A stretch of 63,079 nt of DNA, the filler included, from Octopus bimaculoides (taxonomy: Eukaryota), in assembly GCF_001194135.2 (NCBI RefSeq). It is 4 parts of 3 records of this genome, joined end to end, with 100 filler letters (N's around TTAATTAATTAA, not from the genome) between each part and the next. Parts side by side here need not be neighbours in the genome. Positions count along the whole stretch, not along the records: positions 31,676 to 57,650 come from NC_068997.1; 3 more parts are not named here. One strand, 5' to 3'. The notes under the pieces were generated by a model. It worked only from the letters and a program-made list of their open reading frames with translations. It made no database searches and was not told the DNA's origin. The position numbers were made by a program, and so were the translations under genes. This document shows positions 1 through 63,079 of this stretch, one piece after another (within the stretch, counting starts at the first letter, position 1; every line of letters starts with the position of its first letter).

Positions 1-35
<35 letters not shown>

Positions 36-37
<2 letters not shown>

Positions 38-255
38 GTATGTGTGTGTCTTTGTGTCTTAGTTGTCCCCCATCACCGCTTGACAATTGGTGTTAGTGTG
101 TTTATATCCCCGTAACCTAGTGGTTCAGCAAATGAGACCGATAGAATAAGCACTAGGCTTAAGAAATAAGTCCTGGGGTCAATTTGTTTGCCTAAAACCC
201 TTCAAGGTGGTGCTCCTGCATGGCCACAGTCAAATGACTGAAACAAGTAAAAGAA
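36..255 (+). mobile_element. SINE family A, 3' half
   Basis: ...CTTGACAA..GGTGTT..GATAGAATAAG..CTGGGGTC..GACTGAAACAAGTAAAAG tail shared with the full copies at 3155 and 18401. Confidence 0.85.
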
Positions 256-401
256 CAGTAATACATTTCAAAATGGAAATAAAACAATATATACCACCTC
301 TGCATATTACTAGTCACTTATATTTGGATGGTGCTGTGATAAGAAGTTACCCATGTCAAGCTAAAACTAAATTACTTCATCTGGATAATCCACATAGGCT
401 C

Positions 402-995
402 GGTTATGGCCTTGTGGTAAGAAGCTGCTTCCAAACTTCACAGTTCTGGTTTCAGTCCCATTGTATGGCACCTTGGACAAGTGTCTTCTACTCTAGCCTC
501 AGGCTGACCAAAGCCTTGTGAGTGGATTTGATAGACAGAAACCGAAAGAAGCCCATCACATATATATATATATAATCATCATCATTGTTTAACATCCACC
601 TTCCATGCTGGTATGGGTTGGATGGTTTGACTGAGGGCTGGCAAAGCCAGAACGCTGTACCAGGCTCCAATCCGATCTGGCAAGGTTTTTACAGCTGGAT
701 GCCCTTCCTAACACCAACCACTCTGAGAGTGTAGTGGGCACTTCTTATGTGCTATGTATATATATATATGTGTGTGTCTTTGTGTCTGTGTTTGTCCCCC
801 CCCCCATCACCACTTGACAACTGGTGCTGGTGTCTTTATGTTCTCATAATCTAGCGGTTCATCAAAATGGCCTATAGAATATGTACAAGGCTTAAAAAAT
901 AAGTCTTGAGGTCAGTTGTTTGACTAAAATCCTCCAAAGCAGTGCTCCAGCATGGCTGTCATGAAATGACTGAAACAAATAAAAGAATAAAAGAA
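402..995 (+). mobile_element. SINE family A interrupted by an RTE 3'-end insertion
   Basis: tRNA-like head (GGCCTTGTGG...GGTTTCAGTCC) and CCTTGGACAAGT body at 402-557, internal (TA)n, tail at ~765-995. Confidence 0.8.
575..752 (-). mobile_element. RTE-clade LINE 3' terminus
   Basis: (ATC)n tail plus GGATGCCCTTCCTAACACCAACCAC, the same 3'UTR that follows RTE ORF2 fragments elsewhere in the window. Confidence 0.75.
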
Positions 996-1292
996 TTCAT
1001 TAAAAACGGTGGGCACGTTGAATTGTAGCAAGGCATTGGAAATGTTTCAGCAAAAGGGAAAATGTGAAAGTTAAAAATTAAATTTGGAGAAGCAGTTTTA
1101 TAACTTTAGTAACTTAGATGTCAAATGTAGGCAGATCAATGTACTGATGTTGTTGTTGTTGTTGTTGTTCCTCTTGTCCTCCTTCAACAAATGTGGTCTA
1201 TCCAAGACTATCATTTCATTCATTTTTAGATAGGGAATAATGTTTTCTAGTTCTCCTTTATATATGCATATATGGATGTGTACTCACATGCA

Positions 1293-1333
<41 letters not shown>

Positions 1334-1350
1334 TCACAAACATATATATT

Positions 1351-1968
1351 ATCATCATCATCATCATTCATTTAATATCTGTTGTCCATGTCAGCATGAG
1401 TCAGATGGTTTGACCAGAGCTGGTGGTGATGGGGGGCTGCACTAGACTCCAGTTTGATTTAGCATGCTCTCTACAGCTAGATGCCCTTCCTAAACACCAA
1501 CCACTTAACAGAGTATGCTGGGTGGCACTGCACAGGTGTTTTTACATGTCACTGCAGGGACGCATTTGCATGACACTGCATGGGCACTTTTACATGTCAC
1601 CACAAGGGCGCTTTTATGTGGCAATGCCATGAGTGCTTTACACCACGAAGGATCAATCTTATCACTTCTGCTGCAGAGTACAGGTCTTCTTGAGTATGGT
1701 AAGGCACAAGGCATCTCAGTCCGTTGTCATCTCACCTGAAAGGTTCAGCATCTTGAGGTCGTTCTTCACTACTTCATCCCATGTCTTCCAGGGTCTCCCA
1801 CTTCCACATCCACTCTGAGAGATCAGCACTTTTTTATAACACTGTCAGCATCCATCTGCATCATATGACCAAACCAGCACGGTCTTCTCTCTTGCACATA
1901 GCAACCAATTCCTCTTATGCCTAACTTCTCTCTCAGAACATTAGCACTCTGTTGAACATGTACACTTA
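1351..1968 (-). mobile_element. 5'-truncated RTE LINE (degenerate ORF2 C-terminus plus 3'UTR)
   Basis: LREKLGIRGIGCYVQERRPCWFGHMMQMD...KKC, then the RTE 3'UTR and (GAT)n tail. Confidence 0.85.
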
Positions 1969-2044
1969 CATTACGCATCCCCATTATAAACACACACACA
2001 TATATATGCATGCCTGGAAGCTGGACGTTAGATGATGATGATCC

Positions 2045-2458
2045 CGTCAGAGTGTAAGTATCTTGAGAGAAAAGCTGAACATAAGAAGCATCAGTTGTGG
2101 TGTGCAAGAGAGACGATTGCGCTGGTATGGACATGTGGTGAGAATGGATGAGGATAGCTGCGTGAAAAAGTGCCACACCCTAACAGTTGAGGGAACCCAT
2201 GGAAGAGGTAGGCCCAGGAAGACCTGGGCTGAGGTGGTGAGGCAAGACCTTCGAACATTGGGCCTCACCGAGGCGATGACTACTGACCAAGACCTTTGGA
2301 AATGTGCTGTGCGTGAGAAGACCCGGCAAGCCAAATGAGACCAAGTGAGATCGTTGCCAGTGCCCCTGGACTGGCCTTGTGCGAGTGGCACATAAGATGC
2401 ACCATTTTGAGCGTGGCCATTGCCAGTACCGCCTGAATGGCCGATGATGATGATGATA
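2045..2458 (+). mobile_element. 5'-truncated RTE LINE (ORF2 C-terminus plus partial 3'UTR)
   Basis: LREKLNIRSISCGVQERRLRWYGHVVRM...GRGRPRKTW motif typical of RTE ORF2 ends; (GAT)n tail at ~2444-2457. Confidence 0.9.
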
Positions 2459-3118
2459 TTCACAAACAATTTGATACATAGTAGACTTAGACATGTTAAT
2501 ACTGTAAAAAAAAAAACATGTTGACAGACAGAATTCTTTTGTTGAGGGCTAACCTTAAGTAAACAACTACAAAGGAAAACTATTTATACATTGATCTCTC
2601 TACTTCTTCATGTCTAAGTTGCAAAGATAATAAAACAAATTCAATGCAAATTGAAATTGCAAAACTTGTCAACTGCATGTCAAATCAAAAAGCATAAAAT
2701 GGAAGTTAATAAAATTATCACGCACATGTAAATGTGAGTGTGTCTATAATACATATATATATATATGTGTGTGTATGCATGTCCATACATAATAATATCA
2801 AGTATTTGATGAATGTATTTCCTCTCTACAAACAAGTAAAATTCATGTTATTGTGTATATGGGGTGGGATTGCCATTAACCACATGAAATACTTGTCTTT
2901 TTTGCTTTGTATTTTCTTTTGCACTCCAGTGACATTGTGCTGTGAATGGTTGTAGAAAAATCTGGTTTCATTATGACTTGAAAGCTTGGCACAGGACATA
3001 AAATCAATTCTTGTAGTATTTCCTCTCGTCGGTTTTTTGAGATGGGTACCAGTGATCACTTCATGCTTTTACATATATGTGTGTGAAATATTTACACACA
3101 CACACATATATATACATG

Positions 3119-3154
<36 letters not shown>

Positions 3155-3155
<1 letters not shown>

Positions 3156-3559
3156 CGCAGGAGTGGCTGTGTGGTAAGTAGCTTGCTTACCAACCACATG
3201 GTTCTGGGTTCAGTCCCACTGTGTGACACCTTGGGCAAGTATCTTCTACTATAGCCTCGGGCCGACCAATGCCTTGTGAGTGGATTTGGTAGGCGGAAAC
3301 TGAAAGAAGCCCGCCGTATATATGTATATATATATATATATGTATGTGTGTGTATATGTTAGTGTGTTTGTGTTTGTCCCCCCAACATCGTTTGACAACC
3401 GATGCTGGTGTGTTTACGTCCCCATGATTTAGCGGTTCAGCAAAAGAGACAGATAGAATAAGTACTAGGCTTCCAAAGAATAAGTCCTGGGGTCGATTTG
3501 CCCAACTAAAGGCGGTGCTCCAGCATGGCCACAGTCAAATGACTGAAACAAGTAAAAGA

Positions 3560-3560
<1 letters not shown>
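3155..3560 (+). mobile_element. Full-length tRNA-derived SINE family A (octopus OK/OR-type)
   Basis: GCGCAGGAGTGGCTGTGTGG A-box, GGTTCAGTCC B-box, CCTTGGGCAAGT body, internal (TA)n/(TG)n, tail ending GACTGAAACAAGTAAAAGAG. Confidence 0.9.
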
Positions 3561-3614
<54 letters not shown>

Positions 3615-4134
3615 CACACACACACACACGTATACATGTATGTATACAGATATAAACACATTATACATAAAAACATACATATTACACACATACACATACA
3701 CACACACATATACACACACACACAAACAAACATCCGTATGTCTGTCCATCCACACATACATTCTTTCATTATTTAGATAGTAAAAGATACAGATGTTCCA
3801 TCAAACCCTGAGTATCAATGCCTGGAACTTACAATGGAGCCCCCCCAAAAAAAAATAAAGAAAGAACAGCTAGATCTAATGACTTATCTATATCAATTAG
3901 AACTCTTCAGGCCATGTATGCATGAGTGCATCAATATGGGAAGCATCTAGTTGCAAAATACTATTATTTCCTGACCTTTTTTTCATTCTAAAGGATAAAA
4001 AATTAATAAATTATAGATAAATAAAAGTAAATCAATGTATTGCAAAGATGTTTTAGATACAGGAACTCTCTGCAACACACACACACACACACACACACAC
4101 AGAAGCTGCATTTTAATGACTGAAACCAGGAGAA

Positions 4135-4174
<40 letters not shown>

Positions 4175-4239
4175 AGTGTTTCATTAGGTTAAGTTAAGCT
4201 ATAGTGTGCCTTGAGTATACATTCTACTTAGGCTGAAGT

Positions 4240-4445
4240 TTATTCCAGTTTCTGAAACATGTAAGCAACTGAGAGTTCAAATTGATGGCATGCCAGTTTG
4301 TCTCATTTTCATCTGAATAGACTGGAACAATGTGAAATAAGTCCATTGCTCAAAGATACGATGTGCCACCTTGTCTGTTGATAGAACCCATATGATCTTG
4401 CAATCAAGAGTATAACACCTTAACCACAGGGCCACATGCCTTCAC
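4240..4445 (-). mobile_element. Degenerate tRNA-derived SINE family C
   Basis: Similar to 58770-59030 (GACTGGA.CAA.GTGAAAT..AGT...TTGCTCAA...TAACCAC). Confidence 0.6.
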
Positions 4446-5480
4446 AGTATTGCGTTGGAAATCACAGCCCTCTGTTAGATTTTAGGAGCTAAATAGAAGT
4501 TATTCTAGTGTCTCCTCTCTTCAATATTTTTAAGAGGACTATGTTTTCAGCAATGTCCCAACAACCCAATTGGTTTGCAGTGCATTTCTTGTAGCTATTT
4601 TGAAGGATAACTCCAGTGTTTATGTTTGTCATTATACTAGTTTGTGAAATGATTTGAGAGTTACATTTTATCAAAATTTTTCTATTACTCATGGGATTAA
4701 TTAAACCTGTCATGTCTCAGCCAGGGTGCTTAAATAAACTTGTTTTATTTTGCTTCAATATAATAGCTTCATACGTTGCTTCATTTACACTCTAATTTTA
4801 GTCACTTCAAATATCTGTTCTGTAAATCACCTTAATTATTTGTGCTGTTTAGGTCAGTCAGTTACAAATGACAGTGAATCCAGACAATTCTTAGTCAACA
4901 TTATTCACAATAATTTGTAAATTTTCATTATAAACTACTCTGATTTTCTTCCTTTTTATTTATTTATTTTGGTATTCATTAGTTTTTAATCATGTTTGTT
5001 TTTCTCCTTAAAATATCACTTATAAAAGACATGTTGGAGGTATGGGATGTGGCTAAAATGTTATATCAAGGTTTTTTACTGACAGGAAACCCACTGTATT
5101 ACAATGCGAGTAAAAGTGCTTAAACTTTAAAAAAAAGTTATTAATTTGACACTGAATATTTAGCTTCTGTTAAATATTTCTTGTGTAATATGTCATTGGT
5201 ACACTGTCCTCATATTTCAAAGACAAAATTTCATAAAGCACTGATTAAACAGCATTGATAATAATGGTATTTCAAATCAGCTTCTCTCCTGGGAAAATAT
5301 CATCAATTATACATTGCCCATGCGGTTACTTAACAGCTGTACACTGTCAGATGGCTAACATAGCAACTTACTGACTGAAGTGCACTAAATTAGCTTAATT
5401 CCAGAAATATAGCATACTGGTAAGAAGACAGAACTTGATGGAAATAAAATAACTCAACTGTCTATAACTAACATGAAGAA

Positions 5481-6018
5481 ATATGTCATAATGTCACCTA
5501 ATATTTTTAGACCATATGTCATAATGTTACCTAATATTTGTTAGACCATATGGCATAATGTTACCTAATATTTTTAGACCATATGTCATATTGTTACCTA
5601 ATATTTTTAGACCATATGTCATAATGTTACCTAATATTTTTGACCATATGTCATAATTTTACCTAATATTTTTTAGACCATATCTCATAATGTTACCTAA
5701 TATTTTTAGACCATATGTCATAATGTTACCTAATATTTTTAGACCATATGTTATAATGTTACCTAATATTTTTAGACCATATGCCATAATGTTACCTAAT
5801 ATTTTTTAGACCATATGTCATACTGTTACCTAATATTTTAGGCCATATGTCATAATGTTACCTAATATTTTTTAGACCATATGACATAATGTTACCTAAT
5901 ATTTTTTAGACCATGTGTCATAATGTTACCTAATATTTTTTAGACCATATGTCATAATGTTACCTAATATTTTAAGACCATATGTCATAATGTTACCTAA
6001 TATTTTTTAGACCATATG
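5481..6018. repeat. Minisatellite, ~33-bp unit x16
   Basis: Consensus ATATGTCATAATGTTACCTAATATTTTTAGACC, head-to-tail with no spacers; variation is mostly T-run length plus single substitutions. Confidence 0.97.
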
Positions 6019-7509
6019 GGTCTGTAAAGACAGTATTCAACTTAAGCTTCTGTAATTTTAAGCAGATGAAGGTTAAACTTTGTCCAAGACAGGAATCTGA
6101 ACTACTGCAGTGAGCATGTATTGTGTAGCCTCTGGTTATTCCTGATGAAGTACATTTGATCAAAGGAATTTCAGCTTTAATTATGCTGTCTTTTCTTTAG
6201 GATTACATTATCCAATGTATCCCTTTTTAAAATAGGATGTGACTTGAGAGAGATTTAGTTACTACTCCAGTAAATCATGTGACCATATATAGGTTGTTGT
6301 TGTTGTTGGTAGTGATAGTGGTGGTGCGTTGTAGTTCATTTTGAAGGGACAGATGCTTTGAGTCAAATCAACTTGAAATCTGAAAACAGATTCTATTCAG
6401 AACATGGTTCTGTGTCAGCTGTCAGAAATTCTCTGCCGTTGAAACCACCATATAGAAGCTACCCCATTGACTCCTAATTCCACATTAGTTCAAGCTGTTT
6501 ACAGGTAGCTTTTTTTTTTTCTTTGCATGCAGTGAATTGAATTTGTGAACAGCAAATCAATATTCTACACTACTACTACATCTGAATTATAATCACTTAT
6601 GGTGCTTAGTCAGTGCTAGGTAGACTCAACCACTAAGCAGTAAGTGACTCCATATCAGATATAATACAACAATGGTGATGTGTCTCAAACTGCTCAGGCT
6701 ATTGACTATCAGCTGTGATCTAAAATGTACCTACTGCACTACCATTTATTTAATTTCTGTTGTTGTTGTTGTTAAGTGATATGTTTTCTACTATTGTTTA
6801 TTTCCTTTACATTGTCACTGTTATTGCTCTTGCAGCTGCTCCTGTTGTTGTTTTCGTTTTTGTTTCTTCACTTGCAAGTCTTCCTTGGACTACGCAGATC
6901 TATGATTTAAAGCATTCCAATCATGAGCAACCCATCCTTCTTGCAGCTTTTGTGTCTTTATAACTATGCTATCCAATGTGTCTCTTGTTTTTTCAAAAGG
7001 AGTAGGATGTAATTTGAGCATGAATTATCTATTGTAACAGTTGGTGTTGTTGTTGTTGTTGTTGTTAGCCACAGTTCTGCCCTGCTTGGAAAGATCTCTG
7101 TTCAAAAGTGTTCCACCTGTAAACTTCCATCTTTTTGTATACTTTGGACTACCTTGTCCAATATGATCTTCATTTTTCAAGATGGTAGTTCTTTAGTTTG
7201 TTTTAGCCATCACGGCCAAAGCCATGCTGGAGATGGAGCACCAGAGTACAAATATAGCAGATCAAACTACCATGTAGAGGTTCCATTGTTGACACGTGAA
7301 CCACATGTATACCAGCCTAGGGACCCAGAAAGTAAGTTGGAGACGGAAAAAAAAAAAGAACTTAAGATCTTTTGGAACTTTGCTTGTTTGTTTTTGTTGT
7401 GATTGTTCTTTTTTTTCTGCTTAACTGATACGAGCAATATTTTAATGGTATCTCTTTATGGATTATCCCAATGATCAGATTAATAAGATGCTGCAATACT
7501 ATTTTCAGA

Positions 7510-7620
7510 TGTTGAGCTAAGGGAGAAGTCGATAGCATTGGGCCCCAGTACTTGATGGGTACTTTGTCTTGTTTATCCCAAAAGGATGAAAAGCAAAGTT
7601 GACCTCGGTGAGACCTTGAG
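7510..7620 (-). mobile_element. SINE family D fragment
   Basis: Reverse complement of GAGGTCAACTTTGCTTTTCATCCTTTT...AAGTACC..GTACTGGGG..ATGCTATCGACT, as in 17269-17478. Confidence 0.6.
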
Positions 7621-7929
7621 AAATAAAGATCCAGAAGAAATGCCACTAAACGTTTTGCCTGATGCACTAACAATTCTGTTGGTTCAACACTTTTGGGTCG
7701 GTCAAAATTAATACCTATATAGTTCTGGGGCCAATATAATTGATTTTGTCTCTTTCTCCAAATCTGTATCCTTGTATGCATGTTAGAAATCCTAATTAAT
7801 GGAATCTCTATTGGCTTTGATGCTGAGCATTCCAGTTGTTTGATCAACTGAACTGCATACTCAAGGTATTACAGTGTGAGAGATAGAGTATTCCACATAT
7901 ATTTGTACTCTCAGTGCAATCATTAGGCA

Positions 7930-8088
7930 GCTTAGCGTAACTTACCACTTCTGCAAAAGAGGCCGATAGAATAAGTACCTGGCTTAAAAAGAATAAGTGC
8001 TGAGGTCAATTCGATCAACTAAAGTTCTTCAAAACAGTGCAACAGAATGGCAGCATTCTAATGACTGAAACAAGTAAAAGATGAAAGA
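7930..8088 (+). mobile_element. SINE family A tail, degenerate
   Basis: GCAAAAGAGGCCGATAGAATAAGTACC...GACTGAAACAAGTAAAAGATGAAAGA. Confidence 0.7.
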
Positions 8089-9462
8089 TTTCTCGATGAA
8101 TGTGTGATGTTTTCCAGTCAGTGGTTTCTTTTCAGTAAGCCTCTACTTCCTGTGTCCTTACAATGTGTGTGTGTGTGTTTGTAAATCTCCATCCCTCCAT
8201 TCTCTCTCTCTCTGATAGCTTTGAGGCATAATGATAATAGTGAACTGTTTTTCTTCTCTTTTTCTTTTGTTTTTTTTTATTCTCTTTGTTTACATTCTAC
8301 ACAGCCAGAATAGGCCAGAATACTCTGGTATTTCCCCCACACCTCTAAAGCAATTATCTGCTATTTTTCCTATCACTCCTCAGCCATCACATTTGTAATC
8401 TCTCAAACCTGTCTGCTTTTAAAATGTCACCTGCTAAGTTAGTGTTCAGGCCAACATAGCTTATTAATTACAGCATTCCTACTATTAAAACAACATTACC
8501 TGCTAAAGGTGAGAAAGGAGTTTATTGTTAAAAGTATTCTGTCTGTATTTAGAAAAAAACCTTCCTCATTTTGCTGGTGTTGGATCTCTTCAAGTATTTA
8601 TAAGCAGGAATGTGTGTGTATACATGTGTGTACACACTCATACATACATAATTATATGTGGCATTGGTGAACTTGTACAGGTAATGTCAATTTGGTAGAG
8701 GGTGTGAGCTTATTGAACACAAACATTTGATCACTATATATCATTTGTGTGATTGTTCAACAAGAAATTGCTCATAGCCTCATACATCGTCTAACAATGG
8801 GAGAGTCCATGATATATAAATAAATACCGGCATACCTTGGCTCAAGTTGTTTTGATTTAAGTTGTTCTCGATTATACTTCAGTTTTCAAAACTTATATAT
8901 GGAAAAATAAAAATCAAGTGAAGTTATTTTTACTCAACTTTACGGCTGTCCACCACAAATATTGGAATCATAAAATCACTAGAAAACCGTTAAAAGCACA
9001 TAAAATACATACAGTAAATGTTAAGATTCACACCATAAAGTAGTGTAGCTTAGTGAACGAAATCATGAAATGAGCTGTGTTGTCTTATTTAGGTATGTAC
9101 TGGTAAATTTAAAATAATTTAGTTTTTTTTACTATTGCAAAATAATAAAAATAACTGAATTTGTTTTTTAAGCTTTAAAATAGCCTTTATTTTATCATGT
9201 CTTATTGCAAACCACATTCATAAAGTGTCTGCAATGTACGGTAAATACCGTCAAATTGTATTTGTAAATTTAGATTACTTTAACTGTACTGTATTAAAAA
9301 AATAATAATTTGCTTGTAAGCTAAAAATAGGTTTTTATTAACCATGTACAGAACTGGGAATGGTTATTATCGGTTTAGTCTAGAGACAAGATAATTCGAC
9401 TTAAGTCATGTCTCCTGGAACCAATTAACAACGTAGGGTAAGGTATACCTGTATATATATAC

Positions 9463-9810
9463 GTCGTCGTCGTTTAACGTCCACTTTCCATGCTAGCATG
9501 GGTTGGACGATTTGACTGAGGACTGGTGAAACCAGATGGCTACACCAGGCTCCAATCTGATTTGGCAGAGTTTCTACAGCTGGATGCCCTTCCTAACGCC
9601 AACCACTCAGAGAGTGTAGTGGGTGCTTTTACGTGTCACCCGCACGAAGGCCAGTCAGGCGGTACTGGCAACGGCCACGCTCATCTCGCTCGAAAAACCT
9701 CATGTGTCACCCGCACAAGAGCCAGTTCAGGGGCACTGGCAACGATCTCGCTCGAAAGATTTCATGTGTGGCCCGCACATGAGCCAGTCCAGGGGCACTG
9801 GCAACGATCC
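9463..9810 (-). mobile_element. RTE LINE 3'UTR, runs into a gap
   Basis: (CGT)n tail, CAGCTGGATGCCCTTCCTAACGCCAACCAC, and three ~60-bp GCCAGT..GG.ACTGGCAACG subrepeats. Confidence 0.85.
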
Positions 9811-9910
9811 NNNNNNNNNNNNNNNNNNNNNNNNNNNNNNNNNNNNNNNNNNNNTTAATTAATTAANNNNNNNNNNNNNNNNNNNNNNNNNNNNNNNNNN
9901 NNNNNNNNNN
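9811..9910. other. Artificial scaffold join (44N-TTAATTAATTAA-44N)
   Basis: Identical 100-bp format recurs at 31576-31675 and 57651-57750; the 12-mer contains stop codons in all six frames. Confidence 0.95.
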
Positions 9911-10932
9911 ATAAGCAAGAACATATAGTGAACGTGCATAAAAATTTAGATTGCGCATATATGCGTATACAAAAATGTATATAGCATCACGTATATAGAT
10001 ACATATGCTGATATGTACGCAAATAGTTACGATCATAACCTTGTACATGCGCATGTACACATACAAGTATATGTGAGTGTGAACCTGATCGCACATACGC
10101 ACACATAATAATATAGATGCATGTATGTATAAATAAACACAAGCATATGCCCTTACCGTGTAAATATATACATATATATATATATATACATATATTTATA
10201 TTTATATATATATATACTGTTATACTACTAATTTTGCTAACTACCTGTATATCTTCTTTTTCTCTACCAACTTCCTGCATGTATATGTTCTGTCATATTG
10301 TCAACTTCCTGAAATAACTTGTGATATTGAACCAACTTCCTGTATATTTACAGCTGCAAAATAGTATATATTTCTTATCCAGCAATTTCTACAAAACTAT
10401 TTCCTGTACATTTATTCCTACACTATCATATTTCTGTATATTCACTGGCTTCTCCATGTTTTTTTATGACTTTAGTGATTCAATTAAAAAAACTTATTAC
10501 TAATATACATATTCCCTACAACACTGTATTCTGGTTCACATATCGTGGTTCTTGTTTTGGTCGTTGTTATCATTTAACCTTATGACGTACCTGGCAAAAT
10601 GAAGTACCAGTTAAATACTGGAATTGATGTTATTGACTAACACCCTCTCCTTAAAAATTTCAGGCCTTGTGCTTAAATCAGAAATCATTAAAGATGAATA
10701 CATCGCACTGATAACACGAGATAAGACACAATATTGACTGGTAAACCTTTGATATACTTTGTAGTAGATCATGATATCAAAACGAAATATGTCCTTGCCA
10801 GCAATTAATATGTACGTATCAGTTGCCAAGAATGTGTTTAATATGTAAATCGTTCTATCCAATCATATTACACGGTTAAACTTAGGGGGTATTGAAGCTA
10901 TGTGTTCTTGGATAATTGGTGGGTTGGATGTA

Positions 10933-10975
10933 GTGCTGATGAAAGAGCAATATCTCTTGAAATATGCATATACAC
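10933..10975 (+). ncRNA. Minimal type-I hammerhead ribozyme motif with intact core (Penelope-type)
   Basis: GTG-CTGATGA-AAGAG caatat CTCTT-GAAA-TATGCATAT-A-CAC: stem I GTG/CAC, 5-bp stem II, palindromic stem III ATATGCATAT, AUA cleavage triplet. Confidence 0.65.
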
Positions 10976-11074
10976 CCATTAAATAATATTTTTTCTATCT
11001 TCGATGGCATTGTTTACATAAACGTATTCGTTTACGAAATGTCGTAGCTTGCAGTGCTGCCTCTGAATTCTATA

Positions 11075-11120
<46 letters not shown>

Positions 11121-12048
11121 CCAGCTCTGACTATCGCCTCGTTTTTATTGCCAAAAACTAAATTATCTAATGTATATTTCTTAATTTGAGACGGTAGGGT
11201 GTGATTTGGCTGTTATTTCTGGCAGATCGATGATTGTGTAGAGGCAACATGGGGAACACGCTGTGATGGCGGCGGTGGTGGCGGTAATGGTGGCAGAATA
11301 AGAAAATGTACACGTTTTTTTACGTTATGAACAAATGCTGCAAAACATTTTGTTCACTTATACTATCCAAGTACTGGTGATCTCAGTACTTGACTTGTAC
11401 TTTATTTATTAGCCCCTAAATGATAATAGGCAAGATTGATCGCAGAAGGATTTGAAGCAAATACCGCAAAATATATTTAGTCCCATATTCTAGCGACACT
11501 GCTAAATGGCTCCAGAAATTAGCCGAACTTAACTTTCTTCAACCTGACTTGGAAGTATAAAAGGCGAAGATGTTCTCGACGAGATGTAAACTTATTACGG
11601 AAAAAGCCAGAAATATTACCGCAGAGCATTTTGTTCAGTGATCTAATGATACTACCATTCGACAGTTGTATATAGTGATTCTATTATTTGGTGGCTAGTT
11701 TAATGTTGATTTCTAGCATAAACACAAAGCTGCAAACTTAGTGAATGTGCTTAATTGATAAAAAATCAACCCCAGTATATGACCTTGAATATAAGAATAG
11801 TTATGATGACATGATGATGATAATGGTAATTAATATTAATAATGTGACAATTAGATAAAGCTGGTAACTATTAGTTAGTAAATCGTGAGATCATATCCTA
11901 TTTTGACGTCTAAGTGTTTTCCAAGTATAACATTTCCGTTTACATGTCCGAGCGCATTTTCAATCTGGGAAAATTTACTTGCGCGCCAGTTTTCTTGCAA
12001 AATTGTTTATAGCAAATTATCAATCTTACCAAGGTAGTTATTTCTCTG

Positions 12049-12175
12049 GTACTTCGTCGGTTACGACAACGAGCATTGCAGCAATTAATCCGATCAGCAG
12101 AACAACCTAGTCGTAAAATTAACGCGCAAGTACCTGAATACTCTTCAGTTATGCCTACTCTTAACGTGTTTCTTA
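12049..12175 (-). mobile_element. Interspersed repeat family E, 3' end
   Basis: GGTACTTCGTCGGTTACGACAACGAG is the reverse complement of CTCGTCGTCGTAACCGACGGAGTACC at ~26288-26313. Confidence 0.55.
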
Positions 12176-12189
12176 GGGGGAGATTCAAC

Positions 12190-12377
12190 GTGATATAGAA
12201 TGTGACAAGACTGGCTATTTGAATTTCAGGTACAACTCATTTTTCGCCATCTGAGTGAACTGGAGTAATGTGAAATAAAGTGTCTTGCTCAACGACACCA
12301 CGTGCAGCCAGGATTCGAACTCACAGCTTCACAATCGTGAGCCGAATATCCTTAACCACTAAGCCACACACCTTCAC
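12190..12377 (-). mobile_element. tRNA-derived SINE family C
   Basis: Reverse strand has A-box GTGGCTTAGTGG and B-box GAGTTCGAATCC followed by GAGCAAGACACTTTATTTCAC. Confidence 0.8.
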
Positions 12378-13044
12378 AGTTAACTCAGTCGTTCCCTTAA
12401 CTCTACAGATTACAAGAATCAGCGAAAAGGCTTGCAATTCTTCGTAACTCCTCTAAATACTTTCTCTTTATGTGTAAGAAATCACTATTTTACGGACTAT
12501 TTTTCTCTTTTATTTTTTTTTTTATTTTGCTACATATTCTACAAAATTGTAAATTGAGGTACATGTTTAGTAGTGACGGCAGGAAGTTTGTCTCACAACC
12601 ATGTAGTTCCGAGTTCGATCGCATTATACACCAACTTAGGTAATAGTCTATTACAGTAGTTTCAAGCTGATTTATATCTTGGAAGTTTGAGAGTAAATTT
12701 GGGGAACTAGAAACTGTACGGACGCCGGAGTAAAGAACATATGTCATCGACGAAATCACGAGTGGCGACGAAAAGATTTTGAGAAAACTTAGCTGATTGT
12801 TGATCATTTAACTAGTTAGATATTAACTAATTGACTAATAACAATAAAAGAAGTTAAATAGGACCAATAGGTAAGTTTATTAGTGGCATAATGACTTTCC
12901 CGAGATACAACAAAATCTGGTTCAACACATGAATTAGCATTAAAAATCATGCAAACCATGTACAAAAACGAAATGTGTGGGGAGTGGAGGGCATATGCGT
13001 GTCTTTATCTTTTATCTTTTACTTGTTTCAGTCAGTAGACTGCA

Positions 13045-13493
13045 GCCTGAGTGCCGGAGTCGCCACTGATATTGTTGGCATCCTTTTGTCTCAGGAGACA
13101 ATGGAGTTGCGCATAAACTAATCCAGTCTGGTTTTTACATTTCACGTCCTCTCCAGTTTCCTCTCCAGTTTTGCACAGGCCTGGGCTAGATGTAAGGAAA
13201 TCCTGGGTAGCTCAATCGTCAGGATTCCTCTCTCGACCTTGCTGACATAGTCCAAAGGAGTGCAGAGCATTACGTTTGGCACCAGCTTGGTTGCAGGAGC
13301 TGCCGGAAGAGTGTCGAGTCGAACACTAAACCGCCTATGGGGCTCCAGTCCAGGTTTCTTTGAAGGTTGTCTCGTTTCCGCAACCCTAGATAGGGGCCCA
13401 TACCGGGTACTGTCAGCTGGAGCCAACTGAGCCCGGGACTCGTGTCAGGCAGAGTCGTCACTCACTGAAGTAGCGAAGAAAATTGCTACCCAC
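13045..13493 (-). mobile_element. Probable 5' region of an RTE-like LINE
   Basis: GC-rich interspersed block between a SINE tail stub and (TA)n. Short ORF segment LPAAPATKLVPNVMLCT resembles RTE 5' regions from recall only. Confidence 0.35.
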
Positions 13494-13514
13494 TGATATA
13501 TATATATATATATG

Positions 13515-14460
13515 GCGACTCTGGCGCTCAGGCTTTTCGGGTTTAGCCCGAGTATAAAGGGTATGCGTTTGCAATCCAGGAACAGGAAATATCAACCAAG
13601 TACCTGATGCACAAAAGGGATAGAAATACAGGTAAAGCCGGAAAGTGTGACAACCGATGCAGATTTTGTGGAGTTCACACCGAAGATATCACCCACATCA
13701 TAAGCAGTTGTCCGAAAACGTCATCACAGTATTATCTACCGATGAGACATGATATTGTAGGTAGAACACTCTATAATGAAATCCGTAGGAAGGATGATCC
13801 CGAGGACAAGGAAATAAAAACCAACAATATGGTAGAAGCCATGGCCACTCATGATAAAAAGGAATACTGGTGGAATGTACCAGTGAAGACCTCAATAAAA
13901 TGTAAGCACAATAGACCCGATATAATGATTTGGGATAGAGTAGAGAAACTGTGTATAGTTGTGGAAATCAGCTGCCCGGTGGTTGTTAATATAAAGCTGA
14001 AGATCAGTGAAAAAGAGAACACCTATGATGAACTGTTGAGAAATCTGCAGTTACTCTATCCAGATTACAAGTTCAAGTTTATATCTGTAATTATTGGGGC
14101 ACTAGGATATGTAACATACTGCCCAAATACCAACCTTGAGCAATTAAGCTTCTCAAAACAAGAAAGGAGAAAGCTAACTCGAAGACTACAGATTCAATCC
14201 ATCACTGGAACTGTAAAAATCTGTAAAACTTTCCAGAAGTTTATCAGTTAAATATATATGAGCATGTCTAGATATGCAACTATATGCATGAGAATACATA
14301 CATAAAACATACAAATCTGCACATACATACATACATACATACATACATACATACCCTGTTGTTGATGTTGAAATTCCAATGAAGGAGCCTTGGATCTGGG
14401 TTAGAAACCGGTTCTTTCTCTATTGGCAAGAAATCTTGAAATAAACTGAATAATGACGTA
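13515..14460 (+). mobile_element. R4/Dong-clade non-LTR retrotransposon, 5'-truncated (zinc knuckle, restriction-like endonuclease, 3'UTR)
   Basis: ORF 13607-14251: CRFC...H...C knuckle, RHD, HNRPD..E.SCP..K..Y..L, IIGALG; preceded in frame by GYAFAIQEQEI; ends at (TACA)n. Confidence 0.92.
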
Positions 14461-14509
14461 CATACATACATACATACATACATACATACATACATACATA
14501 CAAACAACA

Positions 14510-14640
14510 AAGTCCACTCACAAGGTCTTGATTGGCCAGGAGTTATAGTGGAAAACACTTGTCCAAGATGCCACGCTGTGAGTTTGAACCCAAAACCACA
14601 TGCTTGAGTAGCAATCTTCTTAATAACACAATCACACCTT
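14510..14640 (-). mobile_element. SINE family A head, degenerate (matching tail stub at 13005-13045)
   Basis: Reverse of GGTTCAAACTC..CATCTTGGACAAGTG...CCTTGTGAGTGGA. Confidence 0.6.
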
Positions 14641-15059
14641 CAGATTTGGTAGATAATACTATTTTGCTTTTAAAGTCAAAAGTATTTAATTCTGCAATAA
14701 AAAATAAACTTTTCCGATATATTTAAAACATAAACCTCGAGATATTTATTGTTTCAGGTTTGTTAGCAATGATACTTTTTAATCTCCATATGTCATTTTT
14801 TTAATTGCTTTATATATACTTAGTGGTCGTAATCAAGCAATGAATGGTAGTGCAGTCAATAAAATAACTATACTTACTAATTTAATAATATTGGCCTTGT
14901 GCCTAGTCAAAAGTAATTTTTTTGTGGCATATAATTATGATAAATATACTAACTTTTACTTTATGGAGGACACACATAGATCTGTACGTACATATATATA
15001 TATATATAAACGCGCATTCACACACGCGCCCGCGCGAACACACATAATGTATGTGTGTG

Positions 15060-15245
15060 TAGCTAGCCACTACACATTCCTTTTTTTCTCTCCTTGTTTC
15101 TTTCTGTGTTCCTTTCTGTGGAAGAGCGTAAGTTCAAAACGTTAAAGACTTTTTCAATTCCCCAGCATTATACTAATACATCTCTTTGTTGTCTACACCA
15201 CCAGTCTTCGTCTTTTGTTTTGTTTTGTTTTTTGTGAATTCTACC

Positions 15246-15248
<3 letters not shown>
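15060..15248 (+). mobile_element. Penelope-like terminal repeat with degenerate hammerhead-like motif
   Basis: CTTT-CTGTGGA-A-GAGC gtaa GTTC-AAAA-CGTT-AAAG; homologous copies at 25878-26055 and 56700-56840 on the minus strand. Confidence 0.6.
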
Positions 15249-15287
<39 letters not shown>

Positions 15288-15297
15288 NNNNNNNNNN

Positions 15298-16647
15298 GTC
15301 CCAAAAGTAACTGATGGGTTTTAATTTTTAATAACTTCGTTAATTTTATAAATAAGTGCCTGAAATTTTGATACGATATAAAGAACATAATTAAAATTAA
15401 TATGTACAAGTCACATTTTGCAACATCGCTATATCACATATGAAAAATGACATCACTTAAATGGCAACCATTTTCAGCTTTGCACGACCGTGCTTTTTCC
15501 AAAACTTGCTCCATAACACCCTCAAGAGTTTCAGACCCCACTTCTCTGATTTCTCTATTGATGTTCTCCTTCAGCTGCACCAGGGTCCCGATTTTGTTGA
15601 CGTAAACCCTCTCTTTCTGGTATCCCCACAAGAAAAAACTCCGGGCTTGTCAAGTCTGGGGCGCGTGAAGGCCAGTTGACATTGCTGTAGTGGGAGATTA
15701 TTTTCTCTCCAAAGCACTGCCATAGCAACTGCATTGTTTCTCTTGCGGTATGAGCAGTTGCCTCATCTTACTGGAACCATGTGTGAGGTCTCTTTTGAAT
15801 GGCCTTCACGTTCTCCAGACTTGACTAGCCTGGATTTTTTCTTGCGGGGTTACCTGAAAGAGAGGGTTTACGTCAACAAAATCGGGACCCTGGTGCAGCT
15901 GAAGGAGAACATCAATAGAGAAATTAGAGAAGTGAGGTCTGAAACTCTTGAGGGTCTTATGGTGCTGCAAGTTTTGAAAAAAGCACAGGCGTGCAAAGCC
16001 GAAAATGACTGCCATTTAAGCGATGTCATTTTTCATATGTNNNNNNNNNNGTCCCGATTTTGTTGACGTAAACCCTCTCTTTCTGGTATCCCCACAAGAA
16101 AAAACTCCGGGCTTGTCAAGTCTGGGGCGCGTGAAGGCCAGTTGACATTGCTGTAGTGGGAGATTATTTTCTCTCCAAAGCACTGCCATAGCAACTGCAT
16201 TGTTTCTCTTGCGGTATGAGCAGTTGCCTCATCTTACTGGAACCATGTGTGAGGTCTCTTTTGAATGGCCTTCACGTTCTCCAGACTTGACTAGCCTGGA
16301 TTTTTTCTTGCGGGGTTACCTGAAAGAGAGGGTTTACGTCAACAAAATCGGGACCCTGGTGCAGCTGAAGGAGAACATCAATAGAGAAATTAGAGAAGTG
16401 AGGTCTGAAACTCTTGAGGGTCTTATGGTGCTGCAAGTTTTGAAAAAAGCACAGGCGTGCAAAGCCGAAAATGACTGCCATTTAAGCGATGTCATTTTTC
16501 ATATGTGATGTAGGGGTGTTGCAAAATTTGACTTGTGCATATTAATTTCCATTATGTCCTTTATATTGTATCAAAATTTTAAGTATTTATTTGTAAAATT
16601 AAGGAAGTTATTAAAAATTGAAACCCATCGGTGACGTTTTGGACAGT
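15298..16647. mobile_element. Tc1/mariner DD41D-type element made of two inverted 3' halves; ~450 bp apparently duplicated across the 10-N gap
   Basis: Minus arm encodes QD-41aa-E (WPSRAPDLTSPEFFLWGY), plus arm WPSRSPDLTSLDFFLRGYLKERVY. Matching termini CCAAAA.T.AC.GATGGGTTT at both ends. 15584-16020 is repeated from 16051. Confidence 0.85.
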
Positions 16648-16683
16648 CTGCCACATATAAGTGGCAAATATACTTCTCGATAA

Positions 16684-16720
<37 letters not shown>

Positions 16721-17071
16721 GCGTGCATGTGCGATTATATATGTATATACATATATATATGTGTACATGTGTATGTATGCATATGAATGGATGCATTTCC
16801 TCTTACTTCCTTCGATCAATATACTACGGCCGTACCTTGGAACTGTCTGAAAGGCCATTTAGTCAAGCATTTAATAATTCTATTTCAAGTTTGGTACTTA
16901 ATTTAATGACATCTGTTTATCGTTTCTTTAAGGCATGGGACATAAATGCACGCCCCATTTTTCACGCGTTTTCAAACGTTTAGCGCTAGATATGTATGTG
17001 CCTGTAGGCATATACGTACACACACAAACACATGCACCACACACACAGACACACACACATACATACATATA

Positions 17072-17116
<45 letters not shown>

Positions 17117-17268
17117 GTCTTTTTGTCTGGCATCCTAACGATCCTAATGACTTACAACCCTCATATATCAAGTGACAGGTATTTTTTATAGAAGCGCTTT
17201 CATTTTGCTGCCAATCTACCTGCTAAAAATAGCAGCAAATCTTTCTCAAATTTCATTTTACTGTATAG

Positions 17269-17478
17269 ATAGCGAGTTGACAGAATCGTTCGCACACCGG
17301 ACAAAATACTTAGCAGTACTTCGTCCGACTTAACGTTTGGAACTCAAACTCCGCCGAGTCAAATCTGTCTTTTATCGTTTCGGGGTCGATAGAATAAGTA
17401 CCATTGAAGCACTGGAGTCGATGTAATTGAATTGCGCCTCCCCGAAAAATTTCAAACTCTGTACCTTTATTAGAAAGA
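17269..17478 (+). mobile_element. tRNA-derived SINE family D
   Basis: GAGTTGACAGAATCGTT..AAATACTTAGC..AACTCAAACTCC..TTTCGGGGTCGATAGAATAAGTACC..GGAGTCGATGTAAT. Confidence 0.8.
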
Positions 17479-17899
17479 AAAACAATTGCACTTTACTCTA
17501 GGTTATATAGACCGGGACATACAAAAAGCAATAATTATAACATAGTTATATTTACTGTTTATAAATTAGATTAATTTTTGTTTCACACCCGTTTACATAA
17601 TTCTGGAGAGTTCTGGGCTTAGTCACAAATTACATACCGACCACCCACATTGCCACGTTTTATTAATTATTTGATAATTTCTCAGTTATCAACGATCTTC
17701 CCCCCCACCCACACACACAAAAGTTTATGTCAAGTTGCAGCCTCGACTCGCTAGCCTTCGTCAGTCAATCTGTCGCTTCTCCTCTTGTAAAAGTTTAATA
17801 AACATATCATATATAATATACATTTTATCATAATATATATTAAATATATATATTATATACAATATATATTAAATATATTTTAAATATGGTAATATTTAA

Positions 17900-18236
17900 T
17901 ATTTGCTTCCCAACCACAAGGTTTCGGGTTCAGTCCCACTGCGTGGCACCTCGAGCCGACGAAAGTCTTGTGAGTGAATTTGGTAGAGGGAAACTAAGAG
18001 ACGTCCGGTATGTTCTGTCCGTTTGTCTTTGTGTTTGTGTCTCTCCCCACAATCACCGCTTAACCATTGGTACTAATTTGTTTACCTCTCAGTAACTTAG
18101 AGGTTCGGCAAAAGGAGCCCGATAGAAAGGACCAGGCTTGAAAATTAGTACTGAAGTAGATTTGTTCGGCCCAACCTTTCAAGGCGGAACTCCAGAAACA
18201 GCTGTTGTTCGATGGCTAAAACAAGATAAAAATAAA
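17900..18236 (+). mobile_element. SINE family A, degenerate
   Basis: GGGTTCAGTCCCACTGCGTGGCACC...GTGAGTGAATTTGGTAGA...tail AAACAAGATAAAAATAAAAGA. Confidence 0.7.
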
Positions 18237-18333
18237 AGATATATTTATCAATGATAACCAAATATTAAATGTAACTAACCAGCAAGAATAAACAGATTAT
18301 ATCACGTTATATTAGATGTATATGACATTTATA

Positions 18334-18621
18334 TCAGGCTGGGTAAAAAGTAAGCAACGTTTTGAAAGATGAAATTTTATCACAATTTATTTCAGCAATG
18401 CTCTTTTACTCTTTTACTTGTTTCAGTCATTTGACTGTGGCCATGCTGGAGCACCGCCTTTAGTCGAGCAAATCGACCCCAGGACTTATTCTTTGTAAGC
18501 CTAGTACTTATTCTATCAGTCTCTTGTGTCGAACCGCTAGTTTACGGGGACGTAAACACACCACCATCGGTTGTCAAGCGATGCTAGGGGGACAAACACA
18601 GACACACAAACACACACATAG

Positions 18622-18686
<65 letters not shown>

Positions 18687-19915
18687 CGACGGGCTTATTT
18701 CAATTTCCGTCTACCAAATCCACTCACAAGGCTTTGGTCGGCCCGAGGCTATAGTAGAAGATACTTGCCCAAGGTGCCACGTAGTGGGACTGAACCCGGA
18801 ACCATGTGGTTGGTAAGCAAGCTACTTACCACACAGCCACTCCTGCGCCTATGCGGAAATGTTATTCATTAAAATAAGTACCATTACAATCAACACATTT
18901 TTGCCAACGAGTTACCAGTTTGTATATTCCGGTAACATAAAAAAACTGGAGTTCTGGAGCTGATGAACTCTTGGAACGCGCTTTCAGCATTGGTTTGATT
19001 TTTTAACTCCTTCTCTTGCAGGAAGCTATCAAGGTGCTTGAAAAAGTGATAGCCGGTAGGAGAAAGGTCTGTGGAATTAGCTGGCTTATTCCCTAAATTT
19101 CTGGGGCGTCATTAGTGAAACGTGTGGCTGATCATTATCATGAAGACTAATTGGCCCTCTTATGTTGAGCAGTCTGGGACGGAGGACTAGCAGTTTTTCG
19201 TTCATTTTGGCAATTTCATGACAATATTTCTGCAGTAATGGTTTTTCTGGGTTCTAAGAAGTTATAGTGAATGGGTCCAGCAGTACACCACCAAACAGTC
19301 ACCATAACTTTCTTTTTGGAGAGCTCGAGTTTAGGGAAAGTTTTCGGTGCTCCATTTTGGTCCAACCTCTGCGAAGAATGTTTTTTTTTTTAATTATTAT
19401 TGTACAGAATCCATTTTTCATCGAAAGAAGAAGCGACGAGCAAATTTCATATCTGCACATTTTCTGATTTTCATTCAAATCGTATTGTACCCATTTGTCA
19501 AGCTTTTTTTTATTTTCCTATCGCATGCAAATGGTTGCAGGCAGTTTTCCTGCGCACTTGAAGTTCTTTTGCCAGATCTCGAGTGATTTTACGTGGATCT
19601 TTCTCATTAACGGTCTTTAATTGACCGTCATCGATGACAGATGGTCGTCCACTACGCTCACGATCTTCAAGGTTCAGGTCTCCACTGCAAAATCGTTTAA
19701 GCCATTTTCGAGCTGACCACTCACTGGTCATTTCTTCATCAAACGCTTCGTTGATATCGCGAGCAGTTTCAGTTGCTTTACATCCGTTTCTGAAGTTGAA
19801 CAGCAAAATTGCTCGAATATCGCGCTCTGACAGTTCCATTTCAGATGATTGTAACAACAGTGAAAAATGTTGTGCATGTCTAGTAATATTACGAGCATGA
19901 AATTAGCATTAGCTT
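18334..19915 (-). pseudogene. mariner (DD34D-type) transposase pseudogene with a SINE insertion
   Basis: MELSERDIRAILLFNFRNGCKATETARDINEAF...EDRERSGRP HTH region; downstream frameshifted LHDN..PH and YHFFKHLDSFL motifs; TA plus TIR-like end at 18334. Confidence 0.9.
18401..18850 (-). mobile_element. Full-length young SINE family A inserted into the mariner remnant
   Basis: Near-consensus head GGCGCAGGAGTGGCTGTGTGG through tail AAGTAAAAGAGTAAAAGAG. Confidence 0.93.
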
Positions 19916-19994
19916 ATCTCATTCTTTCTCGCGGAACCCCCAGGAACCTTTTGTGGAACTCTAAGGTTCCGAAGAACCCCGGTTGAGAAACGCT

Positions 19995-20169
19995 AAGTCT
20001 ATGTCCGGTCATAGAATGATCAATGGTTTCGCATCTACAAATAACTTAGCTCCATCGACGTCTCAACAGACTCTAAAGTCAAAGACAAATATAAGTATTC
20101 ACCTTTGGGAGGCAGGAATTCGTTCGTTGATGCGAAACCTCTGGTCACTCTATGACCGGATATAGACTT
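19995..20169. mobile_element. MITE-like element with ~45-bp imperfect TIRs
   Basis: AAGTCTATGTCCGGTCATAGAATGATCAATGGTTTCGCATC pairs with GATGCGAAACCTCTGGTCACTCTATGACCGGATATAGACTT. Confidence 0.75.
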
Positions 20170-20242
20170 TACTACATATATATGTGCATGTGTGGCGGAG
20201 GAGAGAGAGAGTTTTTGAAGTAATGTCCCAATATTGTAAATA

Positions 20243-20442
20243 AGAATAACAAGGTAGTCTGAATGTTGGATGATTATATTTTTATTTACATTGTTAACGC
20301 TTTCTTCCATTATCTGATTCATCAAAAAAGTGGTTTACTGTAAACTACGTTTTTGATAAATCCGATAACGGAAGAAAGCGCTAAAAAAATGTAAGTAAAA
20401 TATATATATAATCATCCAATATTCAGACTACCTTGTTATTCT
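20243..20442. mobile_element. Foldback/MITE palindrome with ~100-bp arms
   Basis: AGAATAACAAGGTAGTCTGAATGTTGGATGATTATA... pairs with ...TATAATCATCCAATATTCAGACTACCTTGTTATTCT; centre GTTTAC-T-GTAAAC. Confidence 0.8.
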
Positions 20443-20444
20443 CA

Positions 20445-20493
<49 letters not shown>

Positions 20494-21192
20494 TGTATTA
20501 AATATAATATTTATTAAATAGAGCATGGAGTGAAATGAACTACCAATTGGCATAAATCTTAAGTTAGATATATGTTATATATAATATTTATTAACTGTTA
20601 ATTTTCGAAGTGTGTATTAAATATAAATAACATTAATATCTCGTAGTGGACTCAATCACCAAAATCTACTTAAGTTCACCCATTCCTTGTGTCTTCTGAA
20701 AAGAAATCAATAATCGCTAATTATTTCTATAATTCATTAATTTGACATTTACTATAATGGTGTTGAGTCAATTTTGGCAGTTTATTTTAAATAATGATGT
20801 CTTTGATCGTGCTAGTGTATGTGAGTGCATTTGAGTATGTATGTATATATCAGTATCTGTGTCTGTGTGTATATTCTAGTCTTTGTACGCACGTCTATGT
20901 GTCTGTATGCGAATGTCTATCGGTGTATAAGTGTGCCGGACTCTGCGCTTATGCGTGTAGATGTATTTGTGTGTATGTGTGTACGCACTTATGATGTCTG
21001 TAATTGTATGTGTGCCTTTGTAATGTTTATATGTGCCTCTGTGTGGGGGGTGTTAGTGTGTGTGTCCGCGCGCGCATGTGTGCGTTCGTGTGTTTGAGGG
21101 TATATCTCTTAATATACGCTATACAAAAATAAGAGCTACTGGATGGAGTGCTTTTTTTGTTGAACGGAAACAGTAGACTATGTATGTATGTT

Positions 21193-21998
21193 ATTATTCA
21201 GTTTATTTCAAGATTTCTTACCAATAAGGAAAGAGTTGGTTTCTAACCTACATCCAAGGCTCTTTCATTGGAATTTCAACATCAACAAAGTATTTATGTA
21301 TATATGTATGTTTTTATGTATACGTGTGGTTTTGTATGTTTTGTTTTATGTATAAATTCTCATGCATATAGTTGCATGCCTATACATGCTCATATATACT
21401 TAAATGATAAACTTTTGGAAAGTTTTACAGAGTTTAACAGTTCCAATAATGATTTGAATCTGTAGTCTTCGAATCAGATTCCTCCTTTCTGTTTTTGAGA
21501 AGCCTCATTTCTCAAGATTGGTATTTAGGTAATGTGTTACATATCCCAGGGCCCCAATAATTATAAACCTGAACTTGTAATCTGGATAGAGTAACTGCAA
21601 TTTCCCAATAGTTCAGTGTAGGCATTCTCTTTTTCACTGATCTACAGCTTTATGTTAACATCCACTGGTGAACTGATTTCCACAACAGTACACAGTTTCT
21701 CTCCTCTATTCCAAATCATTATTTCAGGTCTATTATGTTTACATTTTATTGATGTTTTCATTGGTACATTCCACCAGTACTCCTTTTTATTATGTGTGAC
21801 TATGGCTTCTACCATACTGTAAGTTCTTACTTCTTTGTCCTAGGGGTTATCCTTCCAACGGATTTCATTATAGAGTGTCCTCGCTACAATAATCATGTCT
21901 CGTTGGTAGATAATACCATGATGACATTTTCGGACAACTGCTTATAATGTGGGTGATATCACCGGTGTTAACTCCACAAAGTCTGTATCGGCTGTCAC
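21193..21998 (-). mobile_element. R4/Dong element 3' part (second copy, degenerate)
   Basis: Reverse-complement homologue of ~13650-14460 (RLE domain and 3'UTR), ending at (TACA)n in element orientation. Confidence 0.88.
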
Positions 21999-22000
21999 AT

Positions 22001-22305
22001 CTTTGTCGAGTTCAAAATGAAAAATGTTACATAAAAATTCAAAATTCTAGAAATTCAAATCCAAAATATGAACGAGAGCAGCCTGCGTCCCCACGTCGAT
22101 GGAATGACATCATAAGTCTTCAATTTTCAGGTTTACAACTTTTTATCTTTCTTTCTCTTTTTGCCAGTTGTAAAATTGAAAATTGAAGACTGATGATGTC
22201 ATTCCATCGATGTGGGGACGCTGGATGCTCTCGTTTATATTTTGGGTTTGAATTTCTACAATTTTCAATTTTTATGTATCACTTTTCATTTTGAACTCAA
22301 CAAAG
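22001..22305. mobile_element. Foldback element, ~140-bp inverted arms with a ~25-nt pyrimidine loop
   Basis: CTTTGTCGAGTTCAAAATGAAAA...GTCCCCACGTCGATGGAATGACATCAT...ACAACT pairs with AGTTGT...ATGATGTCATTCCATCGATGTGGGGAC...TTTTCATTTTGAACTCAACAAAG. Confidence 0.85.
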
Positions 22306-22416
22306 ACGAGCTAGCTGTGGAAATGTCGTCCAACCACTAAAATATCTATTGCAATCGCATCGCGCTCTTTGTATTGTCTATTTACCTTTGTGAAATTACG
22401 TCAATCCTTTTTAAAA

Positions 22417-22458
<42 letters not shown>

Positions 22459-22474
22459 CATTATTATATAACGC

Positions 22475-22610
22475 GGCAAGTCGGCAAGTCGGCAAGAACG
22501 TTAGCACGCCGGGCAAAATGCGATCGACTTCCATTCTTCGGAGTCGATGTAATCGACTAGCCCCTTGCCCCAAAATTTCAACATATTGTGCCTAATGCTA
22601 AAAGGATTAT
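22475..22610 (+). mobile_element. SINE family D with internal deletion
   Basis: GGCAAGAACGTTAGCACGCCGGGCAAAATGC...GGAGTCGATGTAATCGACT...CCAAAATTT. Confidence 0.65.
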
Positions 22611-23159
22611 TAATTGTATAGCGACCGATGATAGAATGTGTAAAGGACTAACAAAATAGGCTGCATTATTTAATTACCTCCTTTTACATTCTTAATTCAA
22701 TTCCGCAGAGGTCAGCTTTTCCTTTCATTCTTCAGGGATTGGTCAAAATAAATACCAAGTCAAATAAGGAAATCGTTTTTATCTGCTACGTACCCCTTCA
22801 ATCATCAAAATGTGTGGCCTTGTGCCTAGATTAGAAATTAGAAGTAGTAATAGTAATAGTAGTGGTGGTGGTGGTGGTGGTGGTATGAACACTAATACTG
22901 CTACCACATAAAAAAAACAAAAAAAACTTCAGTCGTATTGTAAGATACATTATCTGTGACATTTTCAAGTAGATTATCTTAATGGCGAAATCCTAGCCTA
23001 TTAATTTACGTATTAATTTATGAAGTAATCCAGTTATATATTGTAGCTCGTTAACTTGCTGAAACGGTTGCTAATTGTTGTTATTCATTTCCTCAATTAG
23101 TCCAGCTAATACACAATGAATACTTTGTTACTCTTGCCGCTCAGGTCTCAGGTCTACAG

Positions 23160-23211
<52 letters not shown>

Positions 23212-23609
23212 GGTGGTGGTGGTGGTGGTGATGATGATGATGATGATGATGATGNNNNNNNNNNNNNNNNNNNNNNNNNNNNNNNNNNNNNNNNNNNNNN
23301 NNNNNNNNNNNNNNNNNNNNNNNNNNNNNNNNNNNNNNNNNNNNNNNNNNNNNNNNNNNNNNNNNNNNNNNNNNNNNNNNNNNNNNNNNNNNNNNNNNNN
23401 NNNNNNNNNNNNNNNNNNNNNNNNNNNNNNNNNNNNNNNNNNNNNNNNNNNNNNNNNNNNNNNNNNNNNNNNNNNNNNNNNNNNNNNNNNNNNNNNNNNN
23501 NNNNNNNNNNNNNNNNNNNNNNNNNNNNNNNNNNNNNNNNNNNNNNNNNNNNNNNNNNNNNNNNNNNNNNNNNNNNNNNNNNNNNNNNNNNNNNNNNNNN
23601 NNNNNNNNN

Positions 23610-23770
23610 ATTGACCCCCAGTGCTCGACTGATACCTTTTTTTTTTTCCATCGACCCCGAAAGGATGAAAGGCAAAATCGACCTCGACGAGATTTTGAAT
23701 TCAGAACGTAAATTCAGACGAAGTGCTGCAAAGTCTTCTGTCGGGTGTGCTAACGATTCTGCTAGTTCGC
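23610..23770 (-). mobile_element. SINE family D
   Basis: Reverse of GGCGAACTAGCAGAATCGTTAGCAC...GTTCTGAATTCAAAA..GAGGTCGATTTTGCCTTTCATCCTTTCGGGGTCGAT. Confidence 0.8.
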
Positions 23771-24039
23771 CAATGTTTGCATGCAATAAGCATCATTACT
23801 TTGATAGAGAATACTCTCTCCTCGATAGAGCACTTCAAAGCCAAAGTTATTTTTCCTCAGAAAATTTCAGTAAGGACACATTTCACTGGAAAATAATCCT
23901 GACTGCCACTACTACTACAATAATCGTTGTAGTTGTACCTGCTATTTACCAACGTCGTAATAAGGGGACAGTGGTCAGTTATTTGAGTCAGTAATGTAGT
24001 TTGGCTGGCACGTACTATGGAATGTGTTGGAATGCCGCT

Positions 24040-24598
24040 AGCTGTGAAACCACGTGGTGGTCTTATATCATTCACGTTTTCATTTTTGTTTATAGAGTTG
24101 GGAAGAAGGTTAATTTTCGAAATTTTTAATGAAATTACAGTTACTAATTTTCTTCTTATTTTCTACAAATGTTGCTTGTTTGTGTAGTTGCTTCACCGAA
24201 AAATGATTTAATTCTGGGTGCAGATCGTCCCAATATGATTTCAATCGATTCATTTAGCCAACAGCGGGGTTTTGTTTCGCTTCTTCGTAGCAGTTAAATA
24301 GATCATTATTCAATTCATAATTCCAAGAGAAATGATTTTTGTAATCACAGTTTCTTCTATAACTACAGCTAGAAAGAATTTGTTTAATTATTGAGCTGTT
24401 GTTTTCGTTCTGTTCCTCGATTGTGTTGCTGTTGATGTTGTGTCCAGCCATGTTGTTTGTAGTAACGGTCTGCAAGCTAAATTCAAGTTTCAGTCGAAAA
24501 TCACAACGATCGTAAATAAAAGGCTCCCTCAGTTGATTCATCTGAAGATTAACCTTTTATTTAACGAGGCTGATAGTTGTGGTTCCAAAGTTGCAGAT
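24040..24598 (-). mobile_element. R4/Dong element 5' part (5'UTR and ORF N-terminus)
   Basis: ATG at 24451; WNYELNNDLFNCYEEAKQNPAVG*MNRLKSYWDDLHPEL resembles the R4/Dong N-terminal W..E.N..L..CY....GY..R..W...HP motif with one nonsense change; 5' flank is (TACA)n(TA)n. Confidence 0.7.
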
Positions 24599-24599
24599 T

Positions 24600-24644
<45 letters not shown>

Positions 24645-25877
24645 GTATGTATGAATTTTGTATTTATTTTGATGTTTATAACTCCAACGTTCTTTTTTGA
24701 AATCTACAGCGTCCCGGATTGGTTAACAACTGAACTTCATAGTATACCATCATTATTTTTGAATTAATTTATCATTTGCTTGATCTCAACACCTTTAAGA
24801 TGAACTGTTGTATATCATCTCATACCTTTTCATCCTGTTTTGCATATTTTCATGGGTCAACTATGAAAATTGTATTTGAATGTTTTGAATGTTTTCTATT
24901 TTTATTGTCTGCACATTACTAATAATAATAATANNNNNNNNNNNNNNNNNNNNNNNNNNNNNNNNNNNNNNNNNNNNNNNNNNNNNNNNNNNNNNNNNNN
25001 NNNNNNNNNNNNNNNNNNNNNNNNNNNNNNNNNNNNNNNNNNNNNNNNNNNNNNNNNNNNNNNNNNNNNNNNNNNNNNNNNNNNNNNNNNNNNNNNNNNN
25101 NNNNNNNNNNNNNNNNNNNNNNNNNNNNNNNNNNNNNNNNNNNNNNNNNNNNNNNNNNNNNNNNNNNNNNNNNNNNNNNNNNNNNNNNNNNNNNNNNNNN
25201 NNNNNNNNNNNNNNNNNNNNNNNNNNNNNNNNNNNNNNNNNNNNNNNNNNNNNNNNNNNNNNNNNNNNNNNNNNNNNNNNNNNNNNNNNNNNNNNNNNNN
25301 NNNNNNNNNNNNNNNNNNNNNNNNNNNNNNNNNNNNNNNNNNNNNNNNNNNNNNNNNNNNNNNNNNNNNNNNNNNNNNNNNNNNNNNNNNNNNNNNNNNN
25401 NNNNNNNNNNNNNNNNNNNNNNNNNNNNNNNNNNNNNNNNNNNNNNNNNNNNNNNNNNNNNNNNNNNNNNNNNNNNNNNNNNNNNNNNNNNNNNNNNNNN
25501 NNNNNNNNNNNNNNNNNNNNNNNNNNNNNNNNNNNNNNNNNNNNNNNNNNNNNNNNNNNNNNNNNNNNNNNNNNNNNNNNNNNNNNNNNNNNNNNNNNNN
25601 NNNNNNNNNNNNNNNNNNNNNNNNNNNNNNNNNNNNNNNNNNNNNNNNNNNNNNNNNNNNNNNNNNNNNNNNNNNNNNNNNNNNNNNNNNNNNNNNNNNN
25701 NNNNNNNNNNNNNNNNNNNNNNNNNNNNNNNNNNNNNNNNNNNNNNNNNNNNNNNNNNNNNNNNNNNNNNNNNNNNNNNNNNNNNNNNNNNNNNNNNNNN
25801 NNNNNNNNNNNNNNNNNNNNNNNNNNNNNNNNNNNNNNNNNNNNNNNNNNNNNNNNNNNNNNNNNNNNNNNNNNNNN

Positions 25878-26053
25878 TATATAGGGAGAGAATTCACAAC
25901 AAAAAACAGAAGACGAAGACAGGTGGTGTAGACAACCAGCAGATGTATTAGTATAACGCTCGGGAAGTGAAAAAATCTTTAACGTTTCGAACCTACGCTC
26001 TTCCACAGAAAGGAACACAGAAAGAAACAAGGAGAAAAAACGAATGGAAAAAA

Positions 26054-26055
<2 letters not shown>
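25878..26055 (-). mobile_element. Penelope-like terminal repeat with hammerhead-like motif (25977-26012)
   Basis: CTTT-CTGTGGA-A-GAGC gtag GTTC-GAAA-CGT-T-AAAG: complete type-I topology with A6 replaced by U. Confidence 0.65.
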
Positions 26056-26089
<34 letters not shown>

Positions 26090-26898
26090 CTATATACATT
26101 ACCTGTATATGCATAATACAGTATATATATGCATATACAGTATCTGTATTTTGAATGACCAGCCTTGTCACACACTGTCATGTAACTCCCTACGTTAGGT
26201 ATACACGTGTCCGTGGCGTGTTCAACCACTTGCACGTTAATTTCATGTTAGTTTCAGGCTGTTTCGTTGATTGGAGCAACTAGAACCCTCGTCGTCGTAA
26301 CCGACGGAGTACCAGTGCCTATGCATATGTAGGAATAAATGTAGTTAGCAGTACACAGGGTAGTATATTAATAAAATCAAAAATTAAACTTTTTCAGAGG
26401 TAATAGAGGCATCCTCTCTTTTTTTTTATTTATATACAAATAAAAAAGTCTTCGAATTTCATGAAAATGAAACGAAATGTTACACACACACACACGCACA
26501 CACACATAAACAAACATACACAAATACACACATGTATATATAGTTAAAAGCAGTTTGATTTAATTCTACATGACTTAAAATTCTGTCGTCATTAGGCGAC
26601 GTCGATAAGATGGACCCGTCCTATGCCCCCACGAAACTTTAATTTATGTGGGTTTTAGTCAAATACTTATAACTCCAGCTAATCCACCGCTTGACAACCG
26701 GTATTGTTTTAGAGATTTTTACGAAACCCGTAACTTAGCAGTTCGGCAAAAAGTACCGATGGAAAAAGTACCAGACTTTAAAAAAATCTAGAGTCGAGTT
26801 GTTCGACTGAAAGTCTACAAGACGATGCCCTAGCATGGCCGCAGTCCATTGACTGAAACAAGTAAAAAAAAACAAAAGATAAACGGTAGGCGTGGGGA

Positions 26899-27056
26899 TG
26901 GGGGTGGCTGTGTGGTAAGTAACTTGCTTACCAACCACATGGTTCCAGGTTCAGTCCCACTGCGTGGCACCTTGGGCAAGTGTCTTCTACTATAGCCTCT
27001 GGCCGACCAAAGCCTTGTGAGTGGATTTGGTAGACGGAAACTGAAAGAAACCCGTC

Positions 27057-27098
<42 letters not shown>

Positions 27099-27463
27099 NN
27101 NNNNNNNNNNNNNNNNNNNNNNNNNNNNNNNNNNNNNNNNNNNNNNNNNNNNNNNNNNNNNNNNNNNNNNNNNNNNNNNNNNNNNNNNNNNNNNNNNNNN
27201 NNNNNNNNNNNNNNNNNNNNNNNNNNNNNNNNNNNNNNNNNNNNNNNNNNNNNNNNNNNNNNNNNNNNNNNNNTTTGTCCCTCCAACATCACTTGACAAT
27301 CGATGGTGTTGTGTTTACGTCCCCGTAACTTAGCAGTTCAGCAAAAGAGACCGATGGAATAAGTACTAGGCTTACAAAGAATAAGTCCTGGGGTCGATTT
27401 GCTCGACTAAAGGCGGTGCTTCAGTCAAATGTCTGAAACAAGTAAAAGAACAAGAGTAAAAGA
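26899..27463 (+). mobile_element. SINE family A, full length with an N gap in the internal (GT)n
   Basis: Near-consensus head, body and tail. Confidence 0.9.
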
Positions 27464-29105
27464 GGTATCAGAAGGGCTGGGTTTGCATCTCTGGATCTGG
27501 TTCCCAGTTGAAACTATTTGAAAATAGAAATAGTTTTATTGATGCAATTGCGGAGAAAGCATGTTTGCCGTACACATCACATTCTTTTGTCTCTGCTCTG
27601 AAGTAAAGTACATATTGACAAAGTGTCACAATCCAGTTTTGTATGCCTCGTTATATAACTGCATTTATTCACATCTGCAGCTTTACAAAAACGAAATAAC
27701 TCTTTAAAACATTCCAATGATTATTAATGAACAGAAATTAGAAGTAATTACTAACTATTTGTTTGATGGCGTTAATTTCCTCATTAACTATATGAAATTA
27801 GACAGTGGTTAACTTCTTGATGTACAGTCAACGCCCTCGTCTGATAATTGTATTATAAATACAGTTAGATTTGAATGCTAATGATGGACTAAGGCAGCAT
27901 GTTCTAATATTACAATTATTTGCTTATTCGTTTAATTAATTTCATCACAAACCATTTTGGCAATTTTGTTTGTTTGTTAGAGATGGCGTGAAAAATACGA
28001 CAGTACAAAAGTACTATATTTCAAGATGGCTCTTTTCAAAATCTTTTTACACACTGATGGCACAAATCAATACTAACCAGTTCCTTATCCCGCCTAAGGA
28101 GACTTTCGTCGATTGAGCTCTCTGGTCCTGTAAGGCAATTCACCTAACAGAAGGCCACCTCGGTATAAAACCTACAGTTTGCTGTGACCAAAGCCTCCTC
28201 GACTCACTGAACCACTGTAGTCAGTCCTCCAAGAGTGGAATTGGACAGCGCTGACTGGTTCTCACTTTGAAACTACTAAGCGCGGGAAGGAGGAAATGCC
28301 CTACAACGTCAGTGATCCGTTTAATAATAACGCAGCAGGTTCCACAATGGGCTACGGGGAAAAGGTGACATTCTTCTCACCGAAGAGTCACCAGGTTCCA
28401 TATTATTTCCCATCTGTTTCACACCAAAGAATTCCCCACGTAACTGAGTTGCTGTCATAATTGATGTTGTCGTTGTTGTTGGTGGTGGTGGTATTGGTAG
28501 GGGTGATGGTGGAGGTGCAGGTGCAGGTATTGGAGTGGTAGTATTGGTTGGTGGAGCGTTGATGAAGGGCGTTGGAGTTGATGGACTGCTTGCCGGAGTG
28601 ATTTTCGGGCTGGCGGATAGCGTTTAGACTTAGTTTCAAAGACGTTCCAGATGTGACAATTCCATTCTTTTATCGCAGACTACATTTGTCAATATGGCCT
28701 CCCATTTTAAGTGAGTAGGATGTTTATTGAAGGAACATCTGGCTTTCATTTCCTAGCAGGTCGAACGTACGACATTTTTCTTCATTAGAATGTCATAAAA
28801 AGAATATACATTTAGCACACAGCGACAATGAATGAATATCTAACTATGCATTGGTCTTGTGGTGAAGACAGTCACGTGATAAGTTCTAACAAAGCTGAAA
28901 TTTCGAAATCTCTATTGGTGTGGATGTATATAATATATAAATTTCTTGGATTTATATATATATATATATATCTATATCTTTTATTTTATGTGTGTGTGTA
29001 CACACACACACTTATTCTCTCACACACACCCAGAAACACACACACTCTCTCCCACTATCTCTCTCGCACCTATAAACACATACACTCAGACAAACCACAC
29101 ACGCA

Positions 29106-29151
<46 letters not shown>

Positions 29152-29261
29152 ACGAGGATCGACTGCAAAGTTCATAGCTGCCCAAGATACTCTCATGGAA
29201 CGTGACCGATTACGTTTAGTTTCTAACATAGTTTCCCTTGCGCACCACACACTTGTGGATA

Positions 29262-29795
29262 TATCAACAGCGGATATGACGCCATTATCAATGCGACACT
29301 GACTCCCAGCCAAGTGTCTTTTCATGTTGGGGGACATATGATAGTCACATGGGGCCAAATCAGAACAGGGATGTTGATCAACCAGTTCAAAGACACAGTC
29401 ATGCGCAGAAGACATTGCAGTCAAAGACTTGTATGCTGGCGCATAGATCTTATGAAACAAGATCCTTTTCTTCAGTTTTCCTTGGCGTTTGGTTTCGATA
29501 GTCTTTTGTAACTGTCTCAGCAAGTTGCCATAGCACTGTCCATTGATGGTGTAGCCCTTGTGAAGGTAGTCAATAAATACAATGTCTTTTGCATCCCAAA
29601 AGACTGAGACCATCACCTTCCTTGCAGCTGAAACAACCTTGGCCTTCTTTGGAGCAGGTGAGGAATGGTGTTTCCACTGCGTGTATTTCTCGTTGTCTCT
29701 GGTTCAAAGTGAAGCCAACACTCATCCTAGTTGAGGAAATGTTCAAGGAAACCAACTGGATCTACCTCAAACTATGTCAGATTTTCTCGTGATGT
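29262..29795 (-). pseudogene. mariner transposase fragment (catalytic domain)
   Basis: MMVSVFWDAKDIVFIDYLHKGYTINGQCYGNLLRQL...SDLAPCDYHM..NMKRHLAG. Confidence 0.88.
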
Positions 29796-29938
29796 GATCA
29801 GCCTGGTGTGTCGCCGGAAATTGAACTCACGGTCTTACGATTGAGAGCCGAATACCCTAGTCACTAAGCCACGCGAACCATTTCTAGCGTCCTACGGGTT
29901 TCTGTACATTAAAACAAATGAATTCTCATAAATAAATC

Positions 29939-30022
<84 letters not shown>

Positions 30023-30033
30023 ACACACATACA

Positions 30034-30308
30034 CAAGGTGCGATGGGTAAATTGTCGTCATTTTATATTTTTAATTTCGCGGATACACATCGTTTGTTTC
30101 TGATTCTATCGACTACACAGTATAGTAGAGTCAGTTAGGCACCGTCTGTGAGGAAAACAGCACCATGACGCAATTCACTCTGCCAGAAATTTGGAAACGA
30201 CATGTCGTACGGCTTCGCATTCGCGTCGGAAGCTCCAATACGAACATTTCAGAGCGTTTAGGTGTGAATCTGAGAATGGTGCAATCTGAGGACATGTACC
30301 GAGAGTGA
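30034..30308 (+). mobile_element. maT/DD37D element 5' fragment
   Basis: TIR CAAGGTGCGATGGGTAAATTGTCGTC and ORF start MTQFTLPEIWKRH; homologous to 37907-38140. Confidence 0.8.
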
Positions 30309-30316
30309 TAGATAGA

Positions 30317-30368
<52 letters not shown>

Positions 30369-30605
30369 TAGACAGACAGACGGATGGACAGACAGAACGA
30401 CAGACAGACGGACGGACAGACGGACAGACAGACAGACAGACAGACTGATTGATTCATTGATTGATTCCGTCTACACACAGTTTCCGTCTACTACAAGGCA
30501 TTAGTTGACTCAGAGTATTGTAGATGACACTTGCCCAAGGTATCGAGCAGTGGCATGAACCCGAACACGCTTGGCTAAAAAACGAACCTCTTAACCACAC
30601 AGCCA
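30305..30605 (-). repeat. (GATA)n(GACA)n(GATT)n microsatellite joined to a degenerate SINE A head
   Basis: Tetranucleotide arrays at 30305-30465 followed by the reverse of the SINE head (TTGCCCAAGG...GAACCCG...TTAACCACACAGCCAC). Confidence 0.8.
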
Positions 30606-31098
30606 CACAAACACACGCACGGGCATATACAAACACGTGCATGCACGCACGCACACACATACACACACATACACACACATACAAAAGGATGAATAAAGAC
30701 AAAAGATCCGGTGTTTCAAATGCACAGAGTGTGACGTGATGATTGTAAATAGAAACTAAATGAACCGTTACAGGAGTGTCAAATAGCGAGAAGTGAACCC
30801 ATGTAAACGTGACCCGCAGAACCTGACTGCACGTGTCTCAATCTAATGGGAACAAACAAAAGTCGAAGAGGGGGAATTTGCACGCCATTTTTGCTTTGTT
30901 TTAGAGTGGTGTTGTCTTATTCTTTTTTTTCTTTTCCTTTTGTTTTCTTTGACACACGCGAGTTGGTAGAGGTAACGGTAACATGGAGGCATAGTGAAAA
31001 AATGAGAGGTAATTACTTTAACGGAACATAATACACGCATACATACAGACAGACAGATAGATACACAGACAAACAGACAGTTAAATAGATAGATAGAT

Positions 31099-31135
<37 letters not shown>

Positions 31136-31143
31136 GAGGGAGA

Positions 31144-31190
<47 letters not shown>

Positions 31191-31201
31191 GGACACATAC
31201 A

Positions 31202-31233
<32 letters not shown>

Positions 31234-31272
31234 CATACATATATGCATGCATACATACATATGCATATATAT

Positions 31273-31432
31273 AGGCGCAGGCATGTGTGGTAAGTAGCTT
31301 GCAACCCGACCACATGCTTCCGGGTTCAGTCCTACTACGTGTCACCTTGGGCAAGTGTCATTTGCTATAACCTCGAGCCGACCAAAGCCTTGTGAGTGGA
31401 TTTGGTAGACGGAAACTGAAAGAAGCCCGTAG
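31273..31432 (+). mobile_element. SINE family A head/body
   Basis: GGCGCAGGCATGTGTGGTAAGTAGC...GGGTTCAGTCC...CCTTGGGCAAGT...GAAAGAAGCCCGT. Confidence 0.85.
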
Positions 31433-31675
31433 TATATACATGTGTGTGTGTGTGTGCGTGCGAAGGGTAAAACAGCACAAGTGAAACGAGCTGAATAATA
31501 GACGGGCGGATATTAGGACAATCTTAGAGGTTACAGTTTAGAGGTTACAAGAGGTTGACAGATATTCACAATGTGNNNNNNNNNNNNNNNNNNNNNNNNN
31601 NNNNNNNNNNNNNNNNNNNTTAATTAATTAANNNNNNNNNNNNNNNNNNNNNNNNNNNNNNNNNNNNNNNNNNNN

Positions 31676-31885
31676 CATAGAATTGGTCTTTCAGACCATC
31701 TGGTAGCCCAGGTTGAGGTGCATAGGCTGAGATGACAGTAGCTAATCTATGATGAAGCACTAGTCTGATCTTAAGTACTCTGTCACTTACTCTAACGACC
31801 TCGATTACCTTATCCACCCATTTCTCCGCTAGAAGTATTCCTACGCCCCCGACCCCGTCAGTGTTCCTTGCCCAGAAAATCTTAT
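31676..31885 (-). mobile_element. RTE LINE ORF2 APE-endonuclease fragment
   Basis: GVGGVGILL..KW.DKVIEVVRVSDRVLKIRLVL...VISAYAPQ..L.DGLKDQFY. Confidence 0.88.
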
Positions 31886-31895
31886 ATATATATAA

Positions 31896-32043
31896 TTAGC
31901 ATTAGGAAGGGCATCCACCTGTAGAAACAATGCCAGATCAGATTGGAGCCTGGTGCAGCCTCCTGGCTTGCCAGTCCTCAGTCAAATTGTCCTACCCATG
32001 CCAACATGGAGAGCAGATGTTAAACGATGATGATGATGATGAT
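31896..32043 (+). mobile_element. RTE LINE 3' terminus
   Basis: TTAGGAAGGGCATCC..TGTAGAAAC...CCCATGCCAACATGG...GTTAAACGATGATGATG. Confidence 0.8.
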
Positions 32044-32084
32044 GGCATGTATGTATATATATATATATATGTATATATATACTC

Positions 32085-32247
32085 TGAAGTATATTTGCCA
32101 TTTAAATGTGGCTGACCCCTAAGGGTGGATGTTGCTGTTGCTTTTAGCCCCAGGAGAACATCTCCTCCAGCTGGTTTATCGACACACTTAGCAACAGTAA
32201 CATCCACCCTTAGGGGTCAGCCACATTTAAATGGCAAATATACTTCA
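32085..32247. mobile_element. MITE with 58-bp TIRs (1 mismatch)
   Basis: 32085-32142 is the reverse complement of 32190-32247; partial copies at ~16648-16680 and ~35125-35225. Confidence 0.9.
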
Positions 32248-32967
32248 CTTTATCGTGCAGTTACTGTTAATACCTCGTTCAGAGATTTAACATATATATA
32301 TACTGTTACTATTATGTTAAACTGTCATATGTCCAAATTTAGCCAAATGCTTTTTTTTCAATATTTATTTTTGCTTGCAATAACCAGTTGTTTTGGTCTA
32401 ACTGTCATATCTTCAACTGCTTCAGCTGCCAAGATATCATAAATTGTCAAGTGTAGTACAACGGTTTTGCTATGAAATGGTGAAACTATTTTTTCATTTT
32501 CTGAAAAAGCAACAGCAACGATATATATCATCAGTAAATCATAAATCTGAAAGAGAAGCACACTCTAAGCTATAGAGTAATAAGATAAAGATAGTTATGG
32601 CCAGTCTATGGAGTTACCTAGGGTTTCACATCCATAAAGTGCTTAGTTTTACAGCATCCCTTCAGACCCAAATGGCCAGTGTCAAAGACCTCTCTTCAAA
32701 GTGGGGGAAGAAAAGACCTTGTGGCTTGTTGTTGAACACACAGACAAAGGAGAAGGGTTAAGTGCAAGGGATAAGTCTCCCTTATCCATAATCGACCCAG
32801 TCAGCTTGTGGATACCAGGACTTCAGTAGGAATCTCCTGAAGCATAAGCAGGGTCCAAAGACTTCCATGCTGAAATTTGGCTCGCAATTGTAAGGTCATG
32901 AGTTCAATTCCCAGCAATGTGTTGTGTCCTTAAGCAAGACACTTTATTTCATGTTACCCCAGTCCAC

Positions 32968-33237
32968 TCAGAGACCAACAAAAGTCCGTGTAACACCAAA
33001 GATGAACTGAAGGCAAAGATTATGGTAGTATTCACCAACTTAAACAAGGAGACCATTCAGAAGAGTTGCAGAAGATTCTGAAGTCGTCTGGAGGCCATGG
33101 TTGAAGCCAATGGCGATTTTACTGAATAAATTTACTCTTTAGTATTTCAAGATATTTTTATGTAATTTTGGTAAATATATCTGTTAAAATGAGATGTCAG
33201 TGTTATTTCCATTTTTGCGTAATTTAGACAACAATTC
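32968..33237 (+). mobile_element. maT/DD37D element 3' fragment
   Basis: Near-identical to 38480-38740 (GAGACCAACAAAA...TAATTTAGAC.ACAATT). Confidence 0.8.
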
Positions 33238-33429
33238 TGGCAATGATCACGCTCAAACAGTGCTGTTAGTGCTCCACTGGCACAGGTGCCAGTCATCGAA
33301 TATGGTTCAATTACGATTTCGATTTCACTTGTCCCAACAGGTCTTTGCAAGCAGAGTTTTATGTATATATATATTATATATACATCTANNNNNNNNNNAT
33401 ATATATATGTATATATATATATTAGTTAA

Positions 33430-33700
33430 TACACTTCTATATTTAAGAGATGAGGAATTATGTACATTATTTACATTTGATGGATATTTATCCTCATCTT
33501 TGTTGTTAACACGTTTCGGCTGATATACCCTCCAGTATTCCTCAGATATCTTAGGGAAATTTCGAATTTGGGTTCTCATTCCTAAGGTATTTTTCGATGT
33601 TATTATTACTATTATTATTATTATTCAGGTCACTGCTTGGAATCGAACTCGGAATCTTGGGGTTAGTAGCCCGCAGTCTTAACCACTATGCCATATGCCC
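33430..33700 (-). mobile_element. tRNA-headed SINE with (AAT)n linker and hammerhead-containing tail
   Basis: A-box TGGCATAGTGG, B-box GAGTTCGATTCC, (AAT)n, then CTGAGGA-A-TACTG gagggtatat CAGCC-GAAA-CGT at 33545-33511. Confidence 0.7.
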
Positions 33701-33719
33701 ATGGGCATATGGCATAGTG

Positions 33720-36700
33720 TCATGCTAAGATGAGATGATGATCATGGTGTACCACTCTGGCTGGGCCTTCTCCATCACCTCAATGTGATACTGATTGCCC
33801 TTCATAAACATCAGCCTCTCAAGGTTACCATCAAACAGGGTAGCTCTCTTATCCCTCAAAATATCTTTGCCTATAGAGAATAGGTGCTCAACTGCAGCAC
33901 TGGACGGTACAGCAGTGTTATACTTGGTGAACAAAAAACAACTTCAGTCAGGACCTCCTTCAAGATGGCCTCCAGCTAGGTCTTCACCAAGTTCTGCACC
34001 TTGTATTTCAATGACGTGGGGCTTCTGCTCTGGAACCAAGTAATGTTGCAACATTAACCACCATCTACATGGACTCTGCCAGGAAGCCAACATCAGAATC
34101 AGTGAAGGTCTGCAGCTTCAGCTATATCATCCCCCTGTGGACAACTCCCCTATTCTTCTCCAACAAGTTGTTGAGGACAACAACAGAGTCTCATAGGTAG
34201 AGTTCCATCTGCTACTGTTGGGGACCACCAGCCTCCTCTTCAACATGTCCAGAATGCTATCTGTCGCCACCGTGCAGCAGCTCTGCAGATTCAACAGCCA
34301 CTGTACCTTGGACGTGGTTTTCCTGTAGGCTGACTTGAATGAAGCACTGTCAAGAGCCTTGTTGGCATCCATGCTGGTTAGCAAGTTGAAGGTATGGGCT
34401 GCGCACTTCATGAGCACAGGCTGCTGGACTTGTTAAGGATGGCATCATCAACAGAGATGTACTCAATTTTGTCCACGTTCCCAGCCTCATGATCCACGTC
34501 CAGGTCCACATCTTCAACACCCTCTATGTCTGGATCATCAACAGCTTCAGGAATGTTTGGCAAGAGTTCAACTTCTGTACCAATCTGCATATATGTCTTA
34601 ACAAAGTTTTTGCCATTGTCCATCATAGTCCTGGTTACCTGTCTTGCAGATGGAACTTGTAATGGGTGTCCACCATGGCCCAGTTGAGAACATCAAAGGT
34701 GTGATGTCCTTTGAGCCAAGAGCAGGCCAGGAAGGTATGTTGTCTCATGCGGGGCCTGGGGTCCAGCCAGTGTGCCATCATCCCCAGGTAGGACCAGTTG
34801 TGGGCTGACCAACAGTCCATGGTGGTTGTCTGGTTGTCACCCAGGGAACATCCTTGAGCAATTTGTAATTAAAAGATGTTAAACTGTAAAGAGGCATAGG
34901 TTGTAAAGTTAAAAACCTAAAATTATGTATATATAGCAATAATAAATCTCTGATCGAGATGTAAGCAGTAGCAGCACAACTAGTGTCCAATCAGTATTTG
35001 TGAAGGGAAATCATTGTTCCCATCTCTAGCCTTACGTGATACACACGGACCCGAGTTTCACTATCCAGAAACCCAGGTCTGTGTGTATCACATAAGGCTA
35101 GAGATAGGATCGGACACAGACAGTGTGTTGTTAACCAGCTGGAGATGTCTTCCTGGGGCTATAAACTACAGTAGCATCATCTCATATGGGTCAGCCACAT
35201 TTAGGTAACAAATATACTTCACGATAAATATATAGATATAAAATAATCAAGGTGGCTAGCAGCAATTTAAAACCAACAAGGAAATAATTCACAATCACTA
35301 AGAGTAACAAGGGTGCAGTGAGCACAAGCATTGCAAGAAATAGGAGTCGTAGACTCCTTAGCCACAAAAGCACATGGTCTCTTTGTATGGATAGGGGATA
35401 AAACCCTCCCCATTGTGAGTGAGATGCATTAGATTAGCATGTTAATTTTGTATAGGAAATTAATACTCATCAGTAATGCTCACTCCATCACAGTTGGTAG
35501 AGACCAACACACCCTGTCAATATTATGGAGAATGCCATTGGAATCAGTGACTGATTTCACAAAATGGCAATTTAAAACTAACAAGGAAATAATTCAACGT
35601 CACTATATATAAACTGTCACAGAGTATAATCTACAAAAAAAACTAGCCTCTCATCTGCATCTCCACACAAACTGCAATGGTTTTTGTGAGCATGTGGTTT
35701 GTATAATTTTTTGTGGGTAGGAAGGAGGCAAGACATTCGATCATACTATCTTATAACAATATTTTGTTTATAGAAATTACACAGATTGTAATTTAATATC
35801 TGTTACTAGGCTGTTCTAAATTCATGGAAGTATTGCTTATAATTTAAAGCATTGTTATTAAACTTTTGAAAATAGTGACACTACCTTGATAGGTGATGTA
35901 TTGGTGGGGGATGAATAACCGAGAGGAGGGATGGAATGATGGTTGGAATTTGGTAAGTTCAGAACTTAAGATTCATTTATTCATTATTTCATTAAAGGTT
36001 GCTGCTTTGGCTGTACAGACTTAATCATGAGTGGAATATATATATACTGTATATTATATATTATGACATTTAATTCAATTAGGCTATTATACATTTTATT
36101 ATATTTATTTAATAAATAATTAAATTATATTAAGAAAATATGAAGTATGGCATAATAATAATTTAACAATTTTGTATAATTTTAATTTATAAATGCCTTG
36201 CATGATACTCCTCCAACTGTTTATGGCTGGCCAAGATCATCCTGCCCAGAGTGCGGCGGGACATTGACGTCTTGTTGGGGTTCAGTGTTTTGATCAGTCT
36301 GACCGTGGTGGGGAACTACATACAGTGGTAGCATGTTGTCAACAAACAGGTCTACAATCTTTCTGTCCACCATAGACTGATGGATGTCAGTGCCAGCAGT
36401 TTGGGCAAACACTTCGCCAATCCTGGGCTGGCATGATTTCTTTGTTCATGGCTGTGATGACTGGCTACTGGCACTGCTACCAGAAGATTGCCTATGTTTC
36501 CCATGAGAAGAGCCGGCCTTGATCCTCTCCTCAAACTAGATGGCATGTGCTTGGTGTTTCCTCTTGAAATGTGACTGTAAGTTGTAGAGGCTCGCCGCTT
36601 GTCCCTTGATGTTGGTCTCCTTGGGCTGGCAGGATTTTGGCATTCTTCTTATCCCTTGAGGTAAGGAAAAAGTAATCCTCCAGGTGGAGCCATGACTTCT

Positions 36701-37188
36701 GAGATGCCTGGGTCTCAACCTGAGTGGCTTCTGCCTCACCCACAGCTGTTGCAGACTCCTCAACAGGCCCTTCATCCTCAGGCCCTACAAAAATATCTTC
36801 ACCTTCCATAATGATAAGTGATAACTTGATAAGCTGATAATGTACACTGCTGTTGCTGACATTGAAAGACTGTCAGCAATGTGACAACGTTGTAAGTGAA
36901 CACAGCTCAAAACTGCACAATGCTGCTCAGCTAGCTGCTGTTGCATTGACCAATCATGTCTTGTCATGCGTACAAATAGTCAGCCAATAGTGTGCCTGAT
37001 GGACTCTTCGAGACATGCCCACAACAGACAGGAACAAATGTATAAATTTTGTTAACGGGACTAAATTTAACAGAAACTAATTGGTTTGCTAACTGTTTCG
37101 AAAGTTAGCGAAAATGCTAATCTGCTAAACGAAAAGTTAGCTTTGCTAATTAGTTGTTAGCAGATTAGTGAAACTGTGCCAACCACTG
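33720..37188 (-). pseudogene. hAT transposon with fragmented transposase; one terminus preserved
   Basis: Terminus CAGTGGTTGGCAC at 37188 with GCTAA(C/T) subterminal repeats; BED-like WLHLEDYF...NLQSHFKRKH; DCWS..SYLG..AHW; DNGKNFVK; CAAHTFNL; RWNSTY; dimerisation motif PSSAAVEHLFS..R..L...LERL. Confidence 0.9.
35019..35108. other. 41-bp stem / 8-nt loop hairpin
   Basis: 36 Watson-Crick pairs, 1 G-T and 4 C-A positions on the plus strand. Confidence 0.85.
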
Positions 37189-37847
37189 TGTATGTATGTG
37201 TGTGTATATATATATATGGTTCACAGATGAGATCCAGAGATTATCCATATATTCCATCTTTTAACTACACTATATTAAGATCTGAAACATAAGATCTTCT
37301 CTGCCCTAATGACAGCGGCTCATCTTATCCAATGTTGATTGTGTCCATTACAGCCACATATTGTGATGAACTAAATCTACCAACATTATTATGGATCGCC
37401 GAGCCCCCAGAAATGGCTCTGAGAATTATAACACCTTTCTTCCACTCATTTAATTTTCTTTCTTGTTTGTATTCTGTGTAAGCTGGACATATTATAAATA
37501 TCTATATATCTACACTTAAAAATTCAGTAACTGAAAGTCTCCACCTTTTTCATGTATACAGATATACATATTTTTTATTTCATACCCAAACTAATATATT
37601 ATATATATANNNNNNNNNNNNNNNNNNNNNNNNNNNNNNNNNNNNNNNNNNNNNNNNNNNNNNNNNNNNNNNNNNNNNNNNNNNNNNNNNNNNNNNATAT
37701 TGTTGACAGCATAAGAATTATATAAACTTTCAAGGGAACAAGAAATAATTCTTTTTTGAAATAGTATATACATCTTGAAACACCCAGCGTTTACATGCTA
37801 TTATTTATAATTTTACATGAGCACTTTGAGATATATTATTCCCAAAA

Positions 37848-37893
<46 letters not shown>

Positions 37894-37906
37894 GCACACA
37901 CATATA

Positions 37907-38751
37907 CAATGTGCAATGGGTAGATTGTTACCGTTTTATATTTTCAATTTCACGCATGTGCATTGTTTGTTTACACAGTGTAGTAGGGTAAGTTGGACAA
38001 CGTTTGTGAGAAAAACAGCACCATGATGCAATTCACTCCGCCAGAAATTTTGAAATGACATGCTGTACTGCTTGGCATTCACACTAGAATCTCCAATACA
38101 AACGTTTCAGTGTTTGGGTGTCAATTTGAGGACATGTACTGAGAGTGATACAAATCAAACATCCAGTCAACATCATGTTGTTTGTAGTGACTACTAGTGA
38201 TGGTGACATTATGCCTCCATTCATCTTCCCACATGGCCTCAGACTCAATACTGAGGTCTACATCAAGTGCCTGGAGGAGGTAGTGCTGCCCTGGGTCAAG
38301 AGGGTGGCTGTTGGAACACCCTATGTCTAGCAACAGGATTCTGCACCATACCACACAAGCAGGAGAACCCAGTCATGGCTGTCAGACAATTTCTGCAGCC
38401 ACATCACCCCTAACATCTGGTCACCTAACTCCCCAGACTGCAACCCCCTTGACTATTATGTGTGGGGTGCAGTTGAGCGAGAGACCAACAAAAGTCCTTG
38501 TAACACCAAAGATGAAGGCAAGGATTATGGCAGCATTCATCGACTTAAACAAGGAAACCATCCAGAAGAGTTGGAGGAAATTCCAAAGTTGTCTAGAGGC
38601 TGTTCTTGAAGCCAATGGTGATTTTATTGAATACTCTTTAGTATTTCAAGACATTTTTTTGTAATTTTGGTAAAAATATCTGTTAAAATGACATGTCAGT
38701 GTTATTTTCATTTTTGCATAATTTAGACGACAATTTCTTCACTGCACCTTG
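37907..38751 (+). mobile_element. Internally deleted maT (DD37D) Tc1/mariner element with both TIRs and TA target duplication
   Basis: TA|CAATGTGCAATGGG ... CACTGCACCTTG|TA; QQD-37aa-D (WSPNSPDCNPLDYYVWG). Confidence 0.92.
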
Positions 38752-38801
38752 TACATTAGACACTGGCACAGGTGTAGCTGTGTGGTAAGAAGCTTGCTTC
38801 C

Positions 38802-40070
38802 ATGCATGCGTCACCCAGAGTGTATTTGGTTTGTCGGTTGTGTCAGACGTTGGTTTTTGTTGCTGCTTTGAGGATAGAGACAATGCACTCAAACTTTAGC
38901 GGGTCTGAGTTGTCTTCATCAGAAGAGGAGCTGGTAAGGGCAGTCATAGAGATGGACGGAGTGTTGGAAAAGACAAGGAGTTTTGCTTGGGTTACGGAGA
39001 TGAAGCGAAGGGAGTTAGACTTGGCCGGTCTGAAGGAGTATGAGAAGATGGTACAGAAGGTGGGAGGGGAAGTGAAGCTGTCGCGCCCCCAAAAGAATTA
39101 TGGAGTGAATGGAAAGAAGAACAATCACCTATAAGGTGTTCTTGCTAAAAGGGAAAAAGGCTGAGCAGGTGGAAGCTGAAACGGAAAAAGCACTAAGGGA
39201 GAAGTCAAAAGAAATAATATACATGACGAAAGGAAGAAAATATGGCACAATGGTCGTACAATTTAGAACAGTAGAGGAGGATGGCGAATGTGGTGGTGAA
39301 AACAGAGGAGGTAGTGCTTCTGCCCATACACCTTAGAAGAAAGACTTCCAAGGTGAGGGTAGAAGCAATTCCACTGGATATAGAAGTGGCTTGGGTGGCG
39401 GCAGCTGTCCTTGTTGGTAGTGAGGAGAAGGTAGCTGTCCTCCAAGCCACAGAAACAGAAGGAGGAAGATGGAAAGGAAGGACACTGGAGTTAATCATTC
39501 AAGCGGAGGAGGGTCATCTCGAGAACTTAGCAGAGACGGTGACGTTGGGGGAAATCGTGCTGAGGGTATGGGTAGAGGGCAGACAACCACGTTGTTTTAA
39601 ATGTGGCCAAATGGGCCACATTAGAGCATACTGCCCCCTACAGAGGACAATGGTTGAAGATACTGTTGTGGAGATGGAAGAGAAATGAGAGGAAGAAAGG
39701 AGAAAAAGGAGGAAGACTGGAAGGTTGATTCAGAGAGCAGAAGCAGAAAGAGGAAAAAAAGAAAAACACTGAGTATGATGTGGTACCCCAGTCCAACTCC
39801 ATCCTACCCAAGACCACTCAGATCCACCCTCCCCATACAGACACCAAATCCATCCACAGTAAAAGAGAGAACAGACACCACAAAATTTAGACGACTCTGC
39901 TCCCGGTGAAAAAGGTTATGAATGCATGGAGGAGAGAATAATAACGTTAAGTGATGGAAAAAGAGGAAAAAGGTTAGAACTGAAAGGAAAAAAGGACTTA
40001 GGACTCAGAGGCAGCGAGTGGTGCTACTCAGTGTGGGGTGAGTAGCACACTCTTCATAATATCATTTTCA
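38802..40070 (+). mobile_element. Tx1/L1-like ORF1-containing element, copy 1 (no ORF2 seen)
   Basis: RKYGTMVVQF...KVRVEAIP...LRVWVEGRQPRCFKCGQMGHIRAYCP (CCHC knuckle); 3' stem-loop GTGCTACTC/GAGTAGCAC; begins right after a SINE A head (38765-38801). Confidence 0.75.
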
Positions 40071-41152
40071 GATATCATTCATGTTATCATATTTTTAATT
40101 TGTTATTCACGTTGTTATCCACTTCTACTTGGTATGAAACTAATACATCTGCTTGCTGTTGTTTCAACTGTTTTCTGTACATCTGAACTATATATAAGTT
40201 TGTCCTTCAAATTTAATAATGTCCTAGTAACTCCCAAAACTAAATAGATACATTAGAACCTAGTCAGTGACCAGGTCACAACTGGTGCAATGAAAATTTT
40301 GATATTAAATAATAATGTTTAAGGAAACATTTTGTATAGTTTTGAATGGCTTATATGCTCTCCATGCTGTAATTGCTTTACTTTTAATACAAAGATTCAG
40401 ATGAAATCCCTTGTTGGATAAGTACATCTCTTGAAATTTAAATAAAAAATGTGAAAAAGAAATAAAGAAGAAAACAGAAGCTGCCAAAAGTTATTTTTGT
40501 ACATTGGCGATCATTGAAGTCAACAATTTGGTGCCTCAACAGGTGATCATGTATCCATGCAGGGAATCAAAGAACCACAACTGCTACACTTACACTACAC
40601 CTTCAATGTATAGTGCATTGTTGCAAATGTGATACCCTCTAAACTCACACACTATCCCAATGAAAGACCTGCTGATTGTTGTACCATCTTTAGTCATCCA
40701 TAATAGAATTATGACTATGGCTGACTATACAATGCTTCAACGAGGGCTGCAGTCATTTTGTAGTAACACAGAAAAGTGCAACTACTGCCATCAACACACC
40801 TTCCTTGCACATGAAACAACAGAAATGATGATAATTCACAGTCAACAATGTGTGGAATACTCCAGCAACAAGATTAATTAGCCATTAATTGTGGGAGGAG
40901 GGTCTGTTATGTGGCCCAGTCTTATTCCTCTGATTAATACAATGTATTAAGAATGAGCCATGTGCACGAAAAAGTCCAGACAACTGAGCTTGAACAAGAA
41001 TTTAGGAGACTGCTCATATGAATGAAGATCTCCAGACCACACAATACCATCTAATTCGGTGTGTCTAGACCATAAACTATCATACCAGATGTCTGCCATA
41101 AATCATGGTTTCTAACTCAGCATGGCAGAATATTGGCTGCTGCCAGCCTTAA

Positions 41153-41364
41153 CCCTTTAGTATTTAAACTGACCATGCCTGGTCAAAATATTCTGCCCGT
41201 CTTAAGTCCAAACTGACCAGATCTGGTTTCTCACACCAACCCCACCATATCATTCTAAAAACAAACCTCATCAAAATTTCATAGATACCAAATCGTACAT
41301 GATTAATTCAAAAGTGAGAACAATTAAGCATTGCTTTTGATAGAATAATGTGAATGCTAAAGTG
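41153..41364. mobile_element. piggyBac-type MITE
   Basis: TTAA|CCCTTTAG ... CTAAAGTG|TTAA. Confidence 0.7.
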
Positions 41365-41642
41365 TTAAAGATGTGGAGACAAAAGGTATTTTTTCATGCT
41401 TCATTTGAATGAAAACATGCTAGTAAGCAGACACACAGATACTCAATATTCATATGTACACATTATCAATTGACATTGACTCCTTTGAGTTTATTTGCCC
41501 TTCAACAGGTCTTGTTTTTCATCCTGCATGATTTCCCAAATCATCAAACTAGATTTGTGTGGTTGCCAGCTTAGTCCCCATATGCAAAACACGAGTTATG
41601 TTACCAATAACCCTCCATTGTAATTAACATTAATGTGTTCCA

Positions 41643-42060
41643 CAGCATCGAGCTGACAAAATCCCTAGCATACCAGGCAAAATGCTTAGCAATATTTCAT
41701 CCAACTTCACATTCTAAGTTCAAATTCTGTCAAAGTCAACTCTACTTCTCATTCTTTCTAGGTCAATAAAATAAGTACCAGTCGATGTAATCAACTTACC
41801 CCATCCCTTGAAATGACTGGCCTAATGCCAAAATTTTAAACTAATATAATTTGTCCTAAGGTAGCAAGCTGGCAGAAGCATTAGCTTGCCAGCCAAAATG
41901 TTTATCAGTATTTCATGTCATTACATTATGAGTTCAAATACCACAGGCTCATCCTTTAGGATTGATAAAATATGTACCAGTTGAACACTGGGGTCGATGC
42001 AATTGTCTTACTCCCTTCCCTGAAATTGCTGGGCTTGTGCCAAAATTTTAAAGCAATATT
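41643..42060 (+). mobile_element. Two tandem degenerate SINE D copies
   Basis: Heads GAGCTGACAAAATC and AAGCTGGCAGAAGC, each with AAAAT(A)AGTACCAG..GTCGATG and a CCAAAATTTTAAA tail. Confidence 0.7.
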
Positions 42061-42540
42061 AATTTGTCCATTTTTCTTTTTCATTTTGCTAATTCTTTAT
42101 ATATAAAAATAACAGGAGCAACACAACAAATTCCATTAAGAAATTCTTAACAATGTAGCATGCATTTATCTAAATTTAATTGCAAGAATTTGGGTTAGAC
42201 ATTTGCCCACTATCTCTTCTATGTGTAATCCCATCAACAAGTAAACTAGTCTGGACTTGAGAACAATACAATTGAATAAAAATTTGCCTTTCAACTTCAG
42301 GGCTCCTCTAAGCTTTATTTGCAGTAAATCCTTTCTTCTGTTGAGATGAATCAGTATTGTATTGTCATTGCAAATGGACAAAAACGAAAATGTTAAAAGA
42401 GTTCTGAAGATTGTTTACTTTGAAGTAAATTCTTCAATGTCTTGTGATCTTTTTTCTAATTTCTTTCAAGAAATATCTCTTACAACTGAAAAAAATTTCA
42501 TATTTGTAGCAAGAGCCACATATTTATCACTATAATGTAT

Positions 42541-42850
42541 GCCTTTTACTTGTTTCAGTCACCAGACCACCTTGAAGAATGTTTTGGTCAAACAAATTGA
42601 CCTGGTACTTATTCTATTGGTCTCTTTTGTCAAACCTCTAAGTTATGGGAATGTAAGCACACGAACACCAATTATCAGATGGTGAGGGGACACAGACAGA
42701 TTGATATACATACATGATGGGCATCTTTCAGTTTCTGCCTACCAAATCCACTTACAAGGCTTCGGTCAGCCTTCAATATACCTGAATGTATAGTGGAACT
42801 GAACCTGAAACCATGTTTGGGAAGCAAGCTTAACACACCTGTACCCATGT
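42541..42850 (-). mobile_element. SINE family A, degenerate
   Basis: TTTTACTTGTTTCAGTC ... TTTCTGCCTACCAAATCCAC ... GAACCTGAAACCATG. Confidence 0.7.
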
Positions 42851-45147
42851 CCAACATTTTGAAACAAAACCATAAACCACAATTTTCTACATTGTGTATG
42901 ATGCATGGAAGGTGTAATTGTTCCCGTGTGATGTTAGTATGCCAGAAGTAAAACTAAACCAATGACCTACCTAAAGCAAATTAACATTCCTCATTTCACT
43001 ACTGAGTTGTAACTATTGTCCAAAAAGATTTCTATCTTGTTTATCTTTATTGATTATAACAGCATGAAAACTCCTAGCAGTTGGCATCATTTCTAATTTA
43101 GTTCTAGCTGTCCTCTTGGACCAATGAATCTTGAGGATGTGAGCCAAATCCAAAGATAGTTTAAATACTGAATGTTTTAAGAGACAAGACCTCAAGAAAG
43201 AGGATGTAAATGAACAATGGTATTCCATAGAACAGTCATCTAATTCATGCTTGTATGAGGAAAATTTGATAGTAATTCCATTTTTAAAAATTTATGCAAT
43301 AAAAATACCTTGTGTAATCAGACATTATTTATATGCACTTGTAGCAACAAAAGTTTGTAATTATAGCAAAATAAAAAATGCTCCAGCTGCACCAAGTATC
43401 ATTATCCAAGGTAGCTGAATATTTTTCAGTATGGAATATAAAATAAAACAGAGACAATTTTTGTCAATCAAGATTCTCCTAGGAAAAAGTAATTTTTTTG
43501 CATTTCTTCATTTTTATATATCTTTAAAACTTTGTGCTTTTATAATATTTACATTGTTCATTTTGAATATATATCGTTTTACATCATTCAATTTCTAAAG
43601 TATAGAAGGGTATCCAAATGTAGAAACCATTGCAAAGCAGATGTCAGAGCATGAAATTGCACCAGTCATATCAGGTCAAAGCCATCCAACCCATGCCAGC
43701 ATGGAACATGGGTGTTAAATGAAGATACTTTCAGCCAACGTAGTTGTGATGTTTATGGATTACAGAATGTTTATAATTAGAGCAAACATTACTCTCGCCA
43801 ACATCACAAGCAGATTGAGTCTCCAAATATCCGGAAATATTTATCAAAGTAGTAGAGAACCAGGTTTTGGGGAGTCAGTAAGTTACCAAACGTATTCATA
43901 AAATACTTTTACAAGAGACTTGAATGACATCCCATCAAACAATAGCTTAGATGGCTATGGACTCCTCACTACTGAGTTACAATAATTCAACTTGGCTAAT
44001 AACAGTTCAGTGTCCTACCATGGTTTCAGAAAATGTCCATGCAAAATATCCGCTATCATTTATTTCTCTAGTGATTCTCCATTTCCAACCATCAGATCCT
44101 GTGAGGAACATCCTACAAAACTTTTCTTGCCAGAATTGTAATATTTCAAAATTTTTCTATGTTAACTTAAAAGTTAAATTAACCCTACATCAACCTCATC
44201 AGTGTTGGTAGGCCTTAAATGGTTATAGATATAGATCATCTTCCTTGGAGTAGATCTAATAACGTAACTGACAAAATCCATTTCTATAGTTAGATGCTTT
44301 TGTTGGTAGGCTAACACTAAATGATTTCTGCTTTACATTTCAGTACACTAGCGAGTTAAACATCTCTTATTTACAAAATTAGTTCACAGAATATCTTCCT
44401 ATAAAGTTGACAGGATGAATGCAATATCATACTAAGAAGCTTACATTTGCAACTCTTATACAAAATTCTTTTCACAGAGTTGAAGATATCACGAATTTTT
44501 GAAGAACCTGTTACTAAGCCAAGTCTTGCAAGTGTAAATACTGTTCTTCACACTTGGCCTTTACGTTAACACTCAAGATATCATATCAGTCTCAAATTTG
44601 TGAATCTTTTAAATCTACATTGAGGTTAATTCATAATCGCTAAAGAAATAGAAAACCAAAAGGTCTTCTGGAATATATATATATGAAGAATGTGTGAAGT
44701 AGTAGACACTGACTGTAGATCTACAAAAGGTAGAGAAAATTAGAGAATGAACTATGTCTAGGAGAAATAACTATACTGATAAAGACGTGATACCTTTCAC
44801 AAGCTGAGTATCAAATAGAAGTGCCATGAGTTGTTAATGGAGGATATCCATAATAGAAGCCAAGACAAGCTATGTTGAACAACAGAACTATTCGAGTCAT
44901 ACCAGTATAAAGGCATTTAAAACATTTTAGATCACCAATATTAATATTTGTGACAATATATCACTATAAATTAATAAAAATTTGGTAAAATTCAGGAAAA
45001 AAAAAAAAAAAATTAACATATTTTCTTTTGATAAATATCTATCTGTTCACTGATATAAGTCAAGACAAAATATACATAACCAGTAATAACCTGAGGGTAG
45101 TTGGAATCATTTTGAATGTGGTTTGTACCTGCAGCAACAAACTAGAC

Positions 45148-45346
45148 CAGTGTTTCTCAACCACTTTTTATCATGGACTCTTCTAGACATTTAAGGTTAA
45201 AAAAAACCTGTTATATTTTATAATTAAATATTAAGAATTTTATTAAAACTTAAAATACTTCGTATATTGTATTGTAGAAGTATAACCAATTGATTGCACA
45301 TAATTTTTAACTGCAAAATCTTATATGGACTGGTTGAGAATCACTG
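45148..45346. mobile_element. hAT (Charlie-type) MITE with 8-bp TSD
   Basis: TIRs CAGTGTTTCTCAACC / GGTTGAGAATCACTG; flanks AACTAGAC / AACTAGAT. Confidence 0.9.
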
Positions 45347-45488
45347 AACTAGATCTATAAGTAACAGGACATGGCTAAGATAGTGTTGAAATGTGAAGAG
45401 AATCTTGAGACAAGGTCTAACAGATAGAAGCAAATTAGAAGGCGGTGAGCTGACAAACGTTAGCACACAGGTCGAACTGCTTAGCGGT

Positions 45489-46823
45489 GTAACAGCTCCG
45501 TGAAGTTGATACGTAGTGATTCTGAGTAGTTTTTGTGCTGCTTTGCAGCGGTTTGGATGTTTACGTGTGTGGTTTGTTTGTACTTTCTCTTCTCATAGGA
45601 GAAGAGAAAGCTGGTTAAAGAATGTCTGAAGACAGTTATAGTTACTCAGACATGTCATCGTCCGAGGAGTTGCTGAGGTAGCAACTTGCAAAGAAACAAG
45701 TGGATATCAGGGAATTCAGAAGACACAGAAGAAATGAACTGAGATGGGTTTGAAGTGAAACTGTCACCCTTGCAAGAGATTAAAAACGGAATAAGGGAAA
45801 AGCTGATAATCTATCGAACCTTTTCGATAAATAAAGGAAGAATAGACGTTGTCACGACAGAACAAATAGAAAAAGCGTTAAAGCAGATTTGGGAAGACAT
45901 AATATGCCTGACTAGAGGTTCAACATTTGGAAGTGGAGGTGAGGTAATGGGGACATAAATAAAGGAAGAATAGACGTTGTCACGACAGAACAAATAGAAA
46001 AAGCGTTAAAGCAGATTTGGGAAGACATAATATGCCTGACTAGAGGTTCAACATTTGGAACAGTGGAGGTGAGGTTTTGTAATGCAGTAGCAGCGTCGAC
46101 AATTCGGAGTGAAGAAGTGGTGCTGTTACCCACATAGAGGCATGAGAACAAGGGTCACGGTTGAAGGAATCCCACCGGAGATTGACGTAGCCTGGGTGGC
46201 AGATGGTAATGGGGACAACATAGTAGTGCTCCAGACCAAGAAAAAAAAGAGTGCGTCAACTGGAGATGATAGTCCAGGATTCAAAAGAAACAATGTTAAA
46301 GATTACGGAAGAAATAATTATGGCTGTCAGGGTGGAAGGAAGAGTTCCACGCTGCTTTAAATGTGGCCTGAAGGGACACATAAGAGCAGAATGTATATCA
46401 AAGCCTAGAAAAAAGCGAGCAGAAAGGAAGTAACCAAAAAAGAAAAGTAGCAGAAATAGGACAAAGTATATTGGAACTGCGGGGTATGATAATGCGGAGG
46501 AACATCACTCGTGTGTAATACCAGACAAGAAGCAGGAGGAAAAAATACAAGAATATGGGGTTGGATTTTATTTTTGGGAGGTGGACTGCAGTTGGAGCTC
46601 ATTCCCAGAATTTACTACATACAATAGGTGGCTGGAGGAAACAGGTATCGATGTGTTAGAAGGTTCAGGATTTAAAAAGTAGAAAATGAGGCCACTCATA
46701 AGTGGGGGCGAGTGGTTCTATTTCCAGGTCTTCATACATTATAACATTCATTTTATTTTCTATGTTTTATGTCCCACGTTTTGTCATCTCTATGTTTAGC
46801 CCCCAGTGGGCAATAAAGAAATT
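45489..46823 (+). mobile_element. Tx1/L1-like ORF1-only element, copy 2, inserted inside a SINE D head
   Basis: RVTVEGIPPEIDVAWV...VRVEGRVPRCFKCGLKGHIRAEC; 3' stem-loop GCCACTC/GAGTGGT; AATAAA at 46812; SINE D is split at TTAGCGGT (45481-45488) and resumes GGTATTTCGTC at 46824. Confidence 0.8.
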
Positions 46824-48233
46824 GGTATTTCGTCTCTGTCTTTATGTTCTGAGTTCAAATTTCCACCAAGGTCGACTTTGCCTTTCATCCTTTTCAGGGT
46901 CGATGTAATCGACTTTTAATCCCTTTGTCCCCTCTATAGTTATGTAAGAATTGCTAAAGAATCCAATAGTAGCAATTCTACAAAATCAAATTCTTTCATA
47001 TAATAAAGACACGAAAGATTACTTCAGCAAAGTTAGGACCACAAGGGAGGAGACTTTTACTAAGCGTACCCATTTCCTAACTCCTTATCAATTGTTAAAG
47101 ACAAATATCTTTAATCTATCCTTCATACCTCAGTATTCTTTGCATTATACTGCACCACTAATTGCATCTTAGCACCAACCAACACCCATCTCTTTCATGC
47201 CAACTTCTGCTCATTACTACATACCACTGAGTCACTATTCAGCAAGAAACTGGTATAAAAGGGGCAGCAGTAGAAATTCAGGGACAATTTGAGAAAGAAT
47301 GCCAAAACGCATGCATTTCCAAACCTGTAAAATTTAGATATCATTAATCTCAGCCTCTATGAGGAATATCTGTGTATATGTTAAGGTCAATGTATTCAAA
47401 TTTTGTGAATACATGCCTGAGAACACTACCACTTAGAACTACTTACATGAATTCACCTATCCAAATAAAAGTATTGACAGAAAAATATGGATTTTGTAGA
47501 TGCCTCAGCAGACATGATTGGGAAAGTTTAGATGCTCACCCAATCAAATCAACTCATTACTAGTACATTAGTCTTGAGGTACCCGTAACATAGTATTTCT
47601 AAAATTTTAGTTACTATGTGGCCACTGAATGACGAATTGCTTGGTTTTGGACTCAATTCCATTGTAGCGTACACAGGGCAAGGTATTTAGTTAATCAAAA
47701 GTTTGGAGAGTGAGATTTTGCAAGTGTAAACTGGTAGCTTCTATTTTGGTGCCGAGTAGTAGTCTTAATCCATTGCTTGATTTAACATCACTTGGTCCTT
47801 GGTTTTTCTTTAGCAAAGTTCAATGTTGCAAGCATCTGTATTGTTACTATTTCAGATGAATTACCTTTCTGAGCCTGAAAAAAATTTAGCCAACGAAAAT
47901 CTTCCACCATTTGGTCATGTTTAAACACCAACTTAAGAGATAACCCAAGCTGATGCATTGCCTGTTTCTCAACCTATTTGACTAACAATCCACTTAGAAG
48001 GAAAAAAATCTAAATAGAACTTTACTGCAAAATTCATTTACTTGTTACCTACACCTGAACTTAGAAAAACTGTTTTCAAAGACTACTTGCTGGGATGAAT
48101 ATGTACTCCTTAGTCATCCAAGATTTAAGAAACCTCTTGAGATTCAATTAAAATTTGGGACAAAAGGTTTTCACTAAATCCCAAGTTTTTGTAGAATGCC
48201 TACATTAAATATGGGAATATTTGATTGTGTTAA

Positions 48234-48334
48234 CCCTTTAGCATTCAAACTGGCCATGTCAGCCCAACATCTCTTACAATGTCATTCTAAAAATAAGCAA
48301 TTACATTTGATAAAGTAATCTGAATGTGAAAGGG
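48234..48334. mobile_element. piggyBac-type MITE (101 bp)
   Basis: TTAA|CCCTTTAGCATTCA ... TGAATGTGAAAGGG|TTAA; related to 41153-41364. Confidence 0.75.
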
Positions 48335-50042
48335 TTAAAATTGTTTTAGTGCTATTTTATACCATGCTCACTTATAAATCAAAAATCCTACTTTTGTTCA
48401 AGGATCTATAAAAGTGAATTATGTACCATAGTGCTATTAACTCAAATATTTTCTCTATCATCTCCATTTGAAAACCATACAATTTCAATGTCTTTTCAAA
48501 ATCACTTTGGTAGAAGCTGTGGGACACTCAGCTCCCTTAATGATTAGTATAGAATATACTAATCAACAAATGCTATACTCGTTATAGACCTACTCCAGGT
48601 ATTTAAAACCATACATGTGAAGAGATCTTTGCTTAAACTTCAAATTAAAAGTATTTAAACATATTTTGTAAATGCTTACTGCAACATACAATAAAATGTC
48701 ACCCTTTCAGAACAAACCATTTACACTCAATCTGAAATAAATTGTAACTTAAATGTTCAACAAATGTAGATCTTAATCAGAACATGGCCATTACCACACT
48801 TCCCTGCATCCTAGTTACAGACATCTAGTATTTGAGATTCTATCTGGTAGTCAATAATACCTTCGTAATTTGTAAAGCAGTGTGTATATTTAGAGTTCCA
48901 ATGAACAGGCTATGCCTTGAAACCTAACCCTTTCGTTACCAACCCATCCAAAACTGATTGAAATTGATTTTGCTCATGTTGCAAAGACATATTTGAGCGC
49001 AAATGTCATAAGTATGCTTGTGAAATGCATTTTCACTCTAAACAACTAAATTACACTATCCAACAGTATTTTATATGGTATCTGACACCAGTCTAGAGAT
49101 TTTTCCACTTTGAAAAATTTTTTTCTTTACAAGAGACAGAAAATACCAGTATCAAGCATTGAGCTTGAAGCCAAAGGATTTTCAAAAGATGGCATCCAGC
49201 AAAATATACAGTGGACATAAACCATGTGCACGATTATGACTCAGATATTTCAATTTCTGAAAGTAAAACAATTCCGACAAGTGATGATTGCGATGAATGG
49301 AAAAAAAAAAAAAAAAAAAAAAAGCACCCGAATGTAGCAAGAATAAGAAAATTGTTTTCCTTAGTTTTTAGGAAGAGACTAAACCAGTCATGGTGTAGGC
49401 AAATGAAAGCACTAGATTTCTCCTCTTTGCTTGCAGCAATTACTGCGGAAACAAAATCATAATGCAGGACAGAGGGAAAAAGACTTTTGCTCTCCCGCAC
49501 TTTACATTTTTTTTTTAATTCACTTGTTAGGTGTGTGACATTTTGATAATTCATATTGTGAATCAATCATGTATCTCTTGTAGCTGATGACACTTCATTT
49601 TCTAGCTTTCTTCAAAAATTCTCGTAATTTACACACTTCTATACTAAAATTTTGTTGTATACTCAAATGTTAGCTACTAACTCATTTTCTAATGCTAACC
49701 ATTAGGTTAAAACTGGATACTGCAGCGGTCATCACCTATGCAACACTGCCACCCATACATATGTCAGATGGATAGCAATTCAATGCAAAGTACAAATTGA
49801 ATTTATGGAGACAGCTTTCTATTGTATGCAAAAGATATTTGATAATGCACAGAATTGTTATTTAATAGAAGTTAGTGGCAATTTTAATATTAATGCAAGT
49901 GCAAAAAGCAAACCTAACTATATTAAGCAATGAGAACACCATTACTATATAACTGTACAAGTATAAAGAACTGATACTATTGACCCCATATACGGCATAG
50001 CTAATATGGTTTGAAATAACCAAACCGGATTTGATTACTTAC

Positions 50043-50064
50043 CTTTTCCAAGAGTGTGATATAT
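50043..50064 (-). other. Candidate 22-nt alternative microexon of TDP-43
   Basis: TGCTTGTTTTTCTTTCAG|ATATATCACACTCTTGGAAAAG|GTAAGT: consensus acceptor and donor on the TARDBP strand, ~2.1 kb after the stop. No transcript evidence. Confidence 0.5.
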
Positions 50065-51108
50065 CTGAAAGAAAAACAAGCACTAACAAGAAGTTTCTCA
50101 CTGTATGGCTTCCAAAAGGCATAGGGGAAGGAGAAAAATTGCAGAAATATATAAAGTAAATTTCAACACCTTAAAAAATGCTATTTAAAATAAATAAAAA
50201 AAAATATGAAAGGCCAACATCTAAATTTATCCCTGAGATACAGTCAATGGCACTGTATTAAATGTCAGTTTTTTTTCTTTTTTTTTCATAAAAATAAAAA
50301 AAAGGTGTTTACAAATAGCCAACTATGTTATCACAGACAGGTTGCAGACAGCAGCAGCTGTTTTAGGGCAGCAGTGCACGCAGCTGAAGAAACAGACACC
50401 GTAATGGAGGAAATTGTTGAATTTCGCTGTGAAGAAAAACAGTTTCGTCATCATTACGTCGAAATAGGTATCACTTGATACGTCCCTCTCCACCAATTGA
50501 AATGCTGATGAACCATGGCAATCAGGGTTCTTCTGTTGCTGGGAGAAGAACCCATGTCGAGTCATTTGAAATATTTAAAAAAAAAAAAAAATGCAATATG
50601 AAAATTACTCAGTTGGAATGACAAAGTATATTGGAGGGTAATCAGTTGGAATTCTAAAAGTATGAAAGTCAGTAATTTTCCACTATTATTGGTATAATGC
50701 AGCATCACTAGTGTTCATACCCATTTCTCATTACTTGAAAATGAAACTTTTTTTTTTTAAATGCTACAATCCAAATGGGATCTGAAATTTCCCAACAGGT
50801 TATCTTTAAACTCATCTGAACAATTTGATTTTAATATGAACATTACCCTAAACACTATAAATTTTCACAAAACAATTAGCAATCATCTCTTATAATCATT
50901 ATGATGCCAAGCATAAAGGGCAGTTTGCTGTGGAGTGGGATGAAAAAAAAAAATGCAATTTTACCGATACTTGAACCTGTTTCATTTTTAAACAAGTCCC
51001 AGACATTCAACTAAATACACAATTTTCTTTGTATTCTTGCCCAGCCCCTGCAACAAAGAGCAAACTCTCTCAACTGCCACAAAACACAAGACCTTCATGC
51101 ATTTTATA

Positions 51109-51114
51109 TTTATT
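51109..51114 (-). terminator. Candidate poly(A) signal in the TDP-43 3'UTR
   Basis: AATAAA on the sense strand followed ~17-32 nt later by a GU-rich element (GTCTTGTGTTTTGTGG). Confidence 0.35.
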
Positions 51115-52129
51115 TACTTTCTCTACAGATCAGCTCCCATTCAACACGCAAAAAAAGGAGACATCCGTCACCCATTCAACAAAGTTGATTCAGTTCGTTC
51201 ACATCTGTCATGCGTGCATCAGTCCGTGCGTGCAATCCAAACGACTGGCAACTATTTACATATTACCAATGGTCACCCACCACACAACTAAAATGATCTT
51301 CACTGACCCAGACCAAAGCTAACACTCATTCAAAAGAAAGAAAAAAAATAAAATAAAATAAAGGGAAATGTTTACAAATAGGAGATATGGAAAAGAAAAG
51401 TCAGTAAGGGATTCTTTTCAGGCAATACAGCAGCAGAAAAATCAAACGATGAGGGGGGAGATGAAAGTATATTTTAGTGGAATTTCTAGGAGAGTCACAT
51501 TACCGAGCAGGAAAAAAAAAATGAATAGATGAAATGATAGAAAGCTGCTCATCCAAGAGCAAAATGAAGGAAATGAAGAAGGAATGTATAGGGTAAGGGG
51601 AGACAATTTAGACAGTTCACAATGTCTCTCTTCAAAGTAAAGCTGCACAAAAAATTTCACTTAACAATACAAAATTGCACTGAATCAAGTGAAAATGCAT
51701 GATATAGAGATGTATGTAGAGGGACTGTTCTAAAAGTGCTGCTGTCTAAAGTTGGTCGGCAGTTAAGGGAAAGTGAAGCATGACATCACTCACAACATTC
51801 AACAAACATGTATAACAAAAGTATGAAGAGGGGGAAAGAAAGGAGAGGGGGGGATCAAAATAAAGATGACAGTCCAGGTAATAAAATGTCAGTGTGTATA
51901 CATCATATATAAACATACATATATAATACATACACACTTAAAATTAGAAAACTGGACTGAGAGTGATTAAATGAAAAGACCTTGACTTATGGCAAATTTG
52001 ACAAGATCAAAAAGAAACGTGACAACTGCTAAAGAACAGTGAATCAGGTATGAATGGGACTGAGTGAAGAAAAGACAAAAAGATGGAGGAAAAAATATAT
52101 TAAAATGCATTGCAAACAATGATCAGCCG

Positions 52130-52774
52130 TTAATTCCATCCACCAGATTTTGATAGTGAACCCCCCCAATTTGCTGAATGCCCTTGACCATTTTCTGCAG
52201 GGCCACCCCAACCCAAATAATTGTTATTGGGACCACTACCAATACTACCAAAGCTTTGGTTGCTATTTTGACTGTTAGACTCTCCACCTCCACCTTGTCC
52301 CATTCCTAATGGCCCCCACCCCCCAGGCCCACTAAGCATGGCCTGAGCAGCTGCCAACATTGCTGGATTTATCTGAAAGTTGCCAAAATTCATCGGGGGT
52401 CCATTCATGTTGCCATTACTATTGCGGTTTCCCTGATTCCACCCACCCTGTCCATAACCTTGATTATAGTTGCCTTGAGGACCACGCCTATCCCAGTTGC
52501 CAGAGTTGCCGCTATTATGTTTATCTGCAGGTTTCGGCAGTGCACTGCTCACATGAACGCTGACATTCTTCACAATGTGGTCTTCGCCACACAAAGCTTG
52601 AGCAACATCAGGATCAGTGAATGTAACAAATGCGAACGCCCGGAATGGTTTGGGGATAAAGACATCAATGACTTCACCATATTTAGAGAAGTAAGTGAGA
52701 AGGTCATCTTCAGTCATGTCTTCTGTACACCGGCCAACAAACACTTTACTGTTTACTTGCTGTTGACTACCATC
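52130..52774 (-). CDS. TARDBP: TDP-43 coding exon 4 (RRM2 plus G/N-rich low-complexity C-terminus, to stop TAA)
   Basis: TTCTAG|GAT acceptor, in frame. Encodes DGSQQQVNSKVFVGRC...RAFAFVTF, the conserved segment MNFGNFQINPAMLAAAQAML..WG, and ends SKSGGWN*. Joined CDS is 1188 nt = 395 aa. Confidence 0.96.
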   Translation of the reverse strand, partial: DGSQQQVNSKVFVGRCTEDMTEDDLLTYFSKYGEVIDVFIPKPFRAFAFVTFTDPDVAQALCGEDHIVKNVSVHVSSALPKPADKHNSGNSGNWDRRGPQGNYNQGYGQGGWNQGNRNSNGNMNGPPMNFGNFQINPAMLAAAQAMLSGPGGWGPLGMGQGGGGESNSQNSNQSFGSIGSGPNNNYLGWGGPAENGQGHSANWGGSLSKSGGWN

Positions 52775-53161
52775 CTAGAAACAGAAAATGAAATGATGCA
52801 CATAAATACAAGTGAACACAACAGCAGTATAGTATAAATAAAAGTTAAAATAAACTAAAGACAAGATCAAATTTTTAATGCTAAACATTTTTAAGGAAGA
52901 ATATCTCGTGTCTAGGTGCAGATAAGTTTTAATGCTCTTATTGGCAGATATTAATAGTCAAGACTTTCTTTCCATTATAAACATGGATTGCCATTACAAT
53001 ATTTTAAAAGAAATACTTTCACACCAAAACCAAGCCCTATCTTTAATAAAATATCGAGTGGTGATATTGGCTAACAAACTAGAAAGAGAGAGAGGAGAGC
53101 TGACAAGATGGAAGTACAAAGAAATGTGAAACAAAGTTTTTAGTGAGAAGGAACATTTTAC

Positions 53162-53302
53162 CCTGGAGTTTGGAATCCTCACATCACACCAACGCCCGTC
53201 AATCATGTGTCTTTGGTTGATACATTTTAATTGGGATTCATAATCTTGGAATCGAACAAAACCAAAGCCCTTTGACTGCCCAGTTTTCAAATCTTTTTTG
53301 AC
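53162..53302 (-). CDS. TARDBP: TDP-43 coding exon 3 (rest of RRM1, 141 nt)
   Basis: TTTACAG|GTC acceptor. [47 protein letters not shown] contains RNP1 KGFGFVRF. Donor AGG|GTAAAA. Confidence 0.97.
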
Positions 53303-54110
53303 CTGTAAATTATACGAAGAGATAAGAAAAGAAATCTATATATTAAAAAATACAACATTTGAAACTAACAACTTTCAGAACTCAAAGTTAATTATTTCTT
53401 AACCCCAAAACTATTCTCTTTCACAGAAAAGGATCACCACTTGCCCCATTTATTTATTTGTTACTATTGGTAGAGTGGGAACGTGGACACCACCAACAGG
53501 AGTTTTAAAAACTGGATTTGCATAAGAAAATCATTTCCATGATTGAATTCGTCTACTTTCTGAAAGACGTAATGTCTTAAGATAAATATTTAGACAAACC
53601 CACTCGTCATCCCAGCCCATATGAATAAAAATAGTGGATAGTTACAGCCAACAGTACTCCATAAGTCTCTGAATGTTCGTGTCGACAACACTCATTAAAA
53701 TGAGTGCATCAACAAAACAGCTAACTCGTGTCCGAGTCACATTCTGGAAGACAGCAAGAAATGGACTTCATAATCATCTCACTTGACAGCGTTCTCGAAA
53801 CTAAGCAGTTAAAAATACCGGTCTTCTGAATATGAGTAGAGGATCATACTGGTCAGTAAGTGAGCTAGGTCAAATCCTCGAAGTGACAAACACTATCTCC
53901 CGTTTTAAAAAAACCTCACTATTGTTCCAAAGTAGAACGCCACACCTCTGCAAGGCGTGAAACAAAGAAAAAAGGTTAAAATTCTGGTATTTCTATTTTA
54001 TTATATACACATTTTTCTTCCCGGGATCAATAATTAAGCAATTTATTAAAGTTCACTTATAGCCCGACTACATTGCGGAGATTAAATGTAAAGGAAGAGA
54101 TTAACTTTAC

Positions 54111-54274
54111 CTGCACCATTAACAGTTCACCAAACTGTGAAAAATATTGCCTCAAATCTTCTTCAGTACTTTTCCAAGGTAGGCCCAATACAATAAGGTC
54201 GCTACACTTTTTGTTGACTCTTTTAGCTTTGATGGCTCCGCTGTCCATGCCATCATCACTCTTCCTCTTGTTAT
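54111..54274 (-). CDS. TARDBP: TDP-43 coding exon 2 (NLS and start of RRM1, 164 nt)
   Basis: GTACAG|ATAAC acceptor, phase 1 (G+AT=Asp). [55 protein letters not shown] contains the bipartite NLS and RNP2. Donor CAG|GTAAAG. Confidence 0.97.
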
Positions 54275-55477
54275 CTGTACACAACAATTCATACTTGTCA
54301 GTCTTGAAAGGAAAATACTCCATGGCAACACAACAACACAAAACTTTCAACAAAACAACACTGACAGAAACGGAGTGGGTAGCAATTATCTAGAAATTGT
54401 ATTTGCTGATATGTGCGCGCGCATGTGGGGGTGGGAGAGTCACCGACAGCAATTAGCAATACAGGTCAATTGTCAGGGGATTATTTCTGGCATTTTGTGA
54501 ATTTTACATGCGTACACTCATTATATACATGTATAATAAAGGAATGGGTTATGATACGAACGAACTGACTAAACTAAATACAAAGATACTGGATGACTGG
54601 TAAGTCAGGAGACAAAAAATCCTGTTTAGTGCCAAACATATAACAGCAATATGGCGGATCTGTTATTTCCCTTTGTGGTGAAGTGACTGTGGCTGCCTTC
54701 AATATCATACACAGCGACCCAATTCTCAGTTTTAAGTGAATACTTTCATCTTTAAGAAAGATGATACCCTTTTAAGGGCATTAACATTAATCCTTGTCCT
54801 CCTCTTATAACGTACCACAGGATAACATACTTTCACTATGCGATGGTGATTTCGAGAAAAGCGTTTTTAAAAAGAACAGCTTAAAATTTATTCTCGCCCC
54901 TTTTTTACAAAATTTTCATCACAAGCCAGCGATATGGAAACAGAAAGCTGTTTACTCTTTATATGTAATAAACAACATACAAAACTATTTCACGGTTATC
55001 AACGGACTAGCAACAGGTTTTGTTTTTTTTAGGTTTCCAGGTGATAAAAGCCAAATAAAAGGCTACCGTTTTAAAGTCAGAGATTAAAGGAAAATGCGAC
55101 GGTTCATACAATCAGAAAGAGTGCATCAAAATAACAGCAGAGAATACTTGCAAAAAGATGAGGAATGAAAAGGGCGAATAAAAATTAGTACATGAATATT
55201 CACAAAAGTAAATTGAAACTATTTTTATGTAACAGAGGATATATAGATAGGCAAATATCAATCTGAATACTTTAAAACAAAATTACAATTAACTTACGTA
55301 CAAGATCATAAAAAGTAATTTATAGGTAAAAAGGAGCAACATTGCCATTTTAATATAAAAATGATCATTAAGGCGCATTGAAAATCTAAGGAAATATTCG
55401 AGTATGCTACCAACAATTTCCAGCATTTAAAACGTATGCAATGAGGTATGATAAACTAGTTTAAAATGTAAACTTAC

Positions 55478-55715
55478 CTTTCGGAAAGACACTGTAGTAA
55501 ACCCGATCTTCCCATCCGTCTTCGGGAGGATATAACTGTCCCAGGCTGAGGCGAATACCGCGCACTGCACATGTGTTAGGGTTGCGGTACTTAAGACCAC
55601 AAGCGCCAGGAAACTGGGCAGAGAGGGTGCTCAGTAACAAAGTACCATCTAACTCGATGGGAATTTCTATCAGCTCCGAATTCTCGTCCTCAGCAACTTG
55701 GATGTATTGACTCAT
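55478..55715 (-). CDS. TARDBP: TDP-43 orthologue, coding exon 1 (N-terminal domain, 238 nt)
   Basis: [46 protein letters not shown]...YSVFPK matches the TDP-43 NTD. Ends AAAG|GTAAGT (phase 1). Upstream acceptor TTTTTTCCCCTAG at 55759 implies 43 nt of 5'UTR and a non-coding first exon further upstream. Confidence 0.97.
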
Positions 55716-55929
55716 GCTTTCAGAAATAATGGGGTAACGGAAAAATAGAGTCGTGTATCTAGGGGAAAAAAGGCTAGAAATAGGTTAAATACTGAGCAAT
55801 AATCTACAGAAAATAAACGAAGTAAACGAGAATTGTTATTTTGAAAGGAGGTGTTTAACAAAAGGCCCAAGAATGAAATAATATATCAGAGCAAAGCACA
55901 CTCTCACTCCCTTCAGATTTTCTCGTTCA

Positions 55930-56050
55930 CTCTAGCATACACCGCACACAGGAAAGCACTATGGCGTCTCTTCCCCAATGGCCTTCTGGGAAGTGAATAC
56001 ACTAAATAACGAGCCAACGAGATTTCATAAAATATAGAGAGGGGGAGGGA
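55930..56050 (-). promoter_or_regulatory. Probable promoter / non-coding first exon region of TDP-43
   Basis: Unique, moderately GC-rich sequence upstream of the 55759 acceptor and before a (TA)n block. YY1-like CGCCAT and GCCATT cores on the sense strand. Donor site not identified with confidence. Confidence 0.3.
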
Positions 56051-56699
56051 TAGTATACATATGTATATGTAAATATAAGTACAACGAATATACATGTATA
56101 GATATGTTTGTGTGCATCTATATATATGTGTGCGTATGTAAACATACATATGGATACATATTTACAAATGTTTATATATATATATATATATATATATTTA
56201 CATCAATTATATGAATTTATGTGTATGTTTATAAACACATGCATATACACATGTATATGCTTTTGTAAATATATGACACACACACATAGATAGACAAATA
56301 TGTAAAGGTAAGATCCAAGGATCAAGGTGTAGGAAGTTAGTGAGCTTCAAGAAATCCGTCGAAGATATAAAAAACAACTTTCATGAACAAAAGGTTGTGA
56401 ATTTTTTCCACATTTCGATCAAATCTCCAACAAGTTAACATGGGATCTCCTAATGACAATGTAAACTTCATATAATCAAGGTATCCTTGGCTTGAAGTAT
56501 GCTGTCTACCTTTTACTGAGGTTCCACTAGCTGTGAAATATATGTAGCCTGGACTCTTTATCTACGCTATTCTCTAATTTTTACCTATTTGAGTACTCAG
56601 AACATACGCCTATTAGTTTGAGTCACCTGAGTGAAAACTCCACATATCTAATATTATATATATATATATGTGTGTGTGTATGTATAGTCCAAATTTACA

Positions 56700-56840
56700 G
56701 AAAACAAGATGAAGACAGGTGTAGGAACAACAAGTAAGTGTATTAGTTTAACACTCAGGAAGAATGGAGAAGTCTTTTACGCTTTGAGCCTATGCTCTTT
56801 GACAGAAAGGATTAAGAGGGAACAAAACAAAGAGAGAAAA
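56700..56840 (-). mobile_element. Third, more degenerate copy of the Penelope-like hammerhead repeat
   Basis: CTTT-CTGTCAA-A-GAGC atag GCTC-AAAG-CGT-A-AAAG. Confidence 0.55.
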
Positions 56841-57240
56841 AAATGAGCATAGTTTCACAGATGAGTATGTATATATCTAGTCTAGTGTAGTCTGGTTTTG
56901 ATCAGGTCCTGTGCATGGAACCTTCTCCAGCACTCGCTACATGACCTGGGTAGGTCTATACCCTCCTCTGCTACCATTAAGTAAATTACTGGAACTTAGG
57001 CTACTATGACTAGACTAGAGGTGAATACTGGAGTGGTTTCCCATTGCCATCTCCTGGCAGGTGGGATTTGAACCTGGAATATTAGATAGCTAGAGGATAT
57101 ACTATAAAGCATTTCTGCTGAGAAGGGAAATAAAGAAAGCTTCTAACAATGCAAGAAGTTTTTCACAAAACCTTTATATCTCAGGTACAAAAACCTATCT
57201 TCTGAAGGGAGCAATCCAAGAAGTGTGTACTCACATCAAG

Positions 57241-57483
57241 CTTGTAATTTAATTTTAAACTGCTTGATACTTGCATTAGCAGCAGCAGCAACTCTCCAGC
57301 TGTTGGTGCAAGCAATGCATCACTGATTATGACCAACATCATCTCCCACCACCATCACCACATAAAAATACGTCATACCGTCCATGACTATGAGTTGAAG
57401 AGTTGTTTGCAGCAACAATTAGTGAGTTGTTGCTGCTGCTGCAAACCCAAACACCAAGCAGTTTAAAATTCAATTACAGCAAG
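57241..57483. mobile_element. MITE-like element with ~55-bp imperfect TIRs
   Basis: TGTAATTTAATTTTAAACTGCTTG..GCAGCAGCAGCAACTC pairs with GAGTTGTTGCTGCTGC..CAAGCAGTTTAAAATTCAATTACA. Confidence 0.7.
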
Positions 57484-58769
57484 ATCAATGTAAATACACA
57501 TTTCATGGACTGCTTCCTTCTGAAGATAAGCCTTGAAATATAAAGATTTTTTGTAAAATTTTCTGCATTGTTAAAAGCTTTATTTCCCTTTTCTTTCATT
57601 TTCTACTTCTGTACTACAATGCTTCAAGTGAACTACAATGCTCTTATATANNNNNNNNNNNNNNNNNNNNNNNNNNNNNNNNNNNNNNNNNNNNTTAATT
57701 AATTAANNNNNNNNNNNNNNNNNNNNNNNNNNNNNNNNNNNNNNNNNNNNATATATATATATATATATAGATAGATATATATATATACATGCGTATATGT
57801 ATGTATGTATATATGAATGTCTGAATGTATGTATGCATACATGCACATATGGTGGTGGTTCTTAGTCGTTCAACAACAAGGATTCTACTGTTTGACAAAT
57901 TTGATAAATTGAATAACCATTCCTTGAATTAATGTGAAAGTGGATGACTATTCCACCGACCTGTGAACCTTTAAAACCATTCTCATTCTTGGTCGGAATC
58001 AGTATCACCCTCGCAAGACAGGGCAGCACTCTTTGAACTGCAGGTACAATCCATTCGAAAGGATTCTTTTCAGTTTCCGACGATGCAGTTTCAATCGTAA
58101 GACATCGATCAACCCGTGGCAATCTAATGTGTCATTTGTCCATGATGCTATGTGTATGCACGTATGTGTGTGTTTGTTCGACATCTTGGACGAATAACAG
58201 TAAATTATCTTATGACTAGATGCGTTCCACGTTCTTTAGATGGCTTTGGAATTACTTTCTGTTTGATTAGTCTCCAAATTTATTATCGAGACCCCACATC
58301 GAAAATTCTTGTTTCCTTCTGTTATATTTGCTCCACCATAGATTGATCGTATTTCATTAATATCTTTGGCGGAATATCACCTGATGAAAGGATGTGGTTG
58401 TGTGGCAATGCGAATTCGCGGAATCTTATGTAATATATTATATAATGAACATAGAATTTTCGTAATAAATCACGCAACTGAAACAGGTGTAGTGATGTTT
58501 GAACAATCTATTTCCTTTGGTTACTAAATCATAGATCACGTAACATGGTAAAGTCATATGTTCGCGAGGTACTGGTGAGCCGTAAACAACTGTTTAACTT
58601 TCTATGGATCATTGCATTGACCAGATAAATCACCTGGAATACTTTCTTTCGGAGTAATCTCTTTAGCCAAATATAGGTGGACATGGCAAAATCTATTTAG
58701 TCCCTTACACACATACATACACACAAATGTACATGCATGCATGCATCCCTTCATTCTTACATGCATGCA

Positions 58770-59030
58770 TGAAATAAAATAAATGCGCCCATTTAAAGCG
58801 TAGTCAGGCTCATGTGCCCGGTTTCCCAGTTTCAATGGCGTATGTGATCCCCAGCTGGACGGGACGCCAGTTCATCGCAGCGTTACTCACATTTGCCAGT
58901 TGAGTGGACTGGAGCAACGTGAAATGAAGTGTTTTGCTCAAGAACACAACGCGTCGCCCGGTCCAGGAATCGAAACCACAAGCTTACGATCATGATGCTG
59001 ACACCCTAACCACTAAGCCACGCGCTTCCA
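58770..59030 (-). mobile_element. tRNA-derived SINE family C, near full length
   Basis: Reverse strand: GTGGCTTAGTGGTTAGGG A-box, GGTTTCGATTCC B-box, TTGAGCAAAACACTTCATTTCACGTTGCTCCAGTCCAC body. Confidence 0.85.
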
Positions 59031-59549
59031 CTACATACATACATACATACAAACATACATAATACATACATACATACATGCATACATATATATATATGCA
59101 TATATACATCTATATAAAGTGAAGTATNNNNNNNNNNNNNNNNNNNNNNNNNNNNNNNNNNNNNNNNNNNNNNNNNNNNNNNNNNNNNNNNNNNNNNNNN
59201 NNNNNNNNNNNNNNNNNNNNNNNNNNNNNNNNNNNNNNNNNNNNNNNNNNNNNNNNNNNNNNNNNNNNNNNNNNNNNNNNNNNNNNNNNNNNNNNNNNNN
59301 NNNNNNNNNNNNNNNNNNNNNNNNNNNNNNNNNNNNNNNNNNNNNNNNNNNNNNNNNNNNNNNNNNNNNNNNNNNNNNNNNNNNNNNNNNNNNNNNNNNN
59401 NNNNNNNNNNNNNNNNNNNNNNNNNNNNNNNNNNNNNNNNNNNNNNNNNNNNNNNNNNNNNNNNNNNNNNNNNNNNNNNNNNNNNNNNNNNNNNNNNNNN
59501 NNNNNNNNNNNNNNNNNNNNNNNNNNNNNNNNNNNNNNNNNNNNNAGTG

Positions 59550-59588
<39 letters not shown>

Positions 59589-59769
59589 GAATATGAGAGT
59601 TTAGTTCACTAGTGATCTAAACGAATAGGTACGCTGGGTTTTTTGTGTAACGAATTATCAGGGCTCCAAGCTCGTAACTGAAACGGGAGGTATGGATGTT
59701 GTCCTCTTTCACTAATATATGATATATATATATATATATATATATATAGCATAGTATACTGAAGTATAG

Positions 59770-60225
59770 TAGAATGGCACTATTGCACCAGAAACACCAC
59801 CGTCCTCATCATCCTCATCCTCATCTCTAGCGCCATCATCATCATCGTCATCGTCGTCGTCTTCTTCATCATCATCACCACCACCATCATCATCATCATC
59901 ATCATCGTCATCATCGTCATCATCGTCATCATCATCGTCATCATCATCGTCATCATCATTATCATCATCATCATCATCATCATCATCATTATCATCGCCG
60001 TAATCGTTTTCGTCATCGTCGTCCCATCATCATCATCCTTATCCCATACTCCTCCTCCTCCTCCTCCTCTTCCTCTCCTCCTCCCCTTCCTCTCCTCTTC
60101 CTCCTCTTCCTCCTCTTCCTCTCCTCCTCCTCCTCCTTCTCCTCCTCCTCCTCATCATCGTCACTATCATCATCACTATCATCATCACTATCATCATCAA
60201 CAACAACAACAACAACAACAGCTGT
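59770..60225. repeat. Compound trinucleotide repeats (CAT)n/(CGT)n/(CCT)n/(CAA)n
   Basis: Directly visible in the sequence. Confidence 0.95.
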
Positions 60226-60524
60226 GATAACAAGTCTGCACTTCCAGAAACTATCCAGTGATCTTGAAATCGCCATCGGGCTTTTTTTGCTTCACAATCT
60301 CTTTTCAATGCTTATCATTTCTTGCAATCTCGCGTGTAAAAAACACACCCACTCGCTACACCCCACTCGCTACACGAGCTCACACGACGCCACACCACGC
60401 CGCCCAAACCCCATACTCACACGTTCGTGCAGGGGCTTTTCTGCTTTTTTTTCTTTTCTTTTCTTTTCTTTTCCACTCCACCACTCTATCGATACCTCCC
60501 GTTACCCTCAACTACCTTCTTAAT

Positions 60525-60559
60525 TACTAGCACCACCACCACCAACACCACCACTTCTT

Positions 60560-60609
<50 letters not shown>

Positions 60610-60634
60610 ACTACTACTACCACTACTGCTGCTG

Positions 60635-60668
<34 letters not shown>

Positions 60669-60682
60669 CACTACTGCTGCTG

Positions 60683-60725
<43 letters not shown>

Positions 60726-60972
60726 TACTACTACTATTACCACTACTGCTGCTGCTACTACCACTACCACTGTTGCTGCAACTACTACTACTACTACCAC
60801 CACTACTACTACTACTACTACTGCTGCTGCTGCTACTACTACTACTACTACTACTACCACTACTACTGCTGTTGCTGCTGCTGCTACTACTACTACTACT
60901 ACTACTACTACCACTACTACTTCTGCTGCTACTACTACTGCTGCCACTACTTCTGCTACTACCACTACTACC

Positions 60973-61021
<49 letters not shown>

Positions 61022-61578
61022 ACGGGACACACCTCACCAAAACAAAAACCACTACCACCATCATCATCATCTTCATCACTACCACAACACTACTTTGACA
61101 ACGTCGGTCACTATCATGACCACTACCATACTACCACCTCCATCATCACCACAAAAAATGTAACCACCTTCACTTTCATTATCACCACCACCACCACAAC
61201 CATCATCACTACCACGACTACCACAATTACCACCACTAAAACCAACACTATCACTACCGCCTCAAACACCACCGCCACCACCACAACCATCATCATTACC
61301 ACAAGCACCACCACCATCACCACCACCACCACAACTACTACCACCAAAACGAATACTATTACCACCACCTCAAACACCACCACAACCACCACCAGACTCA
61401 CCAACGTCAAAATCAACACTATCACCGCCACTGCAACCACCACCACCAAAACCAACACTATCACTACCGCCTCAACAACAACCACTACCACCGCCACTAC
61501 AACCATCATCATTACCACAACCACCACCACCATCACTACCTCCACCACCACCATCACTACCTCCACCACCACGAAAAC
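60525..61578. repeat. ~1-kb compound (ACT)n/(GCT)n/(ACC)n cryptic simple repeat
   Basis: Directly visible; generates homopolymeric ORFs in several frames on both strands. Confidence 0.95.
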
Positions 61579-61714
61579 NNNNNNNNNNACGATTCGGTGG
61601 AAACAGTTTTGCTTAAAATATGACGTAACCAAATTAAGTTCATTATTTTAGACATTTGACGAATTGGAAATTGTTTGTAGATAGCATTATATTGTTACAG
61701 ACTCCCCCTCTTCC

Positions 61715-61756
<42 letters not shown>

Positions 61757-62089
61757 TCCTCATAATCTCTTTCTCATAAATTCTTTCTTTCCTTTCTTCC
61801 ATTTCCTTTAATTATTTCTTTCGTATATTCTTCCCTATTTCTGCCATTTTTGAAAATACGATTTTCTCGAAAGATCTTCGTAAAAGACCTCAGAAACTAG
61901 CGATATTAAGTAAAACTATAACGTAATTTTCTTTCGTCCCATGCTGGATATATTTATTTAGATCAAATCTAATTAGTTCTTGGTTTGCGCTCCATTCTTC
62001 TTCCCCTCATTTTCAATCATTTTTTTCCCCTTTTATTTTAAACTTTACCTCTCATGACATACACACAAACATGCACACATACACACACA

Positions 62090-62151
<62 letters not shown>

Positions 62152-62165
62152 NNNNNNNNNNTATC

Positions 62166-62230
<65 letters not shown>

Positions 62231-62514
62231 GTGTGTGTGAATATATATACATACACACATACATACGTATGTATATATGTGTATATATATACATATGCAC
62301 AACAATACACACACATATACATATATCTATCGTTATATATAAACATAGTGTGTTTATTCATTTAACTAGAAACGCTAAAATTGATACATTGTTTGTATAT
62401 TAACTTGTATACACACGCGAATGTCTGTGTGTGTTTACATGTATGTATATATATATATGTATATATATATATATAACTCCATATACACATATATGTGTAT
62501 GAATGTATATATAC

Positions 62515-62586
<72 letters not shown>

Positions 62587-62683
62587 GCATAGAAATACGT
62601 ATATACATATATAAATATATATATATATTCATACTTACAGAATCACAAAATAATCATATAAGTACGAACGCATTTGCAAGAAT

Positions 62684-63079
62684 GGCGCAGGAGTGGCTGT
62701 GTGGTAAGTAGCTTGCTTACCAACCACATGGTCCTGAGTTCAGTCACACTGCGTAGCACTTTGGGCAAGTGTCTTCTAAAGCTTCATGAGTGGATTTGGT
62801 AGACGAAACCAGAGGAAGCCCGTCGTATATACGTATATATATACGTATGTGTGTCCATATGTTTTTGTTTGTGTTTGTCCCCCCACCCAACAACGCTTGG
62901 TAACCGATGTTGGTGTGTTAATCAAGCAGTTAACCATAACCAAGCAGTTCGGCAAAAGAGACCGATAGAATAAGTACTAGGCTTACAAAGAATAAGCTCT
63001 GAGTTCGATTTGCGCGACCAAAGGCGGTACTTCAGTGTGGCCGCAGTCAAATGACTGAAACAAGTAAAAGAATAACCCC
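62684..63079 (+). mobile_element. SINE family A, near full length, ending at the window edge
   Basis: GGCGCAGGAGTGGCTGTGTGG ... GACTGAAACAAGTAAAAG. Confidence 0.9.

What the first reader, a model, noticed from the sequence alone, without database searches (positions are those of the whole stretch)
50043..52553. Hidden short-isoform route for TDP-43: internal donor at the end of RRM2 plus a 22-nt downstream microexon
Seen: on the TARDBP strand a 22-nt stretch (50064-50043) is bracketed by TGCTTGTTTTTCTTTCAG and AAG|GTAAGT, the best donor I found in the 3' region. The last coding exon holds a GTGAG-type donor, CAT|GTGAGC at 52553/52552, right after His255 at the end of RRM2, phase 0. Joining them gives ...VSVH-IYHTLGK-, dropping the whole low-complexity domain. 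Known: vertebrate TARDBP makes C-terminally truncated isoforms by splicing from within the last coding exon into the 3'UTR, and neural microexons controlled by Srrm2/3/4 eMIC proteins have a UGC just upstream of the acceptor, as here at about -19. Inference: a comparable, possibly neural, isoform switch or NMD-linked autoregulatory circuit exists in this animal.
Basis: partly seen in the sequence, partly recalled or inferred. Interest (0 to 1): 0.8.

Follow-up and report, generated by a model that had tools for sequence, protein, structure and literature searches.

The report
Conserved splice-donor motif in TARDBP 3′UTR
In the octopus TDP-43 gene, the proposed 22-base "microexon" is most likely just the last stretch of a long, conserved 3′ untranslated region that ends at an unusually perfect, conserved splice-donor (U1-binding) motif, and nothing found here supports the proposed short protein isoform.

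Summary
The window is Octopus bimaculoides TARDBP (minus strand).

The microexon route is not supported:
- The only O. bimaculoides transcript available runs colinear from 52774 to at least 50943, unspliced at 52553.
- Octopus-genus conservation is uniformly high from the stop codon to ~49900, with no exon island.
- The TTTCAG acceptor and the 22-mer are absent in Argonauta.
- The UGC is uninformative: 40% of AGs have one upstream.
- The GTGAGC conservation is explained by coding.

What is real is the donor. AG|GTAAGTAA at 50042 is the only site in the 26-kb piece with ≥9 contiguous U1-complementary bases. Argonauta keeps it at the syntenic position. Two decapods have an equivalent unique site 0.85–1.2 kb past a deeply conserved poly(A) block (51332–51078: AATAAA, UG-rich tail, UUGAAUG repeats).

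Best reading: a vertebrate-like TARDBP autoregulatory 3′UTR. TDP-43 sites sit at a proximal poly(A) site, and a U1/5′ss element in the read-through UTR marks that isoform for 3′UTR splicing or nuclear retention. No junction-level RNA data could be reached, so use of any of these sites remains untested.

The parts
52130..52774 (-). Last coding exon of TARDBP (RRM2 plus the Gly/Asn-rich low-complexity domain; stop codon 52132-52130). It continues without a break into the 3'UTR.
   Evidence: tblastn with human TDP-43 and exon reconstruction. Transcript L006 is colinear 52774-50943.
52547..52555 (-). No evidence that it is used.
   Evidence: PWM rank 16 of 1517. Conserved at the nucleotide level in gene-1 orthologs but no more than neighbouring codons; GTTAGT in paralog 2. 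Transcripts L006 and L009 are unspliced here.
52060..52079 (-). Acceptor-like site TTTGTCTTTTCTTCACTCAG| (first exon base 52059), 70 nt past the stop codon. It is only a candidate.
   Evidence: PWM 7.5, rank 5 of 1428. Argonauta has CCTGTCTTTTCTTCACTCAG|TCC, 8.0.
51078..51332 (-). Deeply conserved 3'UTR block: two GTTGAATGGG(T/A)G repeats (51180-51169, 51145-51134), AATAAA (51114-51109) and the downstream element TGTGTTTTGTG. Likely the proximal poly(A) site plus the TDP-43-binding region.
   Evidence: 85% identity over 255 nt to Sepia and 90% over 152 nt to a decapod transcript. Alignment A2. The paralog-2 transcript L010 carries a poly(A) tail ~20 nt after the homologous AATAAA. TTGAATG clusters here.
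49850..51077 (-). Extended (read-through) 3'UTR. It is transcribed at least to 50943 and conserved within Octopus to ~49900.
   Evidence: L006 extends 150+ nt beyond the proximal poly(A) site. Identity profiles. Argonauta aligns at 51438-50972 and 50394-50197.
50065..50082 (-). Present only in Octopus species.
   Evidence: PWM 4.5, rank 28 of 1428. O. vulgaris 4.8. No AG at the aligned position in Argonauta.
50043..50064 (-). The 22-mer ATATATCACACTCTTGGAAAAG. Best read as the last 22 nt of UTR before the donor motif, not as an exon.
   Evidence: Identical in O. vulgaris and O. sinensis. Not conserved in Argonauta apart from TTGGA-AG next to the donor.
50035..50045 (-). Ultra-consensus 5' splice-site / U1 snRNA-complementary element AAG|GTAAGTAA (GT at 50042-50041), with 9 contiguous bases complementary to the U1 5' end.
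   Evidence: The only such site on either strand of the 26-kb piece. Conserved at the syntenic position in Argonauta as CAG|GTAAGTAATC. A unique equivalent site exists in Sepia and in a second decapod at similar distances from the conserved AATAAA.
49861..49888 (-). Two ATTAAA hexamers (49888-49883, 49866-49861), candidate distal poly(A) signals 155-180 nt past the U1 site, where Octopus-genus conservation starts to decay.
   Evidence: No transcript evidence.
47129..47249 (-). Downstream exon used by the O. vulgaris 420-aa gene model (acceptor TTTTATACCAG|, donor CTGAG|GTATGA). A possible splice partner for read-through transcripts. Not conserved in Argonauta.
   Evidence: tblastn of the P0121 tail, sequences, coordinates, no Argonauta match.

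Best explanation
The 22-nt stretch is not a microexon. It is the last 22 nt of the long, read-through form of the TARDBP 3'UTR, which ends at a selected, ultra-consensus 5' splice-site (U1 snRNP-binding) element at 50042.

Proposed circuit. Steps 1-3 are shown at the sequence or transcript level; steps 4-5 are inferred.
(1) The mRNA has a deeply conserved proximal poly(A) site (AATAAA at 51114).
(2) That site is embedded in UUGAAUG / UG-rich motifs of the kind TDP-43 binds.
(3) Some transcripts read through this site into an extended UTR (L006).
(4) When TDP-43 is abundant, it occupies the block and disfavors the proximal site, as at pA1 of the vertebrate gene.
(5) The read-through RNA then exposes the U1 site about 1.07 kb further on, and this makes the isoform unproductive.

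My preferred version, at roughly 55:45, is that 50042 acts as the donor of a 3'UTR intron. It would splice into downstream sequence, for example the exon at 47249-47129 or onward toward the tandem paralog. That would place an exon junction far downstream of the stop codon and trigger NMD, and/or produce conjoined transcripts. The alternative version is that U1 binds without splicing and causes poly(A) inhibition or nuclear retention and decay.
For: - Uniqueness. 50042 is the only site with >=9 contiguous U1-complementary bases on either strand of the piece. By composition, ~0.38 per strand are expected, placed anywhere.
- Conservation. In Argonauta, AG|GTAAGTAATC (12/12) is kept at the syntenic position, while the ~60 nt before it are scrambled and alignability stops right after it.
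- Parallel in decapods. Sepia and a second decapod each have exactly one such site on the gene strand and none on the other strand. The sites lie 1128 and ~1218 nt past the conserved AATAAA, against 1072 nt in O. bimaculoides and 849 nt in Argonauta. From one search's expectation, my arithmetic gives a chance of about 0.006 that a site falls in a 400-nt positional window.
- Long UTR. The L006 transcript is colinear to at least 50943, past the proximal poly(A) site. Octopus-genus identity is >=0.92 from the stop codon to ~49900.
- Proximal poly(A) block. It is 85-90% identical between octopods and decapods. The homologous site is polyadenylated in a paralog-2 transcript. Five of the eight TTGAATG on this strand cluster in 51802-51004. 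GAAUG-containing GU-rich RNA is an established TDP-43 RRM ligand (PMC8523171).
- Precedents. The vertebrate circuit is documented in PMC12987623, PMC3950720 and PMC4937342. Consensus 5'ss motifs in terminal exons cause nuclear retention and decay (PMC4380460, PMC9074902).
- Splicing out of the last exon. The O. vulgaris gene model splices from the TARDBP last exon into downstream intergenic exons.
Against: - No transcript or junction read shows that 50042 is used or bound. No contig covering 50940-49800 could be retrieved.
- No downstream acceptor is conserved in Argonauta.
- The octopod and decapod sites are not alignable base for base, so homology is not demonstrated.
- Within Octopus and within decapods, conservation continues 150-230 nt past the site. 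That fits either a terminal exon or conserved intronic flanks.
- L006 ends at a T-run, so the true extent of the UTR is unknown.
- TDP-43 binding to the block is inferred from motifs only.
- The PWM is generic.
- The O. vulgaris model uses a different donor (52239, inside the LCD) and may be an annotation artefact.
Confidence: 0.55

Rival explanations
1. One reading: an alternative intron from 52552 to 50065 joins RRM2 to a 22-nt microexon (50064-50043), which splices further downstream and yields an LCD-less TDP-43 ending ...VSVHIYHTLGK+. A variant has 50064 opening an alternative terminal exon, giving ...IYHTLGKGK-stop. The isoform might be neural or NMD-coupled.
For: All three motifs exist, and the pair is rare in shuffles. 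The motifs are intact in O. vulgaris and O. sinensis. A strong downstream 5'ss would help exon definition of a weak acceptor. Vertebrates make sTDP-43 in just this manner, with a truncated exon 6, a small cryptic exon 7 and intron 7 (PMC12987623). LCD-less models are annotated in other molluscs, for example the Gigantopelta 280-aa isoform X2. With the exon at 47249 as partner, the product would end ...GKVSC-stop.
Against: The available transcripts are unspliced at 52553. The acceptor and the 22-mer are absent in Argonauta, so the peptide is not conserved. The acceptor is the weakest of the three UTR candidates. There is no exon-like conservation island. The UGC is uninformative. The length of 22 nt is not a multiple of 3. 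The internal donor's conservation is explained by coding. The RefSeq names for O. bimaculoides and O. sinensis carry no 'isoform' label, which suggests a single annotated protein; this is weak evidence. The gene models that do truncate the LCD use other donors and acceptors.
Confidence: 0.08
2. Unspliced U1-site version: the motif never serves as a donor. U1 snRNP bound in the terminal exon suppresses the nearby distal poly(A) signals and/or triggers nuclear retention and exosome decay of the long-UTR isoform.
For: There are 9-10 contiguous U1-complementary bases, more than ordinary donors need. Candidate poly(A) hexamers lie 155-180 nt downstream in Octopus and 410-506 nt downstream in the decapods. 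Conservation continues ~150-230 nt past the site, as expected for a terminal exon. No conserved downstream acceptor was found. The mechanism is documented in PMC4380460 and PMC9074902. An snRNP-sensed 3'UTR autoregulatory element exists in U11/U12-65K (PMC5473595).
Against: Argonauta has no canonical poly(A) hexamer for at least 1.5 kb after the site, and its alignability ends at the site. A consensus donor in a read-through transcript running toward a same-strand paralog would be expected to find an acceptor. No RNA data are available.
Confidence: 0.25
3. Coincidence or other function: the GTAAGTAA motif is conserved as part of a generally conserved 3'UTR (for example a miRNA or RBP site, or no function at all), and the decapod parallel is chance.
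For: The whole UTR is conserved within Octopus. The decapod-decapod background identity of 79% makes retention of a 10-mer unremarkable. The octopod and decapod sites are not alignable. By composition, 0.38 such sites are expected per strand.
Against: In Argonauta the motif is an island of 12/12 identity inside otherwise diverged sequence. The motif is exactly the U1 complement. In all five loci it is the only such site, it is always on the gene strand, and it always falls in the same position window.
Confidence: 0.12

Closest known systems
Vertebrate TARDBP 3'UTR autoregulation and sTDP-43 (TDPBR; pA1/pA2/pA4; alternative introns 6 and 7; cryptic exon 7)
   Same: It is the orthologous gene. 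The single long last exon carries the LCD, the stop codon and a long conserved 3'UTR. A proximal poly(A) site sits in UG/GAAUG-rich sequence, a read-through long-UTR isoform exists, and there is a strong 5'ss inside the UTR region.
   Different: There is no sequence homology to the vertebrate TDPBR. The conserved donor lies ~1 kb downstream of the proximal poly(A) site, not upstream of it, so its splicing would not remove that site. No internal LCD-removing intron is evidenced. A tandem TARDBP paralog lies downstream on the same strand. TDP-43 dependence is untested.
Consensus 5' splice-site motif in terminal exons: U1-70K/ZFC3H1-dependent nuclear retention and decay, and U1-mediated poly(A) inhibition
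   Same: A perfect U1-complementary motif lies in what may be a terminal exon, upstream of candidate poly(A) signals (PMC4380460, PMC9074902).
   Different: In those studies the motif is mostly a mark of misprocessed RNA. Here it is conserved in a specific regulatory gene, which implies a programmed role. It is not shown that the motif stays unspliced.
U11/U12-65K and U11-48K autoregulation through a conserved snRNP-binding 5'ss-like enhancer (USSE) in the 3'UTR
   Same: A conserved 5'ss-like element in the 3'UTR region governs 3'UTR isoform choice and nuclear retention as part of a feedback loop (PMC5473595).
   Different: That element is a tandem U12-type motif sensed by the gene's own product complex. 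Here the motif is U1-type, and the presumed sensor (TDP-43) would act at a separate element ~1 kb upstream.
eMIC (Srrm2/3/4)-dependent neural microexons
   Same: The length of 22 nt is within the microexon range. A UGC lies upstream of the AG, followed by a strong donor.
   Different: The length is not a multiple of 3. The UGC lies upstream of the pyrimidine tract and is expected by chance (40% background). Neither the exon nor its acceptor is conserved beyond the genus. The site lies in a 3'UTR, not between coding exons. Neural inclusion is untested.

Membership tests
sTDP-43-type short isoform route (internal donor in last coding exon, then cryptic 3'UTR exon, then 3'UTR intron) | Internal 5' splice site downstream of RRM2 that is actually used | tested here: inconclusive
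   The motif CAT|GTGAGC is present and conserved, but the conservation is no greater than that of neighbouring codons. The two transcript contigs available (L006, L009) are unspliced there.
sTDP-43-type short isoform route (internal donor in last coding exon, then cryptic 3'UTR exon, then 3'UTR intron) | Conserved 3' splice site defining the cryptic exon (in vertebrates the junctions and the exon 7 sequence are highly conserved, PMC12987623) | tested here: not met
   The 50064 acceptor scores 4.5 and is conserved only within Octopus. Argonauta has no AG at the aligned position.
sTDP-43-type short isoform route (internal donor in last coding exon, then cryptic 3'UTR exon, then 3'UTR intron) | Conserved novel C-terminal peptide | tested here: not met
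   The sequence encoding IYHTLGK is absent or scrambled in Argonauta. No protein carrying the junction was found, although that search was lossy.
sTDP-43-type short isoform route (internal donor in last coding exon, then cryptic 3'UTR exon, then 3'UTR intron) | Junction-spanning RNA evidence | not testable with these tools
   Raw RNA-seq reads are not queryable. No assembled contig over 50940-49800 is on record.
eMIC-dependent neural microexon | UGC-containing enhancer close to the 3' splice site, above background | tested here: inconclusive
   TGC is present at -18..-16, but 40% of all AGs on this strand have a TGC within 40 nt upstream.
eMIC-dependent neural microexon | Exon and flanks conserved across lineages; frame-preserving length | tested here: not met
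   The 22-mer and the acceptor are not conserved in Argonauta. 22 nt is not a multiple of 3.
eMIC-dependent neural microexon | Neural-specific inclusion dependent on Srrm2/3/4 | not testable with these tools
   No tissue-resolved expression data were available.
TARDBP-type 3'UTR autoregulation | Cluster of TDP-43-type binding motifs at or near the proximal poly(A) site | tested here: met
   Tested at the sequence level only. Two GTTGAATGGG(T/A)G repeats, GTTGTGTGGTGGGTG and TGTGTTTTGTG flank AATAAA in a block that is 85-90% identical between octopods and decapods. TTGAATG clusters here. GAAUG/GU-rich RNA is an established ligand (PMC8523171).
TARDBP-type 3'UTR autoregulation | Alternative use of proximal versus distal 3' ends | tested here: inconclusive
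   The homologous AATAAA is used in paralog-2 transcript L010. L006 reads at least 150 nt past the gene-1 site. No poly(A)-tailed gene-1 contig was obtained.
TARDBP-type 3'UTR autoregulation | TDP-43-dependent activation of a 3'UTR intron or unproductive isoform | not testable with these tools
   This requires knockdown or overexpression, CLIP, or reporters.
5'ss-motif / U1 snRNP element in a 3'UTR | Extended complementarity to the U1 snRNA 5' end | tested here: met
   There are 9-10 contiguous complementary bases, and the site is unique in each of five loci. The U1 5'-end sequence is from general knowledge.
5'ss-motif / U1 snRNP element in a 3'UTR | Located in a terminal exon upstream of a poly(A) site and left unspliced | tested here: inconclusive
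   ATTAAA at 49888 and 49866, and the conservation decay at ~49900, fit this feature. There is no transcript evidence, and Argonauta lacks a nearby hexamer.

The most novel reading that the evidence does not exclude
Coleoid cephalopods carry an ancient TDP-43 autoregulatory module, at least as old as the octopod-decapod split. It is built differently from the vertebrate one. A near-invariant UUGAAUG/UG-rich proximal poly(A) block acts as the TDP-43 sensor. An ultra-consensus U1 site ~1 kb downstream converts read-through transcripts into unproductive RNAs, possibly by splicing them into the tandem TARDBP paralog. That would couple the dosage of the two paralogs through conjoined transcripts.
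Probability: 0.3. Interest if true: 0.65.

Novelty: new member of a known kind. Interest (0 to 1): 0.4.

Why it matters
TDP-43 dosage control is central to ALS/FTD biology, and its autoregulatory 3'UTR has been dissected almost only in mammals. A protostome lineage with a large nervous system appears to keep, or to have reinvented, a poly(A)-site sensor plus a U1/5'ss 'kill switch' in the same gene. That would show which features of the circuit are essential (sensor at the proximal poly(A) site, an unproductive read-through isoform) and which are incidental (intron 7 spanning pA1, the sTDP-43 peptide). The near-invariant 255-nt block gives a compact, testable candidate binding region. For the scan itself, the result is a caution: a splice-site-like pair in a 3'UTR can be half real. 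Here the donor is selected and the acceptor is not.

Tried and rejected
- A protein search with RRM2 plus the hypothetical tail returned only exon-sized ORFs from other invertebrates. It did not even return the Octopus proteins, so its negative result is not informative.
- An exact look-up of the 80-aa 3'UTR ORF and a similarity search with concatenated small ORFs from 50700-49800 found no assembled contigs over the site. The 54-aa ORF look-up only returned L006 again.
- L007 (an Octopus transcript) has only 180 nt of 3'UTR.
- The Gigantopelta short-isoform locus could not be retrieved.
- The Sepia gene models P0125 and P0126, with LCD-internal donors, were considered as evidence for an intron-6-like event. 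I rejected this as weak. The acceptor CTGCCTGTTAATGAAG| has no pyrimidine tract, and decapod transcript L009 reads straight through it.
It uses a different donor (52239) and skips the 22-mer, ending 120 nt upstream of the paralog's ATG, so it is probably a conjoined or artefactual model.
- Synonymous-site conservation of GTGAGC is not distinguishable from that of its neighbours.
- A conserved decapod island 0.9 kb past their donor has no exon-like boundaries.
- An Rfam scan of the whole piece gave no family.
- An RNA fold of 50115-49975 gave z = 0.38. A local hairpin pairs the donor with downstream sequence, but it is not conserved in Argonauta.
Full report
**Identity of the locus.** The piece (31676-57650) is 100% identical to Octopus bimaculoides GCA_001194135.2 CM046617.1. 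TARDBP lies on the minus strand with four coding exons: 55715-55478, 54274-54111, 53302-53162 and 52774-52130. The 395-aa product equals XP_014772917.1.

**Check of the observation.**
- CAT|GTGAGC follows His255 in phase 0.
- The 22-mer at 50064-50043 is flanked by TGCTTGTTTTTCTTTCAG and GTAAGT.
- The join reads VSVH-IYHTLGK with one base left over. Without use of the second donor the frame ends IYHTLGKGK-stop.

I scored sites with a generic PWM whose frequencies I recalled, so ranks are approximate. The 50042 donor ties for best of 1517 GTs on the strand. The 52552 donor ranks 16th, and the acceptor ranks only 28th of 1428. A pair this good within 60 nt appeared in 0 of 40 shuffles at the observed thresholds, but in 20% of shuffles once the donor threshold was relaxed. 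The rarity therefore comes from the donor. The UGC is uninformative, because 40% of all AGs have a TGC within 40 nt upstream.

**Transcript evidence.**
- One O. bimaculoides transcript contig could be retrieved (L006, Logan SRR32601320). The three real introns are removed. It is colinear with the genome from 52774 to 50943, so it is not spliced at 52553, and its 3'UTR is at least 1.19 kb long. It ends at a T-run, so the true 3' end is unknown.
- A decapod transcript (L009) is likewise colinear with the Sepia pharaonis genome through the last exon and 3'UTR.
- Attempts to pull assembled contigs across 50940-49800 through their small ORFs found nothing. Junction-level evidence for or against use of 50064 or 50043 was therefore not obtainable, and the negative result is weak.

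**Comparative evidence within Octopus.** O. vulgaris and O. sinensis keep the 22-mer and both flanking motifs, with one T>C change in the pyrimidine tract. These genomes are close, about 88.6% identical over 5.9 kb including introns. The identity profile is more telling. Real introns run at ~0.7-0.9. From the stop codon to ~49900 identity is 0.92-1.00 without interruption, and it then decays to 0.88 and to ~0.79. The 22-mer is not an island. Two ATTAAA hexamers (49888, 49866) sit where conservation starts to fall. This pattern fits a single ~2.3-kb 3'UTR.

**Comparative evidence beyond the genus.**
- Argonauta hians aligns at 52787-51766, 51438-50972 and 50394-50197.
- Direct alignment of the next 200 nt shows an anchor (CCCCTATGC), then scrambled sequence, then TTGGACAG|GTAAGTAATC at the syntenic position, then unrelated GC-richer sequence.
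- The donor is therefore conserved (CAG|GTAAGT, 12.9 bits), while the acceptor and the 22-mer are not; the aligned position reads CTTGCAA|GTA.
The site at 52059, 70 nt past the stop codon, scores 7.5 and is conserved in Argonauta. The site at 50927 scores 7.6 and is Octopus-only.
- The internal GTG AGC is invariant in Octopus, Argonauta, Sepia and a second decapod. About 9 of 24 neighbouring codons are equally invariant, and paralog 2 has GTT AGT, so coding constraint suffices to explain it.

**The donor is the real feature.** I scanned for runs complementary to the U1 snRNA 5' end (CAGGTAAGTAT; the U1 sequence is from general knowledge).
- 50042 (AAG|GTAAGTAA, 9 contiguous) is the only site with at least 9 on either strand of the 26-kb piece.
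- The same holds for O. vulgaris (L001 16308), Argonauta (L003 15485, 10 contiguous), Sepia (L004 18569, G|GTAAGTAT, 9) and a second decapod (L011 12822, AG|GTAAGTAT, 10). In each locus there is exactly one such site on the gene strand and none on the other strand. About 0.38 per strand per 26 kb are expected by composition.
- In all lineages the site lies 0.85-1.22 kb downstream of one conserved AATAAA.
- The octopod and decapod sites are not alignable base for base, so I claim a positional parallel, not proven homology.

**The conserved poly(A) block.**
- Window 51332-51078 is 85% identical to Sepia over 255 nt and 90% identical to the decapod transcript over 152 nt. It is the only non-coding sequence alignable across the octopod-decapod divide.
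- It contains two GTTGAATGGG(T/A)G repeats, GTTGTGTGGTGGGTG, AATAAA (51114) and TGTGTTTTGTG.
- Its core survives in the tandem paralog, whose transcript (L010) carries a poly(A) tail ~20 nt after the homologous AATAAA. The gene-1 site is therefore very probably a functional proximal poly(A) site, and L006 is a read-through isoform.
- TTGAATG is not enriched in the window overall, but five of its eight occurrences on this strand fall in 51802-51004.
- GU-rich RNA containing GAAUG is an established ligand of the TDP-43 RRMs (PMC8523171). The original NMR structure with GUGUGAAUGAAU is from my own knowledge.

**Gene models that truncate the LCD.**
- The O. vulgaris 420-aa model (CAI9735501.1) leaves the canonical frame at an LCD-internal donor (window 52239). 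It then uses an exon at 47249-47129 and ends in an exon 120 nt upstream of the ATG of a second, tandem TDP-43 gene. It skips the 22-mer and looks like a conjoined or read-through model. It does suggest that splicing from the TARDBP last exon into the intergenic region has been seen or predicted.
- The two Sepia models use a donor at GAC|GTAATC and an acceptor without a pyrimidine tract, and transcript L009 reads through that acceptor. I give these models little weight.
- An LCD-less RefSeq isoform exists in the gastropod Gigantopelta (280 aa), so short isoforms in molluscs are plausible in general.

**Mechanism.**
- *Shown:* a conserved proximal poly(A) block with TDP-43-type motifs, a read-through transcript, and a unique conserved U1-complementary site ~1 kb further on.
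- *Inferred:* TDP-43 binding at the block disfavors the proximal site, as at pA1 in vertebrates (PMC12987623; PMC3950720 and PMC4937342). The read-through RNA is then made unproductive by the U1 site.
- This could happen by splicing from 50043 into downstream sequence, leading to NMD or conjoined transcripts. It could also happen by U1 binding without splicing, leading to poly(A) inhibition and nuclear retention or decay (PMC4380460, PMC9074902; compare the U11-sensed element of U11/U12-65K, PMC5473595).
- I slightly prefer the splicing version. A consensus donor in a transcript heading toward a same-strand paralog should find an acceptor, and Argonauta alignability stops exactly at the site. 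The retention version fits the ~150-230 nt of conservation beyond the site in Octopus and in decapods.

**Verdict.** The specific short-isoform/microexon interpretation is not supported by any evidence I could reach, and it is contradicted by the lack of conservation of its acceptor and peptide. The donor, and the general idea of a vertebrate-like regulatory 3'UTR, are supported. No literature on cephalopod TARDBP processing was found. I rate this a new member of a known kind (autoregulated RBP 3'UTR) of moderate interest, pending RNA-level tests.

Noticed in passing
window 51078-51332 (minus strand): A 255-nt 3'UTR block is 85-90% identical between octopods and decapods. It contains two GTTGAATGGG(T/A)G repeats, AATAAA and TGTGTTTTGTG, and is probably the proximal poly(A) site plus the TDP-43-binding region. 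Its core is also retained in the tandem paralog, where a transcript is polyadenylated right after it.
   Followed up: yes
window 51004-51802 (minus strand): Five of the eight TTGAATG heptamers on this strand cluster in 800 nt of the 3'UTR, and four of them bracket the proximal AATAAA. Overall the window shows no enrichment (13 observed against 9.3 expected).
   Followed up: partly
L001 37931 onward; L003 21636 onward; Sepia contig CAHIKZ030001383.1: Coleoids carry a second TDP-43 gene in tandem on the same strand. It lies ~24 kb downstream in O. vulgaris and 8 kb downstream in Argonauta, and Sepia has two genes on one contig. It lies just outside this piece. The O. vulgaris 420-aa model joins gene 1 to an exon 120 nt upstream of the paralog's ATG.
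   Followed up: partly
window 52060-52079 (acceptor; first exon base 52059): A strong acceptor-like site 70 nt past the stop codon is conserved in Argonauta. Joined to the 52552 donor it would open a 30-codon frame (SHSYLIHCSLAVVTFLFDLVKFAISQGLFI-stop). There is no evidence that it is used.
   Followed up: partly
window 52234-52243 and 47129-47249 (minus strand): The donor ATTG|GTAGTG inside the LCD and a downstream exon with good splice sites are used by the O. vulgaris gene model. In O. bimaculoides that exon has indels and an early stop (…FGSIVSC-stop), so it is non-coding if it is real at all.
   Followed up: partly
window 49975-50045 (minus strand): The donor GGUAAGUAAUCAAAU can pair with GUUUGGUUAUUU just downstream in a local hairpin. 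The fold of the 141-nt region is not better than shuffles (z = 0.38), and the hairpin is not conserved in Argonauta.
   Followed up: partly
proteins P0005-P0030: Many arthropod TDP-43 genes have an intron inside RRM2 right after ...GEDHI(V/I)KG; the ORFs read into intron sequence there. Cephalopods lack that intron.
   Followed up: no
window 38311-38664, 39281-39688, 45827-46075: The intergenic region holds transposon debris. There is a mariner-like transposase C-terminus, a CCHC zinc-knuckle gag-like ORF, and a ~120-nt tandem duplication. These identifications were made by eye and were not run against Pfam.
   Followed up: no
P0229, P0183, P0186: LCD-less or LCD-shortened TDP-43 models are annotated in other molluscs, for example Gigantopelta aegis isoform X2 (280 aa, ending ...QQNRKVCVRR). 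The locus could not be retrieved to see how the isoform is built.
   Followed up: partly
The word-indexed protein search with a 72-aa query did not return the Octopus TDP-43 proteins, which are ~90% identical to that query. A full-length query found them at once. Negative results from short queries in that tool should not be trusted.
   Followed up: yes
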